Shown here: positions 1 to 64,000 of the stretch, one piece after another
Layout of the letters: each line of letters starts with the position of its first letter
How positions within the stretch are numbered: position 1 is the stretch's first letter
Source of the DNA: Candidatus Hydrogenedentota bacterium
GTDB lineage: Bacteria; Hydrogenedentota; Hydrogenedentia; Hydrogenedentales; SLHB01
Direction: 5' to 3'
Length of the DNA stretch: 64,000 nucleotides
Assembly: GCA_963745075.1 (NCBI GenBank)
Contig: CAVUWV010000030.1
Coordinates: forward strand, 1-64,000
The notes under the pieces: model-generated
The model's database searches: none
What the model was told of the DNA's origin: nothing
Seen by the model: only the letters and a program-made list of their open reading frames with translations
Translations under genes and position numbers: made by a program

Positions 1-484
1 CCTGCTTCGTAATCTTACCCAGGATGAATCCGTTGCCTTCACCGAGGCAACGCGCGGCCACATGCGCACGATTTGGATGCGTGGCAGTGCAAAAGAAACC
101 GTAAAGCTCTTCCATTTCGATTTCCGACTCACCCATCAGGTACTCGTCGAGATACTTGCGCACGTCTACGTTCTCAATCCTCTCGCCTCGGTGGCACTTC
201 TCTGCCCAAGTTGATTCGAGCGAACAAAGATGGAGTAGCGATAGCGACTCACATGCTCTGCGACATAATGGATGCGCATCTGGCAACTTGCCGCCGACAA
301 TCAGGTCGCGGGACTCGCAAAGAAGGGCCGATACGTCGGCCATCAGATCCCGCATCACGCGGTCCTGTGTATCCTTCGGTGGGATGTGTCCAAGAAGGTT
401 CGTGAGGCGAACGACCACGCGTGCGTAGTCGTCCGTCGCCCCGGTGTAGGGTTTCAATTCGTTTGTCTCGCGAGGCCTAAACAT
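1..484 (-). CDS. Hypothetical protein, runs off the left edge, possibly degenerate (DUF5677/HEPN-like motif pattern)
   Basis: Own translation: open frame from ATG 484, MFRPRETNELKPYTG...HPLCRRACESLSLLHLC...MEELYGFFCTATHPNRAH...; R-x2-E and Y-x5-H-P spacing. Not in the ORF track because there is no stop in the window. Confidence 0.45.
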   Translation of the reverse strand, partial: MFRPRETNELKPYTGATDDYARVVVRLTNLLGHIPPKDTQDRVMRDLMADVSALLCESRDLIVGGKLPDAHPLCRRACESLSLLHLCSLESTWAEKCHRGERIENVDVRKYLDEYLMGESEIEMEELYGFFCTATHPNRAHVAARCLGEGNGFILGKITKQ

Positions 485-543
485 CGGATTTCCTTGCGTT
501 CTGTCCCATATTGATCCATATCACCGGGAAAGCCGTGCTGAGT

Positions 544-645
544 TTAGAAATATATGATGTCTATCAAGCCAACCTCTATCATATACTCGATCCACCAGTT
601 GCGCAGACTTGCGAGCAGATTCAGTAATAACTGTAGCAGCGGCAT
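544..645 (-). CDS. Putative 33-aa hydrophobic micropeptide MPLLQLLLNLLASLRNWWIEYMIEVGLIDIIYF
   Basis: Own translation; preceded by GAAAGAGG, 7 nt before the ATG. Confidence 0.3.
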   Translation of the reverse strand: MPLLQLLLNLLASLRNWWIEYMIEVGLIDIIYF

Positions 646-723
646 TGCGTGACCTCTTTCATTGCCTTTGCCCGGCGAATGTCCCGTAGCTTGCGCGTAG
701 GACCGGTATTCGGGTCACTCGGT

Positions 724-1200
724 CTATTCGCGTGTCTCGGGCGTCGCTCCCGGTAATTGAGACGAGTCCGGTTCGGCAGCATTACTCTGAAGCCTTTCTT
801 TTAGATCGTCCAGCGTGATTTCCGTAGTGGAATAATCGCCCTCGGAAAGCCAGAAGTGTGGGTAGAATACTGCCTCCTTGCGCATAACGTCGCCCACGTC
901 CCGGGACCATCCGATGTAATTCCCTTTCGCATCGAATACGTAGAGCGCGCCGCCAGACGGAAGCGTTCGAGCATCCGGCCCGATAACGTGATAGTAGGTG
1001 ACCCCTCTCAGGTTTACTTCATAGCAGTACTCGACCGGAATCTGCCATTCCAGAAAGTCATCGAACGTCTGTACGGAAGACGGCGGAACAAGGTGCTTGT
1101 ACAGCACCATGTCACATCCTCTTGGAAGCAGAAAAAGGACACAGGCTGCCACAGCTACCGCTTGGACGATCTCGCGCGTCCATTTGACAACGCGTTTCAT
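724..1200 (-). CDS. Hypothetical protein with an N-terminal membrane anchor
   Basis: 158-aa ORF; GGGAGG SD upstream; hydrophobic stretch AVAVAACVLFLL. Confidence 0.65.
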   Translation of the reverse strand: MKRVVKWTREIVQAVAVAACVLFLLPRGCDMVLYKHLVPPSSVQTFDDFLEWQIPVEYCYEVNLRGVTYYHVIGPDARTLPSGGALYVFDAKGNYIGWSRDVGDVMRKEAVFYPHFWLSEGDYSTTEITLDDLKERLQSNAAEPDSSQLPGATPETRE

Positions 1201-1353
1201 CGGCCAAACCTCCCAAGGAGGGGTCGAGAGGTTGCGGATGCGACCGTTAGCACTGGCTTCGTCCCTTCTCGCTTGACCGTTTCCCTGTCATCCATTACGC
1301 CGGGCGGGGGAAACTCCTTGTAAAGTAGCGTTTGGACGGGGAAAGAGCAAGCC

Positions 1354-1385
1354 GATTGCGGATTCTGGATTTCGGATTGCGGATT
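1354..1385 (+). repeat. Degenerate heptamer tandem repeat (GATTGCG-type)
   Basis: gattgcg gattctg gatttcg gattgcg gatt; relatives at 2485-2512 (opposite strand), 4078-4100 and 7801-7830. Confidence 0.75.
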
Positions 1386-1411
1386 GAAAGATGCGTTGGA
1401 GATTCGGCCGG

Positions 1412-1708
1412 TCATGTACTGTTTCGGTCGACCGAGTAGTCTGGTTTCCGGTGTTGATGGGCTACGGCGACAACGATATGATCTTCTTCCACGAAATACA
1501 CGAACTTGTAGGGAAAGGTATGGAGGACGCACTTTCGTATGTCGCCGCGTTCGACGCTGCTTGCTTTGGGATACGCGCCGATTCGTAGGGCGGCCTTTTT
1601 CACGTCTGCCCTGAATCGGCGTCCGAGTCCTGCGTGTTCAAGTTCGTAGTAGCGAATGGCGTCGTCCTATTCTTGCCGGGCAAGTTCGGTGAATATGACG
1701 CGCATCAT
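1412..1708 (-). pseudogene. RelE/ParE-family type II toxin with an in-frame TAG at codon 14
   Basis: MMRVIFTELARQE*DDAIRYYELEHAGLGRRFRADVKKAALRI...FPYKFVY...VAVAHQHRKPDY; start overlaps the antitoxin stop; TAG at 1667-1669. Confidence 0.8.
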
Positions 1709-1911
1709 TCTTCCTTGAACACCTCCTCCATCGGGACCCCTTTCAGGGTTCCTTCACGGTACGCGTTGAGCCTCCGTTCCGCTTCTTTGGCCCAAATTTC
1801 ATCGAGCGTTTTGTCCGGCTCGTCGAGGCTCTTTATCAGGCCGTCGATCAACGTGAACCGCTCTTCCGGTCTCAGCTTCATGGCTTCATCCAGCAGATCT
1901 TTTACGCTCAT
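1705..1911 (-). CDS. Addiction module antitoxin (TIGR02574-like)
   Basis: MSVKDLLDEAMKLRPEERFTLIDGLIKSLD...WAKEAERRLNAYREG...PMEEVF; GGGAGG SD; directly upstream of the ParE-like gene. Confidence 0.85.
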   Translation of the reverse strand: MSVKDLLDEAMKLRPEERFTLIDGLIKSLDEPDKTLDEIWAKEAERRLNAYREGTLKGVPMEEVFKEE

Positions 1912-2059
1912 TGCGTTGCGCCTCCCATCGGGGAATCTTCTTGGATCGTAGCGTATGGACCGGGAAAGGGCAAGGGGAAAGAGGCCGGAGACCGGAGTCC
2001 GGAGGAGCAACGCTTCAACGCAAAGGGTACGACGGGGATGGATTCAGTGTTTGTGTCGC

Positions 2060-2214
2060 TGCTTTGCGATCTTGGCGACTTCGCGTCTTTGCGTTTTAGT
2101 TTGCTGGGGGCTGGGATGGGAGAAGAGATTTCACCTCGAAGGCGCAAAGGTCGCGAAGTTTTGAATGGGTGAAGTTCTCCCCTTTTTTTGTGGACTTCGC
2201 GGCTTCGCGGTTTA
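2060..2214. repeat. Degenerate ~8-9-mer intergenic repeats (cttcgcg/ctttgcg type) in both orientations
   Basis: ctttgcgatcttggcgacttcgcgtctttgcgtt; cgcaaaggtcgcgaag; cttcgcggcttcgcggtt. Confidence 0.55.
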
Positions 2215-2694
2215 GATTCTTGGTGGCTGTAGACCGGAGACCGGACTTCGGAAAGGGAACCCTCCGGAGGCGTTCATCGCCAAATGGCGGAGACCCTTCA
2301 TGTCACGCCAGCACACCTCTCCCGACTAAGGACCCATCCCCAGTGCAACACTCCGATCTATATTTATAAGGAGAACTTTGCCCATGGCAAACAATACGGA
2401 AGAAGCTCAGGGCCCCCCTCCGGACTCGCGTCTCCGCCGATTCCGCGTGCAACCCCTTACCCGTTCTACATTTATCAAAAGACTCCGCAATCCGAAGTCC
2501 GCGATCCGCGATTGACACCCCCCCTTGTTCCGTCAAAATAGAAATGGGGTGCACCCCCCCGCCGACTTGGCGTCTTACGTTTTTCGCGTTGTGGGGGTTC
2601 TTGTGTACAATGCGGTTTCCTTTGCCTGCGGGATCGTGGACGTGGTTCGTTCGCGCGGGGAGTTACGGGACGGAATGAAAAGAGGTATGCGGAC

Positions 2695-4062
2695 ATGATG
2701 AAAGCACGTACGTTTGGGAAATGGATGATCTTGGCCGTGGTGGTGTTCGTGTTGGGCGCCCTTGGCGGCACGGGCCTTGCCGTGGCGCAGGATGCCGGGA
2801 ACACGGCGATCACGCCGGTGTCGCGGGCGGACGAGTGGTGGATGCCGCGGCATGAGGAGAAGGTCGCCCGGATCAAGCAGGGCAACGTCGACCTCCTGAT
2901 GATCGGCGATTCCATTACCCACGGTTGGGAGAACGGCGGCAAGGCCGTGTGGGACCAGTACTACGGCGATCGCAACGCGGTAAACCTGGGGTTCTCGGGC
3001 GACCGCACGCAGCACGTCCTGTGGCGGCTCGATCACGGCGAGATCGACGGCATCTCCCCCAAACTCGCGGTCATCATGATCGGCACGAACAACTGGAAAG
3101 ACAACAGTGCGGAAGAAATCGCCGCAGGCGTGACGGCTATCGTCGACAAGCTCCGCGCCAAGCTGCCGGAGATGAAGATTCTGCTGCTGGCCATCTTCCC
3201 CCGGGCGAACGTAGACATTCCCTCCCGCGAGAAGCTCGTCCAGGCTAGCGCGCTGTTCTCGAAGTGCGCGGACGGGGACATGGTCCACTATCTGGATATC
3301 GGCCGTGTGTTCCTAGATGCGGACGGCAATCTGCCGGAATCCGTCATGCCCGACCTGCTGCACCCCAACGCCGTCGGTTATCAACTCTGGGCGGAGGCTA
3401 TCGAGCCGGACGTTGCGAAACTCATGGGCGAAATCGATGCGGGCAAAGCTCCGAAGGGTTTTGAAAAGGCGTTCAACGGAAAAGACCTGACGGGCTGGAA
3501 AGGCGTCCCCGCGAGTCCCAATGACAACCCCGAGAAGCGGGCCGCGCTGAGTCCCGACGAGTTGGCCAAGGTCCAGGCGGATGCGAATGCGCTCATGCAA
3601 GAGCACTGGAAGGTCGAAGACGGCGTCCTCCACTACGACGGCAAGGGTTTTAGTCTCGCCACGGACCGCGACTACGGGGACTTCGAGATGCTGGTCGACT
3701 GGAAGATCGAGAGCCTCGGCGACAGCGGCATCTATCTGCGCGGCGCTCCGCAGGTCCAGATCTGGGATCCCGCCAAGTGGCCCCAGGGTTCCGGCGGTCT
3801 CTACAACAACCAGAACAATCCCAAGGACCCCCTCGTCTGCGCAGACAATCCCATCGGCGAGTGGAACACGTTTCGGATCAAGATGGTCGGCGAACGCGTG
3901 ACGGTCTATCTGAACGACAAACTCGTCGTCGACAACGTCGTCCTCGAAAACTACTGGAACCGCGACATCCCCATCTTCCCGACCGGGCAGATCGAATTGC
4001 AGCACCACGGCTCGAACTTGTGGTTCAAGAATATCTTTATACGCGAGATACCGAGGGGGTAG
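2695..4062 (+). CDS. Secreted SGNH/GDSL esterase fused to a DUF1080 (3-keto-disaccharide hydrolase-like) domain
   Basis: Signal peptide; GDSIT, GFSGD, IGTNN and DLLHP SGNH blocks; C-terminal FNGKDLTGW...DSGIYLRG...GEWNTFRI...LQHHG..LWFKNIFIREI. Confidence 0.9.
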   Translation: MMKARTFGKWMILAVVVFVLGALGGTGLAVAQDAGNTAITPVSRADEWWMPRHEEKVARIKQGNVDLLMIGDSITHGWENGGKAVWDQYYGDRNAVNLGFSGDRTQHVLWRLDHGEIDGISPKLAVIMIGTNNWKDNSAEEIAAGVTAIVDKLRAKLPEMKILLLAIFPRANVDIPSREKLVQASALFSKCADGDMVHYLDIGRVFLDADGNLPESVMPDLLHPNAVGYQLWAEAIEPDVAKLMGEIDAGKAPKGFEKAFNGKDLTGWKGVPASPNDNPEKRAALSPDELAKVQADANALMQEHWKVEDGVLHYDGKGFSLATDRDYGDFEMLVDWKIESLGDSGIYLRGAPQVQIWDPAKWPQGSGGLYNNQNNPKDPLVCADNPIGEWNTFRIKMVGERVTVYLNDKLVVDNVVLENYWNRDIPIFPTGQIELQHHGSNLWFKNIFIREIPRG

Positions 4063-4130
4063 GCGGGAGGAGGAGCCGATTGCGAATTGCGAACTGTGGA
4101 TCGGGCGGAGCGATCGGCGGCTTCACGCGA

Positions 4131-4538
4131 TCATTGCGCAGATCCGTAGGATTCGATAGATCTGGCTGTTTCCGGAAACGCATTGAGAATCTGTGCATCG
4201 GAGGTTACCAGCGGGACGTTCAGGTGTTGCGCCAATGCGACGAATTCGCAGTCGTAAGCAGAGCACCTTGATTCGTGCAGCAGTCGAACAACGCGGGTGG
4301 AGTCCACTTGGTACTCAGCGCCTTGCATGAGCGCCTCGGCTTCAGTCATGAAAGCCAAGGCCGCGTCCAGGGTCAGAATTCCTTGCCTAAGATAGATGGC
4401 TAAGACGCCTCGGAACTCGCTCCGCCATAACAAGGGGGCGGCCCAGTTCGCATCCTGTTGATAGACTGCTCGGGCCGCGGGGGTCTTGTCGCCACCGAGC
4501 AGCAGGTAGGCAATCACGTTCGTGTCGACGACGATCAC
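4131..4538 (-). CDS. vapC: VapC-family PIN-domain toxin
   Basis: MIVVDTNVIAY...SE...SAYDCEFVALAQHLNVPLVTSD. Confidence 0.9.
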   Translation of the reverse strand: MIVVDTNVIAYLLLGGDKTPAARAVYQQDANWAAPLLWRSEFRGVLAIYLRQGILTLDAALAFMTEAEALMQGAEYQVDSTRVVRLLHESRCSAYDCEFVALAQHLNVPLVTSDAQILNAFPETARSIESYGSAQ

Positions 4539-4777
4539 GGACGCCCTTCCGACTTCGCCTTGCGAAGGATTTCGTCCGTGAGCGGCGGAAGGTTGGTCTG
4601 CTCACGCAAGGCATCTGCGCGGGCCAGGAAGGCGGTGGGATTCGGCTTGCTGGCGAGTAACGTGCGTTCGAGACAGACGATGATCTCCTGGTTAATGCTG
4701 CGGCGGTTCTCGGCGGCGCTTAGCTTTAGTCGGTCGTAGAGTTCGACCGGGATACTCTTGACGGTTATATTTGGCAT
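4535..4777 (-). CDS. Arc/FitA-like ribbon-helix-helix antitoxin
   Basis: MPNITVKSIPVELYDRLKLSAAENRRSINQEII; 4-bp overlap with vapC. Confidence 0.85.
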   Translation of the reverse strand: MPNITVKSIPVELYDRLKLSAAENRRSINQEIIVCLERTLLASKPNPTAFLARADALREQTNLPPLTDEILRKAKSEGRP

Positions 4778-4889
4778 GGCGGCACCTCATTGGTTCCATT
4801 ATGCAACCATTTTAATACCATTTTACCACCACCTTTCCGATTTGGCAACGGGCTCAAGCTGCCACTTCTCCCTCGAAGACCAAGCGGGC

Positions 4890-7697
4890 TCAAGCGGATG
4901 GGTGGTCTTGCTTTGCGAAATGACCTACCTGGAGTGGCAACACGGTGAAGGTGATCGTTTCTTTTTCGGTGCCGATGTAGCCGCCCCAGCCTACGCGGAC
5001 GGCGGTCACGGCGGACCAGTCGAAAGCGCCGGTTGTGGGCGGGCTCCACCCCGCGCGCTCGAATTGGGACAAGGACACGAAGCAGCGTTGCGTCCCCGGC
5101 TCGCCCAGGGAACGGTCGGTGTTCGCGATGTACTCGGCGCCGTTGGCATCACGCACGATTACGCGCAGAGGCGTGGGTGCGGTTTGGCCTTCGGGAACCG
5201 TTGTGTCCACGACGAAGCACACGGCGTCGTGCAGGTCGATGGGGTTCTCGTAGGAAAACGAGACGAAGAGATGGGTGTCTACGTCGCTTTTGGTGAGCCG
5301 GGCGGCGGCGGTCCGAACGTCGCCAGACTGCGGCTCGATGCCGCCCTCGACAAATTCGCCTTTGCCAACCGTTGGTTGCGCTGCTGGCAATGCCGATAAA
5401 TTCAGGCCAGGCAGCGCGCCCTCGGCGACCGTCCTTCGCGCGGGGCGTTGTGCTTCTTCGAAGCGATAGAGCATTCCACCGAAAGGTCCGAGTTTGACCG
5501 GCACGCCACCCGCTGACGGCAGCGGCGTCATCATACCGGTCGCCGGGTCCCACTGCTCCGCTTTCCCGCTTGCGGAGAAGTCCACGACGCCTTCCCAAGG
5601 CTCCCGGCTGTCGTTGATCAGGAAGTAGACTTCATGGCCGTCGATCCGGCGATGGGTGACGCGAACCGGGGCGTCCTTCTCCCCCATTCGCACATCCGGG
5701 TCCAGGAGCGAATCCAGGACCACCGGTAACAGCCCGTCGGAACCCGGCGGCAGATACACGCCGACGCCGCCGGCTTCGTTGGTCGCGAAGTTTGGACTAT
5801 CCCCGCGGGTGAATAGTTCGTCGGCGAGGACCTGGACGGCGGGTGACGGGAATTCGCGTTCGCTGTTGGCCGGGAGGCACGACACCGCGACGATCACGCC
5901 GCCGCTGCGCCAGAACGCGGCCAGATTTTCCCAAGCCTGCATGGGCAGCGTGTCCGCGCAGGGCAGCACGACCACGCGCCATTCCAGGTTGCCGTGCTTG
6001 AGGACGCCGTGGTCGACGGTCGCCTCGGACAGCGCTTGTCCGTCCACGTAGGTGAATTCGCGACGCGTCTCGAAGAGACTGTTGCTGGTCGCGCGGTAGA
6101 TCGATTGGATGCGCTGCGCGTCGGGGGGACAGTTCTCGGTCATGTGGTACGACGGTACGAACCGGGGCCACACGCTCTCCGTGGGATAAAGCACGGCAAT
6201 ATCGGCGACCTGATGTCCGCCTTGGAGCATGGTGGAGCAACGACCGATCCACTCGTTGAGGCGCACCTTCTGTTCCGTGGAAAGCCGTGCGAACGAGTAG
6301 TAGCTCGTGATCGTCGTGATGCCGTTGAGCAGGAGAAGGTTGCAGGTGCCGCGGATTTCGTCTTCGGTGACCACGCGCACCGGGCGATTGTCGCCCTCCC
6401 GGCGATACCGTTCCGCATGGTCCGACGTCTCGCTCATCGTGACCGTGCGCCCCTCCAACTCGGCGGCACTGCTCAGCAGCCGTGCCACGAACCAGGGGAT
6501 GTTTTCGGGGACGCTGGTCAGGCAATCCATGCTCGGGGCGTCAAGCCGCCGGATGCAGCGGAAGAAATCGCCGTACAACGGCGTGTGCGCCAGCAGGGGT
6601 TCTTCCATGAGCAGGTGGCCGCCCGATTGCGTGCCATGCGCACGGCACCAGGTCTGAATCTGACCGAAGTAGTTCTCGGAAACGAGTTCGCCTACCGTGA
6701 GCCAGAAGTCGTACCGGACGGCGCGTCCTTTCGCGCCGGCATCGGCGACGAGTGCAGGGACGACGGGCTCCAACGCGTAGCCGCGCCGTTTCTCGAATTC
6801 GCCGGGCAGGTTCGGCGCCCACGGCAGCACGCGGTAGGGCTGCCGCTTCAGGAACAGGCTCATGAGAGACGGCTCATCGGTAAACGTTGCGATGAACCAT
6901 TGACCCAGATCGTTCCCAAGGTGCTTCGCGTAAGCATCGTGGGTCAGTTCGATGAAGCGCGCGGTGGGTTCCGGCATGAGGAGGTTCGGATAGGGCAACG
7001 TATCGGAAAGGTTGCCGTCGGCATGGGTGCCCTTGTGGAGGAAGTCCTTGGTGATGACCATGACACGCCAGGAACTCGCCGGTGCATTCCACGAGAGTTG
7101 TCCATCGTGTATATCCGATGACAGGTCGACCGGTTGATCCAGAGCGATCGATCCGTTGGTAACGGGAAGCGCTGACGCGCATATGAGTTCGCCCGGTGGG
7201 ACGGTGAGTTGGACCTCGCCGCCCTCCGACATCGCGTCCGCAATATACAGGCCTTCCGCTTGCCATTCCGGATGGTCGCGGAGCGTGAGGCCGCCCGCTT
7301 TGCAGGAGGGGTAGCCCCGCTCGTCGTACAGCCACAGGGCCATGCCCATGTCCTTCGCCTTAGTCACGCCGCGTACGAAAGCCGTCCATTTTTCCTCGCT
7401 TTCGAGGTAGTCGGTGAAGGAGACATTGGTCACGATGCCGCCAAAGTCTTGATCGCTGAGCGATTGGAGCAGGTTGTCCTGAGCCTCGGACGCATCGGGA
7501 AGGCCGTGGACGATCTTCAGGACGCGGGCTTCTGCGGGCGGGTGTGCGAAGCGTTCGGCGAGTGGAGGGTCCGACTGTGCCGCGGAACTCATGGCCGCGA
7601 TCGTGGCGCCCAGCAATAGGAAGAGCGTCGGCGCCATCAAACCGCGGGGACCGGTGCCAGCCGGTAGTGATTTGCTGGCAAATGCGTTCGGCCGCAT
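4890..7697 (-). CDS. Secreted glycoside hydrolase, GH106/alpha-L-rhamnosidase-like, with a C-terminal beta-sandwich
   Basis: 935 aa; signal peptide; LWLYDERGYPS..AGG, FTDEP, ADIAVLYP and WDPATG motifs. Confidence 0.7.
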   Translation of the reverse strand: MRPNAFASKSLPAGTGPRGLMAPTLFLLLGATIAAMSSAAQSDPPLAERFAHPPAEARVLKIVHGLPDASEAQDNLLQSLSDQDFGGIVTNVSFTDYLESEEKWTAFVRGVTKAKDMGMALWLYDERGYPSCKAGGLTLRDHPEWQAEGLYIADAMSEGGEVQLTVPPGELICASALPVTNGSIALDQPVDLSSDIHDGQLSWNAPASSWRVMVITKDFLHKGTHADGNLSDTLPYPNLLMPEPTARFIELTHDAYAKHLGNDLGQWFIATFTDEPSLMSLFLKRQPYRVLPWAPNLPGEFEKRRGYALEPVVPALVADAGAKGRAVRYDFWLTVGELVSENYFGQIQTWCRAHGTQSGGHLLMEEPLLAHTPLYGDFFRCIRRLDAPSMDCLTSVPENIPWFVARLLSSAAELEGRTVTMSETSDHAERYRREGDNRPVRVVTEDEIRGTCNLLLLNGITTITSYYSFARLSTEQKVRLNEWIGRCSTMLQGGHQVADIAVLYPTESVWPRFVPSYHMTENCPPDAQRIQSIYRATSNSLFETRREFTYVDGQALSEATVDHGVLKHGNLEWRVVVLPCADTLPMQAWENLAAFWRSGGVIVAVSCLPANSEREFPSPAVQVLADELFTRGDSPNFATNEAGGVGVYLPPGSDGLLPVVLDSLLDPDVRMGEKDAPVRVTHRRIDGHEVYFLINDSREPWEGVVDFSASGKAEQWDPATGMMTPLPSAGGVPVKLGPFGGMLYRFEEAQRPARRTVAEGALPGLNLSALPAAQPTVGKGEFVEGGIEPQSGDVRTAAARLTKSDVDTHLFVSFSYENPIDLHDAVCFVVDTTVPEGQTAPTPLRVIVRDANGAEYIANTDRSLGEPGTQRCFVSLSQFERAGWSPPTTGAFDWSAVTAVRVGWGGYIGTEKETITFTVLPLQVGHFAKQDHPSA

Positions 7698-7879
7698 GGG
7701 CTTCCTCCTTTACGGCAAGTACAGCAGCCCGCACTCCAACGCGCCGGGCCGCAATGCGCCGTCCGATGGTAGCGTACGGACGCAAACCGAGCAAGGGAAC
7801 GATTGCGGAATTCGGACTGCGGATTGCGGAAGGGGAAATAGTCTCTGGCGCGACGATTCATGCGCGTGTGAATTATGAG

Positions 7880-8242
7880 TTAGAACGGTGGATCGTACTG
7901 AAGGACCAGTGATTCGTGCTCCGAATCATGGTCCTGCCACCATTGCTTCCAGTAGCGCTGCCGATCGGTCTCTGGGGGGTGGGCGTCTGGAAACCACGCC
8001 TCCAGCGTGCTCTCGATCCACCACCCATCGGGACCGTCGAGCCCAGTTATGAGGTAAGGGATGTCGACTGGCTCCGTCTTGTGTACGACATAGCCGAAGG
8101 CACCTGCGTCAGGTCCGAATGGGTGCGTCACGCGCCAGCAGGCATATCTGTATGAGTGAGTCCAGAGAAGTTCGTTTGCGATGGGCAGCAGGACGACCGC
8201 AGCGGCGAGAACGACGCAGACAATCTTGATGCGATTCTTCAT
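7880..8242 (-). CDS. Hypothetical protein with an N-terminal TM helix
   Basis: MKNRIKIVCVVLAAAVVLLPIA...WKQWWQ; GGAGA SD. Confidence 0.6.
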   Translation of the reverse strand: MKNRIKIVCVVLAAAVVLLPIANELLWTHSYRYACWRVTHPFGPDAGAFGYVVHKTEPVDIPYLITGLDGPDGWWIESTLEAWFPDAHPPETDRQRYWKQWWQDHDSEHESLVLQYDPPF

Positions 8243-8387
8243 GAGGTCTCCGCGAAGGTCATCCACCAGGTCTGTTATCCAATACAGGCCATTCGTGAAC
8301 TGCATCATTCTACAAGATGTGCAGCAGTGTATGCGTTACAATGCGAACGGAGGGCCCTGCATCAATCAATACCAAGGAGATCGAACC

Positions 8388-9702
8388 ATGCGATTGGGAA
8401 TGATATGGATGGCGATGGTGCTGTCGTTGACCGCAGTCGGCGGCGCGGCGGAGCCCGAGGCCACAGTATCGGAGATGGCAAAGGCTGTCGAGCGGCCGGC
8501 CGGTGCGCCGCGGTATAGCGACGTGAGCATGCGCCTGTTTCGGAAGTACGACGACGGCCGGGAACTCGCAGCGGCGGAGGCTTTCCACATTACGCGGGCG
8601 GACTGGTCCTACATTCGGGACAAGGCGTATATCGAGGCCATTCACGACCGCGGCTGGACCTTTCAGGGTTCGACGAACGCGGTCACGCACAATCCGGAAT
8701 TTGCCCTTAAAGACGAGAACGGTGAGCCGGTGCTCGACCATTTCAAGAAGCCCGGCCGATTCTGGTCCGACTGCACCAATTCGGCCTATCGGGATGCGTA
8801 CGTGAACGAGTTGCGCGACTGGGTCGCATGCGGCGTGGACTCGATCCAGCGTGACGAACCGACGGCCATCCGGCACTGGAGCATTCCGGATGCCGTTGAC
8901 TTTTTCGAAGACGTGCACGGGCGGCTGAGCAAGGCCGTAGGACGCGACGTGCCGATGTCGGTCAATCTCGCGTGGAACAAGTCTGTCTTCGGCGGGGACG
9001 GCGAGCCAATCACGCGACTCTTCGATTTTGGGATGGCGGAGTTGGGCAGCAGGCACGTGCGGCCGGAGTTCTTCGTGGAGGCCGCGAATGAGGCGGCGCA
9101 GCGGCGGTCGTGCATCGTTTATACCAGCTATCAGAAGATGGATATCCCCACCTACCGGCGCGCCATTGCCGGCTGCTACGCCAACGGCATGCTGTTCATC
9201 GTGCCTTGGGACCAGTATGCCGGCACGCAAAACCCACGTGTATTCAGCGCGCCCGAGGACCTGGCCGATTTATACGGTTTCGTGCGTGGGAGTGCAGCCT
9301 TCCTTGACGGGTACGAGGCGGTTACCGCAACGGGCCAAGGGCTGGGCGCCAGTGAGGCATTGTCACTTGAAGATGCGGACGGCAAGACCGCTTGGGTGCG
9401 CGCGCAGCCGGGAGAGACCGACGCGCCGGTGGTCATCCATCTGGTCGACTGGGACGAGCCTAATGCTTTCCGCGTCCGTCTGCGAAATGACTCGTTCTTC
9501 CCGGGGAAGAAACTTGCGGTGGAGTTGCGACAGCCGATGCCGTACGACGCCGCAGCGCACTCCGCGGCGGAGGCGACGTCACACGTACGGTGACCTGGTG
9601 GCAGCTCAGCCGCTGGAAGTCGAGAACGATGGGCGGTCGTCGCAGGTGTCGGTGCCGGCCATTGGGCCGTGGGCGATGCTCATCGTTCGGGCGGACGAGT
9701 AG
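8388..9702 (+). CDS. Secreted hypothetical protein (possible TIM-barrel glycoside hydrolase-like); frameshift near 9580
   Basis: AAGGAGA SD; signal peptide; GVDSIQRDEP; C-terminus continues in a shifted frame (HTYGDLVAAQPLEV...PWAMLIVRADE). Confidence 0.65.
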
Positions 9703-9814
9703 AAAATCCAGATGGTAAGCGGGCGGAACGCTTGCGCTACATCGATAGCCATCGTTGGGGCGTTTTACGTCAGAATTACCGTTGGTCAATTCCCGAAATA
9801 CCGAAGATGAAATT

Positions 9815-9863
9815 GCGCGTGCTGTGCCCCGAAATTGGATATTGCACGGGACGCAGCACGCGT
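9815..9863 (-). terminator. Stem-loop downstream of the 32-aa micro-ORF
   Basis: gcgcgtgctgtgccccg ... cgggacgcagcacgcgt, an imperfect 17-bp stem. Confidence 0.55.
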
Positions 9864-9897
9864 TTCCTTCGTTCAATGGGTACGTTTCGAGAAAACC

Positions 9898-9996
9898 TTA
9901 CGAAGAGGTGGGTTTCATTTTGACCGGTTTCATCTTTGCCGGTGCACCCGCGATCGCCGGGGGCGAGAGCTTCGAGATCTTCTTCAGGTGTTTCAT
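9898..9996 (-). CDS. 32-aa micropeptide MKHLKKISKLSPPAIAGAPAKMKPVKMKPTSS (candidate precursor peptide A)
   Basis: Own translation; AAAGGAGA SD 7 nt before the ATG; 57 bp after the asnB stop on the same strand; similar to the peptide at 28706-28840. Confidence 0.7.
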   Translation of the reverse strand: MKHLKKISKLSPPAIAGAPAKMKPVKMKPTSS

Positions 9997-10053
9997 ATCC
10001 GATTCTCCTTTGTCTGAGGCCCACTCCCCAAATGATAGCACGAATTCATCCGT

Positions 10054-11973
10054 TCAGCGGGAGTGTTTCTCCAGGTTGGCGTCAAATTCCTGAACGTAGA
10101 GGCGCTCCAGGATTTGAACGGTCAGGATGAAGACGAGAAGGGTATTTACGGTCTGCTTGGTGCGGCCGTTGAAGGAGACGAGTCGAGCGAGGAGCCGCAA
10201 TAGCGCTATCGCGCGATGATTGAACAGCCCGCTCTGTTTGATGGCCGCCTTGGAGAGATAGGTGTCGATCAGCCGGTCAAGCTCCGGAGACTGGCCCTTT
10301 CGGATTCGAAGGGGCGGGGCGGCGTAGGCCCATTTCTTCCGCTGATAGATTTCCTCGGTTAACTCGTCTTTGAAGGCTTCACGAAGGACCTGTTTCTCGA
10401 TTCCCGTCATGGATTTTGTGGTTGTCGGGGATGGTCCGGGCTTTCTCAAAAAGCACGTGATCCAAGAACGGCGTACGACCTTCGATGGAGTGCGCCATTT
10501 CCGCCCGGTCGCCCAGGGTGGACAGGATGTAGTGGGCCAGGACGGATTTGATGCAATAGTGCTGGATCTTGGCGGACCAAGGGAAGTCCGTCGGTTTGTT
10601 TCCGGTCGACCAGCCGGGTGAGTAGTGTCAAGGGATGGCTGACCCTGAGACGCGGCCGCTGTTTCGGGGCGAAGATCCGGCTGAGCACGCGCTGCTGAAA
10701 TGGGGTGAACGTGGCCGCGTACTCCCAGACCGGCAGGAAGCCCAGGGTCTCGACGATCTTGCGAACGGTTCGTCCCTTGGGCGGTTTGCGCACGATCGGT
10801 CGATTGGCCATTTGCCCGGTTATGGAACTCTTGCCGGGTTGGAAGTAGATGTAGCCGAGAAACACTTCGTCGGCCCCCTCCCCCGTCAGCACGACTTTCA
10901 CGTGTTCGGCCGCCAGACGGGACAGCATGAACTTGCCGACGCCGTGGAAGTTGGGGAACGGCAACTCGGAAACCCACAGGCACTCCTCCGTGTTGCGCAA
11001 GAAGTGATTCGCGGTCGCAGGAAACGGAATGAAACTCCGCGCCGATCTTTTCGGCCATGGCGCGGGACAACTGAAACTCGTCGTAGGTCGCGTCGTCCGG
11101 AAAGGCGATGTTGAAGACTTTGAGTTGGTTCGTGTGATGCTTCGCCACCAGCGCGGCCACGGTCGCGGAGTCGATGCCGCCGCTGAGATAGACGCCCACG
11201 GGGACATCCGCGCGGAGACGGAGGCGGACCGCTTCTTCGACGGCCTCCCCCACCGTTTCTACGCTGTCGCTGAAATCGGCCGACTCGGGAATGTCAGTGG
11301 CAGGCGGCAGATCCAGATCCCAGTAGCGGAGAACTTCGTGCGTGCCGTCCGTGACGTGCACCTTCAGCAGGCATCCGGGCGGCACGGCGTGGATACCCTC
11401 GAATACGGATTCGGGGATGACGCCGCTCAGGTAATCGCGGATGGCGATGACATCGATTCGGGGTCGGTGTTGTCCTGTCGCGAAAATGGCCTTGGCTTCC
11501 GACGCGAACAGGAAGCTGCCATTTTGCTCGTTGTAAAACAGGGGCTTGATGCCGAATCGGTCGCGCACGGCGAGTAGTATGCCGTTGGCCTTGTCGTAGA
11601 GCAGGAACGCGAACTCGCCGCGCAAGTGGTCTACGAAATCCAGGCCGTGCTCCTCGTAAAGATGGAGAATAACTTCCGAGTCGCTGCCCGTGGCGAACAC
11701 GTGACCCTTGTTTTGCAGCTCGCCTCGGAGCCGTTCGAACTCGTAGATTTCGCCATTGCAGACCAGGACCAGGTCGCGGTTTTCCGAGTACAGCGGCTGG
11801 GCCCCGGTTTCGAGGTCGATAATGGACAGCCGCGCGTGGCCGAGCCCGATGCGATTCTCGCTGTCAAGGTAGATGCCGGTTCCGTCGGGTCCCCGATGGC
11901 GCAAGGTGTTTACCGCGCGCTGGATTGTACGCTCGTCAAGGCGATGTCCGGCGAATCCTACGATTCCGCACAC
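10054..11973 (-). CDS. asnB: Asparagine synthase (glutamine-hydrolysing)-family amidotransferase with three +1 frameshifts
   Basis: MCGIVG Ntn Cys; HRGPD, RLSIID, NGEIY, RDRFGIKPL and LSGGIDS motifs; VLTGEGADE and GDRAEMAHSIEGRTPFLDH lie in the other two frames. Confidence 0.9.
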   Translation of the reverse strand: MCGIVGFAGHRLDERTIQRAVNTLRHRGPDGTGIYLDSENRIGLGHARLSIIDLETGAQPLYSENRDLVLVCNGEIYEFERLRGELQNKGHVFATGSDSEVILHLYEEHGLDFVDHLRGEFAFLLYDKANGILLAVRDRFGIKPLFYNEQNGSFLFASEAKAIFATGQHRPRIDVIAIRDYLSGVIPESVFEGIHAVPPGCLLKVHVTDGTHEVLRYWDLDLPPATDIPESADFSDSVETVGEAVEEAVRLRLRADVPVGVYLSGGIDSATVAALVAKHHTNQLKVFNIAFPDDATYDEFQLSRAMAEKIGAEFHSVSCDRESLLAQHGGVPVGFRVAVPQLPRRRQVHAVPSGGRTRESRADGGGGRRSVSRLHLLPTRQEFHNRANGQSTDRAQTAQGTNRSQDRRDPGLPAGLGVRGHVHPISAARAQPDLRPETAAASQGQPSLDTTHPAGRPETNRRTSLGPPRSSTIASNPSWPTTSCPPWATGRKWRTPSKVVRRSWITCFLRKPGPSPTTTKSMTGIEKQVLREAFKDELTEEIYQRKKWAYAAPPLRIRKGQSPELDRLIDTYLSKAAIKQSGLFNHRAIALLRLLARLVSFNGRTKQTVNTLLVFILTVQILERLYVQEFDANLEKHSR

Positions 11974-12410
11974 GTTTGAGTATCCTTCGAGTTACACTGC
12001 ATGCCCGATGCCGGGAATGGAGCGACGACAAGGGACTGAGCATCGGACCGCCATGAGCCCGCGTTGGATGAGCAAAGTACTCCGAGTGCACCGTCTTGCG
12101 CAATCCAACCCTTTCGTACAGGGTTTCTGTGAGAGATTGTAAGTCTGCTTTGCTATTCAAGAGGAACCATGTTGGACCGCCAAGAAACGAAGCGAATCGG
12201 GCGACCGATTGTATGTGCGATCGCGACCGTGGTTGCCTACGGCTACGTGGCATGCGCTCAGGTGCCGGAGGGTTAGGAGGGCGACCCGACGACATGCGCG
12301 AAAGCACTTCTACTTTACCTTGACGCAATCCCGGCACTGGTTTCTCTTTGTAGGGCACTGATAGTATATACTGAATATGTCTTACATGCGTCAGGCTGAA
12401 GGGAGGAATC

Positions 12411-13889
12411 ATGGGGGTCAAAGGCGTTGCGCAGTCGACTTCGTGCGCGATTGCAGTCATTCTGGCTTGTGTGCTGTCGGTCGAATGCGACGGTCAGGAG
12501 AGGATCGGGGATGACACTCGGACGGAATTCCAGGCGGCGGAGCGGGATTTGCAGAGGTTAATCGATGGCGAAGGTGCGCCGCCTGCTTACCTCGAGTACG
12601 TAAAACTGAAGGAAGCATTGAACAAGCGGGAGGAAACGTATCGACAGGATATTCGACCGACGCAGCAGCGGATTCACGAACTCTCCGAGGATTCGGAATT
12701 CGACGCGTGGCGCGAGAAGATAAGAAAGGCGTCGATACATCTGGGGGGTCTTCGTCGTAAGGTTGAGAACGACCTTCAACAGCGGGGGCAAGAATTGCAG
12801 GAGCGTCGCCGGGAAGAGTTGGCGACGATTGCCGTGAAGGAAGCGCCGGAAGCCCGGGCGCTTGGATTCACGATAGTGAATTACCCCATAGTAGACGGTT
12901 CCACATCTACGCGTCCGCTCGGACTGCTAGTCGCCTGCAAGGTGTTGGGATCCCGTTACGAGTGGGTAGCCGCCGAACGCTATTCGGGAAGGTGGGATAT
13001 CGCTGGTCGACCGCCCGGTGCGTTTGAATACGCGGATTTTCTGCGGACGCTTGGCGTCCCCATCGAGTGGGTACACGATGCCGTCTATCCCAACCTTACG
13101 CTCGTGAGCTTTCGGCCTATCGCGGTACCGGCGGACCCGCCGGATCGGGAGGACGCGCGACGGAGCGTGGTCATCAACCATATGTTGAATGTTCACGCGG
13201 GCACGCACGGCGCGTACGAGAACGTGATCAACGGAAAGTCGGACATTAGTCTCGTGGCGCGTGAGCCGTCTGCTGATGAGTTTGCGCTCGCAAGGCAGGT
13301 GGGAGTTGAACTCGACGTGACGCCCATCGCGCTCGACGCCTTCGTCTTCATCAAGAATTATGAGAACCCGGTGGCGGGCCTGAGCACGGAACAGATCAAG
13401 GGAATCTACAGTGGCAAATTGACGAAGTGGTCGGACGCAGGCGGCCCCGATGAGGCTATCACCGCGTATCGGCGCAATAAGAATTCGGGCAGCCAGGAAC
13501 TGATGGACACGCTGGTGATGAACGATACCTCATACGCACAACTGAATGATTGGAGAACGAAGGATATCGTTCATAGCGGGATGGGCGGTCCGTACATTGC
13601 GTTGACCAACGACAAATGGGGGCTCGGATATTCCGTCTATTACTACGAGCATTTCATGGCCGCCAGCCCTAACACGAAATTGATGGCCGTGGATGGCGTG
13701 CTGCCGTCCTTTAACACGATTCAGTCCGGCGAGTATCCGTACATCACCGACGTTTATGCGGTTGTGCGCAAGATGGACCCGGGAGGTTCGGGTGCCGTCG
13801 AGATACGAGATTGGTTATTGTCGCACGAAGGGCAAGCGGTTATTCGGGAGAGCGGCTATGTGCCGGTGAAGCGTATGCCTGCCGGATGA
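12411..13889 (+). CDS. PstS-family (PBP_like_2) substrate-binding protein with an N-terminal helical extension
   Basis: YPIVDGSTST, GTHGAY, PIALDAFVF, RNKNSGSQELM and GLGYSVYYY motifs. Confidence 0.8.
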   Translation: MGVKGVAQSTSCAIAVILACVLSVECDGQERIGDDTRTEFQAAERDLQRLIDGEGAPPAYLEYVKLKEALNKREETYRQDIRPTQQRIHELSEDSEFDAWREKIRKASIHLGGLRRKVENDLQQRGQELQERRREELATIAVKEAPEARALGFTIVNYPIVDGSTSTRPLGLLVACKVLGSRYEWVAAERYSGRWDIAGRPPGAFEYADFLRTLGVPIEWVHDAVYPNLTLVSFRPIAVPADPPDREDARRSVVINHMLNVHAGTHGAYENVINGKSDISLVAREPSADEFALARQVGVELDVTPIALDAFVFIKNYENPVAGLSTEQIKGIYSGKLTKWSDAGGPDEAITAYRRNKNSGSQELMDTLVMNDTSYAQLNDWRTKDIVHSGMGGPYIALTNDKWGLGYSVYYYEHFMAASPNTKLMAVDGVLPSFNTIQSGEYPYITDVYAVVRKMDPGGSGAVEIRDWLLSHEGQAVIRESGYVPVKRMPAG

Positions 13890-13920
13890 CATGCGCCCGA
13901 TCGTGGTGTTCATGCTTGGT

Positions 13921-14133
13921 TTAGACGACGATCTCCATCACCTTATCCTTTGGCGCGATCTCGACATCCTGGACGTCGACCGCTAAACACCCTTCGACCG
14001 CCTCGTAGATATTCTTGAGAAGTTCGTCAAATGTCTCGCCCTGGGTCGCACACCCAGGAATTGCCGGAACTTCAGCCCAGTAGCCACCTTCTTCCGCATC
14101 GTGGATTACGACTTTGAGTTTCATGAATTTCAC
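13921..14133 (-). CDS. hicB: Short HicB-family antitoxin
   Basis: [38 protein letters not shown]. Confidence 0.85.
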
Positions 14134-14442
14134 CTCGCCAGTTTAAGGAAGCGATTGTGGCTTACGCGCTCGATGGCATTGGGAATGACGTGACTCTCAA
14201 CGCCTGACTTTGTTCCAGTGGACCATGGAGATTATCATGCGGACCGAAATCCTGCGTCAACTTTTGTGCCGTTTCTGGATTGTGACGGAGTGGACTTAGG
14301 AAGGTAAGCGCCGTTTTTTGGCATGTCGCGGGTGGTGTATGGTACCTGAGGGTTTCGGCTCAGGCGGCCACGCTGGTGCGTGGCGGTCCCAGTGGGTGTG
14401 CCGCGGTGTCGACGTGTTTCCCAATTCCGGGAGGTATGGTGA

Positions 14443-16008
14443 ATGAGTACGGGACAAGTGAATCGGAGGGGGTTCCTGAAACGGGCGGGACTGGCGGGTA
14501 CGGCCGTGTTGGGGCTGGGGGCTGCGGCACAGAGGCGTTCCGGCGGGTCGTCGAAGCGGCCGAATATCCTGTTTATCCAAACCGACAGTTGGGACGGCCG
14601 GGTGTTGGGGTGCGTGGGGCATCCTGCGATGCATAATGCTACACCTACGCTGGATGCGTTGGCGAGTCGCGGGATCCTGTTTCAGAATATGTACACCAAC
14701 AATCCGATCTGTTGTCCGTCGCGGGCGAGCATGTGGAGTGGACAATACACGCACCATTGCGAAGGGTGGAACAACTACAAGGGATTGTCGCCGAGCGATC
14801 CGACGTTTCGCACGCAACTCGACGCGGCGGGGTATCGCACGCAGACTTTCGGAAAGGAGGACTACCTCTCCGGGGCGCATACAATACGCGCGCGGGTCTC
14901 GGCGTGGACGCGGTCGGCGAACATTACGCGGCCCCAATACCGCATGGACGGTCCCGAGTTGATCCTGGGCGACGAGGCGCGGGTTCATAACAAGGACTGG
15001 GAACGCGTGGACCAGGCGAAGGCCTGGTTAGAGGACGCTGCCAAGTCACCGGATACGCCGTTCATGCTTTATGTCGGCATCAGTGGTCCCCATCCCGCAT
15101 TTCGGATATCCGAAAAGTATTACGCAATGATCGACGACGCCGGTGTGACGATTCCACCTGCGGACAAAGATGACCATCCCGTGATGGCCTATCAACGGGC
15201 CGTGAAGAACTGGATGCACGGGTTCTCGGACGACACGGTCCGGAAAGTGCGGCGAATCTATTACGCCATGTGCGCGGAAGTGGATGCGATGGTAGGCGAA
15301 ATCCTCGCGGCTCTGGACCGCAATGGGCTCACGGACAACACGTACGTAATCTTCACGAGCGACCACGGTGAAAACGCGATGGAACACCGGCAGTTCTACA
15401 AGAGTAACTTCTACGAGTCTTCGGGGCGGATTCCCCTGATTATCGCCGGGCCGGAAGTGCGGCGTGGTGCGGTGGTGTCAGCGCCCGTATCGCTCATCGA
15501 TATCTACCCCACGTTGATGAGCATGGCCGGGGTCGCGGAGCCGGAGGGGCTGGACGGACATTCGTGGATGCCGGAACTCGCCGGTGATACGCCCGATCGG
15601 CCGGACTGGGCGTTTGGCGAGTATCACGATACGACGTGTAACACGGGAGCGTTTATGCTCCGGCGTGACGATTGGAAGTACATCGCATACGTTGGGCAGC
15701 CGCCGCAGCTTTTTAATGTGAAGGACGATCCCGACGAGGTGTCGAATCGTGCCGAGACGGATTCCGCGGTGGTGGCGGACATGGACGCGCGCTTACGGCG
15801 TGTCGTCGATTATGAGGCGGTCGATGCGAAGGCGAAGGCCTATGACCGTCATGCGTTTTCGGAATGGCGCGACGCAGAGCAGAAGGCCGGGACCTACAGA
15901 GAGACCATGGCGCGCGTCTTCAGCGGGTGGGATCGCCTTAAACCCGAAGACATCATGCCTTGGACGGATGATGACGAAGCGCGGGTTGTGGACTGGTTGG
16001 ATGCGTAG
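14443..16008 (+). CDS. Tat-exported Cys-type (formylglycine) sulfatase
   Basis: RRGFLK Tat motif; RPNILFIQTD; CCPSRASMWSG (CxPxR); FTSDHG. Confidence 0.92.
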   Translation: MSTGQVNRRGFLKRAGLAGTAVLGLGAAAQRRSGGSSKRPNILFIQTDSWDGRVLGCVGHPAMHNATPTLDALASRGILFQNMYTNNPICCPSRASMWSGQYTHHCEGWNNYKGLSPSDPTFRTQLDAAGYRTQTFGKEDYLSGAHTIRARVSAWTRSANITRPQYRMDGPELILGDEARVHNKDWERVDQAKAWLEDAAKSPDTPFMLYVGISGPHPAFRISEKYYAMIDDAGVTIPPADKDDHPVMAYQRAVKNWMHGFSDDTVRKVRRIYYAMCAEVDAMVGEILAALDRNGLTDNTYVIFTSDHGENAMEHRQFYKSNFYESSGRIPLIIAGPEVRRGAVVSAPVSLIDIYPTLMSMAGVAEPEGLDGHSWMPELAGDTPDRPDWAFGEYHDTTCNTGAFMLRRDDWKYIAYVGQPPQLFNVKDDPDEVSNRAETDSAVVADMDARLRRVVDYEAVDAKAKAYDRHAFSEWRDAEQKAGTYRETMARVFSGWDRLKPEDIMPWTDDDEARVVDWLDA

Positions 16009-16019
16009 GTTGGGACGCG

Positions 16020-16127
16020 GATTCCTGCGCCCCCTTCGGGGGCTGTGGGTCAGGGGACATGGTCCCAGGGTTCTGCTCGTACCTCGCTGCACCCTGGGCA
16101 AGATTCCTTTGGCCCCGTTCCGGGGCT
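16020..16127. repeat. REP-like composite palindrome
   Basis: Two direct gattcct..gcccc-ttc-ggggct hairpins around a cccagggt...accctggg stem, between convergent genes. Confidence 0.6.
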
Positions 16128-16239
16128 GGTGTAGACGCGGTTTCGGGCCAAGTTAGTTGTCCGGGATGGAGTAATACGCGGGCGCGCGCGAAGAAACGGC
16201 GCAGTTGGAAGGCGCGTCTACCTCGCTGGTGGTCGAGGT

Positions 16240-17542
16240 CTACAACAAGCTGCGCTGGACCATGGTTTCGTAGACGCGGGTGAGGGCGACGTCGGTGCTG
16301 GCCTGGAGCATGGTGCGGCCTTTTTTCATGTGCGGCTGCATGGTGTCGAGCATGAGGTCGAAGCGACTGCGGATTTCGGCGAGGGTCAATTCGCGGGTGT
16401 ATTTGGCGCCGCCGAGGGCCTGCCGGTATTCGACGTTGGACGCGATGACGCCGCCGGTGTTGGCGTAGGTGTCGGGGATGACCTCGATCTTGCGTTGCTC
16501 GAGCGCTTTCATGCCGTCGTAGGTGACGGGCATGTTGGCGGCTTCGACGATGACGTTTGCGCCGAGGGTCTTGGCGTTGCGGCCGTCAATGACGTGTCCC
16601 CGGGCGGCGGGGATAAAGTAATCGCACTTCATTCGGAAGAGTTCTTCGTTGGTCAGGTTCTTGCCCTTGAACCCTTTGATACACCCTTCGCGTTCGCAAT
16701 GGTCGATAAGTGCGTGCACGTTGATCCCCGCGGGATTCTGGATGCCGCCGGTCATGTCGGTGACGCCGGTGATTCGGGCGCCGTCGTCGTGGAGCCATCG
16801 TGCGGCATGCGAGCCGACCTTGCCGAATCCCTGCAACGTAATTGTGCAGTCCTCGGGGGCAACGCCGCGCTTTTCCATATGCAGTCGTATGGCGTAATAC
16901 ACGCCGTAGCCGGTTGCTTCGGTGCGACCGGGCAGCCAGCCTTCGATGCCGTCGGGTTTTCCAGTGACCGACGCCGGGTCCTGCGTTTCGTTGTAGATGC
17001 AGACCATCTCGGGACCGCTGGTGCCCATGTCGGGCGCGGGAATGTATTCGTGGCGGGAAAAAAGGCGCGCGAAGTGGTGGGTGAACGCATCCATGATGTC
17101 GATTTTGGCGACGCGTTCGAATTCGCGGAAGGCGCCGTTGAACCGTTTGCTCTTGGTCATGAAGGTGTAGAGGGCGCGCAGATCGACGCTGATCCCAGAT
17201 TTGCCGCCGCCGAGTTCGAACGTCGGCCAAGGCGGTCTTCAAGGTCATGAGGCGGGCGAGTTCGGTGGTTTCCCAGAGGTCTACGTCGGGCGCGAGCCGG
17301 ATCCCGCCCTTGTACGGACCGCGGGCGCGATTGTGGAGCACGATCCCGGAGATGATGTTGACGACATCCCCCAGGATCGGTACGGGTAGCCGTTGGATAT
17401 GGATGGCATAGGGTTTGACAATTTCCAGTACGGCCTCGGGGTCGATTTTGAGGCGTTTCGCGCTCTCGTGAAGCAACATGGCGGAACGCGTTTGCGGTTC
17501 TTTGCTGCGGACGTAATCTTCGAGGCGGTTTCCAATGTTCAT
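16240..17542 (-). CDS. Glu/Leu/Phe/Val dehydrogenase; +1 frameshift near 17219
   Basis: GPYKGGIR, MTLKTA, (shifted) ELGGGKSG, PAPDMGT, TGKP, ATGYG, QGFGKVG and EAANMP motifs. Confidence 0.9.
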
Positions 17543-17631
17543 GTGCGGCGCTCCATGTGCATTCGAGCATGGGATACAAGGATTCAGCGCGGCGTCGTTC
17601 GGCCGTGGAACGGATGGCTGCGGGGATGTCG

Positions 17632-18456
17632 TTAAGGCGATGTACCGCCGACGGGATTCGCTACCGGGGTATTCGCTCCCCCATCCTCCGCTGCCGGAGG
17701 GACTGGCGTAGGCGTTGCCTCGCCGGTTGCCGGCGGCGTGTCGGGCGATGTCCCGGCTGCATCGCCGCTGGCGCTCGACGCGGTTGATGCGGCGTCTTTG
17801 GTTGTGATGACGATTTCATCGTCCTTGAACACCATGACAAGATCGGGAAAGTCAACCAGTAGTTTCTTGCGGAGCAAGTCCCCCAAAGTGATGCCCGGCT
17901 CGGATGCGACCGTCCACGCGCGGGAGGCGGGCGGCATCGACTCGGTAACGGACGGGTCAATCGTAAGTTTGCCGTCGAACCGGGCCTTCATGTCGTTCAA
18001 CACCTGCACCAAATCCGCGTCCTCGTATTGGAAGGGTGGATTGGAGATATCGGTATTCAACGCAGCTTCGAGTACATCCGAGAGCCGCTGGCCGCGGATC
18101 ATCGTGGGTTTGGTGCGATGGAGGGCCGGATCGTAATCGTCGTATTCCACGGAAACGACCTGGCGGCGCGGGATGTTTAACGTGATGCCCTCGATGACTT
18201 GGAGCACATAGTTCGCGGATGTTTCGCGGAGGATCTGCAACCCCTGGATCACCTGACCCGACTTGAGGGTGAGCACATCGCCACGGGGCTTATCGGGCTC
18301 GGGCGCGACGCTCGTAACTTGACCGGGGGTTTCGGCGGCAGCGGGGGGCTCCGCTTGCGCGTCTTCGGATGCGGTCGCCGGAGGCGGCGCATTCTGCGCG
18401 AGCGCGAAGGCTGAGAACATGGCGAGAACGGCTGGGACGACAAGACTGAATTTCAT
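17632..18456 (-). CDS. Secreted hypothetical protein with a possible STN/secretin-N-like domain and Pro/Ala-rich linkers
   Basis: Signal peptide MKFSLVVPAVLAMFSAFALAQ; LVQVLNDM...LTIDPSV...ITLGDLL...DDEIVITT. Confidence 0.6.
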   Translation of the reverse strand: MKFSLVVPAVLAMFSAFALAQNAPPPATASEDAQAEPPAAAETPGQVTSVAPEPDKPRGDVLTLKSGQVIQGLQILRETSANYVLQVIEGITLNIPRRQVVSVEYDDYDPALHRTKPTMIRGQRLSDVLEAALNTDISNPPFQYEDADLVQVLNDMKARFDGKLTIDPSVTESMPPASRAWTVASEPGITLGDLLRKKLLVDFPDLVMVFKDDEIVITTKDAASTASSASGDAAGTSPDTPPATGEATPTPVPPAAEDGGANTPVANPVGGTSP

Positions 18457-18672
18457 AGCGCAATCTCCATCGGTCAAACGGCCCTCGTCAGCGTTTATGG
18501 GCGCGAGACCATTGGCTCGACGTAGGCCCGGTAAATGCGCGCGGCAAGGGCTTCCTGCCGATCTTGGATTCTGATTCTAGGAGCCATCCCGCGGCAAGTC
18601 AAGATTATGGTAGAACGTGACTTGGTCGAGCCGGATGGTATAATGGCGACGGTAATTGTGGAGGGCGAACCG

Positions 18673-19059
18673 GTGGCACGAATCCTGGTAGCGGACGACG
18701 ACACAGCATCCCTGGACGTAATGGCGTTGGCGCTGAGTGCGGAGGGGCACGAGGTGAGTTGCGCAACGAACGGGCAGGAAGCCTATGAAATGGCGATCAA
18801 CGAAAAGCCCGACCTCGTGTTTCTGGACATCATGATGCCGATTTACAGCGGGTATGAGACCTGCGAATTGTTGCGGAACGATCCAGAGGTTCCGACGGAA
18901 TTGCCCATTGTGTTCCTCACATCCATGGACGCGGATACACGGATGCTGGAGAAGGTCGGTGCCTCGGATCATCTGCCCAAGCGACACATGGTGGTCGAAC
19001 TGCGCGAACTACTGGCCAAACACCTGGGACCCGAGGCGAATCCGGCGGCCGGGACATAA
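18673..19059 (+). CDS. Single-domain response regulator (receiver)
   Basis: RILVADDD, LVFLDIMMP, IVFLTS and HLPK motifs; GTG start after GGAGG. Confidence 0.88.
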   Translation: MARILVADDDTASLDVMALALSAEGHEVSCATNGQEAYEMAINEKPDLVFLDIMMPIYSGYETCELLRNDPEVPTELPIVFLTSMDADTRMLEKVGASDHLPKRHMVVELRELLAKHLGPEANPAAGT

Positions 19060-19095
19060 TGGGGCGCGGAGTCGGAGCAGCGGCAGCGGCGTGGT

Positions 19096-19689
19096 CTACG
19101 ACGGAAGGTCCGGCGTCTTTTTGCTTCGCAGCGCGTCTTGCACGAGGCGTATCTGGGCGGAATTGGGACGAGGGAACATCCATTCCGCGACCAACTTGGC
19201 AACCGCATCAAGGTCCACATCTTCTTTTCGCGGCGGATTCGCCGGCTGCATTTCTGCGGCTCCCCGGCGGGAAGACGCCGCCGATGGTTGCTCCGCAACC
19301 GCTTCCCGGGCGGGGCCATGTCCGTTTCGCAGCTTGGCCACTTCCGATTCAAGGGTGCGGAGCCCACGCTGGAGGCCATGGACGGCGTCGCGTAATTGCT
19401 CAACGAGTCTCACCGCTTCGGCAGCGCGCGCACTCGAACCGTCTGGTCGCACGGTTGAAGGTTTTCCTCGAGCGCGCAGGAGCTGACGGCGCAGTTGCAG
19501 GCATTCCTCTCTCAATCGCTCATTTTCGAGATAGAGGTGTTCGTAGGATTGCAGGACGGCCCCCATTCCGGACGCCGTAGACGGCACCAGGACTTCCTTC
19601 ACCGCGACGTTGCCTGAGGCCGTACGCGACGGATCTTGCGGTTCGGCGGTGAGGATTCGCCGCCACTCCAGAGACCTTGGACGCATCAC
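19096..19689 (-). CDS. Hypothetical coiled-coil protein
   Basis: AAGGAGG SD; heptad segments LENERLREECLQLRRQL and LQRGLRTLESEVAKL. Confidence 0.6.
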   Translation of the reverse strand: MMRPRSLEWRRILTAEPQDPSRTASGNVAVKEVLVPSTASGMGAVLQSYEHLYLENERLREECLQLRRQLLRARGKPSTVRPDGSSARAAEAVRLVEQLRDAVHGLQRGLRTLESEVAKLRNGHGPAREAVAEQPSAASSRRGAAEMQPANPPRKEDVDLDAVAKLVAEWMFPRPNSAQIRLVQDALRSKKTPDLPS

Positions 19690-20231
19690 TAGACCTCCTT
19701 ATCGAGATGCGGAGATTGGGTAATTCGAGACAAGACGCCGCCCCTCGGCCGCAAAATTACGTCAACTCTTACTGCACCCCCGCAAAACGTATACTCCTTC
19801 GGGACGAACGGGTCGGGGTCTTCTGCACCAAACGTATTATAACCTATTGCCGTGGCCGGTGGAAGAGTAAACCGTAGTTATTCTTGAATTAATATCGTGA
19901 TAGTGTTCACGATTGAACGAATATGTATCGCACACACTTGTTCAAAGTTGTGAAATTGGGCATCTGCATTACCACGATTATGTCCTTCAATTCCTGACCA
20001 GAATCTTACGAGAAATGATTGTGGGTGGCTGTCTTGTTCGCGGTATTTTTTTACGTTAATGAAAGAATCTATTTTCTGGATTTATTACATTGTATATAAG
20101 TAGTTTACAAAACTTTAACGTAGTCTAAATATTACTCTCAAAATCGCCCTAAAACCAACTGATAAACCCTTGCCAAGGGCTAACGGTGCGGCTCGAGAAA
20201 AGGGCCATGGATTGCGATACGATATCACTGG

Positions 20232-20248
20232 CTGGCACGAATAATGCG
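20232..20248 (+). promoter_or_regulatory. Putative sigma54 (-24/-12) promoter of the hybA-like operon
   Basis: CTGGCACGAATAATGC, GG-N10-GC spacing; AT-rich ~400 bp upstream. Confidence 0.6.
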
Positions 20249-20312
20249 TATACTACCGCTTGGGGAATACCATAGCTCGAGTGCCACGCATGGCGTGTTA
20301 AGGAGTTGTGCC

Positions 20313-21224
20313 ATGAAGAGGCGGACGTTTTTAGGGGCAGGCGCTGGTCTCGTTGCCGGTGGTCTGCTTGTTCCGTGTGCGTCGGCGGAGACGGAATCCG
20401 TTCCCAGGGACGGAATGGGGATGCTCGTTGACACGACGGAGTGCATTGGGTGCCGGAAGTGCGAATGGGCATGCGCCCATGAAAACGGGCTGAGCGATGC
20501 ACCAGTCGAGGGCTACGAGGACGAAACCGTCTTCTCGGATTCCCGTCGTATGTCGGCGGATGCATTCACGGTCGTCAACCGATATCCGAATCCGGAAAAC
20601 GAAGAGAAGCCGATTCATGTGAAGTCGCAATGCATGCACTGTCTCGACCCGGCGTGTGCGTCGGCATGTATCGTGGGTGCGTTGCGGCGTGAAGACAATG
20701 GGGCGGTGTCCTACGACGCGGGCAAATGCATGGGATGCCGCTACTGTATGGTGGCGTGTCCGTTCCAAGTGCCGGCGTACGAGTACGAGAACGCGTTGAC
20801 GCCGAAGGTTCAGAAGTGTTCGTTCTGTTTTGAACGTGTTTCGAAGGAGGGCCGAATCCCAGCCTGCGCGGAAATGTGCCCGACGATGTCACTCACGTTC
20901 GGGAAGCGCTCGGAATTGCTGGACGTGGCCCGGGAAAAGATTGCGGCGGATCCGGACCGGTACGAGCCGCACATCTACGGCGAACATGAAGTGGGTGGCA
21001 CGTCGTGGCTGTATCTGGCAGCGCGGCCCTTCGATCAATTGGGATTTCTCGATGTCGGAGATCGTCCGCCGCCGCGCTTAACTGAGACGATTCAGCACAG
21101 TGTTTTCAAGTACGGCGCATTGCCCGCCATGCTGTTCGGGCTGCTGGGGGTGGCGATGCGGACCCTGGATCGTGGTGAGAAAGCCGCCACGAATCGGGCA
21201 GAAGAAAGCGACGGTGGGTCATGA
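20313..21224 (+). CDS. Tat-exported 4x[4Fe-4S] protein, HybA/HmcB/NrfC family
   Basis: RRTFL; CIGCRKCEWAC, CMHCLDPACASAC, CMGCRYCMVACP and CSFC...CAEMCP; YGEHEVGGTSWLY; C-terminal TM. Confidence 0.92.
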   Translation: MKRRTFLGAGAGLVAGGLLVPCASAETESVPRDGMGMLVDTTECIGCRKCEWACAHENGLSDAPVEGYEDETVFSDSRRMSADAFTVVNRYPNPENEEKPIHVKSQCMHCLDPACASACIVGALRREDNGAVSYDAGKCMGCRYCMVACPFQVPAYEYENALTPKVQKCSFCFERVSKEGRIPACAEMCPTMSLTFGKRSELLDVAREKIAADPDRYEPHIYGEHEVGGTSWLYLAARPFDQLGFLDVGDRPPPRLTETIQHSVFKYGALPAMLFGLLGVAMRTLDRGEKAATNRAEESDGGS

Positions 21225-22474
21225 ATGCAGCGTTTACTGCGCGGCCTGTCCATCAGCGTTTTCTGACGCCGGGGGTATTGGTGTTGATCGGTTTGGTGGG
21301 GACGGCGCTGGCCATCGCCGCATACCGTTTCGTATTTGGTCTGGCTTCCGTTACGAACCTGAACGATCAGTACCCGTGGGGAATTTGGATCGCCATCGAC
21401 GTGGCGACGGGCGTAGCGTTGGCGGCGGGTGGTTTCACGACGGCCGCGTTGACGCATATTTTTCATCGGCATCGCTATGAAGCGGTCATGCGGCCGGCGT
21501 TGTTAACGGCGCTGCTGGGCTACACGTTCGTTGCGCTGGGGCTGATGGTCGACCTCGGGCGGTACTACAACATCTGGCACCCCATGCTTCCCTCGATGTG
21601 GCAAGGCAATTCGGTCTTGTTTGAAGTGGGCATGTGCGTGATGGCGTACCTGACGGTGCTTTATATCGAGTTTACGCCGGTCGTATGTGAACGGTTCATT
21701 GGGCGGGTCAATCTCCCGGGACCGCTCCATGGCTTGAACGGCGCCGTGGACCGGTTGCTGCGGGTGCTTCGCAGCACGCTGGGACGCGTCATGTTTTTCT
21801 TCGTCATCGCGGGCGTGGTGTTGTCGTGCATGCATCAGTCTTCGTTGGGCGCGCTGATGCTGATTGCGCCGACGAAGATGTCCCCGCTGTGGTATACGCC
21901 GATTCTACCGCTTTTGTTTCTGCTGTCGGCGATTGCGGTGGGGTATCCGATGGTCGTGGTGGAATCGATGTTGGCATCGCGGGCGTTCCGGCGCAAGCCC
22001 GAGATGGATATTCTCACGCCGTTGAGTTCGATCATTCCGATCCTGTTGGGCATTTACTTTCTGGCCAAGGTAGGCGATTTGGTCTTGCGCGATGCACTTG
22101 GGCTGGCGTTGGACGGTTCGACCGTGTCGTACTTCTTCCTCGCGGAAATGTTTTTTGGGGTCATGCTGCCGCTCGGCATGTTGCTGACGCGGCGTGTCCG
22201 GCGTTCTCCGCGATTGTTGTTTACGGCCTGTGCCTTGATTGTGCTTGGCGTCGCGTTCAATCGGATCAACGTGTATCTCGTTGCGTACCGGCCTCCCTTC
22301 GCGGAATCGGCGTATTTCCCATCGATTTGGGAGATCCTGATTACGGCGGGTCTCATTTCGACGCTGGTACTGGTCTACCGGGCCGTGGTGACGATCTTTC
22401 CGGTGCTGCCCGATGAACCGGACGAGGGCCACAGCCATTCCGCTTCGAGCGAGCAGATAGGAAGTGCCGTATGA
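21221..22474 (+). CDS. NrfD/HybB/HmcC-family integral membrane quinone-interacting subunit
   Basis: TNLNDQYPWGIWIAIDVATGVALAAGG, DLGRYYNIWHP and HQSSLG motifs; about 10 TM helices. Confidence 0.92.
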   Translation: MNAAFTARPVHQRFLTPGVLVLIGLVGTALAIAAYRFVFGLASVTNLNDQYPWGIWIAIDVATGVALAAGGFTTAALTHIFHRHRYEAVMRPALLTALLGYTFVALGLMVDLGRYYNIWHPMLPSMWQGNSVLFEVGMCVMAYLTVLYIEFTPVVCERFIGRVNLPGPLHGLNGAVDRLLRVLRSTLGRVMFFFVIAGVVLSCMHQSSLGALMLIAPTKMSPLWYTPILPLLFLLSAIAVGYPMVVVESMLASRAFRRKPEMDILTPLSSIIPILLGIYFLAKVGDLVLRDALGLALDGSTVSYFFLAEMFFGVMLPLGMLLTRRVRRSPRLLFTACALIVLGVAFNRINVYLVAYRPPFAESAYFPSIWEILITAGLISTLVLVYRAVVTIFPVLPDEPDEGHSHSASSEQIGSAV

Positions 22475-23604
22475 GATTGCCGGTTGCCATACCGCTGATC
22501 GTGTCTCTCGTGGGTTTTGCGTCGTGGGCCGAGGAGGCCGCCACGCCGCAACATCCAGCCGAAGCGATTGCCCAGGACTGCCGCGTGTGCCACGCCAGTG
22601 CAACGCCCACGCCCGAGCACGCGGAGTTGAACGCGTGCCCCCGGCATATCGCGACGATCGCCGAGGAGCACGATGATTCCGAAGCGCCGGATGTGTTCAT
22701 CCTGGACAAACTGTCGGATATCTATGTGCCGGTCGTGTTCCCGCACAAGCTGCACGCGGAAATGACGGAGATGGGCCAGGGCTGTGAAGTGTGCCACCAT
22801 CGCAATCCGCCGGGACGGATTCTGGCTTGCGATGAATGCCATGGGGGGCCGTCCAACCCGCAGAATCTGAAACAACCGAGTTTGAAGGGTGCGTACCACC
22901 GTCAGTGTTTAAGTTGCCACCGGGAATGGACCCACGAGACGGACTGTGTGATTTGTCACGCACGCAAGGACCCCAACAAATCGTACACGCCGCCGCCGGA
23001 AGATACGGACATCATGGGGATGCTGCATCCGAATATCGAGACGCCGGACGTGAAGGTGTATGTGACGGACGATCTCGAGGATACGCCGTACGCGACATTC
23101 CATCACAAAGAACACGTCGAGGTCTTCGGCCTTCAGTGCGTGGATTGTCATCGGGAGGAGAGTTGCAGCAACTGCCACGACACGATCGCGCGGCCCGCGC
23201 GCGTTCGTGAAGATCCTCATGAGGACTGCGTGCGATGTCATACACCGGAAACGGACGCGGACTGCACCTTTTGCCACGCGGAGGCCCCGCTGGGACCGTT
23301 CAATCACACGGAACGAACGGGGTTCGATCTCACGACATTTCACGCCGAGCTGACCTGCCGCAATTGCCACAAAGGCGAAACACGGTTCGAGAAACTCGAC
23401 CCGGACTGCACGAGCTGTCACGCTCCGGACTGGGTGCCGGAAGGGTTCGATCACGCGCGTACCGGTGTTGAACTCGACGAGACGCATAGCGGGATTGACT
23501 GCACGGGATGCCACGCCGAGGGACTCGGGAAGCCGCTATCCTGTGCGTTCTGTCACGATGACGGCCGGACCTCGTTTGAGGTGGCCGAGAAGGAGCCGGG
23601 CTGA
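22471..23604 (+). CDS. Periplasmic multiheme cytochrome c (c3-like), 13 CxxCH motifs
   Basis: Signal peptide; CRVCH, CEVCH, CDECH, CLSCH, CVICH, CVDCH, CSNCH, CVRCH, CTFCH, CRNCH, CTSCH, CTGCH, CAFCH; VVFPHKLH and LKGAYH c3 motifs. Confidence 0.92.
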   Translation: MRLPVAIPLIVSLVGFASWAEEAATPQHPAEAIAQDCRVCHASATPTPEHAELNACPRHIATIAEEHDDSEAPDVFILDKLSDIYVPVVFPHKLHAEMTEMGQGCEVCHHRNPPGRILACDECHGGPSNPQNLKQPSLKGAYHRQCLSCHREWTHETDCVICHARKDPNKSYTPPPEDTDIMGMLHPNIETPDVKVYVTDDLEDTPYATFHHKEHVEVFGLQCVDCHREESCSNCHDTIARPARVREDPHEDCVRCHTPETDADCTFCHAEAPLGPFNHTERTGFDLTTFHAELTCRNCHKGETRFEKLDPDCTSCHAPDWVPEGFDHARTGVELDETHSGIDCTGCHAEGLGKPLSCAFCHDDGRTSFEVAEKEPG

Positions 23605-23624
23605 ATCCGGCCAGGATGTCGGCG

Positions 23625-24062
23625 TTACACGAGGAAGGCGTTCAGTGCAATTTCCTGAAGCCCCGGGCCGACCAGTTTGGATATGGGACAGCCTTCTTTG
23701 GCCTGATTTGCCAAGGTTTGGAATTCGTCGTTTGAGATCCCGTCCGCTTTGGCTTTGGTGTCGAGTTCGATTTTGGTAATCGCGAACCCGCCGTTCGCGG
23801 ACTCCAAATGCACGCGGGCGTCGGTCTTGATGGATTGGGGTTCGTAGCCCTTGTCGCTCATCTGCGCGGCCAGGGCCATGCTGAAACAAGACGCGTGTGC
23901 AGCCGCGACCAATTCTTCCGGATTGGTGCCTTTCGCATCTTCGAAACGAGAACGGTAGGTCACGGGTGCGTCGTCGATCGCGCCGCTGTCCACGGAAACG
24001 TGTCCGTTCCCTTGTTTCAGATTTTGGGTCCAGTTCGCGCTCGCCATTCGTGTCTTCGGCAT
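23625..24062 (-). CDS. osmC: OsmC-family peroxiredoxin
   Basis: SRFE..KGTNPEELVAAAHASCFSMAL...AKEGCPISK. Confidence 0.92.
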   Translation of the reverse strand: MPKTRMASANWTQNLKQGNGHVSVDSGAIDDAPVTYRSRFEDAKGTNPEELVAAAHASCFSMALAAQMSDKGYEPQSIKTDARVHLESANGGFAITKIELDTKAKADGISNDEFQTLANQAKEGCPISKLVGPGLQEIALNAFLV

Positions 24063-24093
24063 CGTATATCCTCCCTCGGTTTCTCGTTGCTGA

Positions 24094-25305
24094 CTATGCA
24101 TGCACCGCTTGTCCGCGCAGGTAGATGTCCCTCGGGACTTCACGTCCTTCGGTGACGCAGATCTTTGCGCGGCGCCGTTCTTCGTCGATGCGATTAAGCA
24201 CAAACGCACCCTTCACGATTCCGTTTGCGAGCCACCACGTACTGAAATTGCCATGCTTCACATCTCCGACGTGCAGGACTTCGTCCGTGTCTGCCGTATC
24301 GCCCCAGAATTCCCAGGACAGATCGAACATGTCGGAGAACAGGTAGGGAACTTCGTCGAAGGCCTGGTGTTGGCCGAGCATGTTGCGCGCCGCCAGGTTG
24401 CCTTGGTCTACGGCGTTTTGCCAGTGTTCGACGCGGCGGGTGGAGCCATAATGAAGGTCCCGGTATCGGGCCACGTCGCCGGCGGCGTAGATGCCGTCCG
24501 CAGGCGTTGCCAGGAATTCATCCACGAGGATGCCATCATCGCAGTCGAGACCGGCCGCTTCTGCCAGCGCAGTTTCGGGGACAACGCCGATGCCGGCGAT
24601 GACCGTGTCGGCCGGAAAGGTATCGCCCGACTCGGTGCGGACTTCGATGCCGTTACCGTTCGTCGCGACCTCCGTCACGCGTTCATGATTGTGGAGCGTC
24701 ACGCCGTGGCCGGTGTAGTAACGGGCAAAGTATTCGGCCATTTCGGGCGTGAAGAAGGCCGGTAACGGCCGCTCGCCCGGAAAGAGCAGATCGACCGGTT
24801 CACCCTGCATCGCGAGGCTGGCGGCCACTTCCATGGCGATGAACCCGCCCCCGATTACTGCTGGATGTTCCTCACGGCGCGCGTTGTCTCGAATGTGTTC
24901 GGCGTCTTCGATACGTCTCAGGTATTGGATTGGAGCCCCTTCGCTCGGTGCTCCGAGCGTTCGGACGCGGGAACCGGTGCACAGGAGCATTTTCTCAAAT
25001 CCGATGGTATCGCCGTTTTCCGTTTCAACGTGCCGGCGTTCGGGATCGACAGCCGCGACGCGCGTGTTCAACTGAAGGTCGATGCCATGTTGATTGTAGA
25101 AAGTTGCGTCATTGATTAGAACGTCGTCGCGATCCTTGTCGCCACGAATATATGCCTTGGACAGGGGCGGCCGATCGTAGGGCGGGTTCGCTTCGGCGGA
25201 CAGGATTGCGACCTCGCCAGGTTTCAGGTCCTGCCGCGCAAATTCCTGCGCTGCGTTCCCCGCCGCCGGGCCGCCGCCCACGATGAGATGGTTATACGTA
25301 CGCAT
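24094..25305 (-). CDS. FAD/NAD(P)-dependent oxidoreductase (ferredoxin/monodehydroascorbate reductase-like)
   Basis: IVGGGPAA, PYDRPPLSK, VIGGGFIAMEVA, IYAAGDVA and RVEHW motifs; AAAGGAGG SD. Confidence 0.9.
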   Translation of the reverse strand: MRTYNHLIVGGGPAAGNAAQEFARQDLKPGEVAILSAEANPPYDRPPLSKAYIRGDKDRDDVLINDATFYNQHGIDLQLNTRVAAVDPERRHVETENGDTIGFEKMLLCTGSRVRTLGAPSEGAPIQYLRRIEDAEHIRDNARREEHPAVIGGGFIAMEVAASLAMQGEPVDLLFPGERPLPAFFTPEMAEYFARYYTGHGVTLHNHERVTEVATNGNGIEVRTESGDTFPADTVIAGIGVVPETALAEAAGLDCDDGILVDEFLATPADGIYAAGDVARYRDLHYGSTRRVEHWQNAVDQGNLAARNMLGQHQAFDEVPYLFSDMFDLSWEFWGDTADTDEVLHVGDVKHGNFSTWWLANGIVKGAFVLNRIDEERRRAKICVTEGREVPRDIYLRGQAVHA

Positions 25306-25418
25306 GGTCGCCCTCCTTTCTGTAGATCGGGCGTAACGGATCACTCTTCGCGGCGTCGCGTTCGAGCGAAGGTTCACGCTCAGGACGCTTCCACTCGGAT
25401 CGCGACGCCGCTGATTGG

Positions 25419-25437
25419 GAAGTGCAAGCGATATGCC
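25419..25437 (-). promoter_or_regulatory. Putative sigma54 promoter (leftward; oxidoreductase-osmC)
   Basis: Minus strand reads cGGCATATCGCTTGCActtc, GG-N10-GC. Confidence 0.65.
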
Positions 25438-25582
25438 GAGTCGGTTCTGCGTGTTCATGGGGGCGGCGGTAAGGATCTTGCTAAATCGACGTATAAAAAG
25501 TGCACGTACCGTTACCAAACTGCACGACAAGAAGCGATACACCTCATGGACGCCCGCTGTAACGATCTTATCGTGTCACGCT

Positions 25583-25601
25583 GGCATATCGCTTGCACTT
25601 C
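25583..25601 (+). promoter_or_regulatory. Putative sigma54 promoter (rightward; rhodanese)
   Basis: tGGCATATCGCTTGCActtc; exact 19-bp inverted copy of 25419-25437. Confidence 0.7.
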
Positions 25602-25648
25602 TATTTTCGAGGAGGGGCGGAGCGGCTGTAGAGAAATGGAGGTACGAG

Positions 25649-25996
25649 ATGAAGACGCTATCAACCAAAGAGCTGCGGAAATTCCGCGATGAGAAACAAT
25701 CGGTGCCAGTTATCAATGTGCTGCCGAAGGAGAACTTTGAGGAACAGCATATTGCGGGCAGCGTGAGCATTCCGATGCAGGAACAGCATTTCGTGGAGAA
25801 GGTGGAAGACGAGGTGAAAAGTAAGTCGACGCCGGTAGTCGTGTACTGCGCGAACAAGCATTGCGACGTATCGCCCAAGGCGGCCCGGCAACTTGAGGAT
25901 GCCGGATTCTCGCAAGTGTTCGACTACGAAGAAGGCACCCAGGGGTGGAAAGATGCCGGTCTTCCCGTGGTAGTCGGGGATTCTCACACGCACTAA
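25649..25996 (+). CDS. Single-domain rhodanese-like protein
   Basis: VINVLP..F...HIAGS, VVVYCANKHC and YEEGTQGWKDAGLPV motifs; GGAGG SD. Confidence 0.88.
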   Translation: MKTLSTKELRKFRDEKQSVPVINVLPKENFEEQHIAGSVSIPMQEQHFVEKVEDEVKSKSTPVVVYCANKHCDVSPKAARQLEDAGFSQVFDYEEGTQGWKDAGLPVVVGDSHTH

Positions 25997-26178
25997 CCAT
26001 TGGGTCTGTAACCCCAATCGGCTCAGAAGCTTCACGTGCCATTCCAAGCTCGTTGGGTTCATAGAGTGCGTGTGAGAATTCCTCAACAGTGAGCCCAGAG
26101 TTTTTCTCGAAAGCATTTCTCACCCCGCCCGAGGTAACGGTTCGCAACACGAAGTCTTTCGTGCGGTGAGAAATGCGG
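25976..26178 (+). repeat. ~200-bp dispersed structured repeat (MITE-like), copy A
   Basis: 15-bp IR attctcacacgcact/agtgcgtgtgagaat, then a gcatttctcacc...ggtgagaaatgc stem; aligns with 32821-33031. Confidence 0.8.
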
Positions 26179-26242
26179 AGTCGGGGCCGCAACAGAGGCC
26201 CCCACAGTCTGCGGGGAGGCCGTTGCGCGACTCGGTGAATCG

Positions 26243-27310
26243 TTAGTGCGTTTTGATGGCGATTTCGCGGTCGCGGCGCGACGATTCGTAGATGGCGTCG
26301 ATAATCTGCTGGATGCGAAGCGACTCGACGGGTTGCACGCGCACGGGGAGTTTTCGTTCGACGCATTCGGTGAAATGACGAACTTCCATGCGGTGGCCTT
26401 CCTGGACGGGAAGCCAGTCGAACTTGGTGCTGGTGAGGGAACGGCCTTCGTAGCTGTATACCCCGGGGGGTTCCGTGGCGATCCCGGCCTTGTCGCCTAA
26501 GATGGAAATTCCACCGCGCTCTTCCGGGATGTTGGCCGCCCAGGAGACCTCGAAGGTCAGGGTAATGTCATTCTCAAAACGCACGTACGCGGAAGCGTAG
26601 TCTTCCACGTCGAATTCCTCGGGAGGGTAGGTTTCCCCCCACTCCCCGTTGCAGAGGTCTTCGCGGTCGCCGAACATCCGATACACCTTACCGGATGCAG
26701 CGACCGGACGGGGACTTCCCATAAGCCAGACCGCAAGGTCGAGCACGTGCACGCCGATATCGATGAGGGGTCCGCCCAAGGACTCATCGCGAAGGTGAAA
26801 CTTGCCCCAGCCCGGGATGCCGCGGCGGCGCAGCCATGTGGCGTTGGCGGAGTAAATCTGCCCGAGTCGCCCGGATTCGACGACCTCCTTGAGCTTTTCG
26901 CTCACGGCCTCGAACCGCATATGCTGCCCGGCCATCAACTTCCGGTTGGCAGTCGTGGCGGCCTTGATCATCGTCCGGCACTCGGTGGCGTTCATGGCCA
27001 TGGGTTTTTCGACAAGCACGTGCGCGCCGGCTTTGAGCGCAGCGATCGTGAGGGGTGCGTGGCAGCGGTTTTGCGTGTAGACCCCGATGATGTCGTACGG
27101 CCCCTCTCGGAGCATGCGCTTGTAATCGGTGTAGACGAGGCGGGCGCCATACTTCTCGGCCTTTTCTTCCGCGCGCTCCTTAATGATGTCGCACACGCCG
27201 ATGAGTTCGACGCGGCCTTCGGCCTCGAGCTCATGCCAATGCGGCAGGTGATAGCGCTCCGATGCGTCGCCCGCGCCGATAATTCCGACCTTCAACTTTA
27301 TTTTGCTCAT
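26243..27310 (-). CDS. Gfo/Idh/MocA-family oxidoreductase
   Basis: VGIIGAG, HVLVEKPMA, RRRGIPGWG and GGPLIDIGVH motifs. Confidence 0.92.
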   Translation of the reverse strand: MSKIKLKVGIIGAGDASERYHLPHWHELEAEGRVELIGVCDIIKERAEEKAEKYGARLVYTDYKRMLREGPYDIIGVYTQNRCHAPLTIAALKAGAHVLVEKPMAMNATECRTMIKAATTANRKLMAGQHMRFEAVSEKLKEVVESGRLGQIYSANATWLRRRGIPGWGKFHLRDESLGGPLIDIGVHVLDLAVWLMGSPRPVAASGKVYRMFGDREDLCNGEWGETYPPEEFDVEDYASAYVRFENDITLTFEVSWAANIPEERGGISILGDKAGIATEPPGVYSYEGRSLTSTKFDWLPVQEGHRMEVRHFTECVERKLPVRVQPVESLRIQQIIDAIYESSRRDREIAIKTH

Positions 27311-28140
27311 TAATGGTCCCCGGGAAGTATCGCTCTGTTGACCCGTTCATCCTGGTTGTCGCGAATCCCCCGATCGCGAACCGTTTCCGGTGCAGGCCCC
27401 AGCGAAACACGTGCGACGTAGGGCAGGTGATCGGACGCGACTCGCGCCACGGGGGTGTCGACAAAGCGGGATGATACGGCATTGATAGAGCCCGACACCA
27501 GCACGAAATCGATTCGTTGGTCCGGCATCGAAGTTGCCGATTCTGCGGCGCCGAACGTGTCCCGGTAGCGCGTCAGTAGGATTGTGATGGCCGGCCCATC
27601 CGGTCTTTCGTTCAGATCGCCGGCAAGTATGGTGGGGAGGTCCCGCGCCAGGTCGACTACACGCGCGGCCTGCTCCTTGCGCGCTTGGGGAAGCAGGTCG
27701 AAATGCGTATTGAGCACATCGATGTCCCGGCCGTCGACATTCACGACCGTTCGGAGACATCCGCGACGTTCGCCGCCTTCAACGAAGGGCAGGGAGAAGT
27801 TCGCTGACTCGACGATAGGGAAGCGGGACAAGGTGCTATTGCCATAGGCGCCGCCTTCCAGATCGAGATTGGGTCCAAAGGCGTATTCCATATTCAAACG
27901 TTTGGCCAGTTCGGCCGGCATGTCGACGCGGTGCGTCCGGGCGCAATTGCGGTCGACTTCCTGGAGACATACGATGTCGGGCCGTTCGTCGGTAATGACA
28001 GTTGCGATACGATCCAGATCCAGGACGCCATCCGTGCCTTCGGCGTGGTGGAGGTTGTACGTTACTACACGAATCTCGGGTTCGGCCGAGAGCGGCAGCA
28101 ACCCGGTTAGAAGCGACAGGGCGAGCGCGGTTCCGAACAT
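27310..28140 (-). CDS. Secreted endonuclease/exonuclease/phosphatase-family protein
   Basis: VVTYNL, LQEVD, YGN, LNTHF, AGDLN, RIDFV and ASDHLP motifs. Confidence 0.9.
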   Translation of the reverse strand: MFGTALALSLLTGLLPLSAEPEIRVVTYNLHHAEGTDGVLDLDRIATVITDERPDIVCLQEVDRNCARTHRVDMPAELAKRLNMEYAFGPNLDLEGGAYGNSTLSRFPIVESANFSLPFVEGGERRGCLRTVVNVDGRDIDVLNTHFDLLPQARKEQAARVVDLARDLPTILAGDLNERPDGPAITILLTRYRDTFGAAESATSMPDQRIDFVLVSGSINAVSSRFVDTPVARVASDHLPYVARVSLGPAPETVRDRGIRDNQDERVNRAILPGDH

Positions 28141-28479
28141 GATACGTTCTGTCCCCCAATTGTGGCTTGTATTCGTGATAATGCCGGTTGAGTGTATCAT
28201 GGTTCCCTGGGTACGAAGGAGTTTCGGAACGGACGTTTTGCGGGGTCTGGTGCGGAGCCGTGCGCGTCTGGTGGGTGGGACGGTGTTTGTAAGTTGGGGT
28301 AAATAATCAGCTTACAGTTCTTCAGAATACGCACTTCCTGGCCTGGCGTCGTTTTGCGATTTGGGAGACCTCGAAGGCTTCACCGGTCGTGTAACAACGG
28401 GGGCGGAAAGTGGTATTACTACTAAGCAATGGGGAAGCATTGCGTGCATGGGAACAGGCAAGATTATACCAGATATAGA

Positions 28480-28508
28480 TTGCGTTTTCGGAAATAGTGG
28501 TGTATACT
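28480..28508 (+). promoter_or_regulatory. Putative sigma70 promoter for the 44-aa micro-ORF
   Basis: TTGCGT-N17-TATACT. Confidence 0.5.
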
Positions 28509-28705
28509 GTGTCCCGCACGCTACATATAGTAGCTTATCTTTCCGACAGACGTATCTGGTGATACGGACGGATGAGATGGGGTCGTTGACCCGTTGTGCA
28601 GCGTCACGGTTTGTCAGTAGGAGGCGTTTGCGCTGGACGGCGGTTGGTTAGGCAGGACGAGTCTTACAAAACGAATCTGCACAAAAGGAAAAGGAGGTGA
28701 CATTC

Positions 28706-28840
28706 ATGAAGCACATCAAGGCATTGACGAAGGTCGATCCGCGGATGGCCGCAGCCCCGACGGGTAAGTGCGACACCATTCTGAAGACGCCGGAAGAGAA
28801 GGATGCGAAGAAGGCCGAGAAGCAGAATCCGAGCAGCTAA
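28706..28840 (+). CDS. 44-aa micropeptide MKHIKALTKVDPRMAAAPTGKCDTILKTPEEKDAKKAEKQNPSS (candidate precursor peptide B)
   Basis: Own translation; AAGGAGGTGA SD 5 nt before the ATG; G/C-ending codons like host genes; terminator behind; only credible gene found in a ~800-bp gap. Confidence 0.8.
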   Translation: MKHIKALTKVDPRMAAAPTGKCDTILKTPEEKDAKKAEKQNPSS

Positions 28841-28873
28841 CTTTCGGTTGTAATTTCCAGTCAGATTATTCCA

Positions 28874-28915
28874 GGCTGCGTCTCTTGCTCGAAGCGAGAG
28901 GCGCAGTCGTTTTTT
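28874..28915 (+). terminator. Rho-independent terminator
   Basis: ggctgcgtctcttgc-tcgaa-gcgagaggcgcagtc followed by gtttttt. Confidence 0.8.
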
Positions 28916-28936
28916 GTGCGATTCACGAGGAACGGA

Positions 28937-30133
28937 CTACGCCTCGCGATCGAAGCTGGGAACCGGCAATTGCTCTCCCCCACGCTTGGACGACTCGTGG
29001 GCCACCATCCCCGGGACGCAAAAGGCGAGCGCTTCGTAGAGATCGATGACGGGTTCGCGGTCCTCGACGAGGGCCATGATGAATTCGTTGGTGAGGAACG
29101 GATGGGACCGGCCGTGGCCGCTGTCCTGCCGCATGGCCTCGGGCACCATGTGCCAGTAGTCCGGTAATACGTCCTCCCCGCTTTCCGGTAAACGCAACGC
29201 GAAGGGCTGGCCGCCGGAACCTGGCATGTAGAGGACGCCTTCGGTGCCGAACCATTGGGCGCGCTCGCCGTGGGCGTGGAGCTTCCACCCCACGTTGCAC
29301 CGGAACGGTTTGCCGGATTGCGTGACAAACATAGCGGTCTCGTTCCAGAAGGGGTTGTTGTAGTCGTTGTCTTTGAGCGCCGGTTCATCGTCGCCCCAAC
29401 CGACGGAAGAAACGCGGGTCAGCCGCTCGCCCGTGACGCCCACCAGAAACGCCGTGGAATGGGTCGGGTACAACATGGGCGCGAACCCGTAACGCCAGGT
29501 CCGCTCGCCGTTGAGGTACCAGAGCGATTTCCGTTCGGCATCGTTCATGGGGTGATAGTACTCGGCCTCGGTATAGACCAGTTCGCCGAACAGTCCATCC
29601 TGATGCAAGCGCCGGGCGGTGATGGTTTCCCACCGGTAGTAGCTGGTTTCCGCGCTCATGTAGCGAAGGCCCGTGCGCTCCTTCACCTCCTTCAGCCTGG
29701 CGGCGTCCTCCAACGTCATGCACGCCGGGCATGCGGAGATCACGTGTTTGCCGGCTTCCATACAGGCGATGACGTGGCGCGGATGATCGGGTGCGCCGGT
29801 GAAGACGGCAACGGCCTCGATGTCAGGGTCGAGGATGAGTTTTTCGAGGGACTCGTAGGACTTCTCGCAGCCGTAGGTTTTCATGAGGTGATCGCGACGC
29901 TCCGGAATGAGGTCGCTGACGGCCGCCACTTCGCAATTGGGGTGCTGATGCCAGTGGAACATCGCGCCGAACCTCCCGCCGACAACCCCAATACGGATCT
30001 TCCGATCGGAGGTCTGGGACCATTCCAGCCCATCAGCGAGGACAGACTGCACGGCCAGCGGCGCGGCGAACGAGGCGCCGGCGGCGATGAGACTGGCGCG
30101 CTGGAGGAACGAGCGGCGGGAAAGGCTAAGCAT
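28937..30133 (-). CDS. Tat-exported Gfo/Idh/MocA-family oxidoreductase
   Basis: SRRSFLQ Tat motif; IRIGVVGG, AGKHVISACPA, YPTHS and SGHGRSHPFL motifs. Confidence 0.88.
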   Translation of the reverse strand: MLSLSRRSFLQRASLIAAGASFAAPLAVQSVLADGLEWSQTSDRKIRIGVVGGRFGAMFHWHQHPNCEVAAVSDLIPERRDHLMKTYGCEKSYESLEKLILDPDIEAVAVFTGAPDHPRHVIACMEAGKHVISACPACMTLEDAARLKEVKERTGLRYMSAETSYYRWETITARRLHQDGLFGELVYTEAEYYHPMNDAERKSLWYLNGERTWRYGFAPMLYPTHSTAFLVGVTGERLTRVSSVGWGDDEPALKDNDYNNPFWNETAMFVTQSGKPFRCNVGWKLHAHGERAQWFGTEGVLYMPGSGGQPFALRLPESGEDVLPDYWHMVPEAMRQDSGHGRSHPFLTNEFIMALVEDREPVIDLYEALAFCVPGMVAHESSKRGGEQLPVPSFDREA

Positions 30134-30382
30134 ACTTTTTACTCCCAGTGATGTCATACGTTTCGGCATTCGAACTAACCACCTCGTCAGCGTTGGAAGC
30201 AATTTGAACCCTGAGGACTGAATATTGCAAGGATTCATCCTTTTAAGTCATGCATACTGCGTGCGGTAAATGGCAGTTTCCCTAGATAATGGGAGCCAAC
30301 TTCCATTTGCAGGAATTGGGGATAAGGTTGTTATTCACTGAAATTGCGAAAAGTATAGAATACTATAAACTAAACAATTTTG

Positions 30383-30411
30383 TTGATGTCATCGGGATTT
30401 TCGGGTATACT
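30383..30411 (+). promoter_or_regulatory. Putative sigma70 promoter of MCP 1
   Basis: TTGATG-N17-TATACT; same position as the promoter at 33276-33304. Confidence 0.5.
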
Positions 30412-30551
30412 GTCTTGTGATTCGATAAAATTGCCGTGCTTTTGCGGAATTTTCAGACAGCGGGGCTCTTGGCCGTACTTTTTCCCGTGTCATAGGGGGA
30501 TTCTGTACTCGACGACCGGAGCCGCAACGTGAGAAGGGGAGGATTGACAAC

Positions 30552-32720
30552 ATGAGTCGTAATCGCTCACTGGGGTTCAAGATTATTGCAGGTTACGTTT
30601 TAATCATGCTTTTCGTAGGTATAACGGGGATAGCGGGCTACGTGGGGATTAGGCAATTAACTACGCAGATGCACCACGTGGGAGATGAGGAGGTCCCGCT
30701 TCTGGAAGCGGCAAACGGGTTGAAGTATCAAGTCCAGGCGAGCGTGGGTCGGATGGAGGAATTGCGGTCTGCGACGGCCGTGATCGCGATCGCACAGACC
30801 GACAAGGTGGACGCGATCGAGTCGGAGTACCAGAAGGCGGCAGACGCGTTTGAGACCTACCTTTCGGCGGCACAGGAGGGCGGTCAGATCGAGGGTGGCC
30901 TTACGGTCGTCAAGACGGATGACACCGAGTTACTTGATCTATTGGCGCGCGGAGATAAACTGCACAATGACGAGTTCGGTCCTGCGGCTGAAGAGATTGT
31001 GGAGCACGCCCGGGAACTTGTAGCGGCCAAGAAGGCGGCTGATGCTGGCATGGAGGAGCAAGACCAGCAGTTTGATCTCTTTGTAAAGGCGTTGGATGCC
31101 ATGGAGCAGAGGATTCTCGGCATCTTTGTGAAGGACAAAGATGCCGCTACTACGGTGGAAGAACTCCGGAAGGTCACCGACCAAGATACTCCGTTAATCG
31201 ACGCGGTGATGGACATGCGGCTGGCAGTTGCGATGGGCCGAGTACGGATCGAGGAACTCGCACAGTCGACTGATCGGGAAAGTACCAATGAGGGGAAACA
31301 GCGATTCGATGAGGAAATGGCACGCTTCGACCAAGTGAGTAACGCTCTACGCAGGGGTGGCGAAATTGGCGAGGTTACTGTCGAGCCGATTAAGGACAAT
31401 GAACTCCTGGGGCTTCTTGATGCGTGTGATGCAGCGCACGACGGCTATTTAGAAAAGGCGAACGCCCTGATGGAGGGCCAACTGGGGCTGATCGATACCG
31501 CCGACGCCGCTAAGGCCGCGGCCGTACGATTGGCCAAGGCCGGGGATGATATCCAGAATTTGTTCAAGGAATCGGCGCAGATGGCGCGGGACGAAGTGGA
31601 AAGTGCACAGGTAGCTGGTGAATCTGCGGCCGCTCGCGCAACCACCACGATGATTATTATCGTGCTCGTTTCGGTCGTGTTGGGCATCTTGATTGGCGTA
31701 TTGGTGACTCGATCGATTACGAAGCCGATCAACGCCATTATCGAAGGACTCCGCGGTGGAGCGTCCCAGGTAACTGCGGCGTCGCAGCAGGTGGCGGAAT
31801 CGAGTCAGTCGATGGCGGAAGGCGCCAGCGAGCAAGCGTCGTCGCTGGAAGAGACCTCGGCATCGTTGGAAGAGATGGCGTCCATGACCCGGCAAAATGC
31901 CGACAATGCGCGCCAGGCGAACACGATGACTGCGGAAGCCAGTGAAGCGGCGGGTTCCGGCGAAAAGGCTATGGAACGGATGTCCGACGCGATTAACAAG
32001 ATCAAGACATCGTCGGACAAGACGGCCAAGATCATCAAGACCATCGACGAGATCGCCTTCCAAACGAATCTCCTGGCGTTGAACGCAGCGGTTGAAGCGG
32101 CCCGTGCGGGCGAGGCCGGAAAAGGGTTTGCGGTGGTGGCCGAGGAAGTACGGAATCTCGCACAACGAAGTGCTGAGGCCGCGCGCGACACATCGGCGCT
32201 CATCGAGGAATCGCAACAGAACGCGGATGGCGGCGTAGAAGTCAGCGCCGAAGTGGCCTCGATTTTGAGTTCCATCGGCGCCGGCGTACAGAAGGTGAAC
32301 CAGCTCGTCAGCGAAGTTGCCGCGGGAAGTTCCGAGCAATCGCAGGGCATCGAACAGATCAATCTCGCGGTCGCACAGATGGATCAGGTGACGCAATCCA
32401 ACGCCGCCAATTCCGAAGAGGCGGCCGCCGCTAGCGAGGAGTTGTCGGCGCAGGCGCGGGAGTTGAACGACATGGTGGCGGTATTGACCGCCCTGGTATC
32501 CGGCGGAAACGCCAGCCAGGTGGACAGCGTTTCACCGCCGCCTCGACGTGGGGCCCGCAAAGCGGCGCAACCGCCCGTCGAGCGGCGTAAGGTGGCCGTA
32601 CACCATCCGGCCTTAACGGCTCCGGCCCACCGCGACGGTTCGAATGGTAAGAAGCCCGAAAAGGTAACGTCGCCGGAAGAGATTATTCCGTTGGACGACG
32701 CGGATTTGGCAGACTTCTAA
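30552..32720 (+). CDS. Methyl-accepting chemotaxis protein 1
   Basis: Two TM helices; [38 protein letters not shown]-terminal ...DLADF. Confidence 0.96.
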
Positions 32721-32820
32721 GCGCACCGCGATTATGCAACGACCCCAGAGAATCTGCTCGCATGCACGGTAGCCGGAACGCAGCACCGTGCATGTGAGCA
32801 GCGTCTCGGTGATTCTCGGG

Positions 32821-33031
32821 CCCGGAAATCTCACACACACCAAACGTTGGATCGGTAACCCCAACCCGCTCTAGGTCTTCACATGTAGGTGCGTGCTTTT
32901 TGGGTTGACAGAGTGCGTGTGAGAATTCGCTCAACCACGCCCACGGTGTGGCCGTATTTCTCGAAAGCAATTCTCACCGCACCCAAGGTGCCGGTCTGCA
33001 AGACAACGTCGTTCCGGTGGTGAGAAATTCG
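32821..33031 (+). repeat. ~200-bp dispersed structured repeat, copy B
   Basis: Shares gtaaccccaa, cttcac, ttgggtt, agagtgcgtgtgagaattc, tttctcgaaagca.ttctcacc and ggtgagaaat with copy A, in the same order. Confidence 0.8.
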
Positions 33032-33275
33032 CCTAGGCAGGTAGATTAGGGGCTGTCTACCTTCGATCCTACTAAGAACTTCTACCAAAAACCAAGTCGT
33101 CAGATTGTGGTGCAGCCATCCTGGCTGCTTTTGGCTGATGGAGAAGGCAGGCAAGAATGCCCGCACCACAATGGCTCGGACAGGTATGTTTTTTGTTAAA
33201 AGTTTTAAGTCAGGAGAAGGTTCTATGTTGCAAAATAAGCGAAAAACCATTAATAGTATTAAACGAAAAATAGGC

Positions 33276-33304
33276 TTGAATTAGCTGGAATTCTCATATA
33301 TATT
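33276..33304 (+). promoter_or_regulatory. Putative sigma70 promoter of MCP 2
   Basis: TTGAAT-N17-TATATT with an AT-rich upstream region. Confidence 0.5.
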
Positions 33305-33445
33305 AGGAGCAGAATTCGATAAAATGCTGCAAGTATGCGGGTTTTACGGTTCAGGGGGCTTTTGGCCGTGTTCTCTTCCTGCGTCGATAGGGGGTCCTAT
33401 TGTCGACGACCAAGGCCGTAACGTGAGATAAGGAGAGAAGTTATC

Positions 33446-35617
33446 ATGTTTCACAATCGATCGCTGGGGTTTAAGATAGTCAGTGGATACATCTTGATAA
33501 TCTTATTCGTTGGTATTACAGGAGTTACGGGGTACTTGGGGATCCGGCAATTGGCGGCTCAGTTGCACCGTGTGGGGGATGAGGAGGCCCCCCTTCTGGA
33601 GGCGGCGGACGGATTGAAGTTCCAGATTCAGGCGAGCGTACGGCGGATGGAAGAGTTGCGATCGGCGTCAGCGGTCATCGCGATAGCGCAACCGGAGAAA
33701 ATAGACGAAATCGAGTCGGAATATCAGAATGCGGCGGATGCCTTCGAGTCCGATCTGGCGGCGGCACGGGAGGGCGGTCAAACCGCGGACGGTATAACGG
33801 TGATCAAGACGGATGACACGGAATTGCTCGGTCTGTTAGCGCAGGGCGACAAGTTGCACAACGACGAGTTTGGCCCTGCGGCGGAGCAGATTATCGAACA
33901 TTCCAAGGAACTTGTCGCGGCCAAGCAAGAGTCGGACGCCGGGATGGAGAAGCAGGACGAGCAATTCGCGGTCATGATGAAGTCCCTGGACGACATGGAG
34001 GGGAAGATCCTGGATGGGTTTGTGCGGGACAAGAACGCCGCGACCACGTTGGAAGAACTCCGGACCGTGACGGATCGGGATACTCCGCTCATTGATGCCG
34101 TGATGGACATGCGGCTTGCGGTTGCCATGAGCCGGATTCGCCTGGAAGAACTTGCACAAACGACGGACCTGAAAGCCGTGGACGAAGGACAGCAAGGCTT
34201 TGAAGAACAGAAGAACAACTTTGACGCGGTGACCGAAGTCCTCCGGGAAGGCGGCCAGCGTGGCGAGGTAACGGTCGAACCGGTTCGCGACAGCGAGTTG
34301 CTGGGGCTTCTCGACGCATGCGACACCGCCCACGATGTGTATATGGGTCAAGCGGATGCGATGATCGCGGATCAGCGGTCGTTGATTGGAACGGCCAGCG
34401 CCGCTCGGGAAGCGGCCCAACGCCTGGCCACGGCCGGGGACGACATCCAGAAGCTTTTCGGGCAGTCGGCTGAGATGTCGCGCGGTGAAATGGACAATGC
34501 GCGGGAGGCGGGTGAATCGGCAGCGGCCCGGGCCACGACGATCATGACGATCATAATCCTTCTTTCCGCGGTAATCGGGTTAGCGGTCGGTGTGTTGTTA
34601 ACGTACTCGATCACCAAGCCTGTCAATCGGATCATCGACGGCCTCAGCTTTGGGGCGGACCAGGTGAATGCGGCTTCACAGCAGGTTGCGGCGGCAAGCC
34701 AGTCCATGGCGGAAGGCGCCAGCGAGCAGGCGTCTTCGCTGGAAGAAACGTCCGCGTCGTTGGAGGAGATGGCATCCATGACGCGGCAGAATGCGGATAA
34801 CGCACGCCAAGCAAACACGATGACGGAGAACGCCAGTCAGGCGGCGTCCAAGGGTGGTCAGGCGATGGGTCGGATGTCCGAAGCCATTTCCAAGATTAAG
34901 GAGTCGTCGGATCAAACCGCGAAGATCATCAAGACGATCGATGAGATCGCCTTCCAGACCAACCTTCTGGCCCTGAACGCGGCGGTCGAGGCGGCGCGGG
35001 CCGGTGAAGCGGGCAAGGGTTTTGCGGTAGTGGCGGAAGAAGTCCGCAGTCTGGCGCAGCGCAGCGCGCAGGCGGCAAAGGATACGTCGGAACTGATCGA
35101 GGGTTCGCAGCGCAACGCCGACAACGGGGTCGAGGTGAGCCAGGAGGTCGCGTCCATATTGGGGGCCATTTCGGAATCGGTTCAAAAGGTCAACCAGTTG
35201 GTAAGCGAAGTCGCCGCGGGCAGCAACGAACAGGCGCAGGGCATCGATCAGATCAATGTGGCGATGTCGCAAATGGACAAGGTGACGCAGTCCAGCGCGG
35301 CCAACTCCGAGGAAGCTGCGGCAGCGAGCGAAGAATTGTCTGGGCAAGCCAGCGAGTTGACGGACATGGTGCGGGATCTTACGCAGATTGTGTCCGGCGG
35401 CAACGGGACGAACGGACGGGCGGTAGCGACCAACGGCAAGCGCGCGTCGCACGCGGTAAAGACGCATGCCGCCGAGCAGGGGCGCCGTGTGACCGATCAT
35501 GCGCTCGCACTGGCGGCGCCGGAGCGGCACGGCCAATCCCGGAAACGGGATGCGGCCAAGGTGAAAACGCCGGAGGAAGTCATTCCACTGGACGATACGG
35601 ACTTGGCGGACTTCTAA
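33446..35617 (+). CDS. Methyl-accepting chemotaxis protein 2 (tandem paralog)
   Basis: Colinear with MCP 1 over its full length; same signalling hairpin; ends DLADF. Confidence 0.96.
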
Positions 35618-35654
35618 TATGTCCATTACCTGTGTATTCTACTAACGGGGTTTT

Positions 35655-35682
35655 CCGCCGCCGGATGCGGATCCGGCGGCGG
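35655..35682. terminator. Perfect 12-bp hairpin after MCP 2
   Basis: ccgccgccggat-gcgg-atccggcggcgg; no clear U tract on the + strand. Confidence 0.45.
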
Positions 35683-35733
35683 GAATCGACCGCGATAACG
35701 AGTGGGAAGTGTGAATTACGCGGAGGGGAGACC

Positions 35734-37407
35734 ATGCGGAGTATCACAGGGATTGTTTTGTTCGGCATCATTGCGGCGGGTTTTTCGGGGGTGGCGGTTG
35801 CGGATCTGCAGAACGTGACCGTCGGGGGCAAGCTGGAGATCTATGGGGCGTGGTATTCGGAATTCTTCGAGCCCAATGACGGCCAGATTCGGATACCGGA
35901 TTTCTTTCTGCCCGGCCGTCCGATCGGTCCGAATGGGACGGCGTCGGTCATTCGTTCCGGGGGCAGCGGCAACGAGCTAAGCTTTTTCGAGCAGCGGACG
36001 CGACTATCCGTGGACGCGGATTTCACGAACAACGTGCGCGGGTTTATCGAGTTCGATTCGATCGATACCTGGGGTGAAGATTTTCGGAGCGACTATTTGA
36101 CCGGGGCCGACGGCCGCGCCTTTACCGGCGACGATCTCGAGTTGTATCAGGCGTTCATCGACGTGGACGGGATGTTTGGCCGTCCGTTGCGTTTGCGCAT
36201 TGGCCGGCAGGAATTGGAGTTTGGTTCGGGCTGGCTCGTCGGCGCCGATCCGGGGCCGGACCCGTTTGTGGGGCTATCGTTCGACGCGATCCGTCTGGAT
36301 TACACGCTTGACGAAATCCAGGTTACGGGGTGGTGGGCGAAAGTTGCTGAGCGGGGTATTCGGGAGCAGGATGGGGACACGGACTTCATGGGGGTGTATC
36401 TGACCTTCAGCGAATCCGGCGATGCGCCTACGCAAAGTGGCTTGCGGTTGGAGGAAACCATCTTCCCCATCCACATGCTGTATCACACCATGCGGCACGG
36501 TCCGATGCGCGGGCGATTGGCGCATCCGACTGAAGAAGTGACGTTCGACTTGTACTGGATGTATCTCCGCGATGGGGCTTCGCAGAATGATACGAACTTC
36601 ATCGCGCCCATCGAGTGGTTGGAGGATGTGTTCCGGCTGGACGACTATGACGTGACCAACCTGCACACGGTGGGCGCGCGTGGCGCCGGAAATGTGAACC
36701 GGTTCGACTGGGAGTTGGAAGCCGCGTACCAATGGGGTGATGCGGACTCGGTGGGCGCGCTGTTCCTTCCGAACGGGCAAATCTATGGCGACGATGGCGC
36801 GTCGTGGAATGCCTGGGGCGGTCATACGGAGATAGGCTATACCGTTGACGGGGAATTGCAGATTCGGCCGTTCCTGGGCGCGGCGTACTACGGCGGCGAA
36901 GATAATCGGGACCTGTCGTTCCGGGAATGGATCAACCCTTTCTACCGGTCGGACGCGAGCGTGTCATTCAACCGGCTGTATTCGTCGTGGCGGGAAGACT
37001 CGTTTATCGACGCGTCGGCCATGACAAACTTCTGGAAAGCTTACGCAGGGTTCACGATGACGCCCACGCCGGCCATCGAACTTGGCGGGTCGGCGGTATA
37101 CCTGGAGACGCTGGAGCCTTTCGACCGGCCGGCAACGTTCAGCGTGGGCGATTGGCAGGTGCCGTTGGCGCCCGCGCTGGCCTTCTGGACCGACCAGGGC
37201 TCTAATGAGCTCGGCTGGCAGACCAACTTGTGGCTGGTCTACAACTATACCGAGGACCTTTCCTTTGAAGTGGGCTGGAGTCATTACTTTGTCGGTGAAG
37301 GCATCGACGATGGTGCATTCATTGACGAGAATGGTTTGACCTTCATTGGCGGACAAGACAAGAACGACGCGGATTATGTGTATTTTCTGACGACGCTGGA
37401 GTTCTAG
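35734..37407 (+). CDS. Outer-membrane beta-barrel, alginate-export (AlgE-like) family
   Basis: Signal peptide; FEQRTRL, ELYQAFID, LRIGRQELEFGSGWLVG and FDAIRL motifs; terminal Phe. Confidence 0.8.
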   Translation: MRSITGIVLFGIIAAGFSGVAVADLQNVTVGGKLEIYGAWYSEFFEPNDGQIRIPDFFLPGRPIGPNGTASVIRSGGSGNELSFFEQRTRLSVDADFTNNVRGFIEFDSIDTWGEDFRSDYLTGADGRAFTGDDLELYQAFIDVDGMFGRPLRLRIGRQELEFGSGWLVGADPGPDPFVGLSFDAIRLDYTLDEIQVTGWWAKVAERGIREQDGDTDFMGVYLTFSESGDAPTQSGLRLEETIFPIHMLYHTMRHGPMRGRLAHPTEEVTFDLYWMYLRDGASQNDTNFIAPIEWLEDVFRLDDYDVTNLHTVGARGAGNVNRFDWELEAAYQWGDADSVGALFLPNGQIYGDDGASWNAWGGHTEIGYTVDGELQIRPFLGAAYYGGEDNRDLSFREWINPFYRSDASVSFNRLYSSWREDSFIDASAMTNFWKAYAGFTMTPTPAIELGGSAVYLETLEPFDRPATFSVGDWQVPLAPALAFWTDQGSNELGWQTNLWLVYNYTEDLSFEVGWSHYFVGEGIDDGAFIDENGLTFIGGQDKNDADYVYFLTTLEF

Positions 37408-37429
37408 GATCTGGCCTTGAACGCTGGAT

Positions 37430-37471
37430 GACCCCGTCGTGGCAGTCACGCTGCGACGGGGTTGTTCTTTT
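37430..37471 (+). terminator. Rho-independent terminator
   Basis: accccgtcgtggc ... gctgcgacggggt followed by tgttctttt. Confidence 0.65.
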
Positions 37472-37525
37472 GCGATTACGATGGGAAGATCGCAGGACTG
37501 GCGGGGCAATTCCGCTTGATGGTGT

Positions 37526-37924
37526 TTACGCGGATGGCGTGAGCTGGATCCAGACTTTTCGGGTGCGGGGGCCGTCGAATTCGCAGAAGTAGATGGACTG
37601 CCAGGTGCCGAATTGGAGTTTGCCGTTGCGGATGAGGACTTGCTGGCTGAAGCCCATCATGCTGGCTTTGACGTGGGCGGCGGCATTGCCTTCGGCGTGG
37701 GCGTAGCCCCCCTCCCAGGGCACGTTGCGTTCGAGAATCATCTTCATGTCGCGTACCACGTCGGGGTCGGCGTTTTCGTTGATGGTGATGCCGGCGGTGG
37801 TGTGCGGCACGAAGATGGTGCAGACGCCATCGCGCAGGCCGGAGTCGCTGACGACGCGCTGCACGTCGCGATCGATGTTGAGGAACTGGCAATGGTCGCG
37901 GGTGGAGATGGTGATTTCGTGCAT
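37526..37924 (-). CDS. yjbQ: YjbQ/UPF0047-family protein
   Basis: PHTTAGITINENADPDV, EGNAAAHVKAS and GTWQSIYFCEFDGPR motifs. Confidence 0.92.
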   Translation of the reverse strand: MHEITISTRDHCQFLNIDRDVQRVVSDSGLRDGVCTIFVPHTTAGITINENADPDVVRDMKMILERNVPWEGGYAHAEGNAAAHVKASMMGFSQQVLIRNGKLQFGTWQSIYFCEFDGPRTRKVWIQLTPSA

Positions 37925-38033
37925 GGTGTTGGTTCCCGGATTTTTGCGGCTGTGGATTAGCGGTAGTGTACCACGAAGAAGCGATCGGACGGATCGGGAA
38001 CATCAGGCTTTACCGTACGCCGGCGCAAATCGA

Positions 38034-39245
38034 TCAAATCCGGATGAAGATCTTCTTCTTGTACAGGAACCGCAGCAAGAGGAAGAGCAGCGCCATGGCG
38101 GTTACTGTCGTCAGGAGATCGCCATAGCGGCCGGCGGCGTTCTGGACGTGTCCCCCGACGAAGAGTTTGGCGAGGTCTTCGAATTCGACAAAGCGCACGG
38201 CAAGATACGCGGTCAGGGCGTTGGAGCCAATCCAGATGAAGGGCGTAGACCATTTCCGGAGTTTCCAGACATCGATGATCAGGTAGAACGAGCCGAGTAG
38301 GAGGAGACTGAAGCCGCCCGCGGCCAAGACGTAGGAGGAGGACCAGATCTTCTTGATGATCGGGAATTGATGCCCCCATAGAAAGCCTGCGGCGACGCAG
38401 ATAACACCGGCGGCAAGGAGGATACCGACCTTTTTGTATCCGGTCAGGGATCGGTTCTTGAGCAACAAGCCGGCGAACACCCCCAGCAGCGCCGAGGCGA
38501 CGGCCGGAATGCTGCTCAGCAGGCCTTCGGGGTCCCAGTAGGTGTCCCAGCGGCGGCCGGGCAGGTAGTGGTAGTCGATGTAGTTGGCCCAGTTGTTGCC
38601 CTGGTCGAAGGAAATGCCGCCGTGCCCCCAAGCGGGATTGACGGCCGTCAACGCGGGTTCGGCCGGAACGGGCACGAAGGAGAAGAAGGCCCAGTAGCCG
38701 ACGAGTATGGCCACGCACGCAATGACGAGGTAACGCAGCCGGAAGTTGAGGTAGAGAATGCCGGCGAAGAAGTAGCTGATGGCGATGCGTTGCAACACAC
38801 CGACGAATCGAAATTCAGGCCACAACTTTGACATGCCTCCGTAGTAAATGATGCCCAAGAGGTACAACAGGATGAATCGGCGGATAAGGCGCACGTGCGC
38901 TCGGGCCTTCCCTTCTTCCCGCACATGCTTGTCGAGGGAGAATGGAATCGCCACGCCCATGAGAAAGACGAATAGCGGAAAGATAATGTCGTAGAAGTGG
39001 AGTCCCCGCCATTCGACGTGGCTCAGTTGTGTGGCGAGAAAACCGGTAACGCCGGAATGACCGATCTCGCTGAGACTGTGTACGAGGTCGTCAGCGCCGA
39101 TGATCCAGAACATATCGAAACCACGCAGGGCATCGAGACTGATCAGCCGTTCGGTGATTCCGGGAACGTCAACGTCCGGGACCGGCAGTTCGTCGGGCGT
39201 AATTGGATCAAGGGGAGTGCTGTATTCGGGTGTCGTATCGGTCAT
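38034..39245 (-). CDS. HGSNAT/NagX-like (DUF5009) membrane acyltransferase
   Basis: RLISLDALRGFDM, DIIFPLFVFLMG, GVLQRIA, DPEGLLSSIP and PIIKKIWSSSY motifs. Confidence 0.88.
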   Translation of the reverse strand: MTDTTPEYSTPLDPITPDELPVPDVDVPGITERLISLDALRGFDMFWIIGADDLVHSLSEIGHSGVTGFLATQLSHVEWRGLHFYDIIFPLFVFLMGVAIPFSLDKHVREEGKARAHVRLIRRFILLYLLGIIYYGGMSKLWPEFRFVGVLQRIAISYFFAGILYLNFRLRYLVIACVAILVGYWAFFSFVPVPAEPALTAVNPAWGHGGISFDQGNNWANYIDYHYLPGRRWDTYWDPEGLLSSIPAVASALLGVFAGLLLKNRSLTGYKKVGILLAAGVICVAAGFLWGHQFPIIKKIWSSSYVLAAGGFSLLLLGSFYLIIDVWKLRKWSTPFIWIGSNALTAYLAVRFVEFEDLAKLFVGGHVQNAAGRYGDLLTTVTAMALLFLLLRFLYKKKIFIRI

Positions 39246-39383
39246 GGGTTGTCGGTACCTTCCAATTGATCATCGGGACTTGCTGGTTGGAACTATCCAA
39301 GTCGATGGGCGATGAATTCGCAGCACTATAATGAGGGGCGGGGGCAAGGTCAACTTGGGGGGATAAAAGATCGAACGAAGAAT

Positions 39384-39418
39384 CGATTACGATTACGAAG
39401 CACGATAACGATTACGAG
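39384..39418 (+). repeat. Degenerate hexamer repeat (cgatta-type)
   Basis: cgatta cgatta cgaagca cgataa cgatta cgag. Confidence 0.6.
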
Positions 39419-39491
39419 GGGGAGAAGGTAATCGCATTCGATCTGGAGCAACGGGTCGATCTCCGCGGAATCGCCCTCCCCCAGTCCGCCG

Positions 39492-41180
39492 TCAATACTC
39501 GGCTTTGTTGAGGTTTCGGAGTCCGAGGCGCATGGGGAGCCAGGTGCTTGCGGCGCTGAGGATCGTAATAAAGACAATCGCGGCGGTGAGGGCGTAGGCA
39601 AAGGTATTGACGCCCCGGTAGGCATCGAGGGCGCGCCATTGCATGACGAGGGTCTGGGTGCCGACCACGAGGGTAATGTACCCCATGCTGAGGAGGAAGT
39701 TGAGGGTCCCTCCCATGCCGGAGACGATGCGGGCGGGGTTGTCTTCCTGAAAGTTGGGGTAGAGGCTGCCCAACCCGACGGCAAGCCCGGAGAGCCCGAA
39801 GTTGGTGATGACGATGCTGTATACGGCGAGGGCGAAGTAGATGGGCTCGACGCCGAGCATGTAACAGGACAAGACAACGAGTGTGATCGTGAACACCGAA
39901 GTCGTGGATACGCTGAGCCAGAATTTTTGCCAGATGAGTTGGCGGTAGGTCAGCGGAGCAAGACCGATCACCCAGAAACGACGTCCTTCCAGGCTGATGA
40001 GCGGGTAAACAAAACGGCTTGTCAATGTGGCCAGGATCAAGGTGCACGCGCCGATGTTCAGGCAGACGATCCAGTTGCGGTACGACGCGGTTTGGAATGC
40101 CGTCGATCGATCGCGCAGGCTCGCCACGTACACCGCCATGATGCCGAAGAAGATCACGAATTGAGACCACTGGGCCGGATCGCGCCAGAACAACCGGAAA
40201 TCTTTGATGACCAGCGCGCGGTGCGGTTCGCGAAGGCCGCTGAAGATGCGATCGATACGGGATAGCCACCCGCGCCCGGGCGGGGTCTTGCGATTCATGT
40301 CGTTTCCGGCGAGGTCGGACCATCCGGGATAGAAGATCCATTGCGCGATGCCCGCGGACACGAGGACCATCATCAATGCATTCGACAGGAGCACAAGGAA
40401 GAAGAACGCGGACTCGGTGAACTGACTTTCTGCGGCGGCGAGTACGCCGCGGGTTGCCCAGTGGCTGGGCAGGAGCCAGGATTGGGTGCGCGACATGGCG
40501 TCGAGCACGCTGCTGAAATTCGGATCGGAAAGATGAACATCGCGGAAAATGACACGGAGGTACAGGAAGACCATGGCGACCGCGATGGCGGCGGCGCCGA
40601 CCATGCTGCCTCGCGGCAAGCGGGGAAAAACGCGGACCAACACCATAGCGATGACCGCGCCGATGGCGGCGGGAATGCTGACGAAGGGCACGTAGAATGC
40701 GCCCGCGGCCAGATAGAAGGGCCACGGTGCGTCGTTTGTGATGCCGTAAGCCAGGATGAGCGGTGAACCCAAATAGGCCGAGGCCCAGGAACTGAAGGAG
40801 ACGCATTCCACCAGCCGCGCCACGAAGAATTCCCACCAGGATATGGGGGCGTGCAGCAGATAGGCGACTTCGCGCGACTTGTAGAGCGTGGAGAAGGCGA
40901 TCAGCACGTTGGAAAAGATCAGCATGAAGAACAGGGCCAACGCGAAGACGGACAACAATCGGGACATGATGATGTCGCCGAGGCTGATGCTACCCGGGTC
41001 GGCGCCGAAGCGCTTGAGCCAGTTGAAAGCGGCCCAGAAGGCGTAGTACGCGCCGAACCACAGGATCACGGCGGACGTGGACACCACCGCGACTTTCAAC
41101 TTGGACTCGTCGCGGACGGAGGCGATGTGGTTTCGGGCGATGCGGGTTTTCGCCCAGAGCATGGCGCCCACGCGCGTCAT
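39492..41180 (-). CDS. ABC exporter permease (about 12 TM)
   Basis: KDFRLFWRDPAQWSQ, RFVYPLISLEG and GLGSLYPNF motifs; 4-bp overlap with the ATPase. Confidence 0.85.
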   Translation of the reverse strand: MTRVGAMLWAKTRIARNHIASVRDESKLKVAVVSTSAVILWFGAYYAFWAAFNWLKRFGADPGSISLGDIIMSRLLSVFALALFFMLIFSNVLIAFSTLYKSREVAYLLHAPISWWEFFVARLVECVSFSSWASAYLGSPLILAYGITNDAPWPFYLAAGAFYVPFVSIPAAIGAVIAMVLVRVFPRLPRGSMVGAAAIAVAMVFLYLRVIFRDVHLSDPNFSSVLDAMSRTQSWLLPSHWATRGVLAAAESQFTESAFFFLVLLSNALMMVLVSAGIAQWIFYPGWSDLAGNDMNRKTPPGRGWLSRIDRIFSGLREPHRALVIKDFRLFWRDPAQWSQFVIFFGIMAVYVASLRDRSTAFQTASYRNWIVCLNIGACTLILATLTSRFVYPLISLEGRRFWVIGLAPLTYRQLIWQKFWLSVSTTSVFTITLVVLSCYMLGVEPIYFALAVYSIVITNFGLSGLAVGLGSLYPNFQEDNPARIVSGMGGTLNFLLSMGYITLVVGTQTLVMQWRALDAYRGVNTFAYALTAAIVFITILSAASTWLPMRLGLRNLNKAEY

Positions 41181-41908
41181 GTCGTGTCCTCGCCTCGGGT
41201 GAGTTCAAGGAAGACGTCTTCCAGGCTGCCGGGGTTACGTGAGAGGGCCAGGATCTCCTTGAGCGTGCCGATGTGCAGGAGTTTGCCGTTATGAATGATG
41301 CCGATGCGGTCGGCCACGTCTTCAATGATGCTCAGCGAGTGCGTAGACATGAAGACGGTGACCCCCTCCCGCGTGCGCTGCTTGAGGTAGTCTTTGACGA
41401 ACCGGATGTTCTTGGGATCGAGGCCGACCCAGGGTTCGTCGACGACGACGATCTTCGGGTCGTGCAGGAAACACGTCGCGAATGACAGTTTCTGCCGCAT
41501 GCCGTGACTGTAATTCTCGATGAGTTGATCGCCGACGTGGCGGATCTCGAAGAGTTCGAGCAATTCTTCGGAGGCGCCGTTTAGCGAGGCCGCCGGCAAT
41601 TGATACAGCCCGGCGACGAATCGCATGAACTCGCGTCCCGTAAGTTTTTCGTAGAGGAAGGGTGTGTCCGGGATGTACCCGAGCAACGCCTTTGTCTTGA
41701 CGGGATCTTTCTGGATGTCGAACCCGCCAAGGACCGCGCGGCCCCCGCTCGGCTTGATCAGGCCGGTCAGCATTTTGATGGTCGTCGTCTTCCCCGCTCC
41801 GTTCGGGCCGAGGAAACAGAAAAATTCGCCGGCGGCGATATTCAGATTCAAGGACTGCACCGCCGCGTTTGCACCGAAACGTTTTGTGAGGTCGATGGTT
41901 TCGATCAT
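41177..41908 (-). CDS. ABC transporter ATP-binding protein
   Basis: GPNGAGKTT, YSHGMRQK, VVDEP and STH motifs. Confidence 0.95.
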   Translation of the reverse strand: MIETIDLTKRFGANAAVQSLNLNIAAGEFFCFLGPNGAGKTTTIKMLTGLIKPSGGRAVLGGFDIQKDPVKTKALLGYIPDTPFLYEKLTGREFMRFVAGLYQLPAASLNGASEELLELFEIRHVGDQLIENYSHGMRQKLSFATCFLHDPKIVVVDEPWVGLDPKNIRFVKDYLKQRTREGVTVFMSTHSLSIIEDVADRIGIIHNGKLLHIGTLKEILALSRNPGSLEDVFLELTRGEDTT

Positions 41909-41985
41909 GGACTAACCCTGCAATGAAGAAACGATGTCCGTCTGAGATTCTATGCCTTGGCGCCCCAATTTTGCACGACGTACCG

Positions 41986-43521
41986 TTACAACCCCGGTGG
42001 CACCATGTCGGCGAGTTGCCAGGGGTCGGTTTCGGGGACGTTGAGGTTACGAAAGGTCTCGATGACGATGTCGCGAAGCATGCGGATGCGTTTGCGGGCG
42101 GTGACGATGCCCTGGCCGTCTGCGCAGGGATGCCAGTAGGTGATATGAAAATCCCGTTCGTGGAACCAGCGTGCCATGAAATGCGGATCGGGGCCGATGG
42201 CTTCTCGCGATAGATAGGCTGCCGGGATGCGCGCGATCAGCGTTCCTCCTTCGTAAAGGATCGATTGGGCAAGTCGGACCATTTCGTCGGCGGTGTTCCA
42301 GAGCGTGAGGTCGGAGAGAACGACCGTGTCGACTTTGCCGCGCCAGCCTTTGGGTTCATCGGCATAGGTATCGTCATAGGAGCCATGGCGTTGATTCCGG
42401 CGGTCGTCGTTGGGGGCAATGCCGACGAGGCGGGTCGCTCCCCTGCGGCGTAAGGCGTACTTGGAGGCATCAAGGTTCATGCCGAAGTCCATGACAATGC
42501 CAGGCGCGTGCGGAAGGTAATCCGTCAGGGTGTCTCCCAGTCTGGTGGGTTCGGGCTTGGCCGACTCGAAGTCCGGAAAATTGCGGCGGACCACGTCGAG
42601 GATTTCGTCGACTCGATGATCGTACGTATGCCGGGCGAGCACCTCATCCCTGCCCAGTCGTGCGATGGTGTCGCGCGCGGTTTCGTCGTCTAAGTATTGC
42701 TGCGCGCGTTCGATTAACTCCTCGTCGGAATCGTACGCGATGAGGTGTTTGCCGTCTTCAAACAGGTCCAACAGTCCGTTGAACTCGCTGGCGCGGTTGG
42801 TCAGGAGCGGACAGCCCATGGCGAGGGCTTCGAAGATTCGCATGTTCAGGTCTTCGATAGCGGAGTGGTTGAATGCCAGCCGGCCGCTGCACGTATGCCG
42901 GCAGTACCCGTCGCCATGGACCCGTTCGAGGGCTTCGACGGAGAAGCGATCGGCGAGGAGATGCAACAGGCGCGCCCGTTCACGGTGCACGGGCATGCTG
43001 GCGGCACCGACGAAGGAGATGTCGTACTCCTTCGGCACGTCGACCGGGTAGTGGGTGTCCGGCGCGCATGCCAAGGGCAACCAATACACGTGGCGCGAAC
43101 CGGTGGAACGAAGGTAGGGAATGTAGGCACGTTGCGCTGCAAACACGAGGTCGTAGTGGATGGCCTCGTTGACTTCCATGAGGCATTGCCAGGTGTCGAT
43201 GCTGAGAAAAACCGTGGGGCAGGACAGATTGGCGGTCCTGGTGAACAGGGGTATGCCACCACCGGAAATGGATACGACGAGGTGCGGACTCCAGCCGTCT
43301 GGAAGCAGCGCGTAGAGATCGTCGACTGAACCGAGATCGGCCTCGATGTCGTTTTTGACGACCATGTGGGCGAGATGGTATCTCCCCCACCCTTTCAGCA
43401 CATCCGGACTCGGGTTCGGGCCGACGGTCAGAACGTCGCAGTGTCTCCGGAAGGCGCGGACGTAGTGCCCGTGCCATGCGAAGGGATTGGCCTGACCAAG
43501 GATGCAAACGCGGATCGACAT
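41986..43521 (-). CDS. CgeB-like (Glyco_trans_1_2) glycosyltransferase with a degenerate methyltransferase-like tail
   Basis: WLPLAC, YDISFVG, DLNMRIFEALAMG and HTYDHRV motifs. Confidence 0.82.
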   Translation of the reverse strand: MSIRVCILGQANPFAWHGHYVRAFRRHCDVLTVGPNPSPDVLKGWGRYHLAHMVVKNDIEADLGSVDDLYALLPDGWSPHLVVSISGGGIPLFTRTANLSCPTVFLSIDTWQCLMEVNEAIHYDLVFAAQRAYIPYLRSTGSRHVYWLPLACAPDTHYPVDVPKEYDISFVGAASMPVHRERARLLHLLADRFSVEALERVHGDGYCRHTCSGRLAFNHSAIEDLNMRIFEALAMGCPLLTNRASEFNGLLDLFEDGKHLIAYDSDEELIERAQQYLDDETARDTIARLGRDEVLARHTYDHRVDEILDVVRRNFPDFESAKPEPTRLGDTLTDYLPHAPGIVMDFGMNLDASKYALRRRGATRLVGIAPNDDRRNQRHGSYDDTYADEPKGWRGKVDTVVLSDLTLWNTADEMVRLAQSILYEGGTLIARIPAAYLSREAIGPDPHFMARWFHERDFHITYWHPCADGQGIVTARKRIRMLRDIVIETFRNLNVPETDPWQLADMVPPGL

Positions 43522-43620
43522 TGTATGACCTGTAGCAGTTCGTGTCTTCCGATTATGGCAGGCGGCGACGGGGGTTACAATGAGACCGTTGGGACGTATG
43601 GAACCAATGAGAATTCTGGA

Positions 43621-44097
43621 TCAGTTGGCGGCAACGGAAGTAGTCTGCGTAGCGCCACCAGGTAGCCAGACGTAAACGTTCAAGGTTGCCCTCCCCCACT
43701 TTTCGGCCTGGTGGTGTTTTTTGAAGAAGACGTCAATGTGGTTGCCCTTGATGTCGCCGCCGCGATCTTCGACGCGACCGTAGCCGTAACCCGGCACGTA
43801 CATGACGGTGCCGAAGGGATAGCGGGCGGTGTCGGCGGCGATGGTGCCAACGTCGGCTTGGGTGCCGCTGGCGGTCTGCCCAACTGTCTTGCGCTCGCCT
43901 TTCAGGGAACCTGAGGCGTAGACCGGGCGGAAAAGCCAGTTCCGTTTCCAGGCACAGCACTGCTTGCAGGGACAATAGGCGGTGACCTCCATGGGAACGA
44001 CCATGGTGGCCGGGCCGAGGCCGTTGTCATTGGTCGCGCAGCCGAGGGGCAACACCACGACGGTAGCGACGGCAAGTGCTTTGTAAAGAGTTTTCAT
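43621..44097 (-). CDS. 3D-domain lipoprotein (MltA-like double-psi barrel)
   Basis: Lipobox PLGC; VTAYC, IAAD, PFGT and VEDRGGDIKGNHIDVF motifs. Confidence 0.88.
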   Translation of the reverse strand: MKTLYKALAVATVVVLPLGCATNDNGLGPATMVVPMEVTAYCPCKQCCAWKRNWLFRPVYASGSLKGERKTVGQTASGTQADVGTIAADTARYPFGTVMYVPGYGYGRVEDRGGDIKGNHIDVFFKKHHQAEKWGRATLNVYVWLPGGATQTTSVAAN

Positions 44098-44315
44098 GCT
44101 GTCAACAGATTACTATAGGTTCGAGGTTTTGACAAGAGGAAACGTGAATTACGCTATTTTCATCATTGAGCCAACGGAAAACTGCCAACTACTCAAGCGT
44201 TTACCGCGTTGCCGCTTGAAGGGCTTTCCGATACACTAGCGGTCCATGGAGTGCGTTGGCGCACCTGGTGTTCCCGGTGGGGCCAGGCTTGGTCGAAATC
44301 AAAGGATACGTCCCT

Positions 44316-44675
44316 ATGCAGTCTACTGAGAAGAACTACGCGGTGGCGCAACTCGATAGTCTGGATGCGGTTACCTGTCCGTGCGGCCGGGCGCGGCGGG
44401 CCTTTGCCTTGCCGGGCAATCCAGCGAGTGTGCATTTGGTGGACATTCGGATAGATGCGGAGACCCATTATCACAAGGGCATGACAGAGATATACCTCGT
44501 CCTCGAAGGGGAAGGCCATCTCGAGCTGGACGGCGAACTTATTTCTGTCAAGCCATTGACAGCCATCATGATACGGCCAGGCTGCCAGCATCGCGCGGTG
44601 GGGACCTTGCGGATCATCAATATCGCGGTTCCGGCGTTTGACCCCGGTGATGAATGGACGGATGAGCCTGGGTGA
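44316..44675 (+). CDS. Cupin-domain protein
   Basis: HYHKGMTEIYLVLEGEG...PGCQHRAVG. Confidence 0.88.
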   Translation: MQSTEKNYAVAQLDSLDAVTCPCGRARRAFALPGNPASVHLVDIRIDAETHYHKGMTEIYLVLEGEGHLELDGELISVKPLTAIMIRPGCQHRAVGTLRIINIAVPAFDPGDEWTDEPG

Positions 44676-45003
44676 AATGGCGGGTGCCTGCTTTGGATAA
44701 TGTATAATTTACTGTACATGATAGTCGATGGATTTGAGATAGATCGCGCATCCCATTGTATACTAATTGCTTACGATACATGGTTGAGACGGGAGAGGCA
44801 TGGTTAACGCATTCGGAATCGGAGGCCGAAGGTGGGTGCGCATTTTGCGAGACCAGTTTTGAATAGAGCGATAACCCTATCGTCTGGTTTGCCGAACTCA
44901 CAGATGCCGGCCGCGAGAAGCGGCAAAGACGTGGCAGGTGGCAGGGCCAGAGATTTGGGAGAGTTTGGGCCATCTGCGCTGGGGAATCGAGGAGAGCGGC
45001 CCT

Positions 45004-45654
45004 ATGAGTGTTGCATTGGATTTCTCGTTGCGCTGCGAGATGACGGAGGAAACTCCCGAGTCCGGGAATGTGGCTATGGTCGCGGATAGTGATGACGCGG
45101 CGCTGGTCAGCCGGGCGCAAACGGGCGACTTCCGGGCCTTTGAGGAGTTGGTGCGGCGGTACCGCAACGATGTGTTTGCCCTCGCCTACCATTTTCTGCG
45201 CAATCGGGAAGAGGCGTGGGACACTTCGCAAGAGGTGTTTATCAAGGCGCACCGGTCGCTGAAACGGTTCCGCGGCGACGCGAGTTTCAAGACGTGGCTG
45301 ATGCGGATTACGTCGAACCAGTGCAAGGATTATTTGAAGAAACGGCGGCTTTCGACCGTCTCATACAATGATGCGATTGAAGCCGAGCACGCGACAAGTC
45401 CGGTGCTGGGTCCGAGCCATGCGGCGGAGGCCCAGGAACTGGGCGACGCCATTACGAAGGCGTTGGACGGGTTGTCGTTCAAGCATCGAACGGCTTTTGT
45501 GTTGAGGGAATTTGAAGGATTGTCGTACGAGGATATGGCCCAAGTGATGGGCTGCAACGTGGGCACGGTCATGAGCCGCTTGCATCACGCACGGAAAAAG
45601 TTGCAAAACAGTCTCCAGCGAATGGGGTTTGCCGGAGGAAACGGTAATGAATAA
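45004..45654 (+). CDS. ECF (RpoE-like) sigma factor
   Basis: DAALVSRAQTGDFRAFEELV, DTSQEVFIKA, FKTWLMRI and GLSYEDMA...GTVMSRLHHARKKL motifs; start uncertain. Confidence 0.93.
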   Translation: MSVALDFSLRCEMTEETPESGNVAMVADSDDAALVSRAQTGDFRAFEELVRRYRNDVFALAYHFLRNREEAWDTSQEVFIKAHRSLKRFRGDASFKTWLMRITSNQCKDYLKKRRLSTVSYNDAIEAEHATSPVLGPSHAAEAQELGDAITKALDGLSFKHRTAFVLREFEGLSYEDMAQVMGCNVGTVMSRLHHARKKLQNSLQRMGFAGGNGNE

Positions 45655-46099
45655 GTGGGAACGAGATATCGCGCGCCGGTTTGACGGTGAAACCGGCGGG
45701 GATGGCAACGCGCCGGCCGATGCGCGGTCGGCGGCGTATGAGGCGGGTTTGCGACTATTGCGCGAAGGTGCGCAGCAGGCGGCGAACCGGGCCGAGATTG
45801 CCGATGCGCAGTTTCCGGCGTTTATGGAAGGCATTCGTGAGGAGACCGAGCGCCCGGCGCGCGGTCATCGCGGGTTTTGGGCGGTCGTTTCGTTGAGCAC
45901 GGCGGCCCTGCTGGTTGCATTGTCCGCGTTTCTTCTGTTTACTACAGGTGAGCACGCCACGCCGACGGTCGTTGAAGCGGTAACGAACGAAGTCGAAACC
46001 GTGTCGACGGAGATCAACGGGGCAACGGTTGATTCATACACCGATGGTGACGGTACCACGGTGCTTTGGGTAAGTAACGGTAAACGAGATCTGCTGTGA
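45647..46099 (+). CDS. Putative single-pass anti-sigma factor
   Basis: Overlaps the sigma stop; central TM FWAVVSLSTAALLVALSAFLLF. Confidence 0.65.
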   Translation: MNKWERDIARRFDGETGGDGNAPADARSAAYEAGLRLLREGAQQAANRAEIADAQFPAFMEGIREETERPARGHRGFWAVVSLSTAALLVALSAFLLFTTGEHATPTVVEAVTNEVETVSTEINGATVDSYTDGDGTTVLWVSNGKRDLL

Positions 46100-46572
46100 G
46101 TTTTGCGGGGTTGACGATCTTTCTGGTCGCGTTGGTGGGAAACGCCGACCAAGCGCTTGAGCTTCCGGTTACCATTTCGATGGTCGCCGTGCAGGCGACG
46201 AATGAGAATCGCCCGGCGAACGAGAAGTTTTTTGAGTCCGGGTTGGAGTCGATTCGCTCCAGCCTGGAGAGTCTCCCCTTCGACACCTTCCGGAAAGTGA
46301 AATCCGACCGCGGGCAGGTGTCGGCGCAGGAAGAGGCGAAGTTCGCCATTGACGATCGCTACACCTTGTCCGTCACCCCGTTATCCGGCGATACGGAGGG
46401 ACGGGTCCGCGTGAAAGTCCGGATCACCGAGAAGGTCGAGAAGGACGGGAAGACGGTCACCCAAAAAGCCCTGGAAACAACCAGCGCAATTGTTCCGGGG
46501 CGGCACCTGCTCTTGGGGGGCCTGCCGAAAGACGGGGGTCGGCTGGCGATCCTGCTGACGGTGGAGAAGTAA
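46096..46572 (+). CDS. Exported hypothetical protein in the ECF operon
   Basis: GTGA overlap; hydrophobic N-terminus; beta-rich sequence. Confidence 0.65.
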   Translation: MSFAGLTIFLVALVGNADQALELPVTISMVAVQATNENRPANEKFFESGLESIRSSLESLPFDTFRKVKSDRGQVSAQEEAKFAIDDRYTLSVTPLSGDTEGRVRVKVRITEKVEKDGKTVTQKALETTSAIVPGRHLLLGGLPKDGGRLAILLTVEK

Positions 46573-46827
46573 GTAGTACACCGACCTTCACGGACGGGAT
46601 GATTGTAGCGGTCTCGGCTTCATCCACTAATTTTGATACTCCTTCACGTTTCTCTTTCTCCCTTTCATTCAACGCCTTCCGGCGGTTCTCGCGTCCGATC
46701 TTAGTGACAATAAATGTCGCGCGATTACCTCCATGGTCGTGGAAAACGGCGCCTAACGAGATCACCTCCCTCGGTGAAATCCATATAAGTTATTTTGCGA
46801 CAGATAGTTGTGAATTTGGTGCGCCGT

Positions 46828-46844
46828 TTGGCACGGGGGTTGCC
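46828..46844 (+). promoter_or_regulatory. Putative sigma54 promoter of the pilin gene
   Basis: TTGGCACGGGGGTTGCC matches TGGCAC-N5-TTGC. Confidence 0.75.
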
Positions 46845-46940
46845 TACGAAGGGGGTACAAGTTGAATGGAATGTGTCGGTCCCATGGGGGCCGATGTGGG
46901 TAATCCAAGCGACGGGATAGGAACTCTGGAGGGTAAGGTT

Positions 46941-47435
46941 ATGAAAGCAACGAAGAAATCCGGTTTCACGCTGATCGAGTTGATGATCGTGGTCGCCATT
47001 ATCGCGATCATCGCGGCTATCGCCATTCCGAACCTGCTGCGTTCGCGCATGAGTGCGAATGAAGCGGGCGCGGCGGGCGCCATGCGCACCATTTCGACGG
47101 GTGAAGTGGCCTATCAGACGGCCGCTTTCACCGACACCGACACCGACGGTGTGGGTGACTACGGCACGCTGGCCCAGTTGGCCGACCCTGATGGCGGCGG
47201 CGCCACGCCTCCGTTCATTGATTCGGTTCTCGGCAATGGCCAGAAGCATGGCTACACCTTCACGGTTGCGGTCACCAACGGTACGGCCGCCACGATGCCG
47301 GCCTACACCTGCACGGCGATTCCGGCTGCGGCAGGCCGCACGGGCTATCGTCAGTACTTCGTCGACGAGTCCGGCGTGATTCGCTTCACCGCGGACGGCA
47401 CGGCGGTTAGCGTCGCCTCGTCTCCGTTGAACTAA
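46941..47435 (+). CDS. Type IV pilin (probable major pilin)
   Basis: Class III signal MKATKKSG|FTLIELMIVVAIIAIIAAIAIPNL; monocistronic with its own promoter and terminator. Confidence 0.9.
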   Translation: MKATKKSGFTLIELMIVVAIIAIIAAIAIPNLLRSRMSANEAGAAGAMRTISTGEVAYQTAAFTDTDTDGVGDYGTLAQLADPDGGGATPPFIDSVLGNGQKHGYTFTVAVTNGTAATMPAYTCTAIPAAAGRTGYRQYFVDESGVIRFTADGTAVSVASSPLN

Positions 47436-47468
47436 AGTTAATCGAATTCCCAGCGCGAGTAGCATGCA

Positions 47469-47507
47469 AGCGGCGGGATCCCGAGAGGGGTCCCGCCGTT
47501 GCTGTTT
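47469..47507 (+). terminator. Rho-independent terminator
   Basis: agcggcgggatccc-gaga-ggggtcccgccgtt followed by gctgttt. Confidence 0.7.
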
Positions 47508-47594
47508 AATCCGCGCTTCGGTTAACGTCGATGCGTATTGGCGCACAGGTTTCCGCTCCGACGATTGGCGCGTGTGAGAATTCCGGGCTGGATT

Positions 47595-48239
47595 CTAATT
47601 GACGAGGCCGTTCTCGATGGCGTAGCGGATGACGTCGGCGGTGGTTTTCAAGCGGAGTTTCTCGAGGATGCGGACACGATAGGTGCTCACGGTTTTTACG
47701 CTCAGGCACAGTTTCTCGGCGATGGCGGTGGGCGTGAGACCCGATGCCAGGAGTTGCAGGACCTCGAATTCGCGGTTTGACAATCGTTCGTGAGGTGGAC
47801 CGTCGCTGCCGGAATCGAATGACAGTGCCAATTCCTCTGCAAGGCGCCGCGAAAGGAAGCGGCCACCGGCGCAGATCTTCCGGACGGCGTTGATAAGATC
47901 CTCCACGATGCTTTCCTTGGTGAGATAACCGGCCGCGCCCGCCTGAAGCAAACGCCGGGCGTAGATGTCTTCCGGTTGTACGGTGAGGATCAATACTGGT
48001 ACTTTGGGCCGGACGGCTTGCACTTGCTTCAGCAGATCCAATCCACTGATGCCTGGCATGTTCAGGTCCATGACGATGGCGTCCCATGAGCGTTCACGGA
48101 CGCGATCAAGGAGTTCCGCACCCGAAGAGGCCTCACCCTCCACGTTCAGATCGGGGGTTGAATCCAAGATGTGAATGATTCCCTGGCGGACTACAGGATG
48201 ATCGTCGGCCACAATGATCGAGTTGGTCATGGTTTCCAC
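47595..48239 (-). CDS. NarL/LuxR-family response regulator
   Basis: VADDHPVVRQG, MDLNMPG, LSNREFEVL and LSVKTVSTYR motifs. Confidence 0.95.
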   Translation of the reverse strand: METMTNSIIVADDHPVVRQGIIHILDSTPDLNVEGEASSGAELLDRVRERSWDAIVMDLNMPGISGLDLLKQVQAVRPKVPVLILTVQPEDIYARRLLQAGAAGYLTKESIVEDLINAVRKICAGGRFLSRRLAEELALSFDSGSDGPPHERLSNREFEVLQLLASGLTPTAIAEKLCLSVKTVSTYRVRILEKLRLKTTADVIRYAIENGLVN

Positions 48240-48243
48240 GCTG

Positions 48244-49500
48244 CTATTTCACATTCAAGACGGGCAGATGAGATCCGATTCGTTCTTCCGATCCGCTGAA
48301 GGGGATGGCAACTTCGACGCGGGTTCCGGCGCCATTCTGGGATTCCATGGTGAACCTTCCTCCAAGCAACGTAACACGTTCGCGCATGCCCAGGATACCG
48401 AAGCCTTTCGACTCGCCGAGAGTCGATCCGCCGGTTATGCCGCGGCCATTATCTTCCACGACTAATTCGAGCCATCCGTTTTGCTCAGTACATTGAAACT
48501 GTACGTGCGTTGCTTCGGCGTGGCGAGCGACATTGGTCAAGCACTCCTGGGCAATCCGGAAGATCGCGGTGGCCTTTTCCTTGGCTACGTCCAAACTCTC
48601 GTCGAAAAGCTTAACGGTACAGCGGGTTTTGGTACGCGTTTGAAAGTCACGTGTCAACCATTCCAGTGCAGCATGTAGCCCCAGGTCGTCGAGAATGGCG
48701 GGATGCAGTTCGGTCACGATACGGCGCGTCGTCCCCACCATTATGTCGACTTGGCGCGACAGTGAGGCGAGGATATTCGCGTAGGGCTCGCTGGTCCCCG
48801 TTCGCTCGTGCAGTTGGCGTTTCAGCCGTTCCAAGTCGATTCGGAGAGCAGTAAGATTCTGGCCGAGTTCGTCGTGTAATTCGCGGGCGATGCGTGCGCG
48901 TTCCAATTCCCGAACCTCTTGCACATGAGCTGTCAGTCGTCGCAATTCGTCGCGTGATTGCCGCAATTCGTCTTCCGCGCGTATACGTTCGCCAATTTCG
49001 TCGCGCAGCTTCGTTTGCTCCCGTTGGAGGATAGCTTTAATGAGAACCATCTCGATCAGGGCGAAGTAGAATGTGGCAAGGAGTATGACGACACCTGTCA
49101 TCATGAGCAAGTTCTCAGCGATCCCGCCCCATTCCAGAAGCTGGCTTTGGTGTGTGTGCCAGAAGGATGTTTCCCGAAACACGCTGAGGCCTTGTGCGAG
49201 CAAGAGCGCGGCGACCCCAGCCAACACCATCCACCGGAGCTGAGCTTGCCGGTGAATCATGAAGATAAGGTACAAGGCCGCGGCGCACAAAAGAGCAAGC
49301 GATACGAAACTCACCGATTTCGCAACGAGTGAGTCGACGCCAAGTGTCTCACCAAGAATCCTTATCGTGACTTCGAGAAAGAATGCGGTGAGCACGGCAA
49401 TCGCTACCGCGTAGCGCACTCGTCGTACGCGTTCGGGCGAAAACGTTTTGAGTGCAGTATGCGCGGCAGGGCCATGCCGTTGTTTGTGAGGTCTGTTCAC
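48244..49500 (-). CDS. Membrane sensor histidine kinase (HisKA_3)
   Basis: ERARIARELHDELGQNLT, QECLTNVARHA, DNGRG and GFGILGMRER motifs; 4 N-terminal TM. Confidence 0.93.
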   Translation of the reverse strand: MNRPHKQRHGPAAHTALKTFSPERVRRVRYAVAIAVLTAFFLEVTIRILGETLGVDSLVAKSVSFVSLALLCAAALYLIFMIHRQAQLRWMVLAGVAALLLAQGLSVFRETSFWHTHQSQLLEWGGIAENLLMMTGVVILLATFYFALIEMVLIKAILQREQTKLRDEIGERIRAEDELRQSRDELRRLTAHVQEVRELERARIARELHDELGQNLTALRIDLERLKRQLHERTGTSEPYANILASLSRQVDIMVGTTRRIVTELHPAILDDLGLHAALEWLTRDFQTRTKTRCTVKLFDESLDVAKEKATAIFRIAQECLTNVARHAEATHVQFQCTEQNGWLELVVEDNGRGITGGSTLGESKGFGILGMRERVTLLGGRFTMESQNGAGTRVEVAIPFSGSEERIGSHLPVLNVK

Positions 49501-50028
49501 GGTCTAGGGCCGAATCCCTTGATGCGGGCACTACCATGTTCGCGATATCGCGAGTGAGCGCACCAACCTTTGCAGCGGACATGTCACCATGCGCGGGGCT
49601 TACCTTGCCCCGCCAGGAACATTATAACGCATTCCATGTTCGAACTGGCGCGAAAAATGGCGCTTGGGCCGGACAAAGTTTGTAGGCCAAAACCCGACAC
49701 AGCCGGTTCAGCCTATTCTTACGCGAAAATGGCCGTTTGTCCGATAACGGGAATTCCGGCCTGCGAGATATACTTCCGTGTGAAGCGGCTGCGTAAGCAT
49801 TAAGGCTGTTGCGAAGGAGGCCCCACAACGTTCTCTTTGAAAGGGAGTTGGAAGATGTACGCCTCCCACGGGGCGAATATGGAGTCTCCAACGTGTCAAT
49901 CGCGCAGCCCATACTGCTCGGCAGAATTCTCCCTAAAGTCTTTTTGAACGGCGGCAAGCAGTGTGAAGTTTGGGCGGTGCATGCGATTTGCTGCACCCGC
50001 CGGGCCGGTTGAAGACGAAGGAGGCAGT

Positions 50029-50439
50029 ATGCGGGTGGATGCGAGGGACAGGCATTTGGGTGCGGGATCGCGAGGACGCGGCGTAAGATCAGATGGCGAC
50101 CAAGTTGGGACTAACAAATACACGGGATTGCCGTTCGCAATGGTCCCATTGTGGATGCTCAGGGTTTTGCACGACGAGAAGAAGCACGCGGGCCATAAGG
50201 AATTAACGGAGTTGTGTTCGCGGCTCGAAGAGCGAATCATTCACTTTCAACAGAATCCTCGGCCAGGTTCTGATTCTCTCCTGGAACGGCTCGAAGAGGT
50301 TACACAGTCCTTTTGTCGCGATCGAGCTGAATGGAAGACTGAAAGTTCGCTGTCACCGCAACCAGCAGGACCGTTTGTTACGGAGACATCTTCTAATGTC
50401 CATCCATCGAATTGGAACTGGCGCGCGAACCGGCGATAG
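50029..50439 (+). CDS. Hypothetical protein
   Basis: AAGGAGG SD; 136 aa; no recognisable motif. Confidence 0.4.
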   Translation: MRVDARDRHLGAGSRGRGVRSDGDQVGTNKYTGLPFAMVPLWMLRVLHDEKKHAGHKELTELCSRLEERIIHFQQNPRPGSDSLLERLEEVTQSFCRDRAEWKTESSLSPQPAGPFVTETSSNVHPSNWNWRANRR

Positions 50440-50440
50440 T

Positions 50441-50521
50441 CCGCATTTCTCGCCGCCACGAGAGTCGACGTTTTGCCGGCCGGTAGCTTGGCGCGGTGAG
50501 AAATGCTTTCGAGAATTCCGG
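50441..50521 (-). repeat. Partial copy C of the dispersed repeat (second hairpin only)
   Basis: Reverse complement reads ttctcgaaagcatttctcaccgcg...ggcgagaaatgcgg. Confidence 0.75.
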
Positions 50522-50538
50522 GATCGGAGGTATGAACG

Positions 50539-50925
50539 ATGAGATGCCAACGCATGGTTGTAGCCACCCTGGCCGTTGCGGTGGGTTTGTTTGCGCTCAG
50601 CACTACGGCATTCGCGGTAACCATGGATAATGTCGAACTCGCCGGCAAAGCGATCCACACGATTGAAAAACGTGGCGATCGGCAGGTGGAGATCTTTGCC
50701 GTAGTCGTGAAATCGGCCACGGCCAAGGACGGTGATACGATCGTGGAATTGGCCGGGAAGACGGTCGCGATCACCGGCCCGGAAACCGCAGAAATCGCCA
50801 AAAGCGACGGCCACAAGGTGCTTGCATTCGGCACGTTGTCGGAGGATAAGACGACCTTAGAGGCCGACAGCGTGATTAAAGTACCCCCGGCGAAAAACTC
50901 CTCCGCCGAAGTGTTTCAGCCATAA
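50539..50925 (+). CDS. Small secreted beta-rich (OB-fold-like) hypothetical protein
   Basis: GGAGG SD; signal peptide ...STTAFA; downstream hairpin. Confidence 0.7.
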   Translation: MRCQRMVVATLAVAVGLFALSTTAFAVTMDNVELAGKAIHTIEKRGDRQVEIFAVVVKSATAKDGDTIVELAGKTVAITGPETAEIAKSDGHKVLAFGTLSEDKTTLEADSVIKVPPAKNSSAEVFQP

Positions 50926-50975
50926 GTAGGACCTTGACACGTTCTACGGGCGATCTTCGTCCGTTCCGTAATAGA

Positions 50976-51031
50976 GCCGTACGCATGTTTGGCTTATACC
51001 ACGGTCCACATGCGTACGGCGCATTCATTTG
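50976..51031 (+). terminator. Hairpin / probable terminator
   Basis: gccgtacgcatgt ... acatgcgtacggc, a perfect 13-bp IR, then attcatttt. Confidence 0.55.
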
Positions 51032-51159
51032 ATTGGCGTGGGATCCCCTGAAATCCGGCAGAACCCAAGTACCGCCAGTATCGCCCCCCCCCGCGAATCT
51101 GTTGTTTCACACTCCGCACCTTTCTCTTTCCGGTCGGCAAAACTCCACGGATTCCGGAT

Positions 51160-51490
51160 TCAGGGGGCAATAAGGGGGGGCGAGGTCAACTCCGGTTGAT
51201 TGGGATTCAATGACAGCAACCGCGAGAACATGTGACGGGCCATTTCCCGGTCGTTCATCTCATTGAAATAGATCAAGCCGAGTTCCCGGAACACCTTGGC
51301 GTCCTGCGGGGTGATCTGACTCAAGAACTGAAGCCGGTTTAATGCTTCCCGTGCGTTTCCTGTTTGTCGTAGGCACTGCGCGCTGAACCGTAGCTTCCGG
51401 GTCTCCCCTCCGCGTTGCGAGGATGCGCGCGAATAGCGTGAGGGCCTGTTCCGGCTGGCCTTGTTGCAGCCACCCGAGATAGCGTTTATG
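51160..51490 (-). pseudogene. Degenerate TPR-protein fragment
   Basis: Own translation: LQQGQPEQALTLFARILA (one frame), then AQCLRQTGNAREALNRLQ...DAKVFRELGLIYFNEMNDREMARHMFSRLLSLNPNQ (another frame); no start found. Confidence 0.5.
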
Positions 51491-51521
51491 ACCCTCGCTG
51501 GGTCGGCGACCGCGCGAGTAC

Positions 51522-52874
51522 CTACTGGGTGACGTTTAGTTCGTCCTTCAATTTGAGCGCTACGGTCGATGAGATTGGGTCGGGCGCGTTCTTGGGAAGT
51601 TGGATGACGACGCCTTCGGGAGTCGAATCCGTTTCGAGGGCGGTGTCAGGTTCCGCGAGCAGGTACGCGTGGCCGACGGTGGACTTGAGTCCGGGGGCGA
51701 GCAGAACGTCCGTCGGAGGGCCAATCGAAGACGTGCAGGTACAGGGTGGCCCCGTCGTCGTCAATCTTCTTCGTGCAGCGGCCCCACGGGAGGTTGCTGA
51801 AGGGGCTGGCGGTGGTGCCGTAGATCGCCTCGCCGTTGACGTCCATCCAGTCGCCGATCGCCTTGAGCCGGTCGATGGAGGGCTGGGGGATGAGGCCTTC
51901 CGAAGTCGGGCCGACGTTGAGCAGGTAGTTGCCGCCTTTCGAAGTGATGTCGACCAGATTTCGGATGAGCGTCTCCGTGCTTTTCCAGTTGTCGTCGTAG
52001 CTCTTGTATCCCCAGGTATCGTTCATGGTCATGCAGACTTCCCAGTCACGACCTTCGATACCCGTATCGGGGATGTGCTGCTCGGGGGTATCCGTGTCGC
52101 CGTCGAAACCGCCGCCGAGACGGTTGTTGGTGATGATGCCGGGCTGGAGTTCGGTCAGCGGGAACAGTTTGGCCGCGCGCTCCGGGGTCATGTCGTAGGG
52201 CGTGTCCCACCAGAGAATGGCGAGAGGAGCCGTAGTTCGTCAGAATCTCTTTCACCTGGGGCACGGCAACGTTCGTCGATGTAAGCGTCCATGTCGCCAT
52301 CCTGTGCGGGGTCCCAGTGGCCGCCCTTGGCCGCGCCGCCGGGATTGTTCCAGTCCTGAGCCTGGGAATAGTAGAACCCGAGTTTCATGCCGTGTTTGTG
52401 GCAGGCGTCGGCGAGGGGTCTTAGTAGGTCCTTACCATAGGGAGTGGCGTCGACGACGTTCCAGTCGGAGGCCTTGGAATCGAAGAGCGCGAAGCCGTCG
52501 TGGTGTTTGGACGTGATGACGATGTACTTCATGCCGGCGTCCTGTGCCATCTGCACCCAGGCATCCGGGTCGTACTTCACGGGATTGAACTGCTTGGCGT
52601 ATTCGCGGTATTCGCTCACGGGGATCTGGGCGTGATGCATGATCCATTCGCCGATGCCGTCAATCCGTTCGCCCTTGTAGGTCCCCGCAGGCACGCTGTA
52701 GACGCCCCAGTGAATGAACATGCCGAATCGGGCTTCGCGCCACCATTCCATGCGCGCGTCGCGCTGCGCCGGCGTCTCCTTGAGACCGAGTTCCTGGGCG
52801 CCGGCAAATTGGGCGAGTAACCCGAGGGTCAGGATGGTGGTTAATGCTAAGGCGACAGTTCGTTTGGTTTGCAT
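51522..52874 (-). CDS. Alpha-L-fucosidase (GH29), three +1 frameshifts (~52272, ~52229, ~51705)
   Basis: WWREARFGMFIHWGVYS, TSKHHDGF, (shifted) ILWWDTP, WEVCMTMNDTWGY and GGNYLLNVGP motifs. Confidence 0.93.
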
Positions 52875-53113
52875 GACTTCCCCTACTTCTCCCGCCCAGC
52901 GTGCGGGTCGTACTTGCGGACGTTAATGTACCATTCTGCCACTTGGGGCACGCCTGAGTCACGCGGATGACCAGGGCAACCGCAGCAAGATTGTTGGATC
53001 ACGGAAGCGTGGCCGTCCGGGCTGCCGAAGACACAATGCGAAAACGACGAAATGGGTCCCCACTGGGAGCGCCAGGCTCTGCTTGCCCCCACGTCTCCGT
53101 GGAGAAAGGTACG

Positions 53114-54824
53114 TCAGGACGTGATTTGGATGGCGCTCGGCTTCCGTTTTCGCACGGCAATGAATCCCGTTAGGCTCAACAGGAGGACGAGCCAGGGCAA
53201 ACCACCGAGCGGCACATCGGGGACGTTCCGAGGGATCGTAGGGGTCGGTACCGAGCATGGCCTCGAACTTGTCGGGGTAGCCGTCGCCGTCGGAATCCAG
53301 ATCGAGGAAGTTGGGTTTGCCGTCCAAATCGATGTCGGCCAGGCCTTCATAGCTGTCAAGAAGCGTATCGCCGTCGGAATCGGTGTCGGCGAAGTTGTAG
53401 ATGCCGTCGTGGTCTTCGTCGCCGGAACCTTCGTCCTCGTTGAGGATCCCATCGCCGTCGTTGTCGCCGGTGGCGGGGTTCCAGTCGTAGCGTGAGGCTA
53501 CCGTCCCCATATGGTAACCGTCATTATCCCAGACATTATACGCGCCTATCCACGTACCTTGGCGGCTCGCGGCGTAACCCGTGGCAAAAACGCCCGCGGC
53601 GTAGTTGGCAAAGGGAGGCGTTATGTCGCTATGGTTTTCCCAAGTCGCGCCGCCGTCGTGAGAGGAGGCCGCAGCCATACGCCGAGTTGAGTGACTCTTA
53701 GCCCAATAGACCATCCAGTGCCCTCGTTTGTCGGTGGCGACCGCTGGATATTCATCTTGATCGAACAACGAGTTGGAACTTACGAGTCCCATGGAAGACC
53801 ACGAACCGCCATAATTTGCCGAGTGGACAAATAGGATGTCGGGATCGCTATCGAAACCGAGGCCATGGTCTGCATCCGAGCCCCACACCAGCACGACATT
53901 TCCGTTGCCGTCAGCGGCTAGAGCGGGTTCCCGGTCAGTACGATCGTTGATAGAGGTGTGCGAGAGGGGCAGCGGAGTCGACCACTCAGTCCCGTTATTC
54001 GTCCCTCGGGCATAGAACAGGTCAAGATCGGTACCAATTGTATCGCCAAAGGTATTGTTCGAGGTCCACACCAGACACCATTTGCCATTCCCAGCGTATG
54101 CGATCGCGCTGGTGGTGCTGGCGCTGCTGGTGGTGGTGTAGGCGTCCGTGAGTAGCACAATCCGGGTACCCCACGAAGCGCCATTATCGGTCGATGCCGC
54201 GACGTGAAAACCGCCGTGACGGTTGGGGTAGGCCTCATTCACCATGAAGTACCAGCAAACGACCCAGTTACCCGAGGAATCCGTTGCGATTTGCGGTTGT
54301 AGCGCGAAGACGCTGCCGGTGGCGGCCTCACTGTTCACCTGGGCTCGGTTTGACCACGTTATACCGCCGTCCGTCGAACGCGTTGCAAAGATGTTCTGTC
54401 CGCTCCACGTGACAATCCAATCGCCATTTCCAAATTCGATGCTGGGAGAGTTTTCATGAAGACTGTCGGTGGTCATGTCAGCCAGGAGGAGCGCAGCCGG
54501 GGTCCACGTCTTTCCGTCATCGGTGGAACGGACGAAGTAAATATCGCCGTCGATTCCGCTCCCCAGCACATCCTCCGACGAATCGCACACGGCAATCCAG
54601 GTGCCGTTGCCATCCGTGGCGACGTTGACGCCAAAGATGCCTCCGTTTGGCGCGTCGAACTGGACCACGGGTGTTTCAAAGGCGAACTGGGCGAACGCCG
54701 TCGGTGCAAGCAGTGTTAAGGAGACAACAAGTAACGTGACGCACCGCAGTCGTTGGAAACCCCACGTTGGAGCCACGCTTTGCTCCGAAGGGCGAACGCT
54801 CTTGGAATGTGAATACGTGAACAT
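53114..54824 (-). CDS. Secreted BNR/Asp-box (sialidase-like) beta-propeller with TSP3-like Ca-binding repeats and a C-terminal sorting signal; +1 frameshift near 53229
   Basis: [32 protein letters not shown] and SHDGGATW; DxDGDG repeats; shifted tail [28 protein letters not shown]. Confidence 0.8.
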
Positions 54825-55061
54825 GCTTCGCACCCCCCAATCGATCGGATCCCCCATCATTTGTGCCGATCTAACGCAGTAATTATAGAGAACGCCATGC
54901 ATTCTGGCAAGTTGCATAACTGTGGCATTTTGTGGGACGTTCGATTTTTGCCTAACCGCAATGATTTGAAACGGTAAGCCATCTCCGGGGAACGCGTGTC
55001 ATAGGTGGGGTGAACGGAGTTTCATGCGACAGACGTGAGGGAATCGGGTAGCGGTTTTCGC

Positions 55062-56117
55062 TCAATACTCCGGAGCGGTTTCTTCGACGAGGGATTCGCG
55101 GATGCGGACGTAGGAGTCGTAGCGGGCTTTGGCGATGTGGTGCGCTTCGACGGCGGCTTTGACGGCGCAGTGGGGTTCGTGGATGTGGGTGCAATTGCGG
55201 AACCGGCAGTCGCTCGCGAGTACGGCAATCTCGTGGAAGAAGAAGTCGAGTTCCTCGGGGGACACGCCCCAGAGGCCGAGTTGTTTGACACCGGGCGTGT
55301 CGATGATGGTGGCGCCGTTGGCGAGGGTGTAGAGCTTGGAATAGGTCGTGGTGTGTCGGCCCTTCTGGGTGCTCTCGCTGATCTCCTGGGTGTCGATACT
55401 GATGGTAGGCTCAAGGGCGTTGATGATGGACGACTTCCCGACTCCGCTGTGTCCGGTGAGGACACTGACACGGCCCGCCAGTTCGCCGCTCAGCCGTTCG
55501 AATCCCATATCGAATGCACAACTCGTGTTGAACACTTCGAGTCCAAGATCGCGATAGGGTTGCACGCCGGCCGGTTCGCGGTCACCGAGGTCCATCTTGT
55601 TGACGACGAGAATCGGCGTGGCGCCGCCGGCTTGCGCCGCGACGAGGTAGCGGTCGATGAGGCCGGGATTGAACGCGGGCTTGGCCACGGATGCGACGAT
55701 GATAACGCGGTCGATGTTTGCCGCGATGACCTGTTCGCCGTTGCGGCCCACGGCAGGACGGCTCAGTTTGGTGCGGCGCGGTCGTGCGGCACGAATGATC
55801 AGTTCTTCGCCGTCCTCTTCGACGAACACGTCGTCGCCGGGGGCGAGGACGGAGGTTTTCCCGTCCATGAGTGCGTCATCCACGCGACATATGTACTCGG
55901 TATCCGTGCGTAACACGAAGGCGAGGGCGCCGTAGGGCGTGATGACGAGGGCGTTGGGTTCACAATCCGTGAAATACTCGCGCTCGACGGAGGGCAAACG
56001 GACCGCGCCGCGGTCTTCGCGGCGGGCGCGGGACTCGCGGGCGAGGGTGTCCGCGTCGCCGGGATCCCACTGACGGCGGCGGACGGGCTTACTCTTTTTG
56101 ACGACTTTCTTGGACAT
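55062..56117 (-). CDS. rsgA: Ribosome small-subunit-dependent GTPase A
   Basis: NKMD, GHSGVGKSS, GRHTTT and DTPG motifs; Zn finger CRFRNCTHIHEPHC. Confidence 0.96.
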   Translation of the reverse strand: MSKKVVKKSKPVRRRQWDPGDADTLARESRARREDRGAVRLPSVEREYFTDCEPNALVITPYGALAFVLRTDTEYICRVDDALMDGKTSVLAPGDDVFVEEDGEELIIRAARPRRTKLSRPAVGRNGEQVIAANIDRVIIVASVAKPAFNPGLIDRYLVAAQAGGATPILVVNKMDLGDREPAGVQPYRDLGLEVFNTSCAFDMGFERLSGELAGRVSVLTGHSGVGKSSIINALEPTISIDTQEISESTQKGRHTTTYSKLYTLANGATIIDTPGVKQLGLWGVSPEELDFFFHEIAVLASDCRFRNCTHIHEPHCAVKAAVEAHHIAKARYDSYVRIRESLVEETAPEY

Positions 56118-56227
56118 GATGTTCAGTTTGTTATCGGTCCGCTGTCAATTTGGTGAAAGACCGGTGGAACAGCGGGGACACGAGCGACGTTTCGATTCGT
56201 TGATTCCCCACTCCGGACTCCAGCCTT

Positions 56228-56978
56228 TCACCTCTCACCCCATATGATAACAGATTCCCAAGCGATTGGGTTGGGTAATTTGCCGTGTTGCGCCACATCG
56301 GCGCGCAGCCGGGCCAGACCGGATTCGAATTCGTTGCCGGGAAGTAGCGCATAGGTGCTGATAAACCTGCCGGCGACTCGTTCGACGTATGCGGCATCGA
56401 TGGGCACGGGCGCCGCGCGGCACACCTCGCTTTGAACGTGGTCAAACCCTGCTGCCTGCATGGCCGCAACAATTTCCGGGACGTTCCTGGAAGCGGCCCG
56501 TGTCGACGCGGGCGAAACTGGGAAAGTAGGCGTTCATGGGATGCCTGCGAATGAACCCGTGGGTCGTCGTGATAAGAACGGCGCAACCTTTACCGAGCAC
56601 GCGCGCGCATTCCTTCATGAGTTCGTCGAGGCGCGGCAAGTGGTGAAGCATGTAGACCGAGAAGATGAAGCCCACCGATTCATGGGCGAAGGGCAGAAAC
56701 TCGGCGTCGCCTTGAACCCAATTGACGGGGAGTCGCTTCTTCTGGCCCTTCAATAGCATGCCGTGGGAACGTTCGAGAGCATAGAAAGTCTGGCATGGGT
56801 GGCGTTCGAGGAAGGCCTCGGTGTTGTTGCCGGTACCGGCGCCGAGTTCGAGGATGTGTTGCGCGTTATGTTCGCGGGCCAACGCGATGAGGCGCTCGAT
56901 GTAGGGTCCACCGCCACGCCGGTGCTTGTCGTAGTCGTTGGCAAGTGTGTCGTAGTCGATGCGCATATGATAGTTCAT
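56228..56978 (-). CDS. Class I SAM-dependent methyltransferase; frameshift near 56490
   Basis: ILELGAGTG, GDAEFLPF and YMLHH motifs; continues as (DVPEIVAA)MQAAGFDHV in the next frame. Confidence 0.85.
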
Positions 56979-57068
56979 TCTAGCGTATCGGAAGAGTGGA
57001 CTATTCTGGACCGATCAAGTCTTAATCATCTGTGCCACGCTCGGCAAGCGCGGCGGTACTGAACACGG

Positions 57069-60000
57069 TCACGCCTTTTTTTCGATCTGGGTGAAGTCTG
57101 CGGTCAGGGTAATGGCGTCGCGCACGTCGCGAACGAGGGCGTGGCGATTCTGACGGACGCGGTCGTTTTGGTCGTTCACGAGGACGGCTTCGAAGTACGC
57201 GGCGATGATGGGTACCCACGTCAGGATCTCTTCGCAAGCCTTGTCAAACTCCTTCCTCTCGATGAAGGTGCGGACTTTGTCCGCGGAATCGGTGCGAATG
57301 AGATTGAGCGCTTTCTCGTTGTCGTCCAGGAGAGACTCGTCAACGGCGTCAGCGGGATCCTTGACGATGCGCTGCATGCGCTTGGTCTGTTCCGCGAGGT
57401 CCTGGAGTTGATGCTCTTCGAGTTTGCTGATGGCATCGAGGCAGCGGTGCAGTTGCACCGGACGTTTCCCGTGCACGGCGAGTGCGGCCGCGACCTGGTC
57501 GTAGACGTAGCCGTGATCGCGCAGCATGACGGCCATGCGGTCGCTGAAGAAGTCGAGGATGGTTTGCAGCGCCTTGTCCGGTGCGTGAACGATTTCGCCG
57601 TAGTTGGCCAGCGCCGCGCGCACGAACACTTCGAGGTCGATGTCGAGTTGATTCGCGTCGATGATGGAGAGTAAGGCGAGCGCGTTGCGGCGCAGTCCCA
57701 TGGGATCGCTGGTGCCTTTGACCCGCTGGCCGATGCCGAAGTAGCCGGCAAGGGTGTCGAAGCGGTCGAGGATGCCGGCCACGGTGCCGAGATTGCATTG
57801 CGGCAAGGCGTCATCTGCGCGGCGGGGCAGACGATGCTCGAAAATGGCTCGGGCGATATCTTCGTCGATGCCCTCTTTGCGGGCGTAGAGCATGCCGACG
57901 ACGCCCTCGAGGGAATCAAATTCAAAGACCATCTGCGTGGTGAGGTCGGCCTTCATCAGGGTGAGCACCTCCCCCATCTTCCGGTCGTCGACTTCGGGGA
58001 GGAACTGCTTGAGCGTGAAATAGAGATCGCGCAACCGCGTGACCTTATCCGCTACGGAGCCGAGTTTCTGATGGAACATGACGGTATTCAGCTTCTCGGC
58101 GAAGGCCTTTAATGGGGTCTGGGTGTCCGTATCCCAGAAGTAACGGGCGTCGCGGAGGCGCGCGTTCAACACGCGCTCGTTTCCCGCGCGGATGATGTCG
58201 CGGCCCTCTTTGCTGAACTGGCCGTTTGCGACGCAGATGAACTTGTGGCTGAGCGAACCGTCGGCGGCGCGCAGCGGGATGTAGCGTTGATGGACTTTCA
58301 TGGGCGTGATGATGATGTCCTCGGGAAGGACGAGGGCGTCTTCCGGGATCGCGCCGACGATGGGGTCCGGGTATTCGACGAGATCGGCAATTTCCTCGTA
58401 GAGGTCGTCGTCATCTTCGGCGACGAGTTTTTCCGATTTGGCTAATTCGTGGACGCGATTGACGAGCATCTTCTTGCGATCCGAGTGGTCGGCGAGGACG
58501 TAGTGTTTCTCGAGCGTGTCGAGATAGTCACCGGTGGAATCGATGGTGATGGGTCCGGCGGCCAGACGACGATGACCGTAGGTGACGCGGCCGGAGTTGA
58601 TGACGCGTTCGGCGCCGGTGTCGCCTTCGTCGCGAAGCTTGACGGACGCGGGGACGACGGTCGATCCGTGCAAGGCGAGAAGCCAGCGGATGGGCCGGGA
58701 GAAGACGGTAGTCGTATTTTCCCAGCCCATGGTTTTTCCGAAATGAATGCCGGCCAAGACGTCCTCGACCACTTCGCCCAAGAGCTTTGCGAGGTGCTTA
58801 CCTTTCTGGTGTACTTTGACGAAGCAATACTCCGATTTGCCGTCGCTGCGGAATTCGATGTCGTCGACGGTGGCCCCTTGTCCTTCCGCGAAGCGTTGTG
58901 CAGCCATGGACCAATCGCCCTTGTCGTTCTGGGCGGCTTGGCGTTTGGGACCGCGGACTTCCTTGGTTGCGTCTTGTTGACGCGCAGGGACGTCGTCAAT
59001 CAGGAAGGCGATGCGGCGGGGCGCGACGTAGGTTCGGATTTCGCCGTGCGTGAGACCGCGGGCCTCAAGGGCTTTGGCGACGAGCGCCGGCGTTTGGGAT
59101 TGGACGGTCTGCACGTCGCGGTGTGGCAGTTCTTCCACGCCGATCTCGACGAGCAGCGTATCTTTGTCTTTGTAAGTCGGACGGGTCGGGGCGTTCCTGT
59201 TCGATGGCTTCGTACGTGACCGGGCTCGGATGGCGCAACATCGGGAAAGCCCATCTCCTCGCGTTGGGCGAGGAACCCTTTCGCGCACTGTTCGGCGAGG
59301 GCCCGGCATCGAAGCAGGAAGCGTCCGCGTTCGGACACCGAAAACGCGCCGCGCGCGTCGAGCAGGTTAAACAAGTGCGACAGCCGCAGGCAGTGGTCGT
59401 AAGCCGGGAGGATGAGGCCAAGTTCGAGAAGGCGCTGCCCCTCCCCTTCCCAGATGTCGAAGACCTGGAGCAGTTTCGACGTGTCCGCGACGTCAAAGTT
59501 GTACTTGCAGTACTCGACTTCCTGAGCGTGAAAGATGTCCCGGTAGGTGACACCGCCGGGTGACCATTGCAGATCGAAGATGTTCTCGACGCCTTGCAGG
59601 TACATGGCGATGCGTTCGATGCCGTAGGTGAGTTCGCAGGCGCGCACGTCGAGCTTGAGCCCGCCGCATTCCTGGAAGTAGGTGAATTGGAGCACTTCCA
59701 TACCGTCGAGCCACGCTTCCCAACCGAGACCCCAGGCACCGAGGGACGGGCTTTGCCAGTTGTCCTCGACGAAACGGAAGTCGTGAAGTTTTAGATCGAG
59801 GCCAAGGGCTTCGAGGGATTCGAGGAACAGTTCCTGCACGTTTGGCGGCGATGGTTTCAGGATGACCTGGTACTGGTAGTAGTGCTGGAGGCGGTTCGGG
59901 TTTTCGCCGTACCGGCCGTCGGTCGGGCGTGTGCTCGGCTCCGTGTACGCGACCCACCAGGGTTCCGGCCCCAACACGCGCAGGAACGTGGCCGGGTTGG

Positions 60001-60100
60001 ACGTGCCCGCGCCCACTTCCGTGTGATACGGCGTCCACAAGAGACAGCCGCGGCTGCTCCAGAAGTTGTTGAGGGTCTGCAACACATCCTGCACGTACAT
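57069..60100 (-). CDS. glyQS: Glycine--tRNA ligase, alpha and beta probably fused; two +1 frameshifts in the linker
   Basis: Alpha: [41 protein letters not shown]. Beta: [36 protein letters not shown]. Confidence 0.93.
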
Positions 60101-60269
60101 GATCGATTCGGTCCTTCTAACGTGGTCGTATCCCGGGAAAGTCCGCCGTGCCACCCGGCCCCGGCGCCGGCGAAGAAAGGGTTAATGCAAAGCGAGAATT
60201 GTACTTGCGAACGGGTGCGGGAGTCAAAGAATGGGCGGATGAATGGGTGGACGGAAAAGTGGGAAAGAC

Positions 60270-60422
60270 CACAGCCGGGGGCGGCTGTGCCACACGTCTA
60301 CCTCGTAAGACCATGTTCTTGTCCACCCGTTGCACGCTCAGTCTATATTCAGAGACTTCGACGGTTAGTTGTGAAAACCGAGTGTTCACCAAGCGAGTGT
60401 GGCACAGCCGCCCCCGGCTGTG
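60270..60422. repeat. REP doublet (REPIN), left of the RAYT
   Basis: REP = GTGG+CACAGCCG-cccc-CGGCTGTG at 60270-60293 (-) and 60399-60422 (+). Confidence 0.9.
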
Positions 60423-60511
60423 ATTTTTCCGCACTTCGTGAACATGCAGTCCCGGAGTAGCTCGCAGAACCCTCCTTAATCCCATGTGAGAAGTCACGTC
60501 AGAATCCCGAC

Positions 60512-61078
60512 ATGGAACATGAGAAGCCCGACAAACCGGACGTCCATGGCAAACGCCGAAAGGCGAAGCCGAGCAAAGAGTTCTACCACCGAAACCTGCC
60601 ACATATTCAGAAGTCAGGCCGTCCAATCTTTGTCACTTTCCGTACCTACCGGCGCATCATCTTGCCAGAGACTGTACGTACGCAAGTTCTACAGCATTGT
60701 TTGTACGACAACGGACGCCGAATCCACGTCTATTGTGCGGTCGTCATGCCAGATCACGTCCATATGCTCTTCACCCTGCTCGAAGATGATGACGGAACGG
60801 CGTTCAGCTTGGAGGAGATTACAAACGGGATTAAGGGCGCTTCCGCTCACACGGTCAACCGTCAATTGAGGCGAAAAGGATGCCTATGGCAGGACGAATC
60901 CTTTGACCATGTTCTTCGATCCGACCAGAGCGTCGAGGCGAAATCACAGTATATTTGCGATAACCCGATTCGAAAGGGTCTGGTTTCCGAGCAGGACGAC
61001 TATCCCTGGCTTTGGCGAGAATGGGTTGAAGGCGAAGCGGATACTCAAAACGACTCGGCGCAAGAAGAACGAGACTAA
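60512..61078 (+). mobile_element. REP-associated tyrosine transposase (RAYT, IS200/Y1 HUH family)
   Basis: YHRNLPH, FVTFRT, VVMPDHVHML (HUH), WQDESFDHVLR and YICDNP motifs; flanked by four REPs. Confidence 0.93.
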
Positions 61079-61082
61079 AGAC

Positions 61083-61235
61083 CACAGCCGGGGGCGGCTG
61101 TGCCACACTCGCTTGGAAAGTACTTGATTCTTGGGTCCAACCGTCGACATCACTGAGATCGACAGCGGCTTCGCCGGGTTGGGAGGGGAATTTGTCTTGT
61201 GCGGTAGACGTGTGGCACAGCCGGCCCCGGCTGTG
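61083..61235. repeat. REP doublet (REPIN), right of the RAYT
   Basis: REPs at 61083-61106 (-) and 61212-61235 (+). Confidence 0.9.
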
Positions 61236-61371
61236 GTCTTCTTACTTGAGCTAAGTCCTCGCCATATGGCATTCAAGCCCAAAATTCCCCTATAGTGCTT
61301 CAGAGCTTGGAGAATGCGGAATGGAGGCGCACCTTGATGCGTCTCACATAAGCCAACGGGGAGTTTTTGCG

Positions 61372-62592
61372 ATGAAGTTCTATCGTGTACTGACATTGGG
61401 CGTGCTGTGTCTGGCTTTGGCGTTCGTGTGCCTTTCTGCGAAAGCAGAGCCTAAGCACGTTTACCTGACCTATTCGGATGCGCCGGAAACGACGATTGAC
61501 ATCAACGTGATGCTGGACGAGAAGGAAGGCGATACGGTGGATGTGTATTACGACACGAAGCCGCATGGCGGGGAACTCGATGCGTACGCGCAGCATGTGA
61601 CCGCCGAGTACGTTCAGACGGTGATGCAAATCAGCGACGACCGCGTCGTGTATGTGGCGACGCTGACGGGGCTGGAACCGGGAACCGAGTATTACTTCGT
61701 TGCGGGCGAGACGAAAGAATATGGCATGTCGAAGGAGCGCAAGTTCCGGACCTTGCCCGGAGGCGACAAGCCGTTCCGCTTTGTGACCGGCGGCGACATG
61801 GGCGTCGACGGCTTTGCGATCGCGCTGCTCGAGATCGTGAGCGAGACGGAACCGGACTTTGGCGTCGTTGGTGGCGATATACCGTACGCGAACGGGCGGC
61901 TGGCTGACCGCTTCTTGTGGGACAAGTGGCTGGACAACTGGGACCGGCTGACGACGACGGAGGACGACCGGATGATTCCGATCGTGGCCGCCATCGGAAA
62001 CCATGAGACGAACGACTATGATTCGCCAAACCAGGACTTGCGGGCGCCGTGGTACATGAGCATTTTCGGTCGTCAGGGCGAGAACGTGTATTACTCGCGG
62101 CAGTTCGGCGATAACATGGTGTTGTTCGCGCTGGATTCGGGTCATCTGGTGAGCCATGAGGCACAAGCGCCCTGGCTCGACAAGGAGATGGCAAAGTACC
62201 AGGACGTAAGGTACAAGTTCGCGGTGTACCACGTGCCGCTGTATCCCGCTCACCGCCCCTATGAGGGCGGCGGTTCGGTTGCCGGTCGCGAGTATTGGCT
62301 GCCCATCTTCGACAAGTACGGGCTGACCGTGGGGATGGAGAATCACGATCACGTGTTCAAACGCACGAAGCCATTGAAGGGAAACAAGGTTGTTGAGCAG
62401 GGTACGGTGTTTATCGGCGACGGCTGTTTCGGCCGCGAGCCGCGCGAGGTGGATGCCGAGTTACGCTGGTACAACGTGAAGCAGTTGTCGAAGGCGCATT
62501 TCTGGGTGGTCGACGTGGCCGATTCGGGGCTGAAGCTGAAGGCAATCGATGCCGAGGGGATTGAGATTGACGCGTTCGAGTTGCCGGGGTAA
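61372..62592 (+). CDS. Secreted purple-acid-phosphatase-like metallophosphoesterase with an FN3-like N domain
   Basis: LTGLEPGTEYYF; GGDMG, GGDIPY, IGNHE, YHVPLY and ENHDH motifs. Confidence 0.9.
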   Translation: MKFYRVLTLGVLCLALAFVCLSAKAEPKHVYLTYSDAPETTIDINVMLDEKEGDTVDVYYDTKPHGGELDAYAQHVTAEYVQTVMQISDDRVVYVATLTGLEPGTEYYFVAGETKEYGMSKERKFRTLPGGDKPFRFVTGGDMGVDGFAIALLEIVSETEPDFGVVGGDIPYANGRLADRFLWDKWLDNWDRLTTTEDDRMIPIVAAIGNHETNDYDSPNQDLRAPWYMSIFGRQGENVYYSRQFGDNMVLFALDSGHLVSHEAQAPWLDKEMAKYQDVRYKFAVYHVPLYPAHRPYEGGGSVAGREYWLPIFDKYGLTVGMENHDHVFKRTKPLKGNKVVEQGTVFIGDGCFGREPREVDAELRWYNVKQLSKAHFWVVDVADSGLKLKAIDAEGIEIDAFELPG

Positions 62593-62617
62593 GTTGCCAA
62601 TTTAGCGTTGCGGTGGT

Positions 62618-62652
62618 CAAAGTAGACGCGGCTTCCAGCCGCGTCTACTTTG
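62618..62652. repeat. Perfect 16-bp palindrome containing GTAG (second REP type or terminator)
   Basis: caaagtagacgcggct-tcc-agccgcgtctactttg. Confidence 0.65.
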
Positions 62653-62667
62653 GGAAGGAGTAATCTC

Positions 62668-63698
62668 GTGATTCGATACTTCGTTCTGATGGCAGTGTTC
62701 GCTGGCGTGCAGGTTGCCGCTTCTGCGCAGGATTTGGCGGCGGCACCCAACCGGCCGGTGCCGTTGATATTCGATACGGATATCGGGAATGACGTGGACG
62801 ACGCGCTGGCGTTGGGCGTGATCCATGCGTTGGAGAGCCGGGGCGAGTGTACGTTGCTGGCCGTGACGATCACCAAGGACAATGAACTATGCGCTCCGTT
62901 TGTGGACGCGGTGAACACGTTTTACGGGCGCGGCGACATACCCATCGGCGTCGTGAAAGACGGGCCAACGCCGGAAGTCAGCAAGTTACTGCCGCTGGCG
63001 CGGGACAGAGCGACAACGGGGTGTTGCGGTATCCCCACGATCTGGAGAGTGGCAAGGATGCGCCGGACGCGACGACGGTGTTACGCAAGGCGCTGGCCGG
63101 CGCGGAGGACCATTCCGTTGTGATTGCCCAAGTCGGGTTCTCGACGAATCTGGCGCGCCTCTTGGCTTCGGGTCCGGACGAGATTTCGGAACTTTCCGGA
63201 AGGAATCTCGCCGCGAAGAAGGTGAGACTGATTTCCGTGATGGCGGGGGCGTTTCAGCCGATCCAGGACAAGACGCACAAGGAATACAACGTGGTGATGG
63301 ATATCCCCTCGGCGCAGGCCTTGGCGCGGGACTGGCCGACGCCCATCGTGTATAGCGGATACGAGATTGGCCTGAACATCCCCTACCCCGCCGCGAGCAT
63401 CGATAACGATTTTGCTTATGTGGCGCATCATCCGCTCCAGGAAGCGTATCAACTGTACATGCCGACGCCCCATGAACGGCCGACCTGGGATCTGACGAGC
63501 GTCCTGTGGGTGGTGCGGCCGGATCGCGGGTATTTTGATTTATCGCCCCCCGGCAAGACGCAGGTGACAGACGATGGTGTGACGGAATTCAAAGAGGCCG
63601 CGGATGAGAATTGCCGGTACCTTATCGCGAGCAAGGAGCAGCGCATACGGGTACGGGAGGCGCTGGCGCTGCTGGCGAGCCAGCCGCCCGGAGAATAG
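62668..63698 (+). CDS. Secreted nucleoside-hydrolase-family (IUNH-like) protein; frameshift near 63000
   Basis: LIFDTDIGNDVDDALAL; VGFSTNLA, EYNV and RPTWDL motifs in the second frame. Confidence 0.85.
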
Positions 63699-63817
63699 GC
63701 TGGAGTCCGGAGTCTGGAGGAAATCGGATCGGTCGGCGCGGTGCGATTGAATTTAACCGTACCCACGCGGCCCGTGGGTGGTCCCGGAGCAGATTCACGA
63801 TTAGGGGTGCAATAGCC

Positions 63818-64000
63818 ATGCGTTGGCCAATCGGAGTGTGGATAGGCGCGGTTGTTCTTGCCACGCACGCGCTGGCGCAAGAGCTTACGCTTCAAAGTGC
63901 TGCCATTCGCGTTGCCCTTGAGCCAGATGGTGCGGCGGTTGCGCAGATTTCCGATCTCGGGACCGATCATGCCTTTCTCTCCACGGCCGGACACACTCCC
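63818..64000 (+). CDS. 5' part of a secreted protein, runs off the right edge
   Basis: Own translation MRWPIGVWIGAVVLATHALA|QELTLQSAAIRVALEPDG..., a signal peptide, open to the window end. Confidence 0.6.
   Translation, partial: MRWPIGVWIGAVVLATHALAQELTLQSAAIRVALEPDGAAVAQISDLGTDHAFLSTAGHTP

Follow-up and report, generated by a model that had tools for sequence, protein, structure and literature searches.

The C-terminal amidotransferase of thiostrepton is of the AsnB type. The name TsrT designates a radical-SAM methyltransferase in PMC3454323. TsnB9 is described as a hydroxyamidotransferase in the accessible text of PMC13418202. AsnB-type enzymes encoded by unlinked genes, such as the polyene carboxamide synthase PcsA, can amidate finished natural products, according to the available part of PMC4540446. 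For the SCIFF maturase CteB, the accessible portion of PMC8326336 describes a precursor leader that binds the RRE as a beta-strand. In the selidamides, GNAT maturases attach fatty acids to side chains of Lys or ornithine in ribosomally made peptides, as set out in the available text of PMC8784127.

Here, a window of 64,000 nucleotides (the whole stretch of DNA analyzed) from a Candidatus Hydrogenedentota bacterium was compared with these systems. The genome of this DNA is referred to as G000, and other G numbers denote relatives in a survey of 135 genomes of the phylum. An earlier note had proposed that a hidden 32-aa peptide gene directly behind an asnB gene encodes a precursor whose C terminus is amidated by that AsnB. 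The features concerned were as follows.

9703..12410, no strand: variable site with the asnB and peptide block, from comparison with G105, G106, and G107
10054..11973, minus strand: class II amidotransferase with an AsnB fold (TIGR01536-type), in a clade with patchy distribution, from domain profiles and orthologue alignment
10032..10040, minus strand: extended -10 promoter-like motif TGCTATCAT, at -44, within the 57-bp gap between asnB and the peptide gene
10004..10011, minus strand: Shine-Dalgarno (SD) sequence AAAGGAGA, 7 nt ahead of the peptide ATG
9898..9996, minus strand: MKH-leader precursor peptide, 32 aa, KPVK subfamily, from the ORF, profile, independent contig, and existing gene call
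9816..9862, minus strand: hairpin, likely a terminator and possibly two-way, between the peptide gene and a convergent gene, from fold statistics
28706..28840, plus strand: second MKH-leader family member, 44 aa, with a different core, from a syntenic orthologue in G106
G000 C20, ~133.7-140.6 kb, strand not given: distant RRE/SPASM-GNAT cassette, from domain search

The peptide gene itself was largely as the earlier note had it: a 32-aa ORF with an SD sequence starts 57 bp past the asnB stop on the same strand, and the product contains 8 Lys and no Asp or Glu. It is not hidden, because NCBI/ENA already has a gene call for the identical protein; no Pfam or NCBIfam match to the peptide was found. 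A 276-bp contig from an independent soil metagenome run (X1) spans 9762-10037 with six substitutions and no gap and confirms the peptide reading frame; this contig ends before reaching asnB. The hairpin reported after the gene is real, with a 15-bp stem (9+6 bp, one mismatch), a 15-nt loop, and a z score of -5.0, and none of 200 shuffles was equally stable. It was missed by a simple terminator scan because the loop limit of the scan is 8 nt. Among the 29 other KPVK genes, 5 have the TGCTATCAT motif between -44 and -47, and none of these 5 follows an asnB (background, 64 of 5,000 random 110-nt windows). The presence of the motif in the gap at -44 here suggests a separate transcription unit for the peptide. 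Taken together, the motif, SD sequence, ORF, and hairpin make the gene look like a self-contained promoter-SD-ORF-hairpin unit. No hairpin was found in the 57-bp gap, so read-through from asnB into the peptide gene is also possible.

The peptide fits the layout of a large family, in which a leader of the form MKH[VLI]KxxSK ends in P-x-x-A and is preceded by an SD sequence. It consists of a 16-aa leader and a 16-aa Lys/Pro-rich core on either side of the predicted cut site. In a genome-wide PSSM search of G000, 15 SD-led small ORFs scored 18.8 to 30.0 and the next one 12.5; the peptide scored 29.8, and 32.0 bits in a second profile search. About 26 MKH-leader genes are present in G000 when divergent and GTG-start members are counted, and they sit beside unrelated genes. 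The leader DNA pattern was found in 127 of the 135 Hydrogenedentota genomes, with near-empty reversed controls. Seven pattern matches in two genomes from outside the phylum were rejected as family members. The leader is conserved and the cores are extremely diverse. The likeness that had been seen between the peptide and the micro-ORF at 28706 reflects common membership in this family; the shared "SS" end is due to chance, since the G106 orthologue of the latter ends otherwise. The conserved 16-residue leader supports the term "precursor peptide," as does its occurrence in a large set of paralogues with a link to a RiPP-like cassette. The MKH leader had no Pfam match, no PDB chain was found with the KPVK profile, and an ESM Atlas search returned unnamed matches alone, at 0.81 or below. 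No description of the MKH-leader family was found in the literature searched, to which most subscription journals and all supplements did not belong. Apparently, these peptides form an undescribed RiPP-like system, with this peptide in a new substrate subfamily.

This KPVK (Lys/Pro-rich) subfamily comprises 30 genes in 10 of the 135 genomes, from three genera. Residues M1, K2, H3, P13, A16, and K26 are invariant among 20 aligned genes, and the cores contain 3 to 6 Lys. Asp or Glu follows residue 16 in 22 of the 29 other genes, and the C termini are ragged (12 different last residues among 29 genes). In G110 (L278:702-1139, plus strand), a KPVK leader and core of 28 aa run straight into a self-cleaving chaperone domain (Peptidase S74), and the same fusion is cut by a contig end in G109 (L356:3-362, minus strand). 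The fusion (PF13884, E 1.9e-16) adjoins a free KPVK gene and was found in 2 of the 135 genomes, both of one genus; S74 autocleavage would leave a C terminus like that of the free KPVK peptides. Peptide arrays also lie behind M4 proteases on C9 and C18 of G000 (L012:7708-9200 and L011:7493-7910, both plus strand). Their N termini are picked up by the MKH leader profile, in part because several had been among its seeds, and the arrays may be a divergent branch of the family.

For the neighboring gene, the claim that AsnB keeps its N-terminal Cys was borne out, as the product starts with M-C-G-I. Three +1 frameshifts in the gene (near 10997, 10574, and 10403) had been overlooked. In the assembled 639-aa ORF, residues ~326 to 524 are out of frame, and the scrambled ORF stays open because the three shifts sum to +3. 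Pfam and NCBIfam matches end near residue 327 and resume in another frame, and intact orthologues align in four pieces (frames -3, -1, -2, and -3). When the gene is read through with X, all 123 clade-invariant columns are intact, and the product is 89% identical to an intact 638-aa homologue (P0014). Frame switches were found in 7 of 23 tested G000 genes, and all nine switches were +1; broken-gene calls in this assembly thus need care. The left flanking gene (9571-9702) and a Glu/Leu/Phe/Val dehydrogenase gene (16240-17542) are also split across frames. No near-identical X1 contig was found within asnB, at a depth of ~3 that makes this absence uninformative. The asnB frameshifts are likely assembly errors. 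Very recent decay is less likely and is kept in view because three shifts in 1.9 kb exceed the ~0.4 expected from the other 22 genes (own arithmetic).

The intact orthologues identify the enzyme as a member of TIGR01536, with an N-terminal Cys glutaminase and an Asn_synthase domain and with scores of 424 to 459 bits against a cut-off of 267. The best PDB match was the hydroxyamidotransferase 7YLZ (E 2e-62), followed by asparagine synthetase B 1CT9 (E 6e-48). The most likely role of AsnB is amidation of a small molecule or of a carboxylate in the envelope. In G099 and G095 (L046 and L047), which belong to the same genus, the asnB orthologue and a pair of MMPL and LolA-like genes are divergently oriented, which may point to a lipid or envelope substrate. 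In G100 (L053:7859-8530, minus strand), the orthologue encodes 224 aa, owing to an in-frame internal deletion or misassembly.

The proposal that the peptide is modified by the adjacent AsnB was not supported by the other members of the AsnB clade. These occupy 10 loci in nine other genomes of the phylum (62 to 71% identity over the N-terminal half), and a downstream peptide, which the earlier note had suggested looking for, was present at none of the nine loci with at least 500 bp downstream; the G098 locus, with ~170 bp, was left out of this count. A peptide lies just upstream at 1 of the 10 loci (G085) and is of a different subfamily. KPVK genes and the AsnB clade each occur in 10 of the 135 genomes and overlap in G000 alone; G106, which is 99% complete, has four KPVK genes and no AsnB-clade orthologue. 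No AsnB-like sequence was found in the fetched flanks of other KPVK genes (50 loci; 60 overlapping loci): apart from the locus studied here, the 60-locus search matched just the G101 asnB, which had been included deliberately, and several flanks were shortened by contig ends. Likewise, no leader gene was found at 21 generic AsnB paralogue loci.

The AsnB clade also occurs outside the phylum. Some 95 proteins with at least 49% identity fall within it, including ones labelled Nitrospirota, Syntrophobacteraceae, Haloferula, and Bdellovibrionota. At least nine non-Hydrogenedentota genomes, with completeness not given, carry the clade without the cassette maturase (one weak SPASM-only match), and the genes lie among unrelated neighbors there. 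A metagenome scan with the AsnB alignment gave, among the matches listed, one close full-length locus (L057); the matches listed in the metagenome and genome scans sample the clade incompletely.

In G085, two tandem MKH peptides and then a hairpin lie between rapZ and the asnB orthologue (L048:6852-7158, minus strand). The peptides end ~180 bp upstream of asnB on the same strand, and their cores are acidic with two Cys, unlike the KPVK core. The G085 AsnB is 58% identical to that of this locus, and in a tree of unnamed homologues only, it groups with peptide-free orthologues and not with the AsnB of this locus. From strict-pattern counts, rough arithmetic puts the probability that an adjacency like this arises once in 10 loci by chance at 0.04 to 0.1. 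Another candidate, a second peptide on C13 of G000 that lies 1.3 kb upstream of another AsnB-like gene, was rejected in favor of conserved synteny: all 30 loci with units of this type have dtd beside the AsnB-like gene, and 4 of the 30, all of one genus, have the peptide. On C13 (L007:2808-7060, minus strand), the divergent AsnB-like gene lies directly behind the D-aminoacyl-tRNA deacylase gene (dtd) and is followed by formyltransferase and GT2 genes. Between the MKH peptide and dtd is a hydrophobic ORF of 24 aa that is preceded by a strong SD sequence (L007:7162-7236, minus strand).

The site itself varies among relatives. In G105, of the same genus, the asnB and peptide block is missing and the flanking genes are ~135 bp apart, and in G106 and G107 other genes occupy the site; the block is therefore lineage-specific. 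Since both genes are missing at the empty site of G105, they may have arrived together, and a lineage-specific block fits either joint or separate arrival. At this locus, asnB is probably a chance neighbor of the peptide gene.

A more general partner for the leader is offered by the cassette on C20. There, a pair of leader peptide genes is followed by genes for three GNATs, a protease of the CAAX/Rce1 type, the ATPase and permease of an ABC transporter, and a maturase of 659 aa. The maturase is a CteB-like RRE/SPASM protein that lacks the CxxxCxxC motif and is fused to a GNAT-like domain, which brings the GNAT domains to four. It matches CteB (5WGG) with an E value of 1.5e-20 over the N-terminal and SPASM parts, the three SAM-cluster Cys being absent, and its C-terminal acetyltransferase-like domain gives a weak match (E 0.035). 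The maturase occurs in 123 of 135 genomes, mostly with one match each, and the GNAT-fused form is kept across the phylum. Six of the eight genomes without a leader-pattern match are also among the 12 without the maturase, five of them of one genus. Among the matches listed, a leader gene precedes the maturase by 4 to 6 kb, with both on one strand, in at least 16 of 62 genomes, a floor because the strict pattern misses the two cassette leader peptides of G000 itself. KPVK genes never adjoin the cassette at the loci surveyed, and a complex prediction with the N-terminal 98 residues of the maturase and the KPVK alignment reached 0.27, against a mark of 0.32. On the grounds of co-distribution and linkage, processing by the RRE/SPASM-GNAT cassette is likely.

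In our judgment, the peptide is probably a self-contained member of the phylum-wide MKH family that is processed at a distance by the single-copy cassette, with AsnB as an unrelated neighbor. The cassette RRE would bind the MKH leader, the CAAX-type protease would cut after P-x-x-A, a GNAT would acylate the new N terminus or the core Lys side chains, and the ABC transporter would export the short cationic (lipo)peptide. This chemistry is modeled on CteB leader binding and selidamide acylation, and we put it at slightly less than an even chance. Against processing at a distance without AsnB are the G085 adjacency, the joint absence in G105, the gap without a hairpin, and the occurrence of TGCTATCAT in just 5 of 29 genes. 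It is rather unlikely that the leader is a mere export or cleavage tag, or that the peptide is an unmodified small basic protein binding nucleic acid, the ribosome, or a membrane, with no GNAT acylation of KPVK. Such a role would suit the extreme diversity of the cores, the KPVK genes never found beside the cassette, and the fusion to a self-cleaving S74 domain in G109 and G110, but the four GNAT domains of the G000 cassette, the phylum-wide retention of the GNAT-fused maturase, and a leader conserved while the cores diverge argue against it. That the ORF is an untranslated chance frame is highly improbable: the lack of a Pfam or NCBIfam match is outweighed by the strong SD sequence, the clear PSSM score gap, the 30 homologous genes that keep frame and motif, and the frame kept in X1.

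A role for AsnB would be that of an optional tailoring enzyme beside MKH precursors, possibly recruited twice (here and in G085), which activates the C-terminal carboxylate by adenylation and then forms the amide using ammonia from glutamine. The same strand and 57-bp gap, the loss of both genes at the G105 site, the second adjacency with a non-sister AsnB, and the retained catalytic Cys and invariant columns in the read-through product all favor it, and the PcsA precedent for unlinked genes keeps it under consideration. On the other side, KPVK and the clade meet in G000 alone, orthologous loci have a peptide in 0 of 9 cases downstream and 1 of 10 upstream, the G085 cores differ from the KPVK core, and the clade is present in phyla without the cassette system. 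In addition, a Pfam scan of the neighbors found no RRE or protease beside asnB, and a single adjacency could arise by chance at the rough rate estimated above. We therefore consider this role improbable. A combined form seems no likelier: a phylum-wide acylation and export line in which one catalytically dead radical-SAM protein would recognize the SCIFF-like leader encoded by dozens of scattered, freely evolving genes, KPVK included, and in which AsnB was recruited beside precursors in some lineages for a C-terminal amide.

The AsnB-peptide pair is probably a false lead, and recognizing it as such spares co-expression effort with a gene that carries frameshifts. The system left standing is RiPP-like and present in about 90% of the phylum genomes, with one maturase, 20 to 30 unlinked precursors, and unrelated core types. 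Should the cassette indeed cleave and acylate such varied cores, guided by a 16-residue tag, its tolerance as a peptide-acylation tool would be unusual, and the radical-SAM scaffold would have taken on a new fate. The linear 16-residue KPVK core would be a simple substrate for its chemistry.

Compared with known systems, the locus resembles lasso cyclase systems (NF033535 and NF033561) in that an AsnB-like fold adjoins a small ORF. It differs from them in that both cut-offs were failed by three intact orthologues (213 to 227 against 525 bits for NF033535; 48 to 67 against 300 bits for NF033561), the glutaminase Cys is kept, no leader peptidase (B) or RRE genes were found at the locus in the Pfam scan of neighbors, and the peptide has no Asp or Glu and hence none at core position 7 to 9. 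Lasso chemistry, which the earlier note had already disfavored, is thus excluded. As for the AsnB-type amidotransferases (7YLZ, PcsA, and the thiostrepton enzyme), the intact orthologues pass TIGR01536, and the clade has no conserved biosynthetic neighbors.

The MKH leader may resemble SCIFF leaders; it has no Pfam or PDB match. The accessible text of PMC8172795 added nothing on the MKH leader. The cassette maturase aligns with the SCIFF/ranthipeptide system CteA-CteB (PDB 5WGG; TIGR03974 and NF040492) over the N-terminal RRE and SPASM regions. Unlike the SCIFF maturases, however, it lacks CxxxCxxC, carries a GNAT-like domain, and reaches 77.6 against 425 bits for TIGR03974; the KPVK core has no Cys where the SCIFF core has six, and the MKH precursors are scattered in 20 to 30 copies. 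In the selidamides, the precursors are of the Proteusin/Nif11 type and the cores are cyclic, whereas the MKH leader is short and the core linear, and the cassette GNATs, which are predicted to acylate, are RimJ/RimL-like (PF13302). As in the selidamides, GNATs are present in the cassette, and the KPVK cores offer them 3 to 6 Lys.
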